Part shown: piece after piece, positions 1 through 64,000 of the stretch
Numbering within the stretch: the stretch's first letter is position 1
Layout: every line of letters begins with the position of its first letter
Assembly (NCBI GenBank): GCA_963716175.1
Contig: OY970296.1
Location: forward strand, 1,216,001 to 1,280,000
Direction: 5' to 3'
Source: an uncultured Armatimonadetes bacterium
GTDB taxonomy: Bacteria; Armatimonadota; Hebobacteria; Hebobacterales; Hebobacteraceae
DNA: 64,000 nucleotides
Notes under the pieces: generated by a model
What the model was told of the DNA's origin: nothing
The model's input: only the letters and a program-made list of their open reading frames with translations
The model's database searches: none
Program-made: the position numbers and the translations under genes

Positions 1-1
1 G

Positions 2-955
2 GCGCCGATCTTCACCAAGATCGCGGCCCAGGTGAATGGGGAGCCGTGCTGCGCCTACATCGGGCCGGATGGCGCGGGGCACTATGTGAAGATGGTGCAC
101 AATGGGATCGAGTACGGGGACATGCAGCTCATCTCCGAGGCCTACTACATTATGGCCAACGCGCTCGGGATGGGTGCGAAGGAGCTGCACCGGGTGTTCG
201 GCAAGTGGGACCAGGGGCCGCTGAATTCCTACCTGATCGAGATCACCCGGGACATCTTCGCGCGCATTGATGAAGAGACCGGGCAGCCACTGGTGGAGAT
301 GATCCTGGACCAGGCCGGGCAGAAGGGCACGGGAAAATGGGCCTCGCAGAACGCGCTCGATCTGGGGGTGTCCGTGCCGACCATCACGGAGGCCGTATTC
401 GCCCGCTGCATCTCGGCGATCAAGGCGGAGCGGGCGGCCGCCGCCAAAGTCCTGACCGGGCCGGAGCCCAGGTACAAGAAGGGCAAGAACAGCTTCATCG
501 AGGCCATCCGGCAGGCGCTCTATGCCTCCAAGATCTGCTCCTACGCGCAGGGGTTCGCGCTGATGCGGGAGGCGGGCAAGGAGTACGGCTGGAAGCTGAA
601 CTTCGGGGAGCTGGCGAAGATCTGGCGGGGCGGCTGTATCATCCGCGCCCAGTTCCTGCACCGCATCACGGAGGCCTATCAGCGCGACCCGGAGCTGGCA
701 AACCTGATGCTGGACCCGTTCTTCAAGGAGGTGCTGGAGAGCAGCCAGGAGCAGTGGCGGCACGTGGTCGCTACCGCCAGCACGTTGGGGCTTCCCATCC
801 CCGCGTTCAGCACGGCGCTGGCCTACTACGATTCCTATCGCCGCGAGCGGCTGCCGGCGAACCTGATCCAGGCGCAGCGGGATTACTTCGGCGCGCACAC
901 CTACCAGCGAGTGGACAAGCCGGGCACGTTCCACACGGAGTGGACGAAGGCCTGA
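2..955 (+). CDS. gnd: NADP-dependent 6-phosphogluconate dehydrogenase (5' part outside window)
   Basis: Motifs [37 protein letters not shown] and [14 protein letters not shown]; the frame is open to the window edge. Confidence 0.97.
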
Positions 956-1042
956 ACGGCGGGCATGCCCTTCGGCTCCGCCCGGTATGAACGGGCCTGG
1001 GAGGGGTAAACGCCGATATGCGCGCCCTACGGACCAACGTTC

Positions 1043-1855
1043 ATGAGCGCAGACCAGGCGCATATCTTCCCGCTCAAGAGAGCGACCATGACCAATACCG
1101 TCGAGAATTTCCTGTACCGCAATCCGCAGTTCTACGAGATCGTCTATCCGGAGCCGGATGCCCAAACGCCGCGGATGTGTCGGCGGATGTTCGAGCGCTT
1201 CTTGCCGCAGCCGCCGCGCTCGATTCTGGACATCGGCTGCGGCACAGCGCGGGACCTGGATGTGCTGTCCGGGACCTGTGCGGACTGCTGGGGCGTGGAC
1301 TACCTGCAGACAATGATCGAGTATGCCCGGGCGCAGCGCCCGCACCTGACTTTGCGGGTGGGCGACATGCGCAGCGTGCGGCTGGGACGCACGTTCGATG
1401 CGATCCTATGCATGGGGTCGGCCTTCACGTATGCGTTGACTGATGCCGACATCGAGGATACGCTCGAGACATTCGCCGCCCACGCGCATCCGGGCACGCT
1501 GCTCATCCTTGATCTCAACAACGCTGCCGGTTACCTCGCGGATGGGTGCTTCGCGCCCACGATCGAATTCCGTGTCCAAGCGTCCGGGTTTAGCGCGGTG
1601 GCGTACGCGACAAACACCCTTGATCGCCGCCGGCAGCGACTTACCCGTCGGCGGAAGTGGACGATTGAAGGCCGGGATGAGGTGAACGACTACTGCGAAT
1701 ACCGGTTATTCTTCCCTGCCGAGTTGGAGCATCTGCTTTGTGCGAAGCATTTCCAGATCAGAGGCATGTTCGACAACATGGAACTCAAGGAGACCGATCT
1801 CGCCGGCCCTCGGCTGTACGTTGCCGCGAGCCTGATGCCAGGCGGGAGAATGTGA
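1043..1855 (+). CDS. Class I SAM-dependent methyltransferase (start may be ATG 1088)
   Basis: ILDIGCGTA motif I, GVDY, VGDMR, FDAILC; more T-ending codons than neighbours. Confidence 0.88.
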   Translation: MSADQAHIFPLKRATMTNTVENFLYRNPQFYEIVYPEPDAQTPRMCRRMFERFLPQPPRSILDIGCGTARDLDVLSGTCADCWGVDYLQTMIEYARAQRPHLTLRVGDMRSVRLGRTFDAILCMGSAFTYALTDADIEDTLETFAAHAHPGTLLILDLNNAAGYLADGCFAPTIEFRVQASGFSAVAYATNTLDRRRQRLTRRRKWTIEGRDEVNDYCEYRLFFPAELEHLLCAKHFQIRGMFDNMELKETDLAGPRLYVAASLMPGGRM

Positions 1856-2002
1856 CATCGGCCCGTGGGGCAGACGCGTGCTCGCCCTGAGCGCAGTCGA
1901 AGGGCCTCCTGCCGGAGTCTTGCGGCGGGGATGCCCTTGGCATGCCCGCCCTACAGAACGGTAACCGGCCGGCGGGTAGATCGCGGTCCTGGAGTCTGGT
2001 GA

Positions 2003-3295
2003 ATGGATGTGCTGAAGGAGATTAAAGGGCTCGGGCACGAGCACCGGCTAATGGTGGACACGGAGATTGACCGCACTCTCCGGCGGGCGCTGGAGGGGCT
2101 CTACCTCACCGGCCGGCGGGTGCTGGTGATCATCCCGGACCACACCCGCACCGCGCCCATCGGGCGCGTCTTCCGGGTGATCTATGAGGTGATGGCCGAG
2201 CGCGTGAGGAAGCTCGACTATCTGATCGCGCTGGGCACCCATCCGCCGCTGCCCCAGGAGATGATCTACCGGCGGGTGGGGATCACGCCCGACGAGCACC
2301 AGAAGCAGTTTCGGAAGGTGGAGTTCTTCAACCATCAGTGGAAGGACCCGCAGGCGCTGGTGGAAATCGGGCGGCTGACCAAGGGCGAGGTGGGCGAGAT
2401 CACCGAGGGCCGCTTCGAGCTGGAGGTGGGGATCACGATCAACCGCATGGCCTTGGACTACGACCTGCTGCTGATCGTGGGGCCGGTGTTCCCGCACGAG
2501 GTGGTGGGCTTTTCCGGCGGCAACAAGTATCTCGTCCCCGGTATCGCGGGCCAGCACATCATTGACTTCTTCCACTGGCTGGGGGCGGTGATCACCAACC
2601 CGGTGATCAACGGGAGGAAATGGACGCCGGTGCGGACCGTGGTGGACCGGGCGGCGGCGATGGTGAAGACGCAGAAGCACTGCATCGCACTGGTAATGAG
2701 GGAAGAGGGGCTGGCCGGGATCTACTTCGGGACCCCGGAGGAGGCCTGGTCCCAGGCGGCCGACCTCTCGCGCAAGGTGCACATCGTCTACCAGGACCGG
2801 CCCTTCCACACCGTGCTCTCCCAGGCGCCGGAGATGTACGATGACCTGTGGACCGCGGGCAAGTGCATGTATAAGCTGGAGCCGGTGGTGGCCGACGGCG
2901 GGACGCTGATCATCTATGCGCCGCACGTGAAGGAAGTCTCGGTGACGCACGGCCATATCATCCAGGAAGTCGGCTACCACACCAGAGATTACTTCCTCAA
3001 GCAATGGGACAAGTTCAGTCATTACCCCTGGGGGGTGCTGGCCCACTGCACCCATGTCAAGGGCATCGGCAGCTACGAGGACGGGGTGGAGAAGCCGCGG
3101 GTGAACGTGGTGCTGGCCACCGGCATCCGCCAGGAGATCTGCGAGCACATGAACCTGGGGTACATGAACCCGCGCACCATCCGGCCGGAGGACTACGCCA
3201 ACCGGGAGGGCGAGGGCGTCCTCTATGTGCCCAAGGCCGGGGAGACATTGTACCGGCTGAAGAACGCTCCGCCGGAGCTGGGCGGGCGCAGTTGA
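2003..3295 (+). CDS. LarA-superfamily (lactate racemase domain) nickel-pincer epimerase
   Basis: IPDHTRT, ALGTH, FPHEVVGFSGGNKYLVPG and FFHW motifs typical of LarA/DUF2088. Confidence 0.88.
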   Translation: MDVLKEIKGLGHEHRLMVDTEIDRTLRRALEGLYLTGRRVLVIIPDHTRTAPIGRVFRVIYEVMAERVRKLDYLIALGTHPPLPQEMIYRRVGITPDEHQKQFRKVEFFNHQWKDPQALVEIGRLTKGEVGEITEGRFELEVGITINRMALDYDLLLIVGPVFPHEVVGFSGGNKYLVPGIAGQHIIDFFHWLGAVITNPVINGRKWTPVRTVVDRAAAMVKTQKHCIALVMREEGLAGIYFGTPEEAWSQAADLSRKVHIVYQDRPFHTVLSQAPEMYDDLWTAGKCMYKLEPVVADGGTLIIYAPHVKEVSVTHGHIIQEVGYHTRDYFLKQWDKFSHYPWGVLAHCTHVKGIGSYEDGVEKPRVNVVLATGIRQEICEHMNLGYMNPRTIRPEDYANREGEGVLYVPKAGETLYRLKNAPPELGGRS

Positions 3296-3317
3296 AGCAG
3301 GCAGAGGGGGCCGTTCT

Positions 3318-3368
3318 GTAGGGCGGGCATAGCCATGCCCGCCGGGGCAGGTCCGCGACCTGCCCTAC
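3318..3368. repeat. GTAG-type REP doublet (REPIN-like)
   Basis: GTAGGGCGGGCATAGCCATGCCCGCC-GGGGCAGGTCCGCGACCTGCCCTAC; related doublets at 8573 and 33487. Confidence 0.85.
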
Positions 3369-3394
3369 GGGATACCATTCCGGAAAAGTGAGGA

Positions 3395-4972
3395 ATGCCC
3401 TTGACGCTACCGGCTTTGCTCAAAGCTGCTCAGGTCACTCCATTGCTCACGGATCCACAGCTCCCGCGCGAGCTGAGCGCGGCGACGAACTGGGAGGCCT
3501 ATCCCAACTCGATCGTCGCGGCCGCCGGTGTGGTCTATTTCCTGGGCCGGCGGGGGCGAGACAAGCGGGTGTGCCTGCTGTGGGAAGAGGGTGCCTCGCC
3601 GGCCGCGGTGCCGGATTTCTGCGGAGAAGTAGGAGAGTCCCTCAGCGGGCCCCCGGCTGGCCTGCGTCTCCGTCTGCTCGCCGGCCGCCTCGACCATCAG
3701 AACGCGGAGGCGCTGCGCAAGCATCTGCCGTTTACCGCGCCTGAGTTGTTTGGGGTGCAGGCCGCGATCGGGACGGGAGATCGCCTGGGACTGGCGACGC
3801 AGGCCCATGTGCGCGCGGTGCGCGGCAGCGGGCTGCGGCCGTTCTTCGCACAGCAGTCCATCCGGGAGATGACACGGACGGGCCGGACGCCGGAGGAGGT
3901 GATGGACACCGCCACCTTCGGCGTGTTCCAGGAGGGATGGCGGGAGGGGTTCGGCGCGGACGCGGATCACCTGAAGGAGACGAAGGACATCGACGCCTGC
4001 GTGGCTGCGGGCTTCACCATGTTCACCATTGACCCCGGCGACCACGTGGATGACGGGGCCGAGACAGATGATGTCGAGGTTCTGCGGCGGAAGTTCCAGG
4101 CGCTTCCCTGGTCCGAGCTGGAGGCCACGCCAGGTCTGCTGGGCCGCACCTTCGCGGACGCGGTGGAGCTGCCGGACGGCTCGGTGGTGAGGTTCGACGA
4201 GTGGACGCTGCTGCGGGCGGCAGTCAAGTACGGGCGGGCGCTGGCCCACACCGCGATGATGTATCGGCACCTGGCGGACAAGATGAGCGGGCGGCCCTTC
4301 GAGCTGGAGATGTCGGTGGACGAGACCGCTACCCCCACCTCGGTCGCCGAGCATGTGTTCGTGGCGCGGGAGCTGAAGCGGCTCGGGGTGAAGTGGGTGA
4401 GCCTGGCGCCGCGGTTTGTGGGGGAGTTCGAGAAGGGTGTGGACTACATCGGGGACCTGGGTGAGTTCGAGCGCAGCTTCGCCGGGCACGTAGCGGTCGC
4501 CCAGCATTTCGGGCCCTACAAGATCAGCATTCACTCGGGCAGCGACAAGTTCTCTATCTACCCCATCGCCGCGCGCCTGGCCGGGAACCTGGTGCACCTG
4601 AAGACCGCGGGCACCAGCTACCTGGAGGCCTTGCGGGCGATCGCCAAGATTGATCCGAGGCTGTTCCGCGAGATCTTCGGGTTCGCGATCGAGCGTTATC
4701 CCACCGACCGCGCTTCCTACCACGTCTCGGCCGACCTGACGAAGGTACCGGCGCCGGAGAGCGTGAAGGACGCGGAGCTGGCGGAGGTGCTCGACCAGTT
4801 CGACGCGCGCGAGGTGCTGCACGTGACGTTCGGATCGGTGCTAACGGCGCGGGCAGATGGAGGGCCGCGCTTCCGCGATCGTCTGATGAAGGCGCTGGAG
4901 GAGAATGAGGAGGTCCATTACGAGACGGTCCGCGCGCATATCGAGCGCCACGTGAGGCCGTTTGCGCGCTAA
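3395..4972 (+). CDS. uxaE: Tagaturonate/fructuronate epimerase
   Basis: GTGDRLGLAT, AQQSIREMTRTGR, GADADHLK, EMSVDET, SLAPRFVGEFEKGVDY, SIHSGSDKFSIY, HLKTAGTSYLEALR. Confidence 0.92.
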   Translation: MPLTLPALLKAAQVTPLLTDPQLPRELSAATNWEAYPNSIVAAAGVVYFLGRRGRDKRVCLLWEEGASPAAVPDFCGEVGESLSGPPAGLRLRLLAGRLDHQNAEALRKHLPFTAPELFGVQAAIGTGDRLGLATQAHVRAVRGSGLRPFFAQQSIREMTRTGRTPEEVMDTATFGVFQEGWREGFGADADHLKETKDIDACVAAGFTMFTIDPGDHVDDGAETDDVEVLRRKFQALPWSELEATPGLLGRTFADAVELPDGSVVRFDEWTLLRAAVKYGRALAHTAMMYRHLADKMSGRPFELEMSVDETATPTSVAEHVFVARELKRLGVKWVSLAPRFVGEFEKGVDYIGDLGEFERSFAGHVAVAQHFGPYKISIHSGSDKFSIYPIAARLAGNLVHLKTAGTSYLEALRAIAKIDPRLFREIFGFAIERYPTDRASYHVSADLTKVPAPESVKDAELAEVLDQFDAREVLHVTFGSVLTARADGGPRFRDRLMKALEENEEVHYETVRAHIERHVRPFAR

Positions 4973-5079
4973 CGTGGGGGCGTGATTCATCACGCCCAGG
5001 GCGCGATGAACTGCGCCCCGGCGAAGCCGCCAGGCGGGGTCAGGAGACCCCGCCCTACAGAACCGAGGAGAGAGGCAAT

Positions 5080-5967
5080 ATGACTGACCCGCAGGCCCCC
5101 TTGAGGAAGTTCAAGCCAAAGCGCGATTTCCTGGTGGGGATAGACTCGGATGGCTGCGCCTTCGACACCATGGAGATCAAGCACAAGGAATGCTTCATCC
5201 CCAATATCATCAAGCATTGGGATCTGCAGGCGGTGTCGAAGTACGCCCGGGAGGCGGGCGAGTTCGTGAATCTCTACTCGAAGTGGCGCGGGATCAACCG
5301 CTGGCCGGCCTTGCTGATGGTGTTCGACCTGCTGGCCGAGCGGCCGGAGGTGCAGCGCCGCGGGGTGAAGACGCCGGAGGTGTTATCCTTGCGGGAATGG
5401 GTGAAGACGGAGAAGGCGCTGGCGAATCCGGCCCTGAAGGTGGCAGCCGAGAAGACCGGCGATCCCATACTCAGGAAGGCGCTCGCCTGGAGCGAGGCGG
5501 TGAATGCCAGCATCGCGGACATGGTGCACGACGTGCCGCCATTCCCATTCGTATGCGAGACCCTGCAGGCGCTGGAGCCGAAGGCGGATGTGATCGTGGT
5601 GTCGGCCACACCGGGGGAGGCCTTGCGGCGGGAGTGGGCAGAGCACGACATCGCCAGGTACTGCGCCATCATCGCGGGCCAGGAGATGGGCAGCAAGAAG
5701 GATCACCTGGAGCTGGCAGCCGGAGAGAAGTACCCGAAGGATAACGTGCTGATGATCGGCGATGCGCCCGGTGACCTGAGCGCGGCCCGCGCCAATGGCG
5801 CGCTCTTCTTCCCCATCGAGCCGGGGCAAGAGGAGAAGTCGTGGCAGCGGTTCTACGAGGAGGGGATGGCGCGCTTCTTCGCCGGCACCTACGCCGGAGA
5901 GTATGAGGCAAACCTGATCCGGGAATTCGAGGCCCTGCTGCCAGATCGGCCGCCGTGGAGGCGGTAG
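5080..5967 (+). CDS. HAD-family hydrolase
   Basis: GIDSDGCAFDTM (DxDG), VVSAT, LMIGDAPGD; SD-like GAGG upstream. Confidence 0.88.
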   Translation: MTDPQAPLRKFKPKRDFLVGIDSDGCAFDTMEIKHKECFIPNIIKHWDLQAVSKYAREAGEFVNLYSKWRGINRWPALLMVFDLLAERPEVQRRGVKTPEVLSLREWVKTEKALANPALKVAAEKTGDPILRKALAWSEAVNASIADMVHDVPPFPFVCETLQALEPKADVIVVSATPGEALRREWAEHDIARYCAIIAGQEMGSKKDHLELAAGEKYPKDNVLMIGDAPGDLSAARANGALFFPIEPGQEEKSWQRFYEEGMARFFAGTYAGEYEANLIREFEALLPDRPPWRR

Positions 5968-6026
5968 GCTCGATCCACCGGAGAGGGGGAACACAGGATG
6001 GCGGCCGAGCGATCAGTCTTTCTGGT

Positions 6027-6097
6027 CTTTCGGGATTTTCAATCCCGAAAGCTTTGCGTGCCCGGGACCACCGTTTCGGGATTGGAAATCCCGAAAC
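6027..6097. repeat. Two copies of palindrome (G)TTTCGGGA-N-TCCCGAAA(C) between convergent genes; possible bidirectional terminator
   Basis: Copies at 6027-6051 and 6073-6097; further copies at 26158, 27989 and 53713. Confidence 0.8.
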
Positions 6098-6128
6098 ACC
6101 GGCAAGGGTGAACTCCGACAGGCGCGCT

Positions 6129-7256
6129 CTACAAGCCTCGCGGTTGGGCAGGGCCCGCGGCCTGCTGCAAGGATGCGAGCTGGGCGCGGGAGCCCATGGC
6201 GATCACCTGATCGCCTGAGCTGAGGGTGGTGTCCGGTCGCGGGTTGGTGCGGAACTGCCCCCGCGCGTCCACGATGGCCAGGATCATCGCTCCGCCCTCG
6301 TGAGTGAGCCCGGAGGCGGAGAGGGCCTTGCCGATGGCGGGGGAATCGGGCGCGATGGGGATGGAGCCGATTTCCACATCCAGGTCTTGGCGGTGGAGCA
6401 CCTGCTCCAGGAAGTCCGTCACTCCCGGCTCGGCCGCGGCCGCGGCGAGGGCGCGCCCGCCGATCACATAGGGAGAGGCGACGCGATTGGCGCCCGCCCG
6501 CACCAGCTTGTCCACAGTCGCCTCCTGGCCGGCGCGGGCGACGATGTAGAGGTTGGGGTTGAGCAGCCGGGCGCTGAGCACGACAAACAGGTTGTCCTCA
6601 TCCGTGCCCACGGCCGCGATCAAGCCGCGGGCGCGCTCGATTCCTGCCGCCCGCAGGTGCTCGTCCTGCGTGGCGTTGCCCTCCACGAACGGCAGATCTC
6701 CCGCGCGCAGCAGGTCCAGCGCGGCCGGGTCCTGCTCGATCACGGCCGCCACCAGGCCCCGCCGGCGGAGCTGATCCACGGCCTCCCGGCCCATGCGGCC
6801 ATAGCCGCATACGATGTAGTGATTGCGCATCTCTCGCAAGGTTCGCGACCTCCGTCTGCGCTGCACTTCCGCGCTGAGCTGCTGACCCACCAACAGGCTG
6901 GCTGCGCTGCGGAGAGCAAAGGCCGCCACCGCGATGCCGGTGATGGCGAAGCCGGTGGTGAAGGCCCGCCCCAACTGGCTGAGCGGATGCACCTCCATGA
7001 AGCCGATGGTGGTGATGGTGAGCACCGCCATGTAGATGGCATCAACGGTGGTCCAGGCCGTGCCGCTTCGCCGGCTCTCCACGTTGACGTAGAAAGCGGC
7101 GGCGGCGATCACCAGGGACAGCAGCAGGCACACCGCGACCCAGAACTGGCGGGCCGAGCGGCTCAGGTCCTCCAGCGGGATCAGCCTGGTGCGCCATCCG
7201 TTGAGCTTGCCGGACACGTTCCCCTCGCTCACACTGGCAGCGGCCGGCATGGGCAT
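6129..7256 (-). CDS. Potassium channel protein (2TM pore + TrkA-N/RCK + TrkA-C); true start uncertain
   Basis: TITTIGF pore helix/filter, IVCGYGRMG Rossmann motif, C-terminal TrkA-C. Confidence 0.88.
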   Translation of the reverse strand: MPMPAAASVSEGNVSGKLNGWRTRLIPLEDLSRSARQFWVAVCLLLSLVIAAAAFYVNVESRRSGTAWTTVDAIYMAVLTITTIGFMEVHPLSQLGRAFTTGFAITGIAVAAFALRSAASLLVGQQLSAEVQRRRRSRTLREMRNHYIVCGYGRMGREAVDQLRRRGLVAAVIEQDPAALDLLRAGDLPFVEGNATQDEHLRAAGIERARGLIAAVGTDEDNLFVVLSARLLNPNLYIVARAGQEATVDKLVRAGANRVASPYVIGGRALAAAAAEPGVTDFLEQVLHRQDLDVEIGSIPIAPDSPAIGKALSASGLTHEGGAMILAIVDARGQFRTNPRPDTTLSSGDQVIAMGSRAQLASLQQAAGPAQPRGL

Positions 7257-7263
7257 GCCCGCC

Positions 7264-8514
7264 CTACAGCAGCGGCCGCAGGTCCACGCGGCGGCCCTGT
7301 TCCGCGCTCAGGTAGGCCGCATACAAGAGTATCGTCACATCCCGGGCCAACATGAAGCCCGAGATGGGCTCTCTTCCCTCGCTGATCGCGCCCACGAAGT
7401 CGGCGATCTCCTGCAGGTACCCCTGGTTCCAGTGCTCATCCGGGGAGGGGAAGGTCCAGCCGCCCTTGGTCTCGATCTTCTCGCTGATGTACTCCTCCCC
7501 AAGGATCTCGGGCGCGGGCGCATAGGCGACGCAGGCGTCGTTGGGGTTCATGTTGGCGCGGAGGCGGGCGTTGGAGAGGTAGGCCTCCAGGTAGTTGTGC
7601 ACCCCACCGAGAGTAGTGTCGCCGGCTTTCACCTCGGCCACCGAGCCATCCTCGAAAGTGAGCACCATGAGGCCCCAGTCCTCCACGTCCTGCCAGTCGT
7701 CCTTCAGGTAGTGGGTCGGCTCTTGCTTGAAGGCCTCGATGAAAGTGAGATTGCCGACCTCGCAGATGACGGAGGCGGGGCGGATGGGCCGGCCGAACTT
7801 GCGCTCGCCCTCCCACTGCTTGAGCTGAAGCACGGCCCCCAGGGGATGGGCGCCCTTCAGCACCAGCGAGCCGCCGCCGGACGTGCGCCAGCGCTTGGCA
7901 TAAATGGAGCCCGAGCCGGAGTGCGACTCCTCGGCCTCGATGCGCAGGATGGTCCCCCCGGCGGCATCGGCGAGGCGGCGCAGCTTCACAAAGGCCGGCG
8001 CGTAGACCCAGTTCTCGGCATAGCAGAAGCGGACGCCGGCAGCCCGGATGGCGGCGCCGATAGCCTCACAATCCGCGAGCACCTGATCCAGCATGTGCTG
8101 CCTGGAGGTGGTGCTGCCGATCAGGTCGTCCGTCAAGGCAGGCTGCGCACCTGCGGCGGCATGGGCAGGTCGCGGACCTGCCCTACGGGATTGGGGCTCG
8201 CCGAAGTACCCGGTGAGGTGTTTCTCGCAGATGATATGCTTGCCCGCGTGCGCGGCCTGGATGATGAACTCGGTGTGGAGGTGATTGGGGATGGAGAGGT
8301 CAACCGCGTCCAGCTCGACCGAGGCCAGCATCTGGTCCATGCTGGCGAAGGCCTGCGGGATGCCGTGCCTGGCGGCGAAGGCAGCGGCGCGCTCCTGGCT
8401 CCGGCCGCAGACGCCAACGACCCGGCAGCGATCCGGGCCCAGGCTCTGGTAGCCAGGCAGGTGCAGGTCGGCGGCGAAGCCGTACCCGACGAGACCGATG
8501 CGAAGCGTTGGCAT
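7264..8514 (-). CDS. Gfo/Idh/MocA oxidoreductase (paralog 1, with 18-aa repeat-derived insertion)
   Basis: IGLVGYGFAA, HIICEKH, GGGSLVLKGAHP; highly similar to 8623-9819. Confidence 0.9.
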   Translation of the reverse strand: MPTLRIGLVGYGFAADLHLPGYQSLGPDRCRVVGVCGRSQERAAAFAARHGIPQAFASMDQMLASVELDAVDLSIPNHLHTEFIIQAAHAGKHIICEKHLTGYFGEPQSRRAGPRPAHAAAGAQPALTDDLIGSTTSRQHMLDQVLADCEAIGAAIRAAGVRFCYAENWVYAPAFVKLRRLADAAGGTILRIEAEESHSGSGSIYAKRWRTSGGGSLVLKGAHPLGAVLQLKQWEGERKFGRPIRPASVICEVGNLTFIEAFKQEPTHYLKDDWQDVEDWGLMVLTFEDGSVAEVKAGDTTLGGVHNYLEAYLSNARLRANMNPNDACVAYAPAPEILGEEYISEKIETKGGWTFPSPDEHWNQGYLQEIADFVGAISEGREPISGFMLARDVTILLYAAYLSAEQGRRVDLRPLL

Positions 8515-8572
8515 CGCGCCTCCACTGGGCAGGAGGCAAGTCGCCAGAGGCGACTGAACCTCCTGCCCAACG

Positions 8573-8626
8573 GTAGGGCAGGTCCGCGACCTGCCCCGGC
8601 GGGCATGCCTTGCATGCCCGCCCTAC
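8573..8626. repeat. GTAG-type REP doublet overlapping the stop codon of 8623-9819
   Basis: GTAGGGCAGGTCCGCGACCTGCCCC-GGCGGGCATGCCTTGCATGCCCGCCCTAC. Confidence 0.85.
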
Positions 8627-9819
8627 AAGAGCGGCCGCAGGTCTACCCGGCGGCCTTCTTCGGCGCTGACGTAGGCCGCGTACAAGACGATGCTGACATC
8701 GCGCGCCAGCCTGGCGCCGGAGACGGGCTGGCGGTTCTCGGCTACAGCGGCGACGAAATCCGCGATCTCCTGCGGGTAGCCCTGATTCCAATCCTCGTCC
8801 GGGGAAGGCTGAGTCCAGCCGCCCTTGGTCTCGATTTTCTCCACGATGTACTCGTCGCCGAAGATGTGGGGCGCGGGCGCGTAGGCGACGCAGGCATCGG
8901 TGGGGTTGATGTTGGCGCGCAGGCGAGCGTTGGAGAGGTAGGCCTCGAGGTAGTTGTGGACGCCGCCCAGGGTGGTATCGCCGGCCTTCACCTCTGCCAC
9001 CGAGCCATCATCGAACTTGACCACGATGATGCCCCAATCCTCCACATCCCGCCACCCGGTGCGCAGGTACTGCTCCTTCTCCTGTTGGAAGGCGGGAATC
9101 CAGGTGAGGTGGCCCACCTCGCAGAAGACCGAGGCCGGGCGGATGGGCCGGCCGAACTTGGCCTCTCCCTCCCAGTGCTTCAGCTGCAGCGCCGCGCCCA
9201 ATGGGTGAGAGCCCTTCACCATCAGCGACCCGCCGCCGGAGGTGCGCCACTGCTTGGCGTAGTCCGCATGCGAGCCGGAGTGCGACTCCTCGGCCTCGAT
9301 GCGGAGGATGGTCCCGCCCGCGGCCTGGGCGAGGCGCCAGAGCTTGAGGTAGGAGGGCGCGTAGACCCAATTCTCGGCGTACCCGAACCTGATCCCGGAG
9401 GCTTTGAGCGCCGCCATCACTTGGTCGCAGCGGGCGATGGTGTGATCCAGCATCTGCTGGCGGGAGACCGTTTTCCCAATCAGCTCGTCCTTGGGACGGC
9501 CCTCGCCGAAGTAGCCGGTGAGCGGCTTTTCGCAGAACACGTGCTTTCCGGCCTGGGCGGCCTCGATGATGAAGGGGGCGTGGAGGTAGTTGGGCACGGC
9601 CAGGTCAACCGCGTCCACGTCGGGCCTGGCCAGCATCTCAGAGAAGCTCTCGCAAACCGAGGGGATGGCGTGCTTGGCCGCGAAGGTCTCGGCCTCAGAC
9701 CTGGGGACGCCGCACACCGCGACCACCTGGCAGCGCTCAGGGGCCAACTGCTTATAGCCGTGGATATGCAGGTTGGCGGAGAACCCGCAGCCTGCCATAC
9801 CGATGCGGACTGGTGGCAT
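8623..9819 (-). CDS. Gfo/Idh/MocA oxidoreductase (paralog 2)
   Basis: IGMAGCGFSA, HVFCEKPL, GGGSLMVKGSHP. Confidence 0.9.
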   Translation of the reverse strand: MPPVRIGMAGCGFSANLHIHGYKQLAPERCQVVAVCGVPRSEAETFAAKHAIPSVCESFSEMLARPDVDAVDLAVPNYLHAPFIIEAAQAGKHVFCEKPLTGYFGEGRPKDELIGKTVSRQQMLDHTIARCDQVMAALKASGIRFGYAENWVYAPSYLKLWRLAQAAGGTILRIEAEESHSGSHADYAKQWRTSGGGSLMVKGSHPLGAALQLKHWEGEAKFGRPIRPASVFCEVGHLTWIPAFQQEKEQYLRTGWRDVEDWGIIVVKFDDGSVAEVKAGDTTLGGVHNYLEAYLSNARLRANINPTDACVAYAPAPHIFGDEYIVEKIETKGGWTQPSPDEDWNQGYPQEIADFVAAVAENRQPVSGARLARDVSIVLYAAYVSAEEGRRVDLRPLL

Positions 9820-9858
9820 TAGCGCCAGACCTCCGTGGGGACAGGTTGCGGACCTGCC

Positions 9859-10824
9859 CTACTTGTAGACCTCGGGATTCACGCAGTACTGCGGGCGGCG
9901 GCCCTCGAACACAGCGATGATGGCGTCCACCACGCCATTGCCCATAGCCAGCAGCGCGCCGGGGGTATTGGAGGAGTTGTGGGGCATGGTCACGGCGCAC
10001 CCGCACTTCAGCAGGCGGCTCTGGGTGGGAGGCTCGGCGGCGTAGACGTCCAGACCCGCGCCGAAGATCCGGCCGGCCTCAAGGGCATCGGCCAGCGCCT
10101 CCTCGTCCACGATGGCGCCGCGGGCGGTGTTCACCAGAACGCCGGTCGGCTTCATCAGCGCGATGCGCTCGGCATTGATGCACTTGCGGGTTCCGTCGTT
10201 GAGCGGCATGTGAACGGAGACGAAATCGGCCTCCTTCATCACGTGCTCGATGGAGACGGCGCGCTCGACCACGAACTGGGCGGCGAACTCCTTATCGAAG
10301 AGAGGATCGTAGGCGAGAATTCGCATGTCGAAGCCGCGGCCCCGGCGGGCCACGCCCTTGCCGATCCGGCCCAGCCCCAGCAATCCGAGGGTGGCACCGC
10401 AGACGTCAACGCCGTAGGTGTTGGTCCATTGGCCGGCCTTGGTGGTGCGATCGCCCTCCGGGATCTTCCGCGCCACCGCCAGCATCAGGGCGAAGGCCAT
10501 GTCGGCGACGGCTTCGGCATTGGCTCCCGGCAGATTGGCGACCACGATCCCGCGGCGGGTGCACTCGGCCACATCCACGCAGTCCATGCCCGCGCCGTGG
10601 CGGGCCAGCACCTTCAGCCGCTCAGCGTCGTCGAAGGCGGGCGGGAAGAACTGATCCACGCCGGCCGCGATCCCGTCCACATCTCTCAGCACAGACCTCA
10701 GCTCGTCGGGGGTCATAGGACGCCCATAGGGGTTGTGCGCGACCTCATAGCCGGCGGCGATCAGCCGGTCCTCCGGCTCCCGGGTCACTTCGCTGAAGGA
10801 AGTGGCGGTGATCAGGACCTTCAT
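9859..10824 (-). CDS. D-isomer-specific 2-hydroxyacid dehydrogenase (phosphoglycerate dehydrogenase-like)
   Basis: MKVLIT start, GLLGLGRIG, VNTARGAIVDE, GAGLDVY, MPH. Confidence 0.9.
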   Translation of the reverse strand: MKVLITATSFSEVTREPEDRLIAAGYEVAHNPYGRPMTPDELRSVLRDVDGIAAGVDQFFPPAFDDAERLKVLARHGAGMDCVDVAECTRRGIVVANLPGANAEAVADMAFALMLAVARKIPEGDRTTKAGQWTNTYGVDVCGATLGLLGLGRIGKGVARRGRGFDMRILAYDPLFDKEFAAQFVVERAVSIEHVMKEADFVSVHMPLNDGTRKCINAERIALMKPTGVLVNTARGAIVDEEALADALEAGRIFGAGLDVYAAEPPTQSRLLKCGCAVTMPHNSSNTPGALLAMGNGVVDAIIAVFEGRRPQYCVNPEVYK

Positions 10825-10913
10825 CTGACGACTCCTAGCGACGGTCGGCGGCGATGCCTTCGGCATGGCCGCCCCACAGAACGGCGATGCCGGCGGGCAT
10901 GGGCATGCCTGCC

Positions 10914-13570
10914 CTACAAGGTGCCGTCGAGCTGGGCCATCTCGATGTTCTGGTTGGGACAGCGGCGGAAACACATTCCACAGGCGACACACTTCTCCTC
11001 GTCTATGTGGAAGGCATCGCTGCCGCGGCGCTCGATGGCGAAGGAGGAGCAGATGCGGAAGCAGAGGGCGCACCCCTCGCCACAGCCGCAGACCAGGCAG
11101 CGGCTCGCCTCGGCCACGGCTTCCTCCTCGGTGAGCGCCGGGGTGTAAGGCGCGAAGTCCAATCGGCGCTGGGCCGCGGGGCGCAGAGGTAGCGCGACCC
11201 GATCCTGAATCTGGAGCCCGTGCTGCCGCGCCAGCACCTGCTGCTTGGAGACCTCGGCGAGGATGGGATCATAGCTGAGGAAGGGCTCGCCGCCGGAGAG
11301 GAAGCGGTCAATGGAAACCGCAGCGCGGCGGCCGGAGGCGACGGCGGCGATCACGGTATCGGGGCCGGTGGCGGCGTCGCCGCCGACGAAGAGACCCTCA
11401 ATGGTAGTGGCTCCGGTGTCGAGATCGCAAGCCAAGCTGCCGTCGGCATTCACGGTCAGGCCCTCAACCGCGGTGGCGACCTGCTGGCCCAGGGCGTTGA
11501 TCACCATATCGCAGGGGAGAGAGAACTCGGTCTGCTCGACTGGATCGGGCCGGCGGCGGCCGGAGGCATCGGGCTCGCCCAGGGTGTGAATGCGCATGGT
11601 GAGGCCGGTGACGCGGTTGCGCTTCTTGAGCACGGCCAGCGGGGCCACCAGGTAGATCACGCGCACCCCTTCCGCTTCCGCCTCCCCCACCTCCTCGGGC
11701 ACGGCCGGCATCTCGTCCCGGGTGCGCCGGTAGCAGAGGAAGACCTCTTTGGCGCCCAGGCGGAGCGCGGTGCGGGCGGCGTCCACGGCGGTAAAGCCAC
11801 CGCCAATCACGGCCACGCGTTCGCCGACATTGACCTTGCGGCCACGACGGAGGTTGGTCAGGAAGTCAACCGCCGAGACCACGCCGCGGGCGTCCTCGCC
11901 AGGGACCTGGAGGCGAAGACCCGACCAGGCCCCGATCCCCAGGAAGATGGCGTCATAGCCATCTGCTCGCAGGCTGGAGAGAGTGAAGTCTTTCCCCAGG
12001 CGCCGGTGGCACCTGATCTTCACCCCGAGCGACTGGAGCGCGCCGATCTCGGCCTCGAGCACGGCCTCTGGCAGCCGGAAGCTGGGGATGCCATAGCGCA
12101 TCATGCCGCCCGGCCTGCGCTCGGCGTCGAACACCGTGACCTGGTGGCCAGCGCGCGCCAGGTCCCAGGCGCAGGCGATCCCCGCCGGGCCGGAGCCGAC
12201 CACGGCGACTCTCTTCCCACTCTTCGGCAGCCGGTCCACCTCGGGCCGCCAGCCCTGGGCGACCGCGTATTCGAGCACGAACCGCTTGAGATCGCGAATG
12301 CGGATGGGCTCATCTACATCGCCCCGGGTGCAGGCGGTCTCGCATGGGTGCGAGCAGATGTAGCCGCAGACAGATTGCAGAGGATCGCGGGAGGTGATGA
12401 GGCGATAGGCTTCCTCGAAGTCGCGCTCGGCCACCTTCTGGACATAGCCCTGCGCGGGGACCTGGTTGGGGCAGGCGAACTTGCAGGGAGCGGAGAGATA
12501 AGGCTGCTTGATGCGGCCGTGGCCGGGGTAGAGCGTCAGCTTGTCGGCCGCCGTCACTTCCGACACCAGCAGGTCGCGCATCGCCCCCCAGGTCTCGAAC
12601 CCCATCTTGTCCAGGTAGCGCAGCACGCCGTCGGTGATATCGCGCACGATCCCATAACCGTGCGCCAGCACCGCGGTGCAGATACCCACCAGGTCGGCGC
12701 CGAAGAAGGCCATCTCCACCGCGTCCTGCCAGGTTTCGACTCCGCCGGTGGCGATGGCCGCCACCTGGGGGCCGTTGCGCTTGCGAATCTCGAAGATATC
12801 GCGGAGGGCGAGAGGCTTGGCCCAGGGCCCGGACATGCAACTCAGGGAAACCTGCTCCTGGAGGTGGTAGACCGCTTTCCTCGGGTTCCAGATATCTATG
12901 GGCGGGATGGCGAGCCGATTCGCATTGGAGCCGACGGCCACCGCGCCGGCCTGGTAGGCGGCCTGGGCCACGTCGGCCAGCCGTCCCCCTCCGGGCTGAG
13001 CTTGACGAACACCGGGATGGAGACCGCGGCCACGGTGGCGCGGACGATCTCGCCAACGGCCTGGGGATCCATGCCCAGAGAGGCGCCGCTGACGGGCCCG
13101 CCCTCGTGCAGCTCACCCGTGAGCGCCAGGTTGAAGGACATGTTGGGGCAGCCCAGGTTCACTTCGAGCACGTGGCATCCCGCCTGCTCGAACACCCGCG
13201 CCATGTTCACCCACCCCTCCACCCCCTTGTCCCCGGAGTAGCTGTAGTTGGCCAGGATGACGAAGTCCTTGTCCACCCGGGGCCGAGCGGCCTGCACCAG
13301 CTCCACCGCCTGGTCCAGGTTGAGGCGTTTCTCGGCGGTGAACGCGAGGAAGCCCTGGGGCTCGAAGTAGCCATACCGGGGCTCGCGGTTGATGTACGGA
13401 GGGGGATCGAACGTGAGCTTGATGGAGGCGCCCGACCAGCCCAGCTCGCAGCCCCGGGCGAGTTGGTCGGCGGAGTGAGTGGTGGGCCCGGAGGCGAGGA
13501 AGAACGGGTTCTTGAAGGTGACACCGGCGATGGTCACCGCCAGCCGGGGATCGGCAGTCCTCTCGGTCAT
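10914..13570 (-). CDS. Fused dihydroorotate/dihydropyrimidine dehydrogenase-like enzyme (PreA-like FMN barrel + PreT/GltD-like FAD/Fe-S + ferredoxin); frameshift at ~12985-12989
   Basis: NPFFLASGP, EVNLGCPN, VFVKLSP, then CKFACP, CGYICSHPCETAC, VVGSGPAG, VIGGGFTAVD, CVACGMCFRRCP; one extra G joins the two ORFs. Confidence 0.85.
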
Positions 13571-13791
13571 GATGCGGTTGGCACTCCCTGGTGGTGCTGG
13601 TCCTGCTGAGCGAAGAAGCCCCGCGCGGGGTGCGCTGTCGCGCGGCGCCGATGCCCTATCATAGCATTTCGGGCGAAGCGGTCGCTAGCCCTCGCGACGA
13701 TATCTCCTGTGGGGCGCGAGCTGGCAGGTGTGGGCGCCTGGCCGGCTAATATGCGTGGCCGGCTCGGCTATCACATGCCAGGAGGGCGACC

Positions 13792-14628
13792 GTGGAGATA
13801 GGTCTGCTGACAGCGCCGTTTGGCAGTAAGTCGTTGCAGTGGATAGCAGGTTTCGCCAGGGCGAATGGGTTCCAGGCCCTGGAGGTGGTGGCCGGGCCGG
13901 GAAGCAAGCACCTTGACACCAATGGCATGACCGCGGCCCGCGCCGGCCAGATCAAGCGGCTGATGGCCGACAGCGGTCTGCGCCTCTCCAGCCTGGCCTA
14001 CTACGAGAACCTGCTGACGCCGGACAAGGGGGAGCGGGCGAGGGCGGTGCAGGGGATGCGGTCGGTGATCCAGGCCGCCGCCGCCCTGGGGGTGGAGGTG
14101 GTGTGCACGCTGGCCGGGATGCCGGTGCCCGGCAAGGACCGCACGCACACCATCGCCGAGGACTTCCCCGGTGTGTTCCGGCCGCTGGTGAAGCTGGCCG
14201 CGCAGAAAGGCATCAGGCTCGCCTTCGAGAACTACTTCGCCACCAATATCCGCAATCTGGCGGACTGGCAGCAGGTGTTCGAGGTGATCCCGGAGGCGAA
14301 CCTGGGGCTGAACTTCGATCCGTCGCACTTGCTGTGGCAGGGCATTGACTACCTGGAGGCGGTGGATCGGTTTCGCGACCGGATCTTTCACACCCATGCC
14401 AAGGATGTGGAGATCAAGCAGCACCTGCTGCGCTGGGTGGGGAACCAGTCCGGCGGCTGGTGGCGCTACTGCATCCCGGGCTACGGCGAGGTGAACTGGG
14501 GAGTCTACATCGCGCGGCTGCGCGCGATCGGCTACAACGGCGTGCTGAGCATCGAGCACGAGGACGGCGCCTTCGGGGTGGAGGAGGGTTTCGTTAAGGG
14601 ACAGCGCCATCTGGCGCGGTTTGTCTGA
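13792..14628 (+). CDS. Sugar phosphate isomerase/epimerase (xylose-isomerase-like TIM barrel)
   Basis: LAFEN, GLNFDPSHL, FHTHAKD, LSIEHED metal-binding motifs; SD AGGAGG. Confidence 0.9.
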   Translation: MEIGLLTAPFGSKSLQWIAGFARANGFQALEVVAGPGSKHLDTNGMTAARAGQIKRLMADSGLRLSSLAYYENLLTPDKGERARAVQGMRSVIQAAAALGVEVVCTLAGMPVPGKDRTHTIAEDFPGVFRPLVKLAAQKGIRLAFENYFATNIRNLADWQQVFEVIPEANLGLNFDPSHLLWQGIDYLEAVDRFRDRIFHTHAKDVEIKQHLLRWVGNQSGGWWRYCIPGYGEVNWGVYIARLRAIGYNGVLSIEHEDGAFGVEEGFVKGQRHLARFV

Positions 14629-14666
14629 GGGACGGGGCCGGTCGGGCGTTGCGGAAAGGAGCGGCG

Positions 14667-15794
14667 ATGAGCAGCTTGCAGATCAAGCCCGCGGGCGAGG
14701 GCTACGATGCCATTGCGCTGGGCGAAGTGATGATGCGCATTGATCCGGGCGATCTGCCCACCAGCCGGGCGCGCCACGCCCGCATCTGGCACGGCGGCGG
14801 CGAGACCAATGTGGCGGAGGGACTGAGCGCCTGCTTTGGCCTCAAGACCGCGGTGATCACCGCTCTGGTGGAGGATGGCATCGGCCGCAACATCGAGAAC
14901 CAGTTCCGGGAGGCCGGGGTGGACACCTCGCACATCATCTGGTTCGCCACCAGCGGCAAGGGCAAGTTCACCACCGATGGTAAGGGCACGCTGCACAATG
15001 GCATCAACTTCACGTGGGCAGGCAAGGGGGTGCTCCCCTCAGTCACCGAGTACTACCGCGCCCATACCCCCATCCGCGAGCTGAAGCCGGGCGATGTGGG
15101 CTGGAAGGCGATCCTCGGGCGGGGAGTGCGGTGGTTCCACACCGGGGGCATCTATGCCCTGATCTCTCCCACCTCCTCCGCGCTGGCGCTAGAGGCGATG
15201 GAGGCAGCGGGCGCGCACGGCGCCTTTCGCTCTTTCGACCTGAACTACCGCTCCAAGGTGGAGCCGAACAAGGAGCGGGCGCGGGAGATCAACCGCAGCA
15301 TCGTGCCCCACACCGACTTTCTGGTGGGCAATCAGAGCGACTTCCTCGATGCCCTGGGCTATGAGAGCAAGCAGGTGGCGACCACCGACCGTTTCGAGGT
15401 GTGGTTGGCGGCCTATCAGGAGATGCTGCGAAAGGTGGCCAAGGATTACCCCAACCTGAAGCTGATCGGCACCCAACTGCGCGCCGCGCTCACCGCGGAC
15501 CGGATCAGCTGGGGCGCGGTGCTCTATGAAGTCGGCGCGGACAAGATGCACCAGGCGGCGGTGCGGGAGAACATCGAGATCGCCGACCGCACCGGAGGCG
15601 GGGATTCCTTCATGTCGGGGGTGGCGGCGGCCCTGCTGAAAGGACACGGACCCGAGGTGGCGGCGGAGTGGGGCGCGGCCCACGGCATCCTGGTGCAGGA
15701 GACCCCCGGCGACACTACGATGGTGACCCAGAAAGAGGTGGAGGCGGAGGTGGCGCGGGCTCGCAAGGGCGGTGGGGTGAGCGCGCTGCGCTAG
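14667..15794 (+). CDS. PfkB-family sugar kinase, 2-keto-3-deoxygluconate kinase-like
   Basis: ALGEVMMR, GGGETNVA, SFDLNYRSK, DRTGGGDSF. Confidence 0.88.
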   Translation: MSSLQIKPAGEGYDAIALGEVMMRIDPGDLPTSRARHARIWHGGGETNVAEGLSACFGLKTAVITALVEDGIGRNIENQFREAGVDTSHIIWFATSGKGKFTTDGKGTLHNGINFTWAGKGVLPSVTEYYRAHTPIRELKPGDVGWKAILGRGVRWFHTGGIYALISPTSSALALEAMEAAGAHGAFRSFDLNYRSKVEPNKERAREINRSIVPHTDFLVGNQSDFLDALGYESKQVATTDRFEVWLAAYQEMLRKVAKDYPNLKLIGTQLRAALTADRISWGAVLYEVGADKMHQAAVRENIEIADRTGGGDSFMSGVAAALLKGHGPEVAAEWGAAHGILVQETPGDTTMVTQKEVEAEVARARKGGGVSALR

Positions 15795-15852
15795 CAGGCG
15801 GATGCGGCCAGGTGGATAGAGAGCAGTGGGGGGAGAAAGCGAGGGTGCATCG

Positions 15853-16717
15853 GTGCCAGAGGTGATCTATCTCAATGGCAGGTTCGTGGCTCCGGAGGAG
15901 GCCGTGATCTCGGTTGACGATCGCGGCTTTATCTTCGCGGACGCGGTGTACGAGGTGCTCCGCACCTACCAGGGCCGGGTGTGGGCGACGGAACGTCACC
16001 TCCGGCGTCTGCAGCACAGCCTGGAGGGCATTGATCTCCGAGGCGTGGACGTGGAGGAGATGCGCGGGGTGATGGAGGAGGCGAACCGGCGAAGCGAGTT
16101 CCCCAACGCCACGATCTACCTCCAGATCACGCGGGGGGCGGCGCCGCGGCGACATTCCTACACCCGCGATCTGATCCCCACCGTTCTGGTCACCGTTCGG
16201 GACCTCACCCCCATGCTGGCGGAGATCAACCACGAGGGTGCAACGGCAATCACCGCGCCTGACTTGCGGTGGCGGCGCTGTGACATCAAGTCCACCAACC
16301 TACTGCCCAACATCCTCGCCAGGAGGCGGGCTATGGAACAGGGCGCACACGAGGCGATCCTCGTGGATGCGGAGGGATATGTCACCGAGGCCGCCTCCAT
16401 GGCCGTGTTCTGCGTGGAGAAAAGCTGCTTGCTCACCACCCCGCTCGGTCCGGAGATCTTGCCCAGCATCACCCGGCAGTTTGTGGTGGAGATCGCGCAA
16501 GAATGACGGCATCCCCTTGCGGGAGGAGCGCGTCGCGCTCGACCGCTTCCGTCGGGCCGAGGAGATGCTCGTCGCCAGCACCAGCCACGAGGCCTGCCCG
16601 GTCACGCGGCTGGATGGGCAACTGGTAGGCGACGGCAAAGCGGGCCCCATTGCGCGGCGGCTGAAGGCCGGGTTCAAGAAGAGGGTGGCGGCGGGGGATG
16701 ACGCGCCGCGGGGGTAG
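15853..16717 (+). CDS. Class IV PLP aminotransferase (D-amino-acid transaminase-like); frameshift at ~16502
   Basis: DRGFIFADAVYE, IYLQITRG, DIKSTNLL, ILPSITR, continued in the other frame by EEMLVASTS...VGDGKAGP. Confidence 0.88.
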
Positions 16718-16882
16718 GCAACGGCGGAATCCACAGATTCCGCAGACAGCGCAGATGACTATGGATGGGCAGGAGACGCGTGGCTAGGCCCTTCGGGCCG
16801 CCACCCCGGCCCGCCGCAGGCGGGCCTAGGGGCTCCTGCCCTACGAACCGCCGCAAGACCCCGTCCTGACCGAAAGAGGTGC

Positions 16883-19800
16883 TTGCCAAACGGCTGGCGA
16901 ACGCCTGTTTTCGTGAGCGAGGGGACAGAGCAAACCAGCAAGCTCGTCGGTGATCTGATCTCGATCTGCGCCGCGCCGGCGGTGGTGTCGCTGAGCCAGG
17001 TGGAGGGGGTGCGGGATCGGCTGGCTGCGGGGGAGGGGGCGGAGGGGGAGCTCGCCTCCCTGCTGGGCGGCTATTCGTTGGGTGATCCAGAGACACGGGC
17101 CGCCTTCGAGGCGATGATCCGCTCCCTAGGCCGGCGCGAGGAGCGGGGGACGCGTTCCTGGTCTCAGGGGTCTACGGGTCGGGGAAGTCGCACCTGCTGG
17201 CGGCGCTCATGCTGCTGGCCGGACACCCGAAAGCAGCGTGGCCGGCCTTCCTCTCTTCTCATCCCGGATACGATCGCGCCGCGCCTCGTGCTTCGCAGCG
17301 AAGCGCTGCTTCGCAGAGTAGCATCGGGTTCGAGCGGCCGCGGCTGGTGGTGGCGATCCCCCTGGACAACTACCCCGCGCAGTCGCACCCGCTGGAGCAC
17401 ATCGTGCTCTCACAGATTGAGGCCGAGCTGGCGCGGCGACACGGGCTGCGGGTGGCGCTCACCGAGGAATCGCACCTCCTGGACCTGGTAGAGCACTATG
17501 TCATGCCGCAAGCGGGCGCGGGCCTGGATGAGGCGGCGGTCAGGACGACCGGAGAGGAGTGGCAGGTGCTGCGGGCACGGGCGCCCGAGAAGGCCGCGGA
17601 GGTGGCGCTGGAGTTCCTGAGCGAGTCAGGCTTCCCCCTGAACTGGCGGCGGTCGCGGGCGGAGGCGTGGGGGGTGCTGCGCGCGGCGCTGGAGAGCAAT
17701 GGGATTGACGGGCCGGTGGTGCTGCTCGATGAGCTGGGCATGTTTCTGGCGGGCAAGGATCGCCGCGGCCTCAACGCGGACGCATCCTTCTTGCAGTACC
17801 TGGCGCAGCGGACCCCAGGGGAACGGTGCTGGCTGGTGTGCGTCACTCAGCGGGGGCTCGAGGAGGTGGGGGACATTGACCGGCGGACCCTCCGGCAGCT
17901 CCGGGATCGCTTCCGCCCCGGCTTCACCCTGGGCCTGGCCGATCTGGGCTGGGTGATGCAGCACCGCCTGATAGCGCGCCACAGACCGGATGCCTTCACG
18001 AACGCGATGCCAGAGCTGCACGCCAGCTACCGCGCGGAGGCAGAGCCGTTCTCGGTTGATGAGCTGGCGCGAGCCTACCCCCTGAACCCGCTCTGCCTGG
18101 AGGTCTTGCAGCGGGCGGCCGAGACCTGCCTCTCCCAGACCAGGAGCGCGGTGCGACTTCTGCAGGAAGCCGCGCGCGAGCAGGGATGGCTGGAACGGCC
18201 CGCTGAGCGGCTGATCACCCCAGACGTGGTCTTCGATCTGTTCCGGGAGGAGATGGCGCTGACCGGGGCCGGGCAAAGGCACCTGCACGCCTACGAAGTG
18301 GTGATGGCCAACTCCAGCCGGATTGCGCCCGGCCGGGAGCAAGCGTTTGGGATCGTGATGAAGGCGCTGTGCCTGCTGGGCCTGGCGGAGCTGAGGTGGT
18401 CGGTGGGGCAGCTTCGCGCCAGCCTGGTAGGCGACGAGGAGGCGGAGCTGTGGCGCAGGCGCGAGGCCCTGGGGGAGATGCTGAGCGCACTCTACCAGAG
18501 AGGGGCCTATGTGGAGCGGGTCCGAGGCCAGGATGAGGAAGACCACCAATACTACGTGGACGTTTCGTCAGATGCCTCGGAGCGAATCCGGCAGCGGCTG
18601 AACGAGCTGGTAAAGGAGCTGGCGGCAGGCGACTCACGGGTGTCGAGGGCGGCGCTGGAGGCGTGCCGGGAGGACTTGTTTCCGCTGGCCGGCCTGGCGG
18701 AGCCGCGCCGCCTCTCGGTGGAGTGGTGGCAGGCGCGGCGGCACGTGACCGCCGTCTGCCGGGACCTGTCGCAGCTGAGCGCGGCCGAACTGCAGAACCT
18801 CGTAGGGTCACTGGAAGCCCCGACCACGAAGGAGGACGGCTGGCTGTTCATCTCCCTGCCAGCAACCTCAAGCGCCCAGCAGGAGCACGCGTGGCAGGAG
18901 GCGGCCGGCCAAGTCACAGGCCGGTTCGCCTCCGGGCTGCTGGCCTGGCTCCCAAAGGAGCTGAGCGGGAGCGAGCAGGAGCAGCTGGTGGAGCACGCGG
19001 CCCTCTCCCGGATGGTATCCGACCCCACCGTGGCGCGGCCCCGAGATCGGGAGTTGCGGGCGAGGCTGCGGCAACGGTGGGAGGATTCCGAAGTCCAGGT
19101 AAGACGGACGCTGCAGCGGGCCTACTACGAAGGGAGAATCATAGAGGCGAGCGGAGCGACGATAGCGGGCAGCCAACGGCTGTCGGACCAGGAGGGGTGG
19201 GACCGGACGCTGGCGGAGGCGTTCGCAGGACCGTTCCGGAGGCTGTTCCCGCAGTTTCCGTCGCTGGCGCCGGAGCGGAGGCTGGCGGGAAGGGCGCAGA
19301 CCAACCAGATCATTGACCAGTTCATCCGGCCCGGGGAAGTGACGCTGCCGCCGGCCTCGGCGCTGGAGGCGCACCTGATCGCTTATGCCAGGCCGCTGGG
19401 GCTGGCCGAAGGGGAGGACCGGCACTGGCGGCTGGCGCTGAACCACCGCCAACTGGTGCAGGCGGCGCTGGCGGCCACGCCGGCGGGCGGCGCGGGCGAT
19501 GGGGTGGATCCGGACGCTGCCATCAGCTATGCTGAGCTGGCCGGCCGGCTGGCGAAGAGCGAGTGGGGAATCACCCCTGAGCAGAGCGAGCTCCTGGTGG
19601 CCGCGCTCATTCGTAGCGGCTACCTGGTTGGCTTGGATGCGTTCCTGCAGCCAGTGAGACTGGAGGCCATCGCGGCGCCGCTGGGAGAGAACCTGCCGTT
19701 CGTCATGCGGGGCGCGGCGCTGGAGGGGGAAACCGCCGAAGAGGTCCGACGCTTGTGGCTGGCAGCGAGTAGGCAGCAGGCAAGCTCCCTTCGGCTGGGC

Positions 19801-20940
19801 TCAGGGCAGGCCTGCCCAACAGACTGGGATCTGCCGACGCAGGAACGGGCCTGGGGTGAGATGCTGGCCTGGTCGGCGCGACTGATGGCCGGCAAGGAGG
19901 AGGGCAAGGCGGCGGTGGGCAGGGCGGCAGATGCCTTCGCACACGGGCGTGAGGAGTGGGCGTGGGCGGAGGAGGCGCAGGCCAGGGCGGAAGCGGTGGC
20001 GGGGTGCGTGGAGCCGGGGCTCACCTCCAGGCAGGGGTTAGTGAGGCTAGTGGCAGGGACAGAGCGCTTGCCAGAAGGGGTAGCGGCCAGCATGGAGGCG
20101 GTGAAGAAGTGGCGCGACTGCGCTTACTTTCTCCAGGAACAGTCCGCCGAGCTGGCGCGGCTCTACCGGCTGATCTGTGATGAGAAGGTGCAGTGTCCGC
20201 CGGGCTCATTGTTGGAGAAGGATAGGCAGGCCCTGGGGCGTGAGTTCAGCTCGTCGGCGCGCTTGGTCTCGGCCGCGGCGGAGCTGAAGTCCTCGGCGCA
20301 GCGCTGGTTGGAGGCGTACCGCCGGCATTACCTGGGGTGGCATGCCAGCAGCTATGCGGCGGGCCGGTACGAGGGGCTGGCCAAGGTGCGCGGCTCGGCG
20401 ACGACGGAGGCGGCGCGGCGGCTGGCGAGAGCGGGCCTGAGCAGTGAGGAGTTGGCGGCGGTCGAGTCGGAGCTGGAGGGGGCCCTGAACCAACGCTGCC
20501 TGGCGGGCGATCCGCTGCCTCCGGATTGCGCGGTGTGCCCGCTCTGCGGGCTGAGGCTGGGGCAACAGGTGGCCCTGCCGGAGGGCGCGGCGCTGGCAGA
20601 ACGCGTGGGGAAGGCGAAGACGGAGCAGCTCGCGGGCCTGCGCGGGCAGGAGGCTTTGCTGCGCCGGCGCCTCGCCGGGTGCGCCGATCAGCAGATAGTG
20701 ACCGCGGTCGAGAGGTTGGTGAGCGATGTGAGCGAGCTGACCGCAGACGGCGTGTCCAGCCTGCTCTCTGAGCAGGTGATGGCGTGGCTGCGATCACAGC
20801 TCGGCCAGCCGAAGGCGAGCCGGCGGCAGTGGCGGGAGCTGGAGGACCGACTGCGGGGAAAGGAGATGCCGAAACGGGACGTGGTGCGGAGCGTGGAGGA
20901 GTGGCTGGGGCCGGGGGAGGAGGTAGTCGAGATCGAATAG
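16883..20940 (+). CDS. Large P-loop ATPase, DUF6079/BREX BrxC-PglY-like; frameshift at ~17145-17149
   Basis: Restored Walker A GVYGSGKSHLL, Walker B VVLLDELGMFL, YPLNP, SQTRSAVRLL and C-terminal CxxC (CPLCG). Confidence 0.72.
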
Positions 20941-21065
20941 GGCTGTCCGCAGACGGCGCAGATGGGCCCGGGCAGGAGGCAAGCTCCTGCCAAACGCAGG
21001 CAGGCCCGGGATAGTGGGTATACTCCGCGTGGTAGGCCGGAGTTGCTTGTGTTCCGCACCGAGCA

Positions 21066-22256
21066 GTGGGTATGACCACGACCGCAAGCCGCGAGGCGCC
21101 TGCGCCGCAGACTGTCGCAGCGACTGCTGCGCGGCCCGGGCCGCGGGAGCTTCCTCCTTTCCGGGCCGAAGCACCCGCGAAACGGGTGCTATCCTTGGAC
21201 GCTTTCCGCGGGTTGGCCGTGTTCGGCATGCTGCTGGTGAACAACAAGGCGCTCGGTCCCTGGACGCCGGCGCAACTGACCCATGCCGGCTGGAATCAGG
21301 GGATCCATCTCGCTGATCTGGTGTACCCGTGGTTTCTGCTCATCGTGGGGGTGGCGATACCTTACTCGGAGGCGTCGGCCCGGGGGCGGGGGGTCTCGCG
21401 CTGGGGTTATGCCCTCAAGGTGGTGCGCCGCGCGGCGATACTGGTGCTGCTGGGCTGCCTGATCAACTCCAGCTATGCGCGCCATCCCATGTTCGATCTG
21501 GGGGTGCTGCAGTTGATCGGGTTCGCCTATCTGGCGGGGGCCTTGCTCTACGGCCTGCCGCTGGCCGGGCGACTGCTGGTGGCGGCCGAGCTGCTGGCGG
21601 CGCACTGGGTGCTGCTGCGCTTCCTGCCCGTGCCCGGGGCGGGCGTGGGGGCTCTCGGCCCGAGCCAGAATCCCATCGCTTACCTGAACCAGACCTACCT
21701 GGGGCAGTGGGAGCTGGAGAATGTGCCGGCGGTGCTGCCGACCGCGGCGCTGGTGGTGATCGGTACCGCGGTCGGGGATGGCCTGCGGAGCCAGTGGGGG
21801 AGCGAGCGGAGGAAGGTGGGATTGCTGCTCGCCGGTGGGCTGGCGCTGGCGCTGGCGGGCTGGCTGTGGAGCCTGGACCTGCCGCTCAACAAGCGGCTCT
21901 GGACCGGGCCGTTCATCCTCTTCGCGGCCGGCTGGGGCGCGATGGTGCTAGGTGCCGTCCATTTCCTGACCGAGGTGAAGCGCCACCGCAGGTGGGTCTT
22001 CCCGCTGCAGGTCATGGGGGTAAATGCCATCACCGCGTTCGTGCTGCCGATGCTGGTGAATATCCACGTGCTCCGGGAATGGGGCTGGAGGGGGGCAGAG
22101 GGCGCCTTCCTCTCGCTCCAGCAGCACTGGCTGGGACTGTTCACAGGCCACGCCGGCGCGGGGCTGGGCGGGCTGCTGTACACTACCTCCTATCTGCTGG
22201 CGTGGTGGCTGGTGCTGTTCTACCTCTATCGGAAGCGCATCTACCTGAGGGTGTGA
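21066..22256 (+). CDS. NagX/HGSNAT-like (DUF5009) membrane acyltransferase
   Basis: RVLSLDAFRG, MLLVNN, HAGWNQG, ADLVYPWFLLIVG, GVLQLIG, PLNKRLWT, GVNAI. Confidence 0.88.
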   Translation: MGMTTTASREAPAPQTVAATAARPGPRELPPFRAEAPAKRVLSLDAFRGLAVFGMLLVNNKALGPWTPAQLTHAGWNQGIHLADLVYPWFLLIVGVAIPYSEASARGRGVSRWGYALKVVRRAAILVLLGCLINSSYARHPMFDLGVLQLIGFAYLAGALLYGLPLAGRLLVAAELLAAHWVLLRFLPVPGAGVGALGPSQNPIAYLNQTYLGQWELENVPAVLPTAALVVIGTAVGDGLRSQWGSERRKVGLLLAGGLALALAGWLWSLDLPLNKRLWTGPFILFAAGWGAMVLGAVHFLTEVKRHRRWVFPLQVMGVNAITAFVLPMLVNIHVLREWGWRGAEGAFLSLQQHWLGLFTGHAGAGLGGLLYTTSYLLAWWLVLFYLYRKRIYLRV

Positions 22257-22413
22257 CCTAAAGAGCTTCGCCGGATGAAGTAACACGGGGAAGCTCAGGA
22301 AGCGGCCCAGACAGGCACAGGGCGATGCTCGCACATCACTTCGTTGTGCGAACATCATTAGAGGACAGGGAGCCTGCCCCTCGACTTCGCTCAGGGTAAA
22401 CTCCGAGGCTCCC

Positions 22414-23778
22414 CTACGAACGGTGTAGATCGCGCAGCAATCCGACCGCCCCCGCCACCATCTCCTCCCCCGCCTCCGCCGCCAGTGGCAGGGTCCCGTA
22501 GTAGCGGAAAGACTGGTCGGGCTCGTAGCCGCCCTCGGCGATGGCCTCGGCGGTGGGAACATAGCCGGTGCAGCCGTTGCTGTAGCCCAGGACGAGGGTG
22601 TGTCTGAAAGGAGAGCCGGCCGCAATCTGGTGCGCGAATTCCAGGAAAACCTCGCCGGAGAGAGCGACCAGGGCCACCTCGCCAATCGCCATCGCCTGCA
22701 CCGCGAATGGGAGCTTCAGCTCCCGCGCTCCCCGTTCAGCCAGAGAGAGCACCTCCTGCCAGTAGTGGACTAGCTCCGCTCGCGTCCGCACCCGATAGGG
22801 ATGCTGGCCAGCCTGCTTCGCCCGCGCTAGCTCCGCCTCCGCTCGCGCCAGCTCCGCTCTCGCTGCCGCGGGCCCGGGCGGGTTCTGGAGGGGTAGCTGA
22901 ACCTGCATCAGGCGCGCCCTCAGCGCTTCACCGCTCACAGGTTGGGCAGTTCGGACCGCGGCAAGCACGGCCTCCGCCATGGCGGCCCCGTGGCGCGCCA
23001 CCTGCTGGAAGGACCGCTCCTCCCGGTCGGGGTTGATGTTGCCACAGCAGCCTTGCAGGAACATGGGTATGGCCCCGGACTTGAGGCGCGCCTGCAGCTC
23101 CAGGCAGGCCGCGCCCATCCATTCCGCGCTGATCTCTCGATTCTCACCACCCAGGGTGGTGCCATGACAGGCATGGCTGAAGAGCAGCGCGATGGGCTCT
23201 GCCCTCGGACCGCTCACTTGCAGCACCCGCACCGACTCGTCCCTCAGCCCCTGGGGATTGCGGCCGATCACGACAGTGCCGTCCGGCCTGTGCTCGCGGC
23301 GGTTGATCCCAACGCGCGCCGGGGCGACCCCGAAGGCGGCAGCGGCGGGCGCCAGCCTCTGGCTGGCTGCGACTACCGCCTCAGCAACCAGGGCCGGGAG
23401 CGTCGCCACATACCCCTCATCCGGCCCGCCCAGCGCCAGCCCCAGTCCGCGGCTTACCCAGGGCGGCGGGACCGGGTACGCTGAGGCCACCGCGGGCCCG
23501 GCATGGGTGTGGCTGCAGTTCAGCAGCAGGCGCTCCGGGTTCAGTCCGCTCGCGCGGCTCACTTGCTGCCGGATGGCCGCATCCAGCGGGAAATCCAGGC
23601 CCAGCACATCAAGTGATACCACGGCCAAGTAAGCGGCGCCGTCGCGCAGCATCACGGCGCGGCACCAGAGGTCATCGTGAACTTTGATGGAGGGGCCCTC
23701 GCGGTCGCCATAGCCGCTGAGGTCCACTCCCACCGGAGGGGTGATCCTCACCTGCGACGCGCCCGCCTCTAAGGCCAT
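22414..23778 (-). CDS. Neutral/alkaline ceramidase N-terminal-domain protein
   Basis: ITPP, VHDDLWCRA, CSHTHAGP, ACHGT, LQGCCGNINP, GYSNGCTGYVPT..GGYE. Confidence 0.85.
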   Translation of the reverse strand: MALEAGASQVRITPPVGVDLSGYGDREGPSIKVHDDLWCRAVMLRDGAAYLAVVSLDVLGLDFPLDAAIRQQVSRASGLNPERLLLNCSHTHAGPAVASAYPVPPPWVSRGLGLALGGPDEGYVATLPALVAEAVVAASQRLAPAAAAFGVAPARVGINRREHRPDGTVVIGRNPQGLRDESVRVLQVSGPRAEPIALLFSHACHGTTLGGENREISAEWMGAACLELQARLKSGAIPMFLQGCCGNINPDREERSFQQVARHGAAMAEAVLAAVRTAQPVSGEALRARLMQVQLPLQNPPGPAAARAELARAEAELARAKQAGQHPYRVRTRAELVHYWQEVLSLAERGARELKLPFAVQAMAIGEVALVALSGEVFLEFAHQIAAGSPFRHTLVLGYSNGCTGYVPTAEAIAEGGYEPDQSFRYYGTLPLAAEAGEEMVAGAVGLLRDLHRS

Positions 23779-23800
23779 GCAGATACCTCCAACTGCGCGA

Positions 23801-24214
23801 TCACTCTGTGAGCCAGCGGGTCACTTTGGACCGCAGGTCTTCCAGGGAGAAAGGCTTGCGCACATAGGCGACGGCGCCGGCGGCGAGAGCGGCCTGGATG
23901 ATGGAATCGCTGGCCTGCCCGCTTACCACCACCACCTTGGTGCGGGAGTCGCGGCACAGCTCCCGACACACCAGCACGCCAGAGGCGCCGGAGTCCGGCA
24001 GCACGATGTCTATCAGCGCCAGGTCGGGCCGGGAGCGCCGGGCGAGCTGGATCGCCGCATCGCCATCGGCGGCCTCGTAGATGCGGCAGGGAATGGGTAA
24101 GCCCTCGACCGTGATCTTGATCAACTGCCGCGTGGCGTGATCGTCATCCACGATCAAGACCCTGCGGTCCTCCTCCGGGAGCTTGGTGGTGCTGCCGGCA
24201 GCGCTCTCCGCCAT
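23801..24214 (-). CDS. Single-domain response regulator (CheY-like)
   Basis: VLIVDDD, PDLALIDIVLP, YVRKPF. Confidence 0.92.
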   Translation of the reverse strand: MAESAAGSTTKLPEEDRRVLIVDDDHATRQLIKITVEGLPIPCRIYEAADGDAAIQLARRSRPDLALIDIVLPDSGASGVLVCRELCRDSRTKVVVVSGQASDSIIQAALAAGAVAYVRKPFSLEDLRSKVTRWLTE

Positions 24215-24290
24215 GACCTTCCTCCTGCCCCACGCGCCTACGCCTATCTGTTATTACCACCCTTTCTACTTCCGCGCGATGGCCGCAGCC

Positions 24291-24821
24291 TCAGCCAGCC
24301 GCATAGCGCAGCACGGCGGCGATGAGCAGCACAACGCCGATCAGCCCGCCACAGCCGAGGCCGGCCTGCGGGCGATGGTAGGCCTCCGAGAGGGACGGGA
24401 TAGGCTGGTAGGGAGGCTGCTTGCCGCCCAGCTCGCGGAGGCGGGCCCCCAGCGCCTGAGCGTGAGGATCGTCCGGTAAGTAGTGAAAGAGCAAGGTGAG
24501 CAGTTCGCCAGCGGCCTCCAGCATCACCGGCTTGTGGTCGGGGGCCTGCTGGGCCGCCTCCAGCAGCCTCTCGATGGCAGCGGGCGTCTGGTCTCGGAGC
24601 ACTCTCAGGCGGCTCCGGGTGATCTCCTGCAGGCCAGCCTGGAAGCGCTTGGTGGAGGCCTCGGGGCGGAGCCAGGCGGCGTCCTTCAGCTTCTGCTCGG
24701 CCACCTCGAGGGATCGCAGCTTCTCCAGCGCATTGGCAGTGCGAGCCGCGCGGCGCAGCTCGACCACGGCCAACTGCATGGTGCGCCGGTAGATTCTCTC
24801 CTCGGCCCAGCGGCGGAACAC
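24291..24821 (-). CDS. Hypothetical helical protein with C-terminal membrane anchor
   Basis: Fills the gap between co-oriented genes; hydrophobic tail GLIGVVLLIAAVL. Confidence 0.65.
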   Translation of the reverse strand: MFRRWAEERIYRRTMQLAVVELRRAARTANALEKLRSLEVAEQKLKDAAWLRPEASTKRFQAGLQEITRSRLRVLRDQTPAAIERLLEAAQQAPDHKPVMLEAAGELLTLLFHYLPDDPHAQALGARLRELGGKQPPYQPIPSLSEAYHRPQAGLGCGGLIGVVLLIAAVLRYAAG

Positions 24822-24827
24822 CGTGCG

Positions 24828-25919
24828 TTACTCCTCCTCATCCGCGGCCGGCCAGCCCAGGCAGATGCATCCTATGCCGCGCAGTATGCCCTTATCCCTG
24901 TGGTCCGAGTCCGGCGAGTCGAGGATGATGTCATCTGCCGACATCCAGGAGGCGTGCCCATCCATGAACCCGACATTGCTCCCGCCCAGGTGGCGGGTGT
25001 AGCGCGGGCGCATCGCGGGATCAGTCTGAAACTCCCGGTACTCTGACTCGGGCAGCCCGCAGCTCCGGGACCAGGTGCAGGCCTCCCAGTCCGCGGCGCA
25101 AGCCTCGGGGGTTGCCCGCATCGCCAGGTGACAGACCTCGGGATAGGCCAGGATCAGGGGAGACCAGAGGTTCTCACCATTGCTGTCCCCGCAGACCACG
25201 AACCAGGCCGGGTCGGCCACCGCGGCCTTGGCCAGGCCGGTGGCCTCCGTGCAGCCGATATGCTGCTGGAAGGCGCCGGTGGCCTCCTGGCCGGAGGCGC
25301 TGCCCAGCTTCCGCTGGGCGATGGAATCGGTGACGGTTCCACCCCAGCCCGGCGGCCACGCCAACTGGCAGGGCCCACCCACCGCCCCCTTCGGCTGCTC
25401 GCCCTTGCCATGCGTCGAGCCCCAGGCCTCGGCGTGCTTGCGCTCGTACCCGAACCAGTCCGGGCCGGGGACGATCCAGCCGGCCGTGCGCCCGAGATGA
25501 GCACCGGGGCAAGCCCAGACCTGGCGATCCTTGAGATAGGCATCCAGAATCACCGGCCATCGTAGGTAGGGATTGGCGTCGGTGGCCATGCGGCACTCCA
25601 CCATTTGCGGGTATCGCTGCTGGAAGTAGTCCACCACCTGGGGGCGATGCTCGGCCGGCGGCAGCCTGCCGTAGTCGCTGAGATACATCTGGACGGCGCG
25701 GCTGATCTTCTGCACATGCGTCAGGCACTGCGCCTGCAGCTCCTCGTCGCTGCCGTACATGCGCGAGGCGGCGCCCACGCGCTCCAGCAGGGGCCCGGTC
25801 ACTCCCGGCGCGCTGCCTCTGCCGCCTGCAAGAATGGGAGAGAGAACGAGGCAGAGCAAACCGATCGCTGCGACTAAGATGATCACTTCCCAGAGCCCGA
25901 CGCGGCTGGCGTGTCGCAT
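24828..25919 (-). CDS. Prepilin-like/DUF1559 protein with H-X9-DG C-terminal motif
   Basis: Hydrophobic N-terminal helix, QCLTHVQKISRAVQMYLSDY, WACP, RHLGGSNVGFMDGH. Confidence 0.82.
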   Translation of the reverse strand: MRHASRVGLWEVIILVAAIGLLCLVLSPILAGGRGSAPGVTGPLLERVGAASRMYGSDEELQAQCLTHVQKISRAVQMYLSDYGRLPPAEHRPQVVDYFQQRYPQMVECRMATDANPYLRWPVILDAYLKDRQVWACPGAHLGRTAGWIVPGPDWFGYERKHAEAWGSTHGKGEQPKGAVGGPCQLAWPPGWGGTVTDSIAQRKLGSASGQEATGAFQQHIGCTEATGLAKAAVADPAWFVVCGDSNGENLWSPLILAYPEVCHLAMRATPEACAADWEACTWSRSCGLPESEYREFQTDPAMRPRYTRHLGGSNVGFMDGHASWMSADDIILDSPDSDHRDKGILRGIGCICLGWPAADEEE

Positions 25920-26192
25920 CGCATTCGCTCCGTCCGTCGGCTGGAACCATGGAGCCGCCGACATCCGATGCCGATCCAGTTCTCCGTCTCTCCCTCCGCA
26001 GCCTGCCGCCCGCCGGGAGCGCAGGCGTCTCGCCTGCCCCGCCATCCCTGCAAACAGAACGCCCACCGCCTGGGCCGGCGGTGGGCTCGAGCTTGCTAAA
26101 ACCTGACGGTCCTGCGCTACCCCGTGGACGAGCGGTCGGTGTTTCGGGTTTTGCGGTGTTTCGGGATTTCCAATCCCGAAACCAAGCCCCGG

Positions 26193-27395
26193 CTACGCCA
26201 CCACCTTCGCCACCACCCCCGCACCCACGGTGCGGCCCCCCTCCCGGATGGCGAACCGCAACCCCTCCTCCATGGCGATGGGCTGGATCAGCTCCACGGT
26301 CATGATCACGTTGTCCCCAGGCATCACCATCTCCCGCCCCTCCGGCAGCTGGATCACCCCGGTCACGTCCGTGGTGCGAAAGTAGAACTGGGGCCGATAT
26401 CCCGGGAAAAACGCCTTGTGCCGGCCCCCCTCCGCCTGACTCAGCACGTACACCTGGCTCTCGAACTTGGTGTGCGGGGTGATGGACCCGGGCTTCGCCA
26501 ACACCATCCCTCGCTCCACCTCCTTGCGGTCAATCCCCCGCAGCAATACCCCGATGTTGTCCCCCGCCTGCCCCTGGTCCAACAGCTTCCGGAACATCTC
26601 CACCCCCGTCGCCACCGTCCGCCGGGACTCCGGGTGCAACCCCACCATCTCCACCTCGTCCCCCACCTTCACCAGCCCCCGCTCCACTCTCCCCGTCACC
26701 ACCGTCCCCCGCCCCGTGATGGTGAACACATCCTCGATCGCCAACAGGAAGGGCTGGTCTATGGGCCGCTCCGGGGTGGGTATGTAATTGTCCACCGCAT
26801 CCATCAGCTTCCAGATCGCCCCGCACCACTGGCACTCCCGCTTCCCACACCCGCACTCCAATACCTTGGTGGCACTCCCCGAGATCACCGGGATCTCGTC
26901 CCCCGGAAACTCGTACTTGCTCAACAAGTCCCGCACCTCGATCTCCACCAGCTCCAACAGCTCCGGGTCGTCCAGCATGTCCACCTTGTTCAGAAACACC
27001 ACGATGGATGGCACGTTCACCTGCCGCGCCAGCAGAATGTGCTCCCGGGTCTGGGGCATGGGCCCATCCGCCGCCGACACCACCAATATCGCCCCATCCA
27101 TCTGCGCCGCCCCGGTGATCATGTTCTTGATGTAGTCCGCATGCCCCGGGCAGTCCACGTGCGCATAGTGGCGCTTCTCCGTCTCGTACTCGGCGTGGAA
27201 AATCTGGATGGTCAACCCCCGCTCCTTCTCCTCCGGCGCCGAGTCAATCTGCCCATAATCCAAGGGCTTCGCCAACCCCACCTTCGCCAAGGTGTAGGTG
27301 ATCGCCGAGGTCAGCGTGGTCTTGCCGTGGTCCACGTGCCCGATGGTCCCCACATTCACATGCGGCTTGGTGCGCTGGAACTTAGCCTTGCCCAT
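26193..27395 (-). CDS. tuf: Elongation factor Tu
   Basis: [53 protein letters not shown]. Confidence 0.99.
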
Positions 27396-27475
27396 CGTCT
27401 CTTGCTCCCTGTTGGCAGGTCCAACTGAGGTTGGGCGCCCGAGTAGCACGCCCGGTCCGGCCCGATGCAGGCCGT

Positions 27476-27503
27476 ATTGTAACGGCTGCGCCCCGCCTGT
27501 CAA
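27476..27503 (-). promoter_or_regulatory. sigma70-type promoter of tuf
   Basis: TTGACA (27503-27498), 16-nt spacer, TACAAT (27481-27476). Confidence 0.75.
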
Positions 27504-27555
27504 GGCGGGGCGCAGCTGATATCAGAGTGCCCAGGCGGGGTTCGGTGACCCCGCC

Positions 27556-27906
27556 CTACAGGGGGCAGCGGTGGTTCCAGGCAACGCGGCGCCTGATGGT
27601 CGCCGAGTGCAGCACCGCACCCAGGGAAGCAGCCGTGCGGGAGTACCGCTGGGCCTCCTCTTCTGCCTGCTCGACTAGCTGCTGCGCGGCCTGGGCGCGT
27701 GAGGCATAGGAGGCACCCGTGACCTGCGCGGCACTGATCGTGCGCTCGATCCGGCTTGCCGGCAGAGGCAGCCTCTGCTTGCGCAGGCTGGGCGCCGGCC
27801 CCACCTTCGTCTCGCGCAGCGTGGGACTCTCGGCCAGCAGCGCTGCGGCATCAGTTACTTGGCGTCGCTCGGCTTGGATCAAGGCTTGGGTCATGGTCGT
27901 CGTCAT
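27556..27906 (-). CDS. Hypothetical protein
   Basis: ORF with SD-like GGAGGG before ATG; no family recognised; stop codon supplied by a REP. Confidence 0.5.
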   Translation of the reverse strand: MTTTMTQALIQAERRQVTDAAALLAESPTLRETKVGPAPSLRKQRLPLPASRIERTISAAQVTGASYASRAQAAQQLVEQAEEEAQRYSRTAASLGAVLHSATIRRRVAWNHRCPL

Positions 27907-28095
27907 CGCAGGTCCCTCCCACTTCCAATCACAAACCAATACGCAGGCCGGCAGTGGAAGGTTTCATCGAATCCAACATCATCGGGGTGTTCCGGGACTT
28001 CAGTCCCGAAACGGTCTGGCAACGCCTAACGGCCGGTGGGCATGGCCATGCCCGCCCCACAGGTCAGGCTGAGGGGAGCCCAGAGAGGGACTCCC

Positions 28096-29089
28096 CTACG
28101 TCTCTGTAATCGTTTCCTCCACCGGGGTGCCCAGATGGCGCCCTCCGGGCCTGGAGGTAGGCCAGGACCTGATCACCGGGCCTGAGCGCGGCCGCCGAGA
28201 TCGCCTTGCCCTGGGGGGAGGTGAGGTAGATGGTTTCGGCGTTCTGGAGAATCAGCGACACCAGCTTTCCCTCCGCCTCCGCCTCCACCAGCAGCAGGGG
28301 CCGGCGCTCGATCTTGTTCCGGCCGAGATAGCCCATCGCGGTGGCGCCGTCGAAGCGCACCAACAGCACCTCGTCGCCGGCCTTCAGTTCCGATAGGTAC
28401 TTGGTCTTGCCCTCTGGCAGCAGGACATAGGCATGCATCGCCCCCGCGTTGACCCGGAAGGGCCTGGGAAGAAGGTACTCACTCTCCAGGCTCTCCGAAT
28501 GCACCAGGAAGAAGGCCTGCCCGGTGTTTCCGACCAGCATCCCTTCGCCCGCGCCCATGCTTGTGGTGGTGTCGAGGCAGGCGCGGTCGCCCATCCCCAG
28601 GGGGCGGATGGCTGTCACCGTCGCCGCCACCAGCGCCAGCTTCGGCATCACCGCGTGCACCAGCTCCACGGTCTTGCGAATCTCCTCTGCCGACCGGGTG
28701 TCGAGCACCACGCCGTCAACGCCCTTCTCCAACACCTGGGTCACCAGGCGCGCCTGCTCCGCCCCCGAAACCTCGGCCATCAGCCCGCGGCGCCGCGCCA
28801 CCAGGTTCTCCAGTGGGATCACGGTCCAGTCGGTGGTGCGCAGCACGACGGTCTTGTCGAGATGTTGGGTGGCGGCGGCCTCCTCATCGGCCTTTCCCTT
28901 GATCTCCATCCAGAAGACATCGGCCCCGGGCTTGATGTCGCCATCGGGCGCGACAGTGGGAAGCGCGCCCAGCTCTTTCACCCGCGCCGAATCGCCCTCC
29001 GCCACTACAAGAGCATCAGCCCCGCTATCCAGGGCAACGATGGCGAGGCCCTTGTCCCAGGGCTGAACCCGCACCCAGACTCGCTTCAT
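28096..29089 (-). CDS. aroB': 3-dehydroquinate synthase II (archaeal-type); frameshift at ~28148 near the C-terminus
   Basis: [54 protein letters not shown]; restored end [15 protein letters not shown]. Confidence 0.93.
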
Positions 29090-29886
29090 GTGTGCGACCC
29101 CAGCAGCCGCTTCGCCTCGGCCGGGGAGCTGTTCTCGTGCACCACCTTGCTGATGGCGCGCATGATGCCCTCCGGGTCGGCGTGCTGGAACGCATTGCGG
29201 CCGATGGAGGCTCCGGCAGCGCCGGCTTCGAGCGCGCCGGCCACCATCTGCAGTAGCTCCTCGTCCGTCTCCACCTTCTCTCCGCCCGCGATCACCACCG
29301 GCACGGGACAGCCCGCGACCACCTCGCGGAAGGTGTCGGGGGAGCCGGTGTAGTTCACCTTCACGATGTCCGCGCCCAGCTCGGCGCCCAGGCGCGCGGC
29401 GTGCTTCACGAACTTCACATCGAACTCGCTCTCGATCTTCTTGCCCCGGGTGTAGACCATCGCCAGCAGCGGCATGCCCCAGGTCATGCAGGTCTGGGAC
29501 ACCTCCCCGAAATGGCGCAGCATGTCGGCATCAGTGGAGGCGCCCAGGTTGACGTGGATCGAGACCGCGTCCGCGCCCAATCGGATCGCCTCCTCGACAG
29601 TGCAGACCGGCACTTTCGCATTCGGGTCCGGGCTCAGGCTGGTGCCGGCCGAGAGATGCACGATGAGACCGATATCTCGCCCGCCGCCCCGGTGCCCGGC
29701 CTGCACCATGCCCTTGTGCATGAGGATGGCATTGGCGCCGCCGTTGACGACCTTGGTGACCGTCTGCCGCATGTCCTCCAAGCCTGAGATGGGGCCGGCC
29801 GTGACCCCGTGGTCCATGGGAACGATCACGGTCCGCCCGGTCTCCCGGTTCATGATGCGTTCGAGCCGAATCTGCTTGCCGATCAT
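29086..29886 (-). CDS. aroA': 2-amino-3,7-dideoxy-D-threo-hept-6-ulosonate synthase (DhnA-type aldolase)
   Basis: [40 protein letters not shown]; coupled to aroB'. Confidence 0.9.
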
Positions 29887-29955
29887 AGCTCCCCTCCCTC
29901 GGTGCTTTTGGCGGATGGATTCGACGGCGGGCGGAAGATGCCTTGCGGAGAGAGC

Positions 29956-30579
29956 TTACTCGCGGTTACGCGCGACCGGCACGGAGGCCAGGTGCCGAGT
30001 GTCATTTCGCCGCAGCGCCCGAAACTCCGCGCCGTCACCCTCGAGTTCCCAGATGCCGGCCAGGCTGTGGCCCAGGTTCCGGCCCAGCGCGGGGCGCAGC
30101 TCGGGGCAGAGCAAAGAGAGGATGACGCCGTTGACCACGGCGTGGGCGACGATAGCGAGGCCGTGCCGGCAGGGCGCGGCGAGCAGCCGGTCAAGCGCGG
30201 GCTCGACGCGCTCGACCACATCAGCCAGGCTCTCGCCCTCCGGGCAATTCGCCGCCAGGTCCCCCGCGCCCCAGCAGGTGGTGACGCCCTCCCATTGCTG
30301 CCACTCCGCTGGCCCCCAGGCCGCCAGCGAGCCCATGTTGATCTCGGCCAGCGCGGGCTCGCGGACGAGGGGCACGCCCAGGGTCCGGGCCAGTGGGGTG
30401 GCCGTCTCCACCGCCCGCTGCATGGTGGAGCAGATGACGCGATCGAGCTTCTGCCCGCGCAGCGCCTGGGCGAGGCAGGCCGCCTGCTGGCGCCCGGTGG
30501 CATCGAGCGGCCGCTGCTCGTCCGGCGAGGCCGCCGAGAGCGGTTCGGGTTGGGCGTGGCGGATGATGAGAAGGCGCAT
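29956..30579 (-). CDS. Histidine phosphatase family protein (copy 1)
   Basis: LLIIRHA, STMQRAVETA, EINMG, PEGES, IVAHA. Confidence 0.9.
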   Translation of the reverse strand: MRLLIIRHAQPEPLSAASPDEQRPLDATGRQQAACLAQALRGQKLDRVICSTMQRAVETATPLARTLGVPLVREPALAEINMGSLAAWGPAEWQQWEGVTTCWGAGDLAANCPEGESLADVVERVEPALDRLLAAPCRHGLAIVAHAVVNGVILSLLCPELRPALGRNLGHSLAGIWELEGDGAEFRALRRNDTRHLASVPVARNRE

Positions 30580-30614
30580 CTGGGCTTTCCGCTATCAGAG
30601 GCGACGCGGCGCCT

Positions 30615-31037
30615 TCAGCGGGGGCGGATCAGGTGCACACCCACGAACTCACCTGCCGCTGTCGCCAACTGCTGGTCACAAGTGTAGAGGTCACACCCCC
30701 GTGTCTCGGCAAGAGCAATGTAGGACGCGTCGTACACAGCGATTGCTCGCGACACCGACAACTCCCACACGCGGTCCGCCAGATCGGTGAATCCTGTGAC
30801 CACAATGCCCATGCCTAGCAACACAGCAAGCAATCCGCTTCCGAAGCCTGGGGTGACGCGGCCCTGCAAGACGGCCATCCTTAGCGCGTTCGCGACTTCG
30901 TACTCCCAGATGCTGGGTGCAAGCAGACCAATGCGTCGCTCCTGGTGTGCACGCAAGAGTTCGGCCTCAGGCCCCGCTTGCTCATCGGGCATAGCCCAGG
31001 CCACGGCCACGCACGCGTCAACAACCGCTACGGGCAC
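30615..31037 (-). CDS. VapC-type PIN-domain toxin
   Basis: VVDACVAVAW, YEVANAL, VYDASYIALA, YTCD. Confidence 0.88.
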   Translation of the reverse strand: MPVAVVDACVAVAWAMPDEQAGPEAELLRAHQERRIGLLAPSIWEYEVANALRMAVLQGRVTPGFGSGLLAVLLGMGIVVTGFTDLADRVWELSVSRAIAVYDASYIALAETRGCDLYTCDQQLATAAGEFVGVHLIRPR

Positions 31038-31338
31038 CGCGCTCCTCCAGTTGCCGGCGGCTCTCCCGCACTAGCTCCACGGCGTCCACACGCACACCGC
31101 GCTTCCTGAATTCCTCGCGCAACTCCCACAGCTTGCGGATCGCTTCCTGCTGGGATGCCGTCAACTCCGGGAGGCCTTCTCCGCCGCGCCGCTGGACATC
31201 CTCCTCCCGCACTCGCCATTGCCTCCGCCCCACCCTGGACGCGGGCAGCAACCCTGCCTTGATCCAGCGCCGCACGGTCTGGGAGTTGACTTTGAGCCGC
31301 TGCGCCACTTCCCGGACCGTAAGCAATTCCCTTGCCAT
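31018..31338 (-). CDS. Excisionase-like HTH protein, putative antitoxin
   Basis: LLTVREVAQRLKVNSQTVRRWIKAG..RVGRRQWRV plus C-terminal DAVELVRESR; overlaps the toxin start. Confidence 0.8.
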   Translation of the reverse strand: MARELLTVREVAQRLKVNSQTVRRWIKAGLLPASRVGRRQWRVREEDVQRRGGEGLPELTASQQEAIRKLWELREEFRKRGVRVDAVELVRESRRQLEERGARSGC

Positions 31339-31357
31339 TGCCGTCGCCTCTGATCGT

Positions 31358-31385
31358 ATGATACCACAAGAGATCACTAAGTCAA
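31358..31385 (-). promoter_or_regulatory. sigma70-type promoter of the HTH-VapC pair
   Basis: TTGACT, 16-nt spacer, TGG-TATCAT. Confidence 0.65.
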
Positions 31386-31974
31386 GTTATGTCCCAAGTG
31401 GCTAGTGTCGTTCCGTCGCAGGACGCGAAATTCGGTCCCCTCGCCCTCCAGCTCCCAGACGCCCGTGTAGCTGTGCTTGATCCCTGCGCCGAAGCCGGGG
31501 CGCAACTCCGGGCACAGCAACCCGACTATGACGGTGTTCACGGCGGCGTGCGCGACGATAGCGAAACCATGCTCGCAGGGTTCTGCGAGCAGGCGACGGA
31601 CCACGGGCTCAACGCGGTTAGTCAGGTCGTTCAGGCTCTCCCCTTCGGGGAGGGGCGGCGGCGAGGTCGCCGCTGCGCCAGCGGTCGGTGATGCGTTCCC
31701 ACTCCGCCCTCCCGGCGGGCCCCCAGGTCCCCAACTCCCCGGTGCAAATATCCACCAGGTCTGGCTCAGTCAGCAGGCGCACCCCGAACGCCCGGGCGAG
31801 CGGAGTCGCGGTCTGGATCGCGCGCTTCAGGGTCGAGCTCACCACGCGGTCGAGCTTGAACGGCTTCACTGCCTGTGCCAGGCGCGCGGCCTGGGCACGG
31901 CCGGCCGCGAGCAGCGGCGGGTCAACGCCTGACTTCGGGTCGTGTTCGGCGTGGCGGATGATGAAGAGGCGCAT
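31377..31974 (-). CDS. Histidine phosphatase family protein (copy 2); frameshift at ~31650
   Basis: LFIIRHAE, STLKRAIQTA, then PEGES..IVAHAAVN..WELEGEGTEFRVLRRNDTSHL; paralog of 29956-30579. Confidence 0.85.
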
Positions 31975-32052
31975 CTTCCGATCTCCATGGTCGAGTCTTC
32001 GCCAGTCATGGGGCGCGACCTGCGCGGGCCCAATTGCGACTGCCGCCGCTCC

Positions 32053-32081
32053 TTGCGGCCCGCCGTCCTGCAGGCTATAAT
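32053..32081 (+). promoter_or_regulatory. sigma70 promoter giving a near-leaderless transcript
   Basis: TTGCGG, 17-nt spacer, TATAAT; ATG 9 nt after the -10 box; no SD. Confidence 0.7.
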
Positions 32082-32090
32082 ACCTGCGCC

Positions 32091-32318
32091 ATGGCCACTC
32101 GCACAAAGCCGGGGAAGAAGTGCAGGGAGTACTTGGTTGACGAGGAGGGTCGGCGCACGGCGGTGGTGCTGCCCATCGAGGAGTACGAGGAGCTGATCGA
32201 AGCGGCGGAGCAGCGTGACGACATCCGCCATCTGGAGAAGGGGAAGAAGGTCCGCGGGAAGCCGGTACCCTGGGAGAAGGTGAGGGACGAGCTGCGGCGC
32301 GCGGGCAAGTTGCGCTGA
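32091..32318 (+). CDS. Putative antitoxin (RelB-like)
   Basis: YLVDEEGRRTAVVLPIEEYEEL..VPWEKVRDEL; TGATG coupling to RelE. Confidence 0.8.
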   Translation: MATRTKPGKKCREYLVDEEGRRTAVVLPIEEYEELIEAAEQRDDIRHLEKGKKVRGKPVPWEKVRDELRRAGKLR

Positions 32319-32578
32319 TGCAGATCGTTGTCTCGCCTGCTGCTCGGCGAGAGCTCCGCCAACTCCCGCGGGACGTGGCCGAGCGCGTAGCGGCTGCCAT
32401 CGACGGGTTGGCTCATGTTCCTCGGCCTCCAGGATGCCTCGTCTTGCGCCACTACCTCCCTCTCACCTGGCGCCTCCGAGTGGGCGACTGGCGCGTCCTG
32501 TATGAGATAGACGATGACGCCGGAGTCGTCACGATTTCCGGGGTTCGCCATCGCAGCAAAGCCTACCGATCGCGCTGA
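32318..32578 (+). CDS. RelE/ParE-family toxin
   Basis: SPAARRELRQL, PRPPG, WRLRVGDWRVLYEIDD, VRHRSKAY. Confidence 0.92.
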   Translation: MQIVVSPAARRELRQLPRDVAERVAAAIDGLAHVPRPPGCLVLRHYLPLTWRLRVGDWRVLYEIDDDAGVVTISGVRHRSKAYRSR

Positions 32579-32580
32579 AA

Positions 32581-33435
32581 GTGCAGACTCCACTATCGCC
32601 AGCACTCATCGTCGGCGCCCGCACCATCGCTAACCGCATCTACTGCGCGGACAGCCGCCACCTCGACATGATCGAAGATGAGGTGGTGGACCTGGTGATC
32701 TGCTCGCCGCCGTATAACGTGGGGAAGAACTACAAGAACCACAACGACGCCCTGCCGCTGGAGGAATACCTCGCCCTGCTGCGGGATGTGTGGGCGGAGT
32801 GCAAGCGGGTGCTGCGGCCGGGCGGGAGGATCTGCGTCAATGTGGCGGGGGTGGATCGGCAACCGTATCTGCCGCTGCAATCCTATATCACGCAGCAGTT
32901 GATCGAGCTGGGGCTGCTGATGCGGGGCGAAATCCTGTGGGACAAGGCGGCCTCGGTCGGAGTCTCTACCGCCTGGGGCAGTTGGCAGAGCCCGAGCAAC
33001 CCGACCCTGCGCGATGTGCACGAGTACATCATCGTTTTCTGCAAGGATCAGTTCCGGCTGCCTGCCCCCCGAAGCCCGTCGTCCCGCGTAGCTCTGGCGA
33101 AGCAGGATGGCGAAGGGGGGGCACAGGCCAAGGGCGAAACTGATCTGACCAGCGAGGAGTTTACCGCCCTCACCCGCAGCATCTGGACCTTCCCCACGGA
33201 GTCGGCCAGCAAGGTGGGGCATCCCGCGCCTTTCCCGGTGGAGCTGCCGCGGCGGCTGATCAAGCTCTATTCGTGGAAGGGCGGGCTGGTGCTCGATCCG
33301 TTCTGCGGGTCCGGGTCCACCTGCATGGCCGCCAGCCAGTTGGGGAGGCTGTGGATCGGGGTGGATGTTGATCCCACCTACTGCGAGCTGGCCACAAAGC
33401 GGGTAGCGGAGGAGGGCCGGCCGGCACAGCAGTAG
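32581..33435 (+). CDS. Beta-class N4/N6 site-specific DNA methyltransferase
   Basis: CSPPYNVG (motif IV) before HPAPFPVELP and LDPFCGSGST (motif I). Confidence 0.92.
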   Translation: MQTPLSPALIVGARTIANRIYCADSRHLDMIEDEVVDLVICSPPYNVGKNYKNHNDALPLEEYLALLRDVWAECKRVLRPGGRICVNVAGVDRQPYLPLQSYITQQLIELGLLMRGEILWDKAASVGVSTAWGSWQSPSNPTLRDVHEYIIVFCKDQFRLPAPRSPSSRVALAKQDGEGGAQAKGETDLTSEEFTALTRSIWTFPTESASKVGHPAPFPVELPRRLIKLYSWKGGLVLDPFCGSGSTCMAASQLGRLWIGVDVDPTYCELATKRVAEEGRPAQQ

Positions 33436-33486
33436 GCCCATGGCTGTGGCAGGGGCAAGCCCCTGCCCAACGGTCAGGCCCGACCG

Positions 33487-36634
<3,148 letters not shown>

Positions 36635-36666
36635 AGCTTCCTCCGGGCCGGTTCCTTACCAGACCC

Positions 36667-37926
36667 TTACTCACGTTCCTCCTTCACCGCCCCCATCGCC
36701 CACAGCGACGCCGCCAGCGTCAGCGCGCCCGTCCAGACGAATACCCAGCGAATGCCGACGAAGGCGGCGAGGCCGCCGCCGATGAGCGGGCCCACGGAGC
36801 CGGCGAGCGCCCGGGCGCTGGCCAGCACGCCATAAGCGCCGCCATAGCGCTCCGGGGGCATGGTGCGGGTCACCAGGGCGGCGGTGGTGGGGTTGATGCC
36901 AGCGCCGGGCGCGGTGGCGAGCACCCGGAGCACGAAGAACTGGGGATAGGTCTTCACGAAATAGTGCGGGAGCAGGAAGAGGCCACAGGCCGCGCTGGTC
37001 GCCACCAGCACCACCTTCTGCCCGATACGGTCGCCCAGGCGGCCGAAGAAAGGCGCGGCGATAGTCTGGAGCGAGCCGGTCACGAGCATGATGTAGGCGG
37101 CGTAGGCCGCCACCCGGTCCATGGGGATGCCGATATACTGCACGAAGTAGGTGATGATGGGCCACATGGAGGAGAAGCCAAAGATGATCACAAACACCAT
37201 CACCCACAGGGCCTGGAGCTGACGGTGCCCCATGAGAGGCCGGAGATCGCGGGTGAGCGCGGCGACCACGGACACGGGCTCGGTCCGCGCCGGCGGCTCG
37301 AACCTCTCATCCACCATCAGCCAGACCGCCATGGCGCCGATGAACGCGAAGAGGGCCTGCACCAGAAAGGTGTTGCGCGGGCCGATCAAGCTGGCGCACG
37401 CCTGGCCGGCGACCGGTCCCACCAGGAACCCGACAGTCATGGAGGTCTGCAGCGTGCCCATGGCCTCGCCCATCCGCTCCCGCGGCACCTTGGAGGCCAC
37501 GATCGCCTGCCCTGCCACTACCCCGGCGCCCAGGATTCCGGCAGCCACGCCGAGCAGCACCAGGGTGAGGGGGGAATGGGCGAAGGCCCAGAGGGCGCGC
37601 AGCAGTGAGGTGAAGATCACGCTCACGATCACCACCCGCTTGCGGCCGTGGCGGTCGCTGTAGAGACCCCACAGGGGCTGGGAGAAGAACATCGCCATCG
37701 AGGGCAGGGCCATCATCAGGCCCGTCCAATACTCTGCCTGGTGGAACTTCAGGCCGATGTCCTGCTGGAGGAAAACGGGGAGGAAGGTCATGGCGAACGT
37801 CCACTCCAGGAAGACGAAGAATAGGGCCAGCCACATGCTGTAGAGGGTGCCGCGCCAGGGGGCCTGCTGGAGGCCGTGTCCGGGACCTGTGGCGGAGTCT
37901 GGACTGGTGTCTTCTGAGTGGGGCAT
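36667..37926 (-). CDS. MFS transporter (DHA1/MdtG-like)
   Basis: ~12 hydrophobic helices; WGLYSDRHGRK and GRLGDRIGQK motif A. Confidence 0.92.
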   Translation of the reverse strand: MPHSEDTSPDSATGPGHGLQQAPWRGTLYSMWLALFFVFLEWTFAMTFLPVFLQQDIGLKFHQAEYWTGLMMALPSMAMFFSQPLWGLYSDRHGRKRVVIVSVIFTSLLRALWAFAHSPLTLVLLGVAAGILGAGVVAGQAIVASKVPRERMGEAMGTLQTSMTVGFLVGPVAGQACASLIGPRNTFLVQALFAFIGAMAVWLMVDERFEPPARTEPVSVVAALTRDLRPLMGHRQLQALWVMVFVIIFGFSSMWPIITYFVQYIGIPMDRVAAYAAYIMLVTGSLQTIAAPFFGRLGDRIGQKVVLVATSAACGLFLLPHYFVKTYPQFFVLRVLATAPGAGINPTTAALVTRTMPPERYGGAYGVLASARALAGSVGPLIGGGLAAFVGIRWVFVWTGALTLAASLWAMGAVKEERE

Positions 37927-38162
37927 TCGGGTTTCCAGGGGCTACGTTCTTCGCTGCGGGCACACGCGCCTGTTCGGGACAGCCCCACCCCTGCTGGACA
38001 GCGCAGGGGCTACGAGCAGACTCGAGCCGACGGCAGTAGGGATGGGATCTGGAGCCGGCAAATGCCGGGGTCCGCCTTCTCGCCGGAGATGGGTGCTGTG
38101 GAATATAGCCAGTAGAGGCGACATTCAGCGCGCGTAAGCCATCAGGCTGTCAGGGGGACAGC

Positions 38163-38603
38163 ATGAGAGCGATGGTGAGAAGGCAACGCAGCGGATTCAC
38201 GCTGATCGAGATGCTGATTGTCATAATCGTGATCGCGACGCTGGCGATCATCGTCATCCCAAGACTGCTGGGCACCGGGCGGAAGGCCAAGGAAGCAGCG
38301 CTGCGGGGCCAGCTCCAGCAGGTCCGCAAGGCGATTGAGCAGTTCGAGGCAGACTGCGGCGACTACCCGTCCGAGCTGCCGCAGTTGATGACTCGTCCGG
38401 CGGATGGCGCTGGCGGCGGGAACGGGATCAGCCTCGATACCTTGGCCTGGGCGGGACCGTATCTCAGGACCACCGACGGCAACCTGCCCGGGGATCCTCT
38501 CACTGGCAGCAACACGACCTGGACCTACACCCCCGCCAGCGGTGGGGTGGCCAGCGGCTCGACCCTCAGTTCGATGTCCGGGGAGCCGTATACGGACTGG
38601 TAG
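38163..38603 (+). CDS. Type II secretion GspG-like pseudopilin
   Basis: SG|FTLIEMLIVIIVIATLA prepilin cleavage site, GDYPSEL, WAGPYL, PGDP. Confidence 0.9.
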   Translation: MRAMVRRQRSGFTLIEMLIVIIVIATLAIIVIPRLLGTGRKAKEAALRGQLQQVRKAIEQFEADCGDYPSELPQLMTRPADGAGGGNGISLDTLAWAGPYLRTTDGNLPGDPLTGSNTTWTYTPASGGVASGSTLSSMSGEPYTDW

Positions 38604-38691
38604 CAGCTAAGCACACCCGATCCCTTCTGTTGCGGCCCTGATCTTCTGTAGGACCAGGGCCGCGCCCGGTAAGTTTTTTCCTCTGACCCAC

Positions 38692-38752
38692 TTGCAGATT
38701 CCCGGATTTGTGGTATCATATCGGTGTACTAGTACGATAGCACGGCAGTACA
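38692..38752 (+). promoter_or_regulatory. Promoter plus YtrA-type operator
   Basis: TTGCAG-N16-TATCAT followed by the palindrome TGTACT-N16-AGTACA (38725-38752). Confidence 0.7.
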
Positions 38753-38768
38753 GAGCCATGGCAAAGCG

Positions 38769-39170
38769 ATGCTAACCTCGATCAATCCCAAGTCGGCGGT
38801 GCCGATCTACCGGCAGATCATGGAGCAAATCCGGCGCGCGGTGGCGGCGGGCGTCCTCGCCCCCGGAGACCAGCTCCCCTCCGTGCGCGAGCTAGCGGCC
38901 CAGCTCCTGATCAACCCCAACACGGCGGCCAGAGTCTACCGGGACCTGGAGCGGGACGGGCTGCTGGAGACGCGCCGGGGACAGGGCACCTTCATTGCAT
39001 CGGACGCATCGGCGCTGGCGGAGTCGGAGCGGACGCGCCTGATCTCGGAGCGGCTGGAGGCGGCGGCGGTGGAGGCGCGGGCATTTGGGTTCTCGGATGA
39101 AGAGATCATCGAACTATTGCGCCAGATCCTCAGTCCCTCAACCGGGAGTGAAAGGACCAGCCATGACTGA
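38769..39170 (+). CDS. GntR-family regulator, YtrA subfamily
   Basis: PIYRQI, QLPSVRELA, INPNTAARVYRDLE, RGQGTF; short C-terminus. Confidence 0.94.
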   Translation: MLTSINPKSAVPIYRQIMEQIRRAVAAGVLAPGDQLPSVRELAAQLLINPNTAARVYRDLERDGLLETRRGQGTFIASDASALAESERTRLISERLEAAAVEARAFGFSDEEIIELLRQILSPSTGSERTSHD

Positions 39171-40095
39171 GAGCGGTTATGCCATAGCCACTCAATCTCT
39201 GAGCAAGCGCTTCGGCCGCAAGGTGGCCTTGAACCAGGTTTCAGCCAAGGTGCCGACGGGTTCCATCTATGGCCTGATGGGGCCCAACGGCGCGGGCAAG
39301 ACCACGTTCGTGCGCTGCCTCCTGAATCTGATCAACCCCACAACCGGCTCCGCGATCGTGCTGGGGCATGACGTGGTGCGCGATTCGGTGGCGGTGCGGC
39401 GGCGGGTGGGCCATGTGGCGGCCTTGCAGCCGCTGTGGGAGTGGATGACGGTGCGCGAGTTCGCCGGCTTCATGGCCGGCTGCTATCCGCGGTGGAACCC
39501 CGAACTGGTCGCGGGAGTCCTGTCACGGGTCGCGATCGGCATGGATGACAGAATCCAGACCCTGTCGCGGGGCCAGCGCACGCTCGCCTCGCTGGCGGTG
39601 GCGATCGGCCACGAGCCCGACCTGCTGCTGCTCGACGAGGCCCTCACCGGGCTCGATCCCATCTCCCGGCGGGAGGTGCTGCGGGGGGTGATTGACGTGA
39701 TGCACGCCGAGGGCCGCACGGTGCTGATCACGGGCCAGGATATCGCGGATATGGAGCGGATCTGCGACTACGTGGGGTTCCTGATCAAGGGCAAGCTGTT
39801 CTGGGAGTCCACGCTGGAGGAGCTGAAGGCGCGGGTGAAGCGGGTCCGCGTCGAGCACGTGGACGGATCGCCCCCGCAGGTCCCGGCCGGAGCGCTGCGG
39901 GTGGAGCGCGCGGCGCGGGAGACCCAGTTCACCGTGTCGGACTTCTCACCGGCGCTGCTGGACTCGCTGGACGCCCCGGGCCGGCGGCTGGAGGTGGTTG
40001 ACCTCAGCCTGGAGGACATCTTCGTAGACCTGGCCCAGCCGCAGCTTCAGGCCGGGGCGGAGGCGGTTGCTCTCACTTCACAGGTGCGGGCATGA
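39163..40095 (+). CDS. ABC transporter ATP-binding protein
   Basis: GPNGAGKTT, LSRGQ, LLLDE, SLEDIF. Confidence 0.94.
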   Translation: MTESGYAIATQSLSKRFGRKVALNQVSAKVPTGSIYGLMGPNGAGKTTFVRCLLNLINPTTGSAIVLGHDVVRDSVAVRRRVGHVAALQPLWEWMTVREFAGFMAGCYPRWNPELVAGVLSRVAIGMDDRIQTLSRGQRTLASLAVAIGHEPDLLLLDEALTGLDPISRREVLRGVIDVMHAEGRTVLITGQDIADMERICDYVGFLIKGKLFWESTLEELKARVKRVRVEHVDGSPPQVPAGALRVERAARETQFTVSDFSPALLDSLDAPGRRLEVVDLSLEDIFVDLAQPQLQAGAEAVALTSQVRA

Positions 40096-42082
40096 AGGTC
40101 CTGTTCGTCAAGGAATACCGCCAGAGCTACCTGCTGGCCTGGTTGGGCCTGCTGCTCTCGGCCATGATCGCGGTGCTCTACTGGGCCTGGACGCGCAGCT
40201 ACGTCAAGACCGCCCGCGACCAGGAGGATCTGAACCTGTTCTGCTGCGAGGTGGTGCTGATCGCAGTGGGGGTGATGACCGTGGTGGCGACGGCTGGCCT
40301 GCTCTCCTCGGAGAAGGCGCGAGGCACGCTGCCTTATCTGCTCGCGCTGCCCGTCAGCCGGACCCGCATCTGGCTGGCGAAGGCGCTGGCCGGCCTGGCG
40401 CTGGTGGCCTCGGGGGCGATGCTGCTGATCGTGCCTCTCGGTCTGGTGCTGCCGCAGATCCTGCGCGCCATCAACCCCTGGCTCTATCTGCCGGACATCA
40501 TGATTGGCGTGTTGCTCCTTTTCTGGGTCACGCTCTTCTGCACCACCCTGCTCCAGCGCACCATCAGCGTGCTGCTGATGTCGGTGGTGGTGGCTGCGGC
40601 CTGCTATCTGGGGGCTATCCTGCTCGTGGAGCTGCTGGGCGGCGTGCTGGGATATGACCAGCTATTCGACATCTCTCTGGTGGCGCTGATGATGATCCCA
40701 GCTTTCCTGTTCGCGTCCTGGGTGGCATTCGTCCGAGGCGAGCTGTTCCAGTCGAAGCGAAGCTGGGCGATCGGCCTCGGGACTCTGGGAGCTGGGCTAG
40801 CGATCATCTGCCTGGGGCTCTGGGGCGGCACCAGTTGGGCCTACCGATACCAGCGCGCCGGGGTGAAGGCGATCGAGTCGGCGTCTCTGGCGCCAGGGGG
40901 CGCAGTGGCGCTGGTCAGCGTCGCGGGCTCGCCGGCTCCCTGGAGGCGTGACTCCAGGCAGGGCTGGGTCAGGTCTCGGGAGGACCGCTATCGCGCGCAT
41001 CACGACGTACTCGTGGACCTGAAGACCGGCCGGGAGGCGCTGGTGCTGCCAGGTGGGCAGGAGGAGGCGGTGTCACCGGATGGGCGGTTGCTGGCGTGCG
41101 TCCGGGGGGTCCCCAGTACGCTGCGGGTCTGGGACCTGGCGAAGCACCGACTGCTGCGGAGAGGGCTTCCTGAGAAGGTGGGGAGGCTATGGGTGAGCTC
41201 CCGCGAGGCCTCCTTCCAGTGGTCGCCAAGGGGCAAGTGGCTGTCAGTGGACGCGTGGAGCGGCTTGAGGAGCGAGCTGCTGCTGGTGCGGCCCGAGGGG
41301 CCGGAGGTGGTGGAGATCGTGCTCTGGGGACCGGCGCGCCGCGAATGTCCTCGAAGGAGGCCCTTGCGACTGAACGCCGCCGCATCGTGTCCTGGGCCTG
41401 GTCGCCCGATGAGAGTGCTCTCTGTACTCTCCAATGGGATGGGCGGCTGGCGCGCCGCCGGCTTCCTGGAGGCGAAGAGGAGGCGCTGTGGCAGCCGCCG
41501 GTTCCCGGGGTTCACTTGCCGCCAGGCTACGAATGGCGATTCGGCGGTCTCTCGGCTTCACCGACCGGCCGCTGGCTGGCGGTTCATGGGTGGGGCTACA
41601 CGGCATCCGAGCAGCGGGTGGAGCCTACGCCCTCCGCCAACCTGGTGATCTCTTCCGATGGCGGTCAGGCAACTGTGATCGGCGGCAGCTATGGCGGCCG
41701 ACCGATATGGTCGAGCGATGGGCGCTACCTGTACCTGGTGGGGGCCTACAGCGGCCATCTTGCGATCTGGCGCTGGCAGGAGGGGGAGGCGCAGGCGAGG
41801 CCGCTGCCAGTGCCGGCAGACCTGAGCGTGCAGTGGCTGGAGGCGCTGCCGCGCGGCTCGGGGCTGCTGGTGTGGGGGCAGCATCAGCTCTACACCATGG
41901 GCCCCGAGGGCCGGCTGCATCCGGTCCCGAACCGCGATGTGCGGTCGTTCCTGGCGGGGGGCGCTCACTTCGTCGGGTTGGATTCCGAAGGCCGGATGAT
42001 CGTGCTGAAGTACTATGATGCATTCGGCCGGCTGGAGGCGGTTGATCTCACCACCTGGACCATGAAGGACATCTACCCCTGA
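40092..42082 (+). CDS. ABC-2 permease fused to TolB/WD40-like beta-propeller; frameshift at ~41340
   Basis: EKARGTLPYLLALPVSRTRIWLAK, then repeats SPDG/WSPRG/WSPDE/SPTG/WSSDG; ends like its paralog (DL...YP). Confidence 0.8.
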
Positions 42083-42092
42083 GGACCATGCG

Positions 42093-44339
42093 ATGAGAGC
42101 GCTGTTCCTGAAAGAGTTCCGGCAGGGCCGACCCCTGCTGATCTTCAGCCTGGTGATGGCCCTGCTCTGCGCGGCCGCCTACGCCATCTTGGGCCGGGTC
42201 GTGCTCCCCAGCTACGCCTATTTCCCGGACGAGGGGCCCAGTCCGCTCGATGCTGTCGTGGCCCTGGCGATGCTCTTCACGCCGCCGTTCCTGGCGCTGC
42301 TGGCCGGCATCGGGCTGTTCGCGGGCGAGGCGGATCACAGCACCCTGCCGGTGTTGTTCGCCTTGCCCCTCTCCCGCCGCCGCATCTGGCTGGGCAAACT
42401 GCTGGCCGGCCTGGCCCTCACCGGGGTGGGCACGGTGATCTTGCTGGGCGTTGGCCGACTGCTGCTGCCGGCCGCCTATCACAGCCTTCCCGTGACGGCT
42501 TACCTGCCCGATCTTTGCCTGATGCTCTTGTTCGTGTTCGCGGTGGCCGCGTTCGTGTCTGCGCTGACCTCCAATGTGATCGCGGCCCTGGTGGGCGCGC
42601 TGCTGGTGGGCGGGCTGCTGGCCTTGGGCCTGGGCCTGATGTACTTCGAACTCGGGGCCTTGCTGCTGGGATACAACCCCATCCTGGATGTCGGGCTCTG
42701 GGGCTTTCTGGTCACCCCGGCCCTGCTCCTCGCCTCTGCCCTGGCCGTCAGCCGCGGGGAGCTGCTTCAGTCCTGGCGGAAGCATGCCTTCGCGGTTCCC
42801 GCGCTGGTGCTGGGGCTGGTGGTGACGGCGCTGCTGGTGTGCGGCTATACGCGCTGGGCGACGCGCTACTCGCGCGCCGACGTCAGGTCCATCTCGCCGC
42901 TTTCAGCGCTGGCGAACGCACCGGCGGTAGCCCTCATCACAGGGGGTGAGCCTGTTCCGTACGAGCGGTACCAGGCGAAAGCTGCGACGGGGCCGGTTGA
43001 CCTGCTTGGTAACTGGAGCCGGCGCCCGCTCGACTGGGAACCGGGGCAGATGGGCGACCTGTTCGCAGGGCCCCTCTATCGCAGCAGCTACGCAGTGGTG
43101 CTCGACCTTGATACTGGCCGCGAGCTGCTCTCTCTGCGTTGGCCGTATGGCGCTCAAGGAGGGGGAGCGGCGGTGTCGCCAGACGGCCGGCTCGCCGCGG
43201 CCGCGCTCGGGCGCCAAGGCTTGACCTGGGGTACGCAATCCTGGCGGCCCTACGCTCAGGAACTCCGGGTCTTCGATCTGCAAGCTCGCCGGCCTCTCTA
43301 CCGGGGGGTGCCGGGCCCCCTGCGCAAGCGGGTGAACCTGAGCATTACTGAGCTGGAGTGGTCCCACCACGGGGATTACCTCGCCTTCGCTACCGCCTAT
43401 GACTGGAGCTTGCGCGGGACGCAGCAGTCTGCGTCATCTCTCTATGTGATGAGGCGGGATGGCTCAGGTCTGCGGGAGCTGGCGATCAGGCCGGCCACTG
43501 GGGACTGGGCCTGGTCTCCCACGGAAGAGGTCATCTATGCCCTGGATCGGGGCCGACTCTACCGGCTGGAGCCCGATGGGCGCGGCCCCCGGCCGATCTG
43601 GACCGCGAACGCCACCAGCCCGGCCGGCAGGCGCAGGATTGCGGGGCTCTCCCCGGATGGCCGCTGGATCGTGCTCACAGAGTTGGGGGAAGAGGTGAGG
43701 ACGGTAGTGGAAGACGAGGAGGGACGGGGAGTTCCGCCAGCTGACTACCACCAGATCAAAGCGGCCGCAGTGCTCGCGATCAGGAGCGATGGCAGCGAGA
43801 GGCACGTGCTCTGGTCATACTCGGCGCCGGCCGGAGAGGAGAGCGAGGTCAAGACGCGGCCGGGGGAGGCGACGCTGATGCGGGTGGCCTGGTCATCTGA
43901 CAGCCGCACCCTGTTCGCGCTGGTTGGTTTCGAGCCGGCGCGGGTGCCCCGCAAAGGAAGGCCGGCAAAGAGCGTGGGGCCGGCCCCTCATGCCCGGCTG
44001 CTGCGCTGGCATCCCGGCGAGCCGGGACTGGTCCCGATCGGGCCCGATCTACCCTACTGGGCGGCTACTCTGGTCACTCTGCCGAAGAGCGATGAGGCGA
44101 TGATCTGGCCCTACCCGGGATGGCATCAGCGGGCGCGGGAGGGCATCCTGTTGGTGAACAGCAGCGGCCAGACGCGGCCCTTCCCCGACGCTGCGCGCGC
44201 GGTCGAGTTCGCGGATGAGAACCAGTTCGTCTGCTTCGATGATGCGGGGCGGATGATCACGATTGCGGGGAAGCCTGGGCAGGAGAGCCTGCGCGCCACC
44301 GATCTTGCCACCGGGAAGGGCCGGCGGCTCTACCCATAG
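42093..44339 (+). CDS. ABC-2 permease fused to TolB/WD40-like beta-propeller (paralog)
   Basis: KEFRQ, LPLSRRRIWLGK, repeats SPDG/WSHHG/WSPT/WSSDS. Confidence 0.85.
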   Translation: MRALFLKEFRQGRPLLIFSLVMALLCAAAYAILGRVVLPSYAYFPDEGPSPLDAVVALAMLFTPPFLALLAGIGLFAGEADHSTLPVLFALPLSRRRIWLGKLLAGLALTGVGTVILLGVGRLLLPAAYHSLPVTAYLPDLCLMLLFVFAVAAFVSALTSNVIAALVGALLVGGLLALGLGLMYFELGALLLGYNPILDVGLWGFLVTPALLLASALAVSRGELLQSWRKHAFAVPALVLGLVVTALLVCGYTRWATRYSRADVRSISPLSALANAPAVALITGGEPVPYERYQAKAATGPVDLLGNWSRRPLDWEPGQMGDLFAGPLYRSSYAVVLDLDTGRELLSLRWPYGAQGGGAAVSPDGRLAAAALGRQGLTWGTQSWRPYAQELRVFDLQARRPLYRGVPGPLRKRVNLSITELEWSHHGDYLAFATAYDWSLRGTQQSASSLYVMRRDGSGLRELAIRPATGDWAWSPTEEVIYALDRGRLYRLEPDGRGPRPIWTANATSPAGRRRIAGLSPDGRWIVLTELGEEVRTVVEDEEGRGVPPADYHQIKAAAVLAIRSDGSERHVLWSYSAPAGEESEVKTRPGEATLMRVAWSSDSRTLFALVGFEPARVPRKGRPAKSVGPAPHARLLRWHPGEPGLVPIGPDLPYWAATLVTLPKSDEAMIWPYPGWHQRAREGILLVNSSGQTRPFPDAARAVEFADENQFVCFDDAGRMITIAGKPGQESLRATDLATGKGRRLYP

Positions 44340-44385
44340 CCGGGCGCAATGCTTGCCCGCCGGCCGTGTGGCGGGAACTGCGCCC

Positions 44386-46434
44386 CTACAGGTGCGGGGG
44401 CTTTGTGCCATCTCGAGAGAAGGTGATGCGGTCCTGGCCGACGGTCACCACTCCCTTCTTCAGCTCCACATCGGGCGCGGTCTCGCCCTGTGCCAGTGGG
44501 ACCAGGACAACCATGAACTCCATCTCCTTCGCCTTCTCCGGCGCGCAGATGCGGAGGGTCAAAGGTGACTCCACATTGATCTTGTCCCCGATGCCAGGCA
44601 GCACGGCGAGGGTCACACCCTTGGGCGAAAGGACCCGCCCCGCGAGCCAGGCGCGCTCTCCCTGGATGATGAAGCGGTCGCCGGTGCATTCGGCGCCGGG
44701 CGAGGCGGCCGCAGGTTGGGAACCTGCGCTACCGGCCGCAGGTTGGGAACCTGCGCTACTGACCTGCACGCTGGCGAAGGTGACGGGGCCGCCCGGCTGG
44801 AGCATGAACTCGAAGCTCTCGGTCTGCTTCACCCGGGCGCGGTCGCGCACGACCACATAGCCCCACTTGCCGGTGCCCTCATGCGGGTGCACCAGGGTCA
44901 GCTCGCGCACCACGGACTCCGCGCCTTCATAGGCCTGAGTCGCGTCAGACCGGAACCAGATCAGGCCGTCTCGCTCTTCCGCGTCGGTGATCACGGCGCC
45001 ACTATCGTTATCCTTGCGCTGGTTCCGACCGCCGATCACCAGGCAGTTGTGGCCGGCGGTGTCGTTACTGAAGTAGTCCACCTCCTTGCCGTAGTAGCCG
45101 GGCCCTACCTCGCCGTAGCCGTAATCGCGCAGCAGCCACTCGCCCCCCGCGTTGAGCAGGAAGTCGTTGACATCGAGGTGGGAGTGGGAGACATCGGCCT
45201 TGCCGCTGCGGAGGTGAAGGGTGAGCGCATCCGCGTTCCAGCTTGTCCGCGCGCCGGCGAAGCCGGTCTGCTCGAAGGCGTGCCACAACGGCAGGCTCTC
45301 AGGCACTTCCGCCTCGAGCGATGGGTCGCGCCAGAGCAGCTCGTATAGGGCCGAGTCCAGATCGCGTTGCCGAGGCAGCGCCGCGCCCAGCCACTGGGCG
45401 AGCGGATTCCGGTACTCCGCCGCCAGCCGGTACATGAGAGGGCCGATCGCGTGCCAGTCGCGGGGTGGGCCGTCGCCGAAGTTGGCGCAGGTGCCCATGT
45501 CGGGGCCGGCCAGGTAGAGCCGGAAGAGATGGGTGTTACGGAGGTAGATGGAGGTGTAGAAATCCTCGGTGAGGTAGGGCCTGGTGGCGGTGATGAACCG
45601 GACCAGGGACTCCATGCCATAGCCCCAATACGGCACGCCCTCCTCATAGGCCCCTTCCTCCGGCAGCTCGGCGACGATGTGGTGGAATCCCCACTCCGCC
45701 TTCGCCAGCCACTCGCCCACCCCCGGCACGTCTCCCGCCAGCGCCACCGCGGTCACGCCCAGCCCGCCGTAGTTGCACCAGGCGTGGTTCTGACGCCAGG
45801 AGGTCTTCCACCAGCCGCGGTTGTTGGCGCCGATGGCGGCCTCGTACATCACCTTGCCGTGCTCGGCGAGGATCCGGCGCAGGCGCTCGCGATCCTCTGG
45901 CGACCAGCGGCCGTAGAGCCAGTCATAGGCGATGGAGATGCCGTAGAGCTCATGCGCGGCGGCCAGGTCAGTGCCCTCGAAGATGCCCGCACCCCAGAGG
46001 GGATACTCGCCGGGCTTGAGCGCCCACTTGCGGGCGGCCTCGAAGTACTTGGGGTCGGGGTCGAGCAAGGCCACCAGCGCCAGCCCGGGGATGCGGTAGC
46101 CGAACACGCGCTGCCACAGCATCTCGTCATTGGGCGTGCCCGGCCGCGTGGGTTCGCTTTCGATGGGCCGGTTCTCGGGCGGGTCGTGGTCGAGGGACTT
46201 ATCCACCGCGGCCTTCAGGCGCTCCCATTCCGCGCGTTTGGTGGTCTTGATCTCCTCTCTCAGCCGCGCCAGGCCGTCGGCCTGGAAGAACAGCCGGGGC
46301 CGGCCTGCGTTCGCGATGCTTGTCTCCAGCTCGGTCGGGTTCATGCTCACCTCACTCGATTTCCGCGCAGCCGGACAGGCGGCGGTCATCACCAGCCCGA
46401 CAACCACAAGTAGAATGGACGCATTCCTTCTCAA
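44386..46434 (-). CDS. Heparinase II/III-family (DUF4962-like) polysaccharide lyase; start TTG 46434 or ATG 46344
   Basis: RPRLFF, QNH, YEEGVPYWGYG, NFGDG, SHSHLDVNDF, GHN. Confidence 0.85.
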   Translation of the reverse strand: MRRNASILLVVVGLVMTAACPAARKSSEVSMNPTELETSIANAGRPRLFFQADGLARLREEIKTTKRAEWERLKAAVDKSLDHDPPENRPIESEPTRPGTPNDEMLWQRVFGYRIPGLALVALLDPDPKYFEAARKWALKPGEYPLWGAGIFEGTDLAAAHELYGISIAYDWLYGRWSPEDRERLRRILAEHGKVMYEAAIGANNRGWWKTSWRQNHAWCNYGGLGVTAVALAGDVPGVGEWLAKAEWGFHHIVAELPEEGAYEEGVPYWGYGMESLVRFITATRPYLTEDFYTSIYLRNTHLFRLYLAGPDMGTCANFGDGPPRDWHAIGPLMYRLAAEYRNPLAQWLGAALPRQRDLDSALYELLWRDPSLEAEVPESLPLWHAFEQTGFAGARTSWNADALTLHLRSGKADVSHSHLDVNDFLLNAGGEWLLRDYGYGEVGPGYYGKEVDYFSNDTAGHNCLVIGGRNQRKDNDSGAVITDAEERDGLIWFRSDATQAYEGAESVVRELTLVHPHEGTGKWGYVVVRDRARVKQTESFEFMLQPGGPVTFASVQVSSAGSQPAAGSAGSQPAAASPGAECTGDRFIIQGERAWLAGRVLSPKGVTLAVLPGIGDKINVESPLTLRICAPEKAKEMEFMVVLVPLAQGETAPDVELKKGVVTVGQDRITFSRDGTKPPHL

Positions 46435-47297
46435 CGGAGGCGTTTCCTGAAGACCAGGCAGTAATGGTGATGGTAGTTGGGCACGAAGATCTTGGGATAT
46501 CCCCAGATCCCCAGGGGCTTGGTATTCTGGCACCAGATGCGCTCTCCCTGGAACTGCCATCCTTTTCCGATCTGCCGCGCCAGGTCCCAGGCCAGCGGTC
46601 TGATCTCGCCCTCCGGGTCGCGCAGGTTCTGCGCCACCACCACCAGGTATCTGCCGGGCTTCACGCATTTCCTCACTCCGGCGAAGACTTTGCCCAGGGC
46701 GGAGACGAACTCGCGGTAGTCGGCGATGTTGCCCAGATCCTCGCCGCGGTGAGAGTAGACGGTGTCGAGGCCGCTGGCCGCGCGCTGCTTGTGCTTCGAG
46801 AACACCCCTCCGCGGCTGGTGCGCAGCATGCGCCAGTACGGCGGGGAGGTGATCACGAAATCGAACTGAGGGAGGCCGCGGCGGAACGCGATGCCGGCCG
46901 CCTCCAGTTTCACGCGCCGCGGTTGCCAGAAGTCGGCCACTCCAATCGCCCGCGCGTCACCGCGTATCACCGTCTGCGGCGGCTCCGCACCCTTCACCCT
47001 TTGCTCCGCCGTCCGCGCGTATTTCGCGCTCAGCTCCACCCCCGCGCCCACGCGCCCATTCTCCGCGCAGGCCACCAGCGTCGCCCCCGACCCCAGGAAT
47101 GGGTCGAGCACCGCCCCGCCGCGCTTGGTGAAGAAGCGCAGAAACTCCGCCACCATCTCCTCAGGGAAGCGCGCCGGGTGCAGCTCGGTGGGCTTGTTCT
47201 TCCAGTAGCGCGGCGAATCGCACACGAACCAGGTCCGCGTGAACTTGATCCATTCCTTGCCGGTGAGGTCATTGAGATCGTTACGTCGCTTGTTCAT
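46431..47297 (-). CDS. Orphan N4/N6 DNA methyltransferase (motif I before motif IV)
   Basis: NDLTGKEWIK, HPARFP, LDPFLGSGAT, ITSPPYW. Confidence 0.88.
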   Translation of the reverse strand: MNKRRNDLNDLTGKEWIKFTRTWFVCDSPRYWKNKPTELHPARFPEEMVAEFLRFFTKRGGAVLDPFLGSGATLVACAENGRVGAGVELSAKYARTAEQRVKGAEPPQTVIRGDARAIGVADFWQPRRVKLEAAGIAFRRGLPQFDFVITSPPYWRMLRTSRGGVFSKHKQRAASGLDTVYSHRGEDLGNIADYREFVSALGKVFAGVRKCVKPGRYLVVVAQNLRDPEGEIRPLAWDLARQIGKGWQFQGERIWCQNTKPLGIWGYPKIFVPNYHHHYCLVFRKRLR

Positions 47298-47396
47298 CGC
47301 CTCTGTAGGGCGGGCATTCCTATGCCCGCCGGTCTCCGTCCTCGCGCTGCGAAGCAGCGCTCTAATCTGCGCAATCTGCGGATTACGCCGTTCCCT

Positions 47397-49637
47397 TCAC
47401 TCCGCCAGCAACGGCCTCAGCCGCGTATACCTCCGCGCCTGCTTGTTATTGCGCACCGCGGTCCAGATGGCAGGCCGGTTGCCGACGAAGACGCATTTGC
47501 GCTGGGCGCGGGTGAGGCCGGTGTAGAGCAGATTGCGCTGGAGCATGATGTACTGGCTGGTGTGGCAGATCAGCACCACCGCCGGGTATTCGCTGCCCTG
47601 GGCCTTGTGCACGGTCATGGCATAGGCCAGCTCCAGCTCGTCCAGCTCGTCATAGCCGTACCACCCGGTGGCGTCGAGGAACTGCACCGTCACCTTGCGG
47701 TCGGCCGGATTGATCGCCAGCACGGTGCCGACGTCGCCGTTGAACACTTCCTTGGCGTAGTTATTGATGGTCTGCAACACCCGGTCGCCCTCGCGGATCA
47801 CCTTCTCTCCGCGCCGCACCTCGGCCCGGCCCGCAGCGGCGGGGTTGAGCGCCTGCTGCAGCACCCCGTTCAGCAGCACCGTGCCCAGGTTGCGCTTGTT
47901 CATGGGGGTGAGCACCTGGATGTCGGAGGCCTGGAAGCCCTCCCGCGGCAGCTCCTCCCCCACCAGGGCCGCCACCCGCCGCACGATCGCCTCCGGGTCG
48001 GCCTCGCTCACCAGAGTGCAGTCGTCCTCTGGCCGCGGCGGGGTGCGGAACTCGGGCAGCCGGCCCTCGTTCACCCGGTAGGCGTTCATCACGATCTGGC
48101 TCTCCCGATCCTGCCGGAAGATCTCGCTCAGCCGCGCCACCGGCACCGCCTTGGATTCGATCAGGTCGCGCAGCACCAGCCCCGGCCCCACCGATGGCAA
48201 CTGATCCACATCCCCCACCAGCACCAGCCGCGCCCGATCCGGCAGCGCCCGCACCAGCGACCAGGTCAGCTCGATATCGAGCATGGAGGCCTCGTCCACG
48301 ATCACCACATCCCCGTCCAGCGGCCGCTCTTCGTTGCGCCGGAAGACCCATTCGCGCGGGTCTATCTCCAGCAGGCGGTGGATGGTCTTGGCAGGCCGAC
48401 CGGTGACCTCGGAGAGCTTCTTGGCGGCGCGGCCGGTCGGGCTGGCCAACAGCACCTCGCATCCCGAGTCCTCGAACACGTCAACGATGGCCCGGGTCAC
48501 GGTAGTCTTCCCTACGCCCGGGCCGCCGGTGAGCACCAGCACTTTCTCGGTGAGGGCGAGCCGGACCGCCTCCGCCTGCTGCTGGGAGAGCGCGGCCTCC
48601 CCCACCCGCCGGTCTCCGGTCAGCCAGGCCTGGAGGGAATCGCCGGTGGCCTTGGCCTCCGGGGCGGCGCGGCGGAGGCGGCGCAGGTGGGCCGCCACCT
48701 CGTGCTCGGCCCGCAGCAACCGCGGCAGATAGACGGCCTGGGTGCGGCCCGGCGGCGCTTCGCCAGCGGCGGGGCGCAGCTCCGGCGCCTCCTCCACCAG
48801 CACCCACTCGCCGGCGACCAGGGATTCGTAGGCGGCCGCCAGCGCCTCCTCCTCCTCGGCCTCCAGCAGCCGGCCGGCATACTCGAGCAGGCGATCTTTT
48901 GGCAGGAAGCAATGCCCTTGCCGGGTCGCCTCCTGCAGGGCGTGGGCGAGGCCGGCCTGGAGGCGGAAAGGCGAGGAAAGCGGGACGCCCAGCTCCCGGG
49001 CGATGCGGTCCGCGGTCTTGAACCCGATGCCCTCCACCTCCATCGCCAGCTGATAGGGATTGCGCTCGACCACGGCCACCGATTCATCGCCGTAGTGCTT
49101 GTGGATGCGAATGGCGTGGGCGGCGCTGATGCCCAGGCCCTGCAGCCGCATCAGGGTGGCCTGGCTGTCCGATTGCTTCTGCCGCCGCCAGTCCTCGGCG
49201 ATGGCCTGGGCCCGCTTGCGGCCGATGCCCGGGATCTCGCGCAGCCGCTCCGGATCCTCCAGGGCCTCCAGGGTCTGGTCGCCGAACCGCGCCACCAGCA
49301 GCTCCGCCGTCTTGGGCCCGATGCCCCTGATCGCGCCGCCCGCGAGAAACCGCTTGACCGCCCCCGCGGTGAGCGGGCTGGCCACCTGGTAGCGGACGAA
49401 GCGGAACTGCTCCCCGTACTGGGGGTGGGTGATCCACTGCCCCCAGAGCTTGACCTCCATCCCCTCTCGCGCCTGGGCGAGGTTGCCCACGACGCTGACC
49501 ACCTCTCCCGCGCCGCTGCCCTCCGAGACGCGCAAGCGCGCCACCGTCCAGCCGTCGTCGGGGTTGTGGTGGCGCACCGCCTCGATGGCGCCAGTCAACT
49601 CGCGGTGCTCCTCGCGCTCAGAGCGGTCGTCAAACAC
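47397..49637 (-). CDS. recD2: ATP-dependent RecD2 DNA helicase
   Basis: HPQYGEQF, HhH GIGPKTA, GGPGVGKTT, SPTGRAAK, DEASM, GDVDQLPSVG, AYAMTVHKAQGSEY, LLYTGLTRA. Confidence 0.95.
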   Translation of the reverse strand: MFDDRSEREEHRELTGAIEAVRHHNPDDGWTVARLRVSEGSGAGEVVSVVGNLAQAREGMEVKLWGQWITHPQYGEQFRFVRYQVASPLTAGAVKRFLAGGAIRGIGPKTAELLVARFGDQTLEALEDPERLREIPGIGRKRAQAIAEDWRRQKQSDSQATLMRLQGLGISAAHAIRIHKHYGDESVAVVERNPYQLAMEVEGIGFKTADRIARELGVPLSSPFRLQAGLAHALQEATRQGHCFLPKDRLLEYAGRLLEAEEEEALAAAYESLVAGEWVLVEEAPELRPAAGEAPPGRTQAVYLPRLLRAEHEVAAHLRRLRRAAPEAKATGDSLQAWLTGDRRVGEAALSQQQAEAVRLALTEKVLVLTGGPGVGKTTVTRAIVDVFEDSGCEVLLASPTGRAAKKLSEVTGRPAKTIHRLLEIDPREWVFRRNEERPLDGDVVIVDEASMLDIELTWSLVRALPDRARLVLVGDVDQLPSVGPGLVLRDLIESKAVPVARLSEIFRQDRESQIVMNAYRVNEGRLPEFRTPPRPEDDCTLVSEADPEAIVRRVAALVGEELPREGFQASDIQVLTPMNKRNLGTVLLNGVLQQALNPAAAGRAEVRRGEKVIREGDRVLQTINNYAKEVFNGDVGTVLAINPADRKVTVQFLDATGWYGYDELDELELAYAMTVHKAQGSEYPAVVLICHTSQYIMLQRNLLYTGLTRAQRKCVFVGNRPAIWTAVRNNKQARRYTRLRPLLAE

Positions 49638-49810
49638 GAGGAGGGTGGTTCGACCAGGGGCCGAGCGCGCCCTGCCGCGCAGCGGCTCCGCGTTCCTGGT
49701 GCGCGTCGCACAGTCGGCTAGGGGCGCAATTCATTGCGCCCAGAAGGCCCCCCGGCGTGATGTGGCTAGGTTGCCCAGATGCTACGGCCACACGCTGGGC
49801 CTGGTCACTC

Positions 49811-49839
49811 TTGACGCTGGCAGCATGGTATGATAGAGT
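49811..49839 (+). promoter_or_regulatory. Putative sigma70 promoter of the rpmG-secE-nusG operon
   Basis: TTGACG, 17-nt spacer ending TGA (extended -10), TAGAGT. Confidence 0.6.
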
Positions 49840-49923
49840 GACAGGCGGGTTGAGCCAGGCGGAAGGTGCCCGTGCCGCTGGCTCGGTTTTTCTTGGCCCA
49901 GAGGTTGGAAGGGAGCGTCGGCC

Positions 49924-50115
49924 TTGCCGCGGCAAAGCCGGATTCACGATCGGGGCTTCTGGTGGGCGTGCACTGAGTGCCGCAGCCGGAACTATACCAG
50001 TTACAAGAACAAGCGCAACGACCCGGACCGCATGAAGCTGCGGAAGTACTGCCCGGAGTGCCGCAAGCACACCGAGCACCGGGAGACAGGGCTTACCGCG
50101 CGGGCGGGCCGCTAG
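49924..50115 (+). CDS. rpmG: 50S ribosomal protein L33 (zinc-binding form)
   Basis: [40 protein letters not shown]; synteny with tRNA-Trp and secE. Confidence 0.95.
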
Positions 50116-50151
50116 TCCGCCGGCGGGCTTGTCGGGCAGGGCGCGGAATGC

Positions 50152-50228
50152 AGGCCCGTAGCTCTAATTGGTAGAGCGCCGGTCTCCAAAACCGGTGGTT
50201 GTCGGTTCGAATCCGGCCGGGCCTGCCA
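50152..50228 (+). tRNA. tRNA-Trp (CCA)
   Basis: AGGCCCG/CGGGCCT acceptor stem, CCGGT-CTCCAAA-ACCGG anticodon arm, GGTTCGAATCC, encoded 3' CCA. Confidence 0.97.
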
Positions 50229-50295
50229 TTGCATTTGTGGGCCGGCGAGACGGTGGGCAGGGGAGGCCGCGGGCGAGGGGGGCAGGGACCAGAAG

Positions 50296-50532
50296 ATGAG
50301 AGCAATCGCAGAAGAGCGACGTGTCGGTGCCAGCCGGTCGGGCCGCGGGGCCCGCGTCAAGGGCTTCTTCCGAGACGCCTGGCTGGAGCTGCAGAAGGTG
50401 ATCTGGCCCGGCCGCGAGGATGTGGTGAAGATGACCGGGCTGGTGGTGGCGGTGGTGATGATCGTGGGCCTGTTCATCTACCTCTGGGACCAGGTCTTGG
50501 TGCAGATCACCAGGCCCCTGTTCCCGACCTAG
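50296..50532 (+). CDS. secE: Preprotein translocase subunit SecE
   Basis: FFRDAWLELQKVIWPGR plus a single TM helix. Confidence 0.95.
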   Translation: MRAIAEERRVGASRSGRGARVKGFFRDAWLELQKVIWPGREDVVKMTGLVVAVVMIVGLFIYLWDQVLVQITRPLFPT

Positions 50533-50628
50533 CAGCATGCGGGCAAGTAGGCGGTCTGGCCGCCGCCCGGGAGGCCTGGCAGGTGCTGACGCCGGCTGGG
50601 CGCCGGTCCCACCGAGGTTGAAGAGCGA

Positions 50629-51159
50629 ATGGCGAAACAGTGGTACGTGGTGCATACCTTCACCGGGCATGAGGACAAGGTGAAGGTGAGTATCGAGAGG
50701 CGGGCCACCTCCATGGGGCTGGGTGATCGGGTGGGTCGCATCCTGGTGCCCACGGAGGAGGAGCTGCGAGGCACGCGGCGCGGCCGGCGCCAGGTGAGCA
50801 AGCATAAGATCTTCCCGGGCTATGTGATCGTGGAGATGGAGCTGGACGATCAGACCCGGCACCTGGTGCGGGACACCGCGGGTGTCACCGGGTTCGTGGG
50901 GCCCGACCGGCAGCCGGTTGCGCTGCGGCCGGATGAGGTGGACCGGCTGCTGACCACGGTGAGCGAGGAAGCGCCTCCGCTGCGGGCGGCCTGGAATGTG
51001 GGAGAGACGGTGCGCATCACCTCGGAGCCCTTCGATGGCATTCACGGCAAGGTGGTGGATGTGGATCTGAGGCGGGAGAAGCTGCGGGTGCTGGTCTCCA
51101 TCTTTGGGCGGGAGACGCCGGTGGAGGTGGACTTCGCAGATGTCGAGAAGCTGGACTGA
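50629..51159 (+). CDS. nusG: Transcription termination/antitermination factor NusG
   Basis: WYVVHTFTGHEDKV, IFPGY, VTGFVG, SIFGRETPVE. Confidence 0.98.
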   Translation: MAKQWYVVHTFTGHEDKVKVSIERRATSMGLGDRVGRILVPTEEELRGTRRGRRQVSKHKIFPGYVIVEMELDDQTRHLVRDTAGVTGFVGPDRQPVALRPDEVDRLLTTVSEEAPPLRAAWNVGETVRITSEPFDGIHGKVVDVDLRREKLRVLVSIFGRETPVEVDFADVEKLD

Positions 51160-51220
51160 GGTGACGCAGCAAGCGGGCGCGGAGGCCGCGGTCTGAGCAG
51201 GCCGAGCGAGGGAGTGGGCG

Positions 51221-51646
51221 ATGGCGAAGAAGGTGCGGACCATAGTGAAGCTTCAGATCGAGGCGGGCAAGGCGACCACCGGGCCCCCGGTGGGTCCCTC
51301 GCTGGCGCCGCACGGCATCAACCTGATGGAGCTGATTAAGGCCTACAACGCCGCCACCGCGTCTCAGGTGGGCACCATCGTGCCGGTGGAGGTGACCATC
51401 TACGAAGATCGGTCCTACAGCTTCGAGCTGAAGACCCCTCCGGCCTCGCAGCTCTTGCGCAAGGCGGCGGGAGTGGAGAAGGGCTCGGGAGAAACCGGGC
51501 GGGCGGTGGCGGGGAAAGTAACCATGGCCCAGGTGCGGGAGATCGCCCAGATCAAGATGCGAGACCTGAACGCCAACGACATCGACGCGGCGGCGAAGAT
51601 CATCGCGGGCACGGCCCGCAGCATGGGCCTGCAGGTCGAGGGGTAG
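51221..51646 (+). CDS. rplK: 50S ribosomal protein L11
   Basis: [31 protein letters not shown]. Confidence 0.98.
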
Positions 51647-51650
51647 AGAG

Positions 51651-52352
51651 ATGAAGCACGGCAAGCGATATCGCACGGCGCTGGGAACCGTGGATCGGGA
51701 GCAGGTGTACTCCCCGGAGGAGGCGCTGCAGCGGATCAAGGAGACGGCCTCGGCGAAGTTCGACGAGACCGTGGACCTGGCGATCAAGCTGGGGGTGGAT
51801 GCCAAATCCGGCGAGCAGGTGGTGCGAGGAGTCGTCAGTCTCCCCCATGGACCGGGCAAGTCGCCGCGGGTGGTGGTGTTCGCGCGGGGGGAGGCGGCGA
51901 GCCAAGCGCAGGCGGCGGGGGCAGATGAGGTGGGCGCCGAGGAACTGGTAGCGAAGATCGAGGGGGGCTGGAAAGACTTCGACGTGCTGGTGGCGACCCG
52001 GGATATGATGCGGGTGGTGGGACGCCTGGGCAAGCGGCTGGGGCCCAGGATGCCGAACCCCAGGGCGGGGACGGTGGGCGAGGATGTGGCGGTGATCGTG
52101 AAGGACCTGAAGAGCGGCCGGGTGCAGTTCCGCATGGACCGCGGGGGTGTGCTGCAGGTGCCCATCGGGCGCGCCTCCTACCAGGTGGAGCAGTTGCGGG
52201 AGAACCTGGCGGCGCTGCTCGGCGCGGTGATGCGGGCGCGGCCCGCCAGCGCCAAGGGGCAGTACTTGCGCAAGATCTCGATCAGCGCTACCATGGGGCC
52301 GTCCCTGCTGATAGACACCAACCAGGCGCAGGCGATGGCGGAGGCGATGTAA
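51651..52352 (+). CDS. rplA: 50S ribosomal protein L1
   Basis: KFDETVD, LPHGPGK, LGPRMPNPRAGTV, ATMGPS. Confidence 0.98.
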   Translation: MKHGKRYRTALGTVDREQVYSPEEALQRIKETASAKFDETVDLAIKLGVDAKSGEQVVRGVVSLPHGPGKSPRVVVFARGEAASQAQAAGADEVGAEELVAKIEGGWKDFDVLVATRDMMRVVGRLGKRLGPRMPNPRAGTVGEDVAVIVKDLKSGRVQFRMDRGGVLQVPIGRASYQVEQLRENLAALLGAVMRARPASAKGQYLRKISISATMGPSLLIDTNQAQAMAEAM

Positions 52353-52409
52353 GGCCGGTTGCAGCGGCGGGCATCCGTCAGTGCCGGATACCCGCCCTAC
52401 AGAAAAACA

Positions 52410-52545
52410 AGCTGCCGGAGACAGCAGGCGTGAGAGCATAAGTCCCCTCGCGGGGACGCCTGCCGAGGCAGGGAGAAGACGACATCGGGCCAGGCCCGGA
52501 TGCTATGCTTCCCCCGCTTCGGCGGGGGAAGTCTCTTTGTGGACA
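52410..52545 (+). ncRNA. Ribosomal protein L10 leader (cis-regulatory RNA)
   Basis: CCGGAGACAGCAGG...CCTGCCGAGG core followed by hairpins, directly upstream of rplJ. Confidence 0.75.
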
Positions 52546-52556
52546 GGAGGTGAGGA

Positions 52557-53096
52557 TTGCGAAAGGCTGAGAAGGGCCAACTGGTGGCGGCGCTGCAGGA
52601 GGCGCTGCAGGAGCAGCCGCATCTCATCGTCACCGGCTATCGCGGCCTGACGATGAAGGAGATGACGGAGCTGCGCCGGGCGCTGGCCAAGCTCGGGGGC
52701 CGGCTGCAGGTAGTGAAGAAGACCCTATTCCGGCGCGCCCTGGGTGAGGAGGCCCGTGCCCGCCTCGCCGATTTTCTGGAGGGGCCGGTGGCGGTGACAT
52801 TCGTATCGGGGGACGCGGTGAGCGTGCTCAAGGAGATGAGCGCCTTCGCCCGGACGCACGACGAGCTGGACTTCAAGGGGGGTTGGGTGGAGAGTCACCT
52901 CTTCGACGGCCAGCAGCTCGCGGAGCTGGCCTCGCTGCCGCCGCGGGAGGTGCTGCTGGGGCGATTGGCTGGGGTGCTGTTGGCTCCGCTGAGCCAGCTG
53001 GTCGGCACCCTGCAGGCGGTGCCGCGCGATCTGGTGCTGACCCTGCAGGCGATCGTCAGGCAGCGGGAGGAGGCGGGCGCGGCCGCGAGCGCATAG
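52557..53096 (+). CDS. rplJ: 50S ribosomal protein L10 (TTG start)
   Basis: [29 protein letters not shown]; SD AGGAGGTGA. Confidence 0.95.
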
Positions 53097-53161
53097 CTGG
53101 GCGGACACCGGCGATACGGGGCAGGTCGCGGACCTGCCCTACGAGATCATGGAGGAGAGCG

Positions 53162-53539
53162 ATGGCGAAGTTGAGCAGTGAGGAATTCATCACGGCGATC
53201 GAGCAGATGAACGTGCTGGAGCTGAACGAGCTGGTGAAGGCGATCCAGGAGCGGTTCGGGGTGAGCGCGATGGCGATGGCGGCCCCGGCGGCTGCGGCCG
53301 CGGCGCCCGCGGAAGAAGTGGAGGAGAAGACCCAGTTCGACGTCGTCCTCACCAGCTTCGGCGAGAAGAAGATCCAGGTGATCAAGGCGGTGCGAGAGCT
53401 GACCAGCCTGGGTCTGAGAGAGGCCAAGGAGCTGGTGGAGGGCGTGCCCAAGGTGGTGAAAGAGGCGCTCAGCAAGGACGATGCCGCCGCCGCCAAGAAG
53501 GTGCTGGAGGACGCCGGCGGCACGGCCGAGGTCAAGTAG
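53162..53539 (+). CDS. rplL: 50S ribosomal protein L7/L12
   Basis: [48 protein letters not shown]. Confidence 0.98.
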
Positions 53540-53565
53540 CTCCTGTAGGGCGGCCATGCGCCCTA

Positions 53566-53665
53566 ATGAATGTCGCCCAAAGAAGTAATGGGCGACATTC
53601 ATGAAAAAGCCAGGAAATGCCTGGGGAAAGACGTTCGCGCAATGTTACTTCATTGCGCGAACGTC
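53566..53665. terminator. Two long perfect hairpins between convergent rplL and the DUF6785-like gene
   Basis: ATGAATGTCGCCCA/TGGGCGACATTCAT (53566-53602) and GACGTTCGCGCAATG/CATTGCGCGAACGTC (53630-53665). Confidence 0.6.
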
Positions 53666-53818
53666 AGTAGGGCGACAGCGCAGGGGGGCATAGCCGCCGC
53701 ACGCTGTTAGGTGTTTCGGGACTTCGGTCCCGAGACTGACGCGACCAAGATCCCTCGCTTCGGCTTGGGATGACGAGCTGTCGGGCGGGGCCTCGCGGCC
53801 CCGCCCGATTCCTCTGGC

Positions 53819-55789
53819 CTAGTCGAACGGTATGAATGGCGCGGGGATGTGCAGCAGCGCGTCCACCAGAGTGAGCACGACGGCGATGGTCATCTCCCCG
53901 AAGATCAACCCCAGGAAGAAGGGCCGGGCGCGGGCATAGCCGGAGAGGCCTCCATAGCGCACGATGATGGTCTTCACCAGCCAGGCCACCAGGATGGCGA
54001 ACCAGTAGACCACCAGAGACCAGGACCCCACCATCACGAATCCCAGCGGATGTAGGGGCCACCACCAGAACTGCCGGCGCATGAAGGCCAGGAACAGGGT
54101 GAAGCCAGCACCCAGCAAGAAGCAGATGGGGGTGGCCGGGTTGAAGCGCTCCTCGCCGCCGAGGAAGGCGGCGTGCTCCTGCCAGAAGACGCCGGCCAGC
54201 CAGGCGTAGTGGTCGTTGAGCGCCATCGCGCCCCGCCGGTAGTTCAGCCAGAGCAGGATGACGAAGCCGCAGGCGAGGGAGGCGAGGATGCCGATCCAGA
54301 GCGCGGCATGGAGTGAGCGGCGGCGCAGCCCCACGGCCTCCGCGATCTTCTGGGTGTCCATCATCCCCTGCAGGGCGAGGCCTCGCATATCCCCCGCGAA
54401 GGGCACGGTGGCGAAGATGATGGAGGTGAGATTGCCGGAGCCGAGGAGCTGGCGGCGGCCGAACATGCCGTAGACATCGAGCGGGGTGAAGATGATCTCG
54501 GTCATGAGCAGGCCGCCCTCGGCGGTGGCGCGGGTCATCACCAGAGAGATCACGAGCACGTAGATCACGACTTCCATCAGGGCCAGCCAGAAGGAGAGGC
54601 CGATGGAGGTGAACCAGAGCACGGCGGCGATCATGGTCAGGGCCAGGCCCAGGAGCGCGGCGCGGTAAGACAGCATCTCGTTGGCGCCGGCCAGCACGCG
54701 GCCCCGGCGCCGCCAGCCTTGCAGGGCGGCGACCAGCGTGGGCTTGGTGAGGTAGAGCAGGTAGCCGGCGAGCACGAAGAAGCCGCCGGCCTCGGCGCTG
54801 GCGAGATAGAGGCTGGTGTCGGCATGGGAGGGTTGGTCCAGGGTCTGGCCCAGGGTGAGCAGGAGTGCCTCGTGGCCCTTGCCCAGGAATAGGTAGAAGA
54901 ACCAGAAGCTGAACAGCAGCTCGCTGGGGAGGAGGAAGAAGAAGCCGATGGCGGCCAGGGGGAAGTAGATGTAGAAGGAGGTCATGCGGTTCAGCGGCGG
55001 GCCCACGAACAGGGAATCGTGCAAGTCCCAGCGGAGCGGGATCTGGGGCAGATTGGGGTTGATGCTGTGGGCGAGGTTGATCAGGTGGAGGATGACTGGC
55101 AGGGCGGCGCCGAGATAGAGCAGCCGATTGCGGTAGAAGGGCTCGCCGGTCTCCGCGCGCAGCATCTCGATGGGGAGCTGGGCGAGCGGGAAGCTGAGCC
55201 GCTCGTAGTCTGACCACTGCTGGCGCAGCAGAGCCGCCAGGCAGATGAAGGCGGCGAACATGAGCAGGATGATCACCAGCCAGTGGGTGAGCGGGGCCAC
55301 CCAGGGCTGCCAGGGGATGGGCTCGCCGTAGTGCAGCCCCTCGTAGAAGGCGAGGACGATGGTCTGCCTGGGCTCGCCACCGGTGTTCCAGGGGATGAGC
55401 TGCTGAGGCAGATTGGGGAAGAAGGTGGTCTGCCACTTGTTCGAGGGGTCGGCGTAGTAGTTGATGCTGGTGAGCAGGGGGAGCAGGCGCGCCGGGCCGC
55501 CCCGGGAGGAGGTCCAGGCGCTGAGCAGCATCATGGCGTAGATCACCAGCAGCTCGGGTGGGCGCAGCGCCCACCGGGGCCGGCGCCAGCGCAGCAGCCG
55601 GTTCCCCGCGATGAGGAAGACGAAGACGCCAAAGGCCACCGGGGGGAAGGTGAGGATGCCGATGGTGATGCGCTTGATCACCTGCTCGGCCCAGAGGGTG
55701 ACGAAGGAAACCAGGGCCACGCAGGCAACTCCGACTGCCACCGCCCGCGGGGTGAGTCCTCCTGATTCAGTTGATCCGTTGTGAGCCAT
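53819..55789 (-). CDS. DUF6785/DUF6784-like multi-pass membrane protein (putative transporter)
   Basis: ELLVIY, QWSDYERLSFPL, RATAEGG, WWPLHPLGF, RYGG..Y.RARPFFLGLIFGE. Confidence 0.78.
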   Translation of the reverse strand: MAHNGSTESGGLTPRAVAVGVACVALVSFVTLWAEQVIKRITIGILTFPPVAFGVFVFLIAGNRLLRWRRPRWALRPPELLVIYAMMLLSAWTSSRGGPARLLPLLTSINYYADPSNKWQTTFFPNLPQQLIPWNTGGEPRQTIVLAFYEGLHYGEPIPWQPWVAPLTHWLVIILLMFAAFICLAALLRQQWSDYERLSFPLAQLPIEMLRAETGEPFYRNRLLYLGAALPVILHLINLAHSINPNLPQIPLRWDLHDSLFVGPPLNRMTSFYIYFPLAAIGFFFLLPSELLFSFWFFYLFLGKGHEALLLTLGQTLDQPSHADTSLYLASAEAGGFFVLAGYLLYLTKPTLVAALQGWRRRGRVLAGANEMLSYRAALLGLALTMIAAVLWFTSIGLSFWLALMEVVIYVLVISLVMTRATAEGGLLMTEIIFTPLDVYGMFGRRQLLGSGNLTSIIFATVPFAGDMRGLALQGMMDTQKIAEAVGLRRRSLHAALWIGILASLACGFVILLWLNYRRGAMALNDHYAWLAGVFWQEHAAFLGGEERFNPATPICFLLGAGFTLFLAFMRRQFWWWPLHPLGFVMVGSWSLVVYWFAILVAWLVKTIIVRYGGLSGYARARPFFLGLIFGEMTIAVVLTLVDALLHIPAPFIPFD

Positions 55790-56057
55790 AGGCCGCGACG
55801 CGGGAGCAGCCTCGCCCGCGCTCCCTGCTGCAACAGCAGACCTGGTTGCTCGGCCAGCTTCGCCGCGGGAGGAATGACTGCCTCTGAGCGGCGGAGGAGG
55901 AAAGGGCGCAGGCGCCGTGAGTGATGCTTGTGCGATGAGGCGGCCGCGCGCGAGCGGCCTGGTGACAGGTTTGAGACAGGGGAGAGGGGAAGAGTACCAC
56001 AGAGGCGGGCATGGCTATGCCCGCCCTACAGTCGAAGCGTCCGATCTGGAGGTGGTG

Positions 56058-57173
56058 ATGCAGTACCGGGTGCTGGGCAGAACAGGGTTCAAGGTCTCGG
56101 CCTTGGGGTTCGGGACCATGAGATTCAAGATGGTGGATGATCAGGTTGACCAGGAGTTGGCGATCGCAGCGCTGCACCGGGCTATGGATCTGGGGGTGAA
56201 CTATTTCGACTCCGCCGTAGGCTACTGCGGGGCGCAAAGCGAGCAGGTGCTGGGCAGAGCGCTGAAGGGCCGGCGCCGAGGGCAGGTGATCTCGACCAAG
56301 TACCCGACCTGGGACCCATATACCAAGAAGGCCGATGATTGTCGGCGCATTATCGAGCAATCGCTATCTCGTCTCGAGCTGGATTTCATTGACGTCTACC
56401 ACATGCACTCCCTGGACTGGGAAAGCGCACAGGCGGTGCTGGCGAAAGGCGGCGCGGTGGAGGCGGCGCGGCGGGCGAAGGAGGAGGGGCTGGTCAAGCA
56501 CCTGGGCTTCTCCTTCCACGACGACCCGAAGCGCATGATTGACATCATCGAGGCCGCGCCGGATTTCGAGGTGGTGACCTGCCAGTATAACCTGCTGGAC
56601 CGGGCCAACGAGGAGAGCATGGCCTATGCCCACGACCACGGGCTGGGGGTGGTGGTGATGGGCCCGGTGGCCGGGGGACGGCTCGGGTTCCCGTCGGAGC
56701 AGATCATGCGACTGGTCCCCGGCGGCACCCAGAGCAGCCCCGAGGTGGCGCTCCGGTTCGTGCTCTCCAACCCGAACGTGAGTGTCGCGATCTCGGGCAT
56801 GAACACGGTCGAGATGGTGGAGGAGAACGCAGCCACCGCCAGCCGGGAAGAGCCGCTGAGCGCAGACGAGCGCCAGCGAGTGCTGGCGATGCTGGAGGAG
56901 AACCGGCGGCTGTCCGAGCTCTACTGCACCGGCTGCGGCTACTGCATGCCCTGCCCCAATGGCGTCAACATCTCGGAGTGCTTCCGGCTGATGAACCTGC
57001 ACCGGGTCTACGGCCTCACCGAGCCCGCGCGCCGGCGCTACCGCCGGTTCGGGGAGGAGGGAAACCTGAACGCCGGGGCCTGCGTGGAGTGCGGGCAGTG
57101 CGAGCCGAAGTGCCCCCAGAAGATCCCCATCATCGAGCAGTTGAAGGAGACGCAGCGGGCGCTGGGTGAATGA
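56058..57173 (+). CDS. Aldo/keto reductase with C-terminal 4Fe-4S dicluster
   Basis: LGFGTMR, YFDSAVGY, GFSFHD, CTGCGYCMPCP, CVECGQCEPKCPQ. Confidence 0.93.
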   Translation: MQYRVLGRTGFKVSALGFGTMRFKMVDDQVDQELAIAALHRAMDLGVNYFDSAVGYCGAQSEQVLGRALKGRRRGQVISTKYPTWDPYTKKADDCRRIIEQSLSRLELDFIDVYHMHSLDWESAQAVLAKGGAVEAARRAKEEGLVKHLGFSFHDDPKRMIDIIEAAPDFEVVTCQYNLLDRANEESMAYAHDHGLGVVVMGPVAGGRLGFPSEQIMRLVPGGTQSSPEVALRFVLSNPNVSVAISGMNTVEMVEENAATASREEPLSADERQRVLAMLEENRRLSELYCTGCGYCMPCPNGVNISECFRLMNLHRVYGLTEPARRRYRRFGEEGNLNAGACVECGQCEPKCPQKIPIIEQLKETQRALGE

Positions 57174-57870
57174 CCACCGGGGGTCCGCAGATGGCGCGGA
57201 TAGGGCAGAGAAGGCCTTGAACGCGAGCACACCACCGGCGCCAGGAGAGCGCGCGGCGCGAGCGCCCCGTTCTCTCTGGCTGTGGCTGGCGGCGGCCTGC
57301 GGACTGGCCGTCGCCTTTGCCATGGACGGGCCGGTGATGAGTCTCGTCCAGCCGCTGCGCGACTCCTCTCTTTCCCACGTGCTGCTGCACACGGTGCGGT
57401 GGCTGGGCATCGGGTATGTGCAGGCCGGAGTGCTGCTGCTCGTCATCGCGCTGGGAGCAGTGCTGCGACATCGCGCGGCGGCCGCGGGGGCCTGGGCGCT
57501 GCTGGCGCTGGCCATCTCGGGCTTGGCGGCCAACGTGCTGAAGGTGTTGATCCATCGCCCTCGGCCCTGGGTGTTGGTGCCGCCGCCCGAGAGCTGGGCT
57601 GGCTATCTGCGCCTGCACCAGCTCCAGTCCTTCCCCTCTGGGGAGGCCACCACCTCGTTCGCCATCGCCTTCGTGCTGGGGAGCGAGTTCGCGACGCTGC
57701 GAGCACCTCTGCTCCTGGCCGCCTGTGCGGTGGCGGCGGCGCGGGTAGTGGTGGGGAACCACTACCCCTCCGACGTGTGGGGCGGCGCCATGCTGGGGAC
57801 GGCGCTGGCGCAATGGCTATCACACCTGGCGCGGAGTCGCGCTCGCCGAGGGACCGGGGCCGGCGCGTAG
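57166..57870 (+). CDS. PAP2-family phosphatase
   Basis: KVLIHRPRP, SFPSGE, ARVVVGNHYPSDV. Confidence 0.9.
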   Translation: MNDHRGSADGADRAEKALNASTPPAPGERAARAPRSLWLWLAAACGLAVAFAMDGPVMSLVQPLRDSSLSHVLLHTVRWLGIGYVQAGVLLLVIALGAVLRHRAAAAGAWALLALAISGLAANVLKVLIHRPRPWVLVPPPESWAGYLRLHQLQSFPSGEATTSFAIAFVLGSEFATLRAPLLLAACAVAAARVVVGNHYPSDVWGGAMLGTALAQWLSHLARSRARRGTGAGA

Positions 57871-57883
57871 AAGGAAGCACGGC

Positions 57884-59581
57884 GTGATAGCAAGTGGACT
57901 GCGCCGGGCGCTCCCATTCCTGCTGCTGACCGCGGGCACGGCTGCCCTGTTCCTCGGGGGGCTGGGCCGGCTTCCCCTCTTCGGGCGGGACGAGGCCCTC
58001 TACGCCGAGGCGGGGCGGGAGATGCTCGCCACCGGAGATTGGGTTACACCCCGGGTCAACGGCGGCCCCTTCTTCGAGAAGCCCCCGCTCTACTACTGGG
58101 CAGCCGCGGCCAGCTACCGCGCCTCCGGGGTGTCTCCGCTTTCCGCTCGTCTTCCCTCCGCGTTGATGGCGATAGCGACGGTGCTGTTGACCGCCCGCAT
58201 CGGGGCCCGGGTGTGGGGAAGGCGAGCCGGCCTGCTGGCCGGGATCGCGCTGGCAACCTCGCTGCAATTCGCGTTGATCGGCCGCCTGGGGATCATGGAT
58301 GCGCCTCTGACCTGCCTGACCGTGCTGGCGCTGCTGGCCTATGAGCGCTGGCAGCGGATGGGCGGATGGGGCGCGCTGGCTGGATTCGGCGTCACGGTCG
58401 GGCTTGCGATCTTGCTGAAAGGGGCGGCCGGGCTCATCCCCTGGGGTGTGGCCGTGGTGGATGCGCTGATCAGGATGGCGCGGCGAGAGCGCATCGGCCA
58501 CACGCCGCTGGCGCTGGTCGGGTCGGCCGTCATCGCGGGCCTGGCCTCGGCCGCGGTGGCCGCGCCCTGGTTTCTGGCGATGACCGCGCGCCATGGCTCG
58601 GCCTTCGGTGCGACATTCTTCGTGCACGAGCACCTGAGGCGAGTTGCCCAGGCCATGCAGGGGCACGGTGGGCCATTCTGGATCTACTTGCCGATGATCG
58701 CCCTCGGCTTCTTCCCCTGGGTGATCTTCCTGCCGGCCGGCCTGCTCCGCCCGCCCCGGGCAGAGGCGGCCGCGTGCTGGCGCGTGCTCTGCCTGGTCTG
58801 GATCGCCTGCGTCCTGGTGGTCTTCTCGGCCGTCCGCACCAAGCTGCCAGGGTACATCACGCCGCTCTTTCCGCCCACGGCGCTGCTGGTCGGGGCTGAA
58901 CTGGACCGGCGCCTGGCCCAGCCGGGCCGGGGGCCTTGGGTCGCGCTGATCCTGGGCGCGGCCCTGCTTGGCGCGCTGGTGACCAGGTTGCCGGTGGCAG
59001 CTTCGCGGCTGGGCGAGAGGGTCGGTGCCGCGCAGCAGGGGGCGCTGTTGTTCTGGCCGGTGTTCATCTGGGTGGCGGGTTATGTCATCATCGCGGTGGG
59101 AGCATGGGCGGCACTGCGGGGCCGGCCGGGGCGCGGACTGCCCGTGATAATGGCAGGCCAGGCCGCGACGCTGGGCGCGGTGCTGATCGGTATACTGCCA
59201 TTGCTGTCGCCCTATCTCGGCGGAGGGAGCGCGCGGCTGGCCTCGCTGGCAGCGCGAGAGCTACCCCGGAGCGCCCTCGTGCTCTATGAGACTCGCCCCG
59301 AGACGGTGAACTTCGCACTCCAGCGAACCGTGCCCACCTTCGATCGCCATCAACAGGAAGCGCTGGCGGCTGCTCTGCGCGCCGGCCCTACCGCGCTGAT
59401 CGCGCCGGCGAAAGAGGCGGCGTTCTGGAAGGCCCTGCCAATTCGCCGCAGGTGGCAGGTCGGAGATCGGGTGCTGCTGGATATCCCCCCACAGGTAGGG
59501 CTGGTCCCCCTAGGCCGCTTGCAGCGGCCGGGGTGGCGGCCCCCAGGCAGGCCTGGCCACGCGACCGGCCCCAAAAGCTGA
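57884..59581 (+). CDS. ArnT-like (GT39/GT83) membrane glycosyltransferase
   Basis: RDEALYAEAGREM, EKPPLYYW, ARLPSA, LLKG, TKLPGYITP. Confidence 0.9.
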   Translation: MIASGLRRALPFLLLTAGTAALFLGGLGRLPLFGRDEALYAEAGREMLATGDWVTPRVNGGPFFEKPPLYYWAAAASYRASGVSPLSARLPSALMAIATVLLTARIGARVWGRRAGLLAGIALATSLQFALIGRLGIMDAPLTCLTVLALLAYERWQRMGGWGALAGFGVTVGLAILLKGAAGLIPWGVAVVDALIRMARRERIGHTPLALVGSAVIAGLASAAVAAPWFLAMTARHGSAFGATFFVHEHLRRVAQAMQGHGGPFWIYLPMIALGFFPWVIFLPAGLLRPPRAEAAACWRVLCLVWIACVLVVFSAVRTKLPGYITPLFPPTALLVGAELDRRLAQPGRGPWVALILGAALLGALVTRLPVAASRLGERVGAAQQGALLFWPVFIWVAGYVIIAVGAWAALRGRPGRGLPVIMAGQAATLGAVLIGILPLLSPYLGGGSARLASLAARELPRSALVLYETRPETVNFALQRTVPTFDRHQQEALAAALRAGPTALIAPAKEAAFWKALPIRRRWQVGDRVLLDIPPQVGLVPLGRLQRPGWRPPGRPGHATGPKS

Positions 59582-59602
59582 CAAACCACAGGAGGCGAGA
59601 CC

Positions 59603-60361
59603 ATGATCTGGCACGAGTCGAGCGGTCCGGAGGTGGCGGAGTTTGCGAAGAGGTGCGAGGTGGCGCTGTTGCCGGTGGGATGCGTGGAGATGCACGGCCC
59701 CCACAACCCGACCGGTTGCGACACCTTTCGGGCGGACCGGGTGTGCCGGCTGGCCGCGGAGCTGGAGCCGTGCATGGTGCTGCCCCCGATCTTCTACAAC
59801 ATCAATGATCAGATGAAGTGCTACCCGGGCACCATCTCGATTCCGGGCAGGATGGTGACGGAGATGCACCGGGCGATCTTCGCCGAGTGCGCGCGCAATG
59901 GGTTCAAGCGCATCGTGGTGTACGTCGCCCACGGCGGAGGTGACGAGGCGGTCGTCGCCGCGCAGGCCGAGATGCTGGAGGAGGCGACCTCCGGGGCGCG
60001 GATAGACTATCAGGTCTTCCGGGTGGATTCCTGGGCGCTGCCCGGTCTGGACGAGCCGGAGGAGACGCGCCGGGTGATGGGGGGACATGGCGGCGCGAAT
60101 GAGACTTCGGAGGTATGGGAAGCGGCTCCAGGCATGGTACATGTGTCGCGGGTGGAGGGCGAAGAAGGACCCTACCTGCGGCCTGTGGCCAGCCCGGCCA
60201 GCTATCGGGTGGACTGGATCAGGAATGTGCCGAAGGGCTTTCAGGGCCGGCCGGAGCTGGCCAGCCGGGAGCGGGGTGAGAAGCTTAATCGCCGACGAGC
60301 CGAGCAGCTGGCGGAGGTGATCCGGAAGATCAAGGCCTACGATCTGAGCAGCGACCCATAG
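59603..60361 (+). CDS. Creatininase/mycofactocin-peptidase family amidohydrolase
   Basis: PVGCVEMHGPH.PTGCD, YPGTI, AHGG, GHGGANETS. Confidence 0.9.
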   Translation: MIWHESSGPEVAEFAKRCEVALLPVGCVEMHGPHNPTGCDTFRADRVCRLAAELEPCMVLPPIFYNINDQMKCYPGTISIPGRMVTEMHRAIFAECARNGFKRIVVYVAHGGGDEAVVAAQAEMLEEATSGARIDYQVFRVDSWALPGLDEPEETRRVMGGHGGANETSEVWEAAPGMVHVSRVEGEEGPYLRPVASPASYRVDWIRNVPKGFQGRPELASRERGEKLNRRRAEQLAEVIRKIKAYDLSSDP

Positions 60362-60388
60362 CGGATATCGCAGACCGCTGGAACCGAG

Positions 60389-61610
60389 GTGGCGAGAGTG
60401 CACAGCGTTGATTTCGAGCAAGTGAAGGCCTGCATAGACGTGCCCAGTGAGGCCGAGCGGTTGCTCGCAAAGAGCGAGAAGGAGATCAGCTTCAGCCTCA
60501 ACCTGATCCTCTATCCCGAGGGGCTAGTGGAGACTGATGCCTATGTCGTCTATCACAACACCGCGCGGACCGGCCAAGGGGGGAGTGCGGATCTGGCCCA
60601 CGGTCACCCTAGAACACACCCGGGAGCTGGCCGAGCTGATGACCTACAAGACGGCGCTGGTGGGAGTGCCGTTCGGGGGCGGGAAGTCGGGGATCCGGCT
60701 GGATCCCGACGAGTTCCCGGTCGCAAATAAGACTGCGCTGATCAAAGAATACGTGCACATGATCAAGGAGGAGCTGATGTCCGGTGCCTATGTCCCGGCC
60801 CCGGACCTGGGCAGCACGCCCTCGGATATGGCCGTGATCTACGGGGAGACGCATATCCCCGAGTCGGTCACCGGCAAACCTCCCCGGGTGGGCGGCCTGC
60901 CCGGCCGGCGCGAGTCAACCGGGTACGGGGTGACCCACATCGCGGCTCTCTCCTGCCAGGCTTTTCTCGGGGGAGCGATCGAGGGCAAGCGGGTGGCGGT
61001 GCAGGGATTCGGCAATGTGGGGGAATGGACGTGCCGTTTCCTGCGGGACCGGGGGGCGAAGGTCGTGGCGGTATCCGACATCACCGGCGGGGTCTACTGC
61101 GACACGGGCATACCCATCGATGCGGTGTGCGAGCACGTGCGGCAGGAGGGCGGCGTGGCCGGCTGCCAGGGAGAGGCGATCACGAATGAGCAACTGCTGG
61201 CCCTGCCGGTGGACATCCTGGTGCCGGCGGCGATCGAAGGTGTGATCCACCAGGGGAATGCGCAGGCGGTGTCCGCCCGGCTGATCGTGGAAGCGGCGAA
61301 CGGACCGATCACGCCGGAGGGCGACCGGATTCTCGATGCTCGCGGCATTCCCGTCGTGCCCGACATCCTCGCCAACAGCGGCGGGGTGACCGCCTCCTAT
61401 GTGGAGTGGCGCTCGGCGAAATCGGGGGTAATGACGAAGGCGGAGGAGACCTACGCCACAGTGGCGGAGCAGCTAGAGGCGGCCTTCCACCGGGTGCGGG
61501 AGATGGCGGAAACGCGCCACGTAAGAGACCGGACGGCGGCGCAGGCGGTGGCGGTGGAGGAGCTTATCGCCACCATGCGAGATCGGGGCTGGCTTCCGGC
61601 TGAGGGGTGA
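60389..61610 (+). CDS. Glu/Leu/Phe/Val dehydrogenase; frameshift at ~60568
   Basis: HNTARGPAKGGVR (restored), MTYK, PFGGGKSG, VPAPD, VQGFGNVG, EAANGP, PDILANSGGV. Confidence 0.92.
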
Positions 61611-62973
61611 AGCTGAAGGTGCGGTCCGGCTGCTGGGCGGCCGCCGCCAGCACTTCCACCAGTTCGGGGTCGAAGCGGGAGCCGGCGGCCTGGCGCAGCC
61701 GGGAGAGCGCCTGGGGGGAGCCAGCTAGCTCCAGGTAGGCGTCGGCTAGAGCCAGCAGCCTCGCCCCCAGCGGAATCTGGTGCTGGCGTAGCCCCTCCGG
61801 GTAGCCCAGCCCATCCCAGCGCTCGTGGTGAGCCCCCACCATCTGGGCGGCTGGCCTCAGAAAGCGAACCGGCGCCAGGATCTGAGCCCCCAGCTGGGGG
61901 TGGAGCCGCAGGGGCTCCAGCTCCCCCGAGAACAGGTCCTGGTCCCCGGGCAACAGCTCCCCGGGCACCCCCACTTTGCCAATGTCGTGCAGGTAGCCGG
62001 CATAGCGAATCTGCTCCACCTGGTCGGGGGCCAGGTCCAACACCTGCGCCATCGCCGCCGCCACCGCCGCCACCCGCTCCCCATGGCTGGCCTCCAGCGA
62101 GCGACCCTCCAGCTTCGCCTCCATCACCGCCCCCAGGGTGCGCAGGCTCTGGGCGTAGACCTGCCGCAGATGCCCCTGCAGCCGGTAGCCATAGTAGAGC
62201 AGCCCGGAAGGAATCAGCGTCACCACCCCCAGCAACAAAGCCCCCCGGGAGCTGGAAGCCCCCACCGCCTCCCCGGTCAACTGCCACCGGCTCTGATAGA
62301 GCAGAGCCAGCAGCAGCCCCACCGAAGCCAACGCCCCATCCAGAGCCAGCATGGGCCCCAGGCTGGCCCGCAGCCGCCGCCAGGTCAAAGGCCACAGCCC
62401 CGCCCCCGCCCGCCGGGGCCGCTCCAGAGCCACCGCCACCGATACCCAGCCGGTCTCCAACAGCCACAGACACACCACCGCCCCCACCACCGCCACCACA
62501 TGCACCCCCAGCTCCACCCGCCCCGGCACCCCGCCCAACTCCTGGTACACCCACCCCGCAGCCAGCAGCGACAGCACACTGTGGGCGGCATTGAAGCTGG
62601 AGCGCACCACCGGGCTCCGCCGCACCATCCCCTCCGACCACACCGCCGCCAACGCCGCCACACAGGCCGTGGGCCCCGCCCCCAGCACCAACAGCCCCGC
62701 AAAGAACACCGCAAAGCTGGCCGCCGCTCCCCCTCCCCCAGCCAGCGGCACCACCATCAGGTCCAGCACCCCAGCCAACCCAATGAACAATGCCAGCTCC
62801 CAGATCCCCAGATCCACCGCCTGCCACCGGCTCGCCGCCCACACCAGCCCCACCGCCCCCAACCCAATCACCCCCACCACGTATCCCTCCAACCACCCCC
62901 ACCCCCGCCCCACCCGCGCAGCGGCAGCCGACGGAGGTGCGAGGACGGCCTTCGACTCCCTCGGGATCATCAC
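61564..62973 (-). CDS. Membrane-anchored HD-GYP domain phosphodiesterase
   Basis: N-terminal TM helices; HGERVA, LHDIGK, HHERWDGLGYP, LADAY. Confidence 0.88.
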   Translation of the reverse strand: MMIPRESKAVLAPPSAAAARVGRGWGWLEGYVVGVIGLGAVGLVWAASRWQAVDLGIWELALFIGLAGVLDLMVVPLAGGGGAAASFAVFFAGLLVLGAGPTACVAALAAVWSEGMVRRSPVVRSSFNAAHSVLSLLAAGWVYQELGGVPGRVELGVHVVAVVGAVVCLWLLETGWVSVAVALERPRRAGAGLWPLTWRRLRASLGPMLALDGALASVGLLLALLYQSRWQLTGEAVGASSSRGALLLGVVTLIPSGLLYYGYRLQGHLRQVYAQSLRTLGAVMEAKLEGRSLEASHGERVAAVAAAMAQVLDLAPDQVEQIRYAGYLHDIGKVGVPGELLPGDQDLFSGELEPLRLHPQLGAQILAPVRFLRPAAQMVGAHHERWDGLGYPEGLRQHQIPLGARLLALADAYLELAGSPQALSRLRQAAGSRFDPELVEVLAAAAQQPDRTFSFTPQPEASPDLAWWR

Positions 62974-64000
62974 ACACCTTCCCGCGTCTGGAGGGCGGCA
63001 GGAATGGGAGCGAGCTCCTCTGGCTCTTCCATCTCCAGTTCGCCTCGCGCCCAGAGCGCCGCCAGGGCCGCCACCACCTGTGGGTAGAACTGGGTGCCGG
63101 CGCAGCGCTCCAGTTCGGTGATGGCCTCCTCCGGGCTGCGCCGACGGTGGTAGGCGCGCTGCGCGGTCATGGCCTCGAAGGCGTCAGCCACACCCAGGAT
63201 CCGGGCCTCCAGAGGGATGGTGTCCCCGTGCTTGCCATTGGGATAGCCCTTGCCGTCCATCCGCTCGTGGTGGGCGCGAACGATGGCCGCCACCCGCCCT
63301 GGAGTATGGGGCAGGAACTCCATCTTCTCCGCCAGCAGGCCGCCCTCCACGGGGTGCTGGCGGATCACCTCCCATTCCTGCTCGGTGGGCTTGCCGGGCT
63401 TGCGCAGAATGGGCTCCCAGTCGCGGCGGACTTTGCCGATGTCGTGGAGCCGCCCGGCCCATTCCAGGATCTCCAAGCGAGGGGCGGAAAGGCCCAGCTC
63501 CCGGCCCAGCAGCACCGCATAGTGCGTCACTCGCTCGGAGTGCCTGCGGGTGTACTCATCATAGGCCTCCAGCGCCTCGGATAGCGCGTAGACTGTCTCG
63601 CGATGCACCTCCAGCATCTCCATCGCCCCCTGAAAGGCGTAGCGGGCCCCCAGCAGGGGAGCCACGAACAGAGCTACCGCGAAGACGCCAAGTCCCTTGG
63701 TCTGGTAGACCATGGCCATCAGCAGGCCGAAGGGGGCCAGCGCCAGGTAACGGGGGGCCAGCCAGCGGAAGCTCACCGCCCAGATGCCGAAGACGGGGCG
63801 GCGCTCCCAGGAGGCCATCCCGATGGCGATCAGCCAGGTGGAGATGACGAAGTAAGCGAGTGCACAGCAGAGCAGCGCCGGCCCGATCTCACCGAACCTC
63901 ACCGGGTGGGTGAGCGAGACATAGGCTCCACCCAGGGCCTGGTAGATCCAGCCGGCGCCAGCGAAGGAGAGCACCACCTGCCCCTGGTTGAACAACTGCC
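62970..64000 (-). CDS. Membrane-anchored HD-GYP domain phosphodiesterase (5' end outside window)
   Basis: YTRRHSERV, LHDIGK, HHERMDGKGYP, VADAFEAMT; TM segments upstream. Confidence 0.9.
   Translation of the reverse strand, partial: QLFNQGQVVLSFAGAGWIYQALGGAYVSLTHPVRFGEIGPALLCCALAYFVISTWLIAIGMASWERRPVFGIWAVSFRWLAPRYLALAPFGLLMAMVYQTKGLGVFAVALFVAPLLGARYAFQGAMEMLEVHRETVYALSEALEAYDEYTRRHSERVTHYAVLLGRELGLSAPRLEILEWAGRLHDIGKVRRDWEPILRKPGKPTEQEWEVIRQHPVEGGLLAEKMEFLPHTPGRVAAIVRAHHERMDGKGYPNGKHGDTIPLEARILGVADAFEAMTAQRAYHRRRSPEEAITELERCAGTQFYPQVVAALAALWARGELEMEEPEELAPIPAALQTREGV

What the first reader, a model, noticed from the sequence alone, without database searches (positions are those of the whole stretch)
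8134..8190. REP inserted in frame inside an oxidoreductase, with the neighbouring paralog as empty-site control
Seen: paralog 1 reads [31 protein letters not shown] where paralog 2 reads YFGEGRPKDELIG, and the proteins are 416 versus 398 aa. The extra DNA contains GGGCAGGTCGCGGACCTGCCCTAC (8163-8186), the same REP found intergenically at ~3345-3368, 8573 and ~53118-53142, plus a decayed second hairpin. Known precedent: Rickettsia palindromic elements create new peptide segments. Inference: selfish palindromes are generating protein loops de novo here.
Basis: partly seen in the sequence, partly recalled or inferred. Interest (0 to 1): 0.78.

Follow-up and report, generated by a model that had tools for sequence, protein, structure and literature searches.

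The report
REP hairpin pair inside enzyme gene
A small selfish DNA hairpin repeat has landed in frame inside an intact sugar-type dehydrogenase gene and adds a floppy 17-residue loop; this is real, and other genes in this genome and other lineages show the same thing, but the phenomenon is already known in other bacteria.

Summary
Window 8163-8186 is an exact copy of a GTAG-headed REP. It lies in frame in a 416-aa Gfo/Idh/MocA gene (7264-8514, minus strand). With a diverged inverted partner (8132-8156) it forms a REPIN-like doublet.

The tandem paralog is an old duplicate, so it is a weak control. True orthologs are better: 7 of 8 same-family orthologs have a short loop, a net difference of 51 nt. 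The eighth carries a different REP at the same loop, and a third lineage (P0005) carries a third REP dimer there.

This REP type has 54 copies in this genome and none in the 40 relatives searched. Contigs from two independent metagenome studies span the insert without gaps. Strain differences are mostly synonymous (8:4 and 10:3), so the gene is not decaying.

By my rule, 17 of 231 family REPs in this genome are intragenic. Ortholog comparison confirmed MiaB (+11 aa), a GH57-type amylase (+8 aa, exactly one REP) and an overwritten AlaRS loop.

RAYT-like transposase genes flanked by REPs are present, but mobilisation by them is inferred. Intragenic GTAG REPs and TAG stop donation were described by Di Nocera et al. 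2013 (PMC3733652). Verdict: a new member of a known kind. The recurrent same-loop hits are the most interesting part.

The parts
7264..8514 (-). Host gene ('paralog 1'): 416-aa Gfo/Idh/MocA-type oxidoreductase carrying the insert at residues about 108-128.
   Evidence: ORF. PF01408 E 2.6e-19. Gfo/Idh/MocA folds are the top hits. It keeps every invariant column of the 23-sequence alignment.
8163..8186 (-). REP-A unit, exact copy of GTAGGGCAGGTCCGCGACCTGCCC on the coding strand. It is read as (S)RRAGPRPA(H), in a frame that avoids the TAG.
   Evidence: There are 33 exact and 54 copies at up to 2 mismatches in the genome.
8132..8156 (+). Diverged inverted partner unit with head GTCAAGGCAGG. Together with 8157-8162 and the REP-A unit it forms the 55-nt doublet 8132-8186.
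   Evidence: It folds with REP-A into one long hairpin. It is unique in the genome at up to 3 mismatches.
8623..9819 (-). Tandem paralog 2, 398 aa, with a short loop (YFGEGRPKDELIG). It is an old duplicate, not an empty site.
8573..8626 (.). Intergenic head-out REP doublet (54 nt): REP-A at 8573-8596, then inverted REP-B at 8601-8626. The CTAC/GTAG head of REP-B supplies the TAG stop of paralog 2 (8623-8625).
7242..7267 (-). REP-B-type unit whose GTAG head supplies the TAG stop of paralog 1 (7264-7266).
   Evidence: Sequence. Listed as G000:C1:1223242-1223267.
9839..9862 (-). REP-A variant (2 mismatches) between paralog 2 and the upstream ORF 9859-11073(-). Its head supplies that ORF's TAG stop.
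4976..5023 (+). Copy of a third REP dimer family (GGGGCGTGATTCATCACGCCC..GGGCGCGATGAACTGCGCCCC). This is the family whose translation matches the insert of homolog P0005 at the same loop.

Best explanation
A GTAG-headed REP doublet (REPIN-like: one exact REP-A unit plus a diverged inverted partner, together 55 nt, net +51 nt) was copied into the variable tip of a loop-coding stretch of a functional Gfo/Idh/MocA oxidoreductase gene. This happened in the lineage of this genome, after it split from the other genera of its family. The gain is a multiple of three and the reading frame avoids the TAG of the GTAG head, so the gene stayed open. It now encodes a 17-residue Arg/Pro/Ala/Gly-rich, probably disordered loop between the strand carrying the CEKH motif and the next helix. 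The protein otherwise remains under purifying selection, so the insert is most likely a tolerated, near-neutral passenger. Shown here: the REP identity, its lineage specificity, the insert-free orthologs, the intact and conserved gene, and the presence of the insert in independent samples. Inferred: mobilisation by the genome's RAYT-like tyrosine transposases through single-stranded DNA, neutrality of the loop, and translation of the insert. The same loop was hit independently in two other lineages by two other REP types. I attribute this mainly to a selective filter, because it is the only indel-tolerant internal site of this protein.
For: - Identity: 24 of 24 match to the genome's commonest REP-A form.
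- Lineage specificity: 54 copies at up to 2 mismatches in G000 and 0 in each of 40 relatives.
- Empty sites: 7 of 8 same-family orthologs read have the short loop EPxxPxxE(L/P/M)IG. Only 4 of 121 homologs have any insert there, and it is the only internal indel of 4 or more residues in that alignment.
- Independent gains: the insert-bearing rows fall in three places on a quick tree, each with an insert-free sister, and starred branches force 3 changes.
- The other two inserts are other REPs. L007/G008 DNA holds GGCGGGCGTGGGCACGCCCGCCCTAC, a family with 13 hits in G008 and 68 in G012. The P0005 insert peptide matches 11 places each in G000 and G011 (best 94% identity, E 8.5e-6), and these places are GTAG-headed dimers. 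The G005 ortholog, 90% identical to P0005, has no insert.
- Doublet: the insert folds into one long hairpin.
- Not an artefact: two contigs from two studies span it with no gaps.
- Not decaying: the protein keeps all invariant columns. The coding score is 0.24 per codon against -0.57 and -0.49 in the other two frames of the same strand. Strain differences are 8 synonymous to 4 non-synonymous (X3) and 10 to 3 (X2/X5).
- Loop character: residues 106-134 have pLDDT below 50 and no secondary structure.
- Transposase: 5 PF01797 matches in the genome. Two of the genes are flanked on both sides by inverted GTAGGGC REPs, two others have such REPs on one side or inside their own open frame, and the fifth (1199809-1200342) has none nearby.
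- Other genes: MiaB has +11 aa (10 of 10 orthologs lack it). GH57 has +8 aa, exactly one 24-nt REP-A (4 of 4 lack it).
Against: - No RAYT-like gene is flanked by REP-A itself; the flanking REPs are of the GTAGGGCGGG type. The link between REP-A and a transposase rests on the shared head only.
- The partner unit is unique in the genome, while the REP-A unit is perfect. This is odd for a recent doublet insertion.
- The event is not a clean cut-and-paste. Codons on both sides differ from all orthologs.
- In AlaRS a REP occupies a loop with no net length change (11 of 11 orthologs have a same-length non-REP loop). So conversion-like copying, not only transposition, may place REPs in genes.
- The model is of moderate quality (mean pLDDT 67) and I had no coordinates, so surface exposure is not shown.
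- The SNP counts use differences that I assigned to near-identical contigs by their depth. Some may belong to other strains.
Confidence: 0.85

Rival explanations
1. Target-site preference: the loop-coding DNA, or its single-stranded or transcribed state, is a preferred integration site for RAYT-mobilised REPs. That would make the three hits at one loop a property of the insertion machinery, not only of selection.
For: Three different REP types lie within about two codons of each other, just upstream of the conserved GACGAG(CTG ATC GG). All three inserts among the 121 homologs are at this one site. Different REPs at about the same site were also reported for Xanthomonas recB (PMC3733652, section read).
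Against: The empty sites show no GTAG/CTAC or other obvious shared motif. The hit positions are the least conserved columns of the protein, which is what a selective filter predicts. The junctions in MiaB, GH57 and AlaRS share no evident motif with this one. Only four junctions were read.
Confidence: 0.2
2. Templated conversion instead of transposition: the REP sequence was copied into the gene by recombination or template switching from another REP copy at a site of microhomology.
For: In AlaRS the REP replaces a loop of the same length. The orthologous DNA there (GCGCGGGCGCGC...) resembles the REP stem. In the oxidoreductase the flanking codons also changed.
Against: The oxidoreductase, MiaB and GH57 cases are net insertions of 51, 33 and 24 nt. 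The GH57 gain is exactly one REP unit with unchanged flanks, which fits insertion of a discrete unit.
Confidence: 0.1
3. The segment is ancestral and was deleted from paralog 2 and from the orthologs.
For: None beyond the bare length difference.
Against: The segment is a perfect copy of a repeat found only in this genome. On the tree, each insert-bearing lineage has an insert-free sister. The three inserts are three different repeats.
Confidence: 0.02
4. The insert has been co-opted. The strong hairpin inside the mRNA, or the new loop next to the cofactor-binding motif, would tune the expression or activity of paralog 1 relative to paralog 2.
For: The hairpin is strong as RNA (-35.4 kcal/mol). 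The insert is kept in strains from several studies. The other-lineage insert is shared by two species of one genus, G008 and G012.
Against: One of the few non-synonymous strain differences lies in the insert and one lies beside it. The three lineages carry unrelated peptides. REPs are about five-fold depleted from coding DNA (17 of 231 against 756 of 2000 random places), as expected for mostly harmful or neutral passengers.
Confidence: 0.05

Closest known systems
Intragenic GTAG-tagged REPs (Di Nocera, De Gregorio and Rocco 2013, PMC3733652; passages and section 15 read)
   Same: GTAG head plus GC-rich stem-loop. Head-out dimers. Mostly intergenic, with a minority entirely inside ORFs that encode known proteins. 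Dimers encode about 20-30 residues. GTAG termini donate TAG stop codons. RAYT genes are flanked by GTAG repeats. tRNA synthetase and replication genes are among the hosts. Different REPs sit at about the same site in Xanthomonas recB.
   Different: The host phylum here is Armatimonadota; no paper in the library holds both 'Armatimonadota' and 'REPIN'. Here one loop of one orthologous enzyme was hit three times by three REP types in three genera of one family, each with an insert-free sister.
Rickettsia palindromic elements (RPEs). Ogata et al. 2000 is recalled and was not read; RPEs as summarised in PMC3733652 were read.
   Same: Selfish palindromic repeats inserted in frame in genes that stay functional, adding peptide segments.
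   Different: According to PMC3733652, the intragenic R. conorii repeats RPE-4 and RPE-6 are CGTC-tagged, and RPE-1 is a longer element. The element here is GTAG-tagged, short (24-nt units), and sits in a free-living, REP-rich, 66% G+C genome.
REPIN-RAYT systems (Bertels and Rainey 2011, PMC3116915; search listing and abstract only)
   Same: Two inverted REPs that can fold into one long hairpin. They are thought to be the mobile unit copied by a RAYT.
   Different: The two units here are unequal (one perfect, one unique and diverged). There are five PF01797 genes instead of the usual single RAYT, and none is flanked by REP-A itself.

Membership tests
GTAG-tagged REP super-family | GTAG tetranucleotide at one end, followed by a short GC-rich stem-loop. 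| tested here: met
   GTAG + GGCAGGTC / CGC / GACCTGCC. GTAG is followed by a hairpin of 6 bp or more in 1460 of 25296 cases (5.8%), against 4.4-4.7% for seven control tetranucleotides. The excess falls into a few families.
GTAG-tagged REP super-family | Many dispersed copies, mostly between genes. | tested here: met
   54 REP-A copies at up to 2 mismatches across the 4.56-Mb contig. There are 231 family REPs, of which 17 are classed intragenic, against 756 of 2000 random places by the same rule.
GTAG-tagged REP super-family | Association with a RAYT (Y1/HUH transposase) gene flanked by the repeats. | tested here: inconclusive
   5 PF01797 matches. In one search four score above the 23-bit cut-off and one scores 21.8. 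Two genes are flanked on both sides by inverted GTAGGGCGG-type REPs. None is flanked by REP-A. No activity was tested.
REPIN (REP doublet forming a hairpin) | Two inverted REP units that pair into one long hairpin and recur as a unit. | tested here: inconclusive
   The insert folds into one long hairpin, but its second unit occurs nowhere else. Typical doublets in this genome are REP-A plus REP-B.
Rickettsia palindromic elements | Membership of the RPE sequence families (CGTC-tagged RPE-4/-6, long RPE-1). | tested here: not met
   The head here is GTAG. PMC3733652 assigns the intragenic R. conorii repeats to the CGTC type. The two work alike but are not the same family.
Gfo/Idh/MocA oxidoreductase (host gene) | N-terminal NAD-binding Rossmann domain plus C-terminal alpha/beta domain. 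| tested here: met
   PF01408 at 70.5 bits. PF22725 is below its cut-off in paralog 1 (22.3 against 27), while PF02894 passes in paralog 2. The top 50 Foldseek hits are Gfo/Idh/MocA enzymes. The substrate is unknown.

The most novel reading that the evidence does not exclude
The loop between the CEKH strand and the following helix of this enzyme family may be a true integration hot spot for RAYT-mobilised REPs, set by target choice through local sequence or single-strand structure and not only by tolerance. Three REP families in three genera landed within about two codons of each other. If so, REP/RAYT systems have a readable target rule, which is still unknown for this transposase class. This family of Armatimonadota genomes, with its many intragenic REPs and insert-free orthologs, would be a natural data set for deriving it.
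Probability: 0.2. Interest if true: 0.6.

Novelty: new member of a known kind. Interest (0 to 1): 0.42.

Why it matters
This is a clean, well-controlled natural example of selfish DNA adding peptide segments to working enzymes. It comes with insert-free orthologs, population data and three independent hits at one loop. It extends intragenic GTAG REPs to an uncultured Armatimonadota lineage. It also marks positions in MiaB, a GH57-type amylase, AlaRS and this oxidoreductase that tolerate 8-17 extra residues, which is useful for protein engineering and for asking how REPs choose or survive at their sites. For annotation, it is a reminder that REP-rich genomes contain in-frame repeats and REP-donated stop codons. 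These are neither errors nor pseudogenes.

Tried and rejected
- Expression: the look-up of sequencing runs listed no RNA holder, so expression could not be assessed.
The REP nature of the P0005 insert therefore rests on peptide-to-genome matches.
- Surface exposure: no model coordinates reach the script box. Only pLDDT and secondary structure are reported.
- Time-outs: a first hairpin census and an edit-distance search for the second hairpin both timed out and gave nothing. They were redone.
- Tree: the careful search did not finish in time. The quick IQ-TREE result is used.
- 'Skip' joints in run X2 (8019-8040 to 8194-8201): I considered these as possible empty-site alleles and rejected that. 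They have short sides and 'between: not known', and most likely come from related organisms matching only the conserved flanks.
- Target motif: I looked for a shared motif at four junctions and saw none. A CCCTAC six bases upstream of the GH57 insert occurs only in G000 and is not in three of four orthologs.
- Loop-length scan: the regex scan of 158 fetched loci found the loop in 118 segments, and only L007 had a long one. The other 40 loci were not matched by the regex and remain unread.
It was sent again with the field added and nothing else changed.

Full report
**What is there.** On the minus strand of the window lie two tandem genes of the Gfo/Idh/MocA oxidoreductase family. They are 7264-8514 (416 aa, 'paralog 1') and 8623-9819 (398 aa, 'paralog 2'). 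In DNA this is a 54-nt gap. Inside it, at 8163-8186, is GGGCAGGTCGCGGACCTGCCCTAC. On the coding strand this reads GTAGGGCAGGTCCGCGACCTGCCC. With up to 3 mismatches this 24-mer has 7 matches (6 sites) in the window, against none in 100 shuffles.

**What the repeat is.**
- The window belongs to a single 4.56-Mb contig of 66% G+C. Homologs are labelled Armatimonadota.
- The 24-mer ('REP-A') has 33 exact copies and 54 copies at up to 2 mismatches.
- It has the anatomy of the GTAG-tagged REPs: a GTAG head, an 8-bp GC-rich stem and a 3-nt loop.
- It is one of several families sharing the head GTAGGGC. Hairpin-forming prefixes include GTAGGGCGGGCAT (87), GTAGGGCAGGTCC (46) and GTAGGGCGGCCAT (28).
- Many copies sit in head-out doublets with a second type ('REP-B', GTAGGGCGGGCATG...). 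An example is the 54-nt doublet at 8573-8626 between the two paralogs.
- The genome has five PF01797 (IS200-like Y1 transposase) matches in ORFs of 177-198 aa. Two are flanked on both sides by inverted GTAGGGC REPs, the usual arrangement of a RAYT gene. Two others have such REPs on one side or inside their own open frame, and the fifth has none nearby. None is flanked by REP-A itself.

**The insert is a doublet.** Downstream of REP-A on the coding strand lie 7 nt and then CGCAGGTGCGCAGCCTGCCTTGAC. Its reverse complement (window 8132-8156) starts GTCAAGGCAGG, which is a REP head and half-stem with one extra base and one change. The whole 69-nt stretch folds into a single long hairpin. As RNA it gives -35.4 kcal/mol, z -3.6, with 0 of 200 shuffles as good. 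As DNA it gives -18.1 kcal/mol, z -2.7. This is what a REPIN-like head-out doublet does. The second unit has no other copy in the genome at up to 3 mismatches. It is therefore either a decayed unit or a rare type, and I could not decide which.

**Which state is ancestral.**
- The paralog is a poor control. The tandem pair is present in 8 other genomes of the same family (G001, G003, G004, G005, G008, G009, G010, G014), so the duplication is old.
- The orthologs of paralog 1 are the right control. Of the 8 same-family orthologs whose DNA I read, 7 have the short loop TGYFGEPxxPxxE(L/P/M)IG, 51 nt shorter than here.
- In a 121-sequence alignment of the best homologs, only 4 carry an insert at this loop: the window protein, its 98% relative P0001, P0005 and P0020. 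This loop is the only internal place with an indel of 4 or more residues.
- REP-A was not found in any of the 40 relatives searched, 14 of them from the same family.
- Hence the insert is derived, it is specific to this lineage, and it is a perfect copy of a repeat that exists only here.

**The same loop was hit three times.**
- P0020 (locus L007, an Armatimonadota MAG, the same place as G008) has a 15-residue insert. Its DNA contains GGCGGGCGTGGGCACGCCCGCCCTAC, a REP-B unit in the opposite orientation. That family has 13 hits in G008, 68 in its congener G012 and 63 in G000. The G012 ortholog fragment carries the same GGRGHARPT segment, so that insertion predates the split of those two species.
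- P0005 has a 17-residue insert (RGIGGRGVIHHAQGAMNCAPAG). I could not get its DNA. The peptide matches 11 places in G000 and 11 in G011 (best 94% identity over residues 6-21, E 8.5e-6). In G000 these places are head-out dimers of a third GTAG family, GTAGGGGCGTGATTCATCACGCCC ... GGGCGCAATGAATTGCGCCCCTAC, one of them at window 4976-5023. The closest genome ortholog of P0005 (G005, 90% identical) has no insert.
- On a quick maximum-likelihood tree the insert-bearing rows fall in three places, each with an insert-free sister: P0002, P0006 and P0036. Well-supported branches force three changes (the careful search did not finish).
- Three different repeats, three places on the tree: these are independent gains.

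**Is the gene alive?**
- The ORF is intact. It keeps every invariant column of the 23-sequence alignment.
- It has a coding-like codon score in the right frame only (0.24 against -0.57 and -0.49 in the other two frames of the same strand).
- Contigs of public metagenome runs from different studies cover the insert without gaps: X2 record 12 (8001-8533) and X3 record 19 (7933-8556). Other assemblies break at the repeat.
- Differences between these strains and the window are mostly synonymous: 8 to 4 in X3 and 10 to 3 in X2/X5. One non-synonymous change lies inside the insert (A123T) and one beside it (P107A, the P0001 allele). I assigned these differences to near-identical contigs by their depth, which is a source of error.
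- No RNA run was listed, so expression is untested.

**Where it sits in the protein.** AlphaFold2 on the 23-row alignment gave a moderate model (mean pLDDT 67, pTM 0.74). Residues 106-134 have pLDDT below 50 and no secondary structure. They lie between strand 93-97, which ends in the CEKH motif, and helix 138-159. The model's best structural matches are Gfo/Idh/MocA enzymes. I had no coordinates, so I cannot state solvent exposure. The insert lies in the least conserved columns of the family.

**The wider pattern in this genome.**
- I used a codon-usage score and required an open frame plus coding-like flanks on both sides. By this rule 17 of 231 family REPs are intragenic, against 756 of 2000 random places. 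REPs are thus about five-fold depleted from genes but not absent.
- MiaB-type methylthiotransferase: +11 residues (ERRACRDMPALQ region). All 10 family orthologs lack it, and there is a 9-residue gap against PDB 7MJV.
- GH57-type amylase C-terminal domain: +8 residues VGQVRDLP. This is exactly one 24-nt REP-A with unchanged flanks, and 4 of 4 orthologs lack it.
- Alanyl-tRNA synthetase: a REP-B unit (GGRGNARPT) occupies a loop that is the same length but unrelated in 11 of 11 orthologs. This is a replacement and not a net insertion.
- Pfam domains span the repeat in AlaRS, MiaB, a signal peptidase, a HAD hydrolase and GH57.
- Further candidates were not checked against orthologs: TilS, PriA (two REPs), DnaE, a GNAT pair, and a large ORF in this window at 44710-44759.
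- The TAG stops of paralog 1, paralog 2 and the upstream ORF all lie in GTAG heads.

**How it most likely works.**
- Shown: a discrete REP doublet was added to the gene in this lineage, and the gene stayed open and conserved.
- Inferred: the copy was made by the RAYT-like transposases acting on single-stranded DNA, as proposed for REPs and REPINs in general.
- Only insertions that are a multiple of three, avoid the TAG frame and fall in a tolerant loop survive. This explains both the depletion from genes and the repeated use of this one loop.
- The AlaRS case and the altered flanks here leave room for conversion-like copying.
- A true target preference is a live alternative for the hot spot. 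I saw no motif in four junctions, which is too few to exclude it.

**Comparison with what is known.** Di Nocera et al. 2013 (PMC3733652; passages and section 15 read) describe the following:
- GTAG REPs located entirely within ORFs in several species, most in Opitutus terrae.
- Dimers encoding 20-30 residues.
- Hosts that include tRNA synthetases and DnaE.
- GTAG termini that provide TAG stops.
- Different REPs at about the same site of Xanthomonas recB.

They cite the Rickettsia RPEs as the precedent. The finding is therefore a new member of a known kind. New here are the phylum (no paper in the library holds both 'Armatimonadota' and 'REPIN'), the triple independent hit with insert-free sisters, and the population evidence.

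**Verdict.** The novelty is modest. Interest is 0.42.

Noticed in passing
window 44710-44759 (genome 1260710-1260759), minus strand: Two tandem units of another GTAG family (GTAGCGCAGGTTCCCAACCTGCG) lie in frame in a long coding-like ORF, giving AGSQPAA twice (SSAGSQPAAGSAGSQPAAAS). There is no Pfam hit on the 225-aa segment, and orthologs were not checked.
   Followed up: partly
window 7264-7267, 8623-8626, 9859-9862: The TAG stop codons of paralog 1, paralog 2 and the upstream ORF (9859-11073, minus) are each the TAG of a REP's GTAG head. The same is described in PMC3733652.
   Followed up: partly
genome G000:C1:3377662-3377687 (locus L222/L228): In alanyl-tRNA synthetase a REP-B unit occupies a loop with no net length change. 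All 11 family orthologs have an unrelated loop of the same length, and their DNA there partly resembles the REP stem. This suggests overwriting by conversion, or insertion plus deletion.
   Followed up: partly
genome G000:C1:3132006-3132578 (locus L190): One of the RAYT-like (PF01797) genes has a GTAGGGCGGGGCATTCTCTGATGCCCCGCC unit inside its own open frame at 3132410-3132439. There its relatives have a shorter segment before the FAWQxEFFDH motif.
   Followed up: no
genome G000:C1:3075941-3076624 (locus L227): The DnaE-like ORF carries REP-A in the reverse orientation (GQVADLPY), followed by about 70 residues of low-complexity sequence between the HhH domain and the rest of the protein. It was not compared with orthologs.
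   Followed up: no
genome G000:C1:1282389-1282442 (about 2.4 kb beyond the window end; locus L218): A head-out REP doublet lies in frame between two GNAT acetyltransferase domains ([19 protein letters not shown]). It either links two domains or fuses two former genes by reading through the repeat.
   Followed up: no
L257 (G012:C322:4700-5659): The G012 ortholog fragment with the REP-B insert changes frame about 140 residues after the CEKH motif (…WEGETKF stop, then it continues in another frame). This is a frameshift or an assembly error (1 TGA noted).
   Followed up: no
window 4976-5023: A third GTAG dimer family (GGGGCGTGATTCATCACGCCC / GGGCGCGATGAACTGCGCCCC) sits just upstream of the ORF starting at 5080. 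It has 11 peptide-level matches in G000 and 11 in relative G011.
   Followed up: partly
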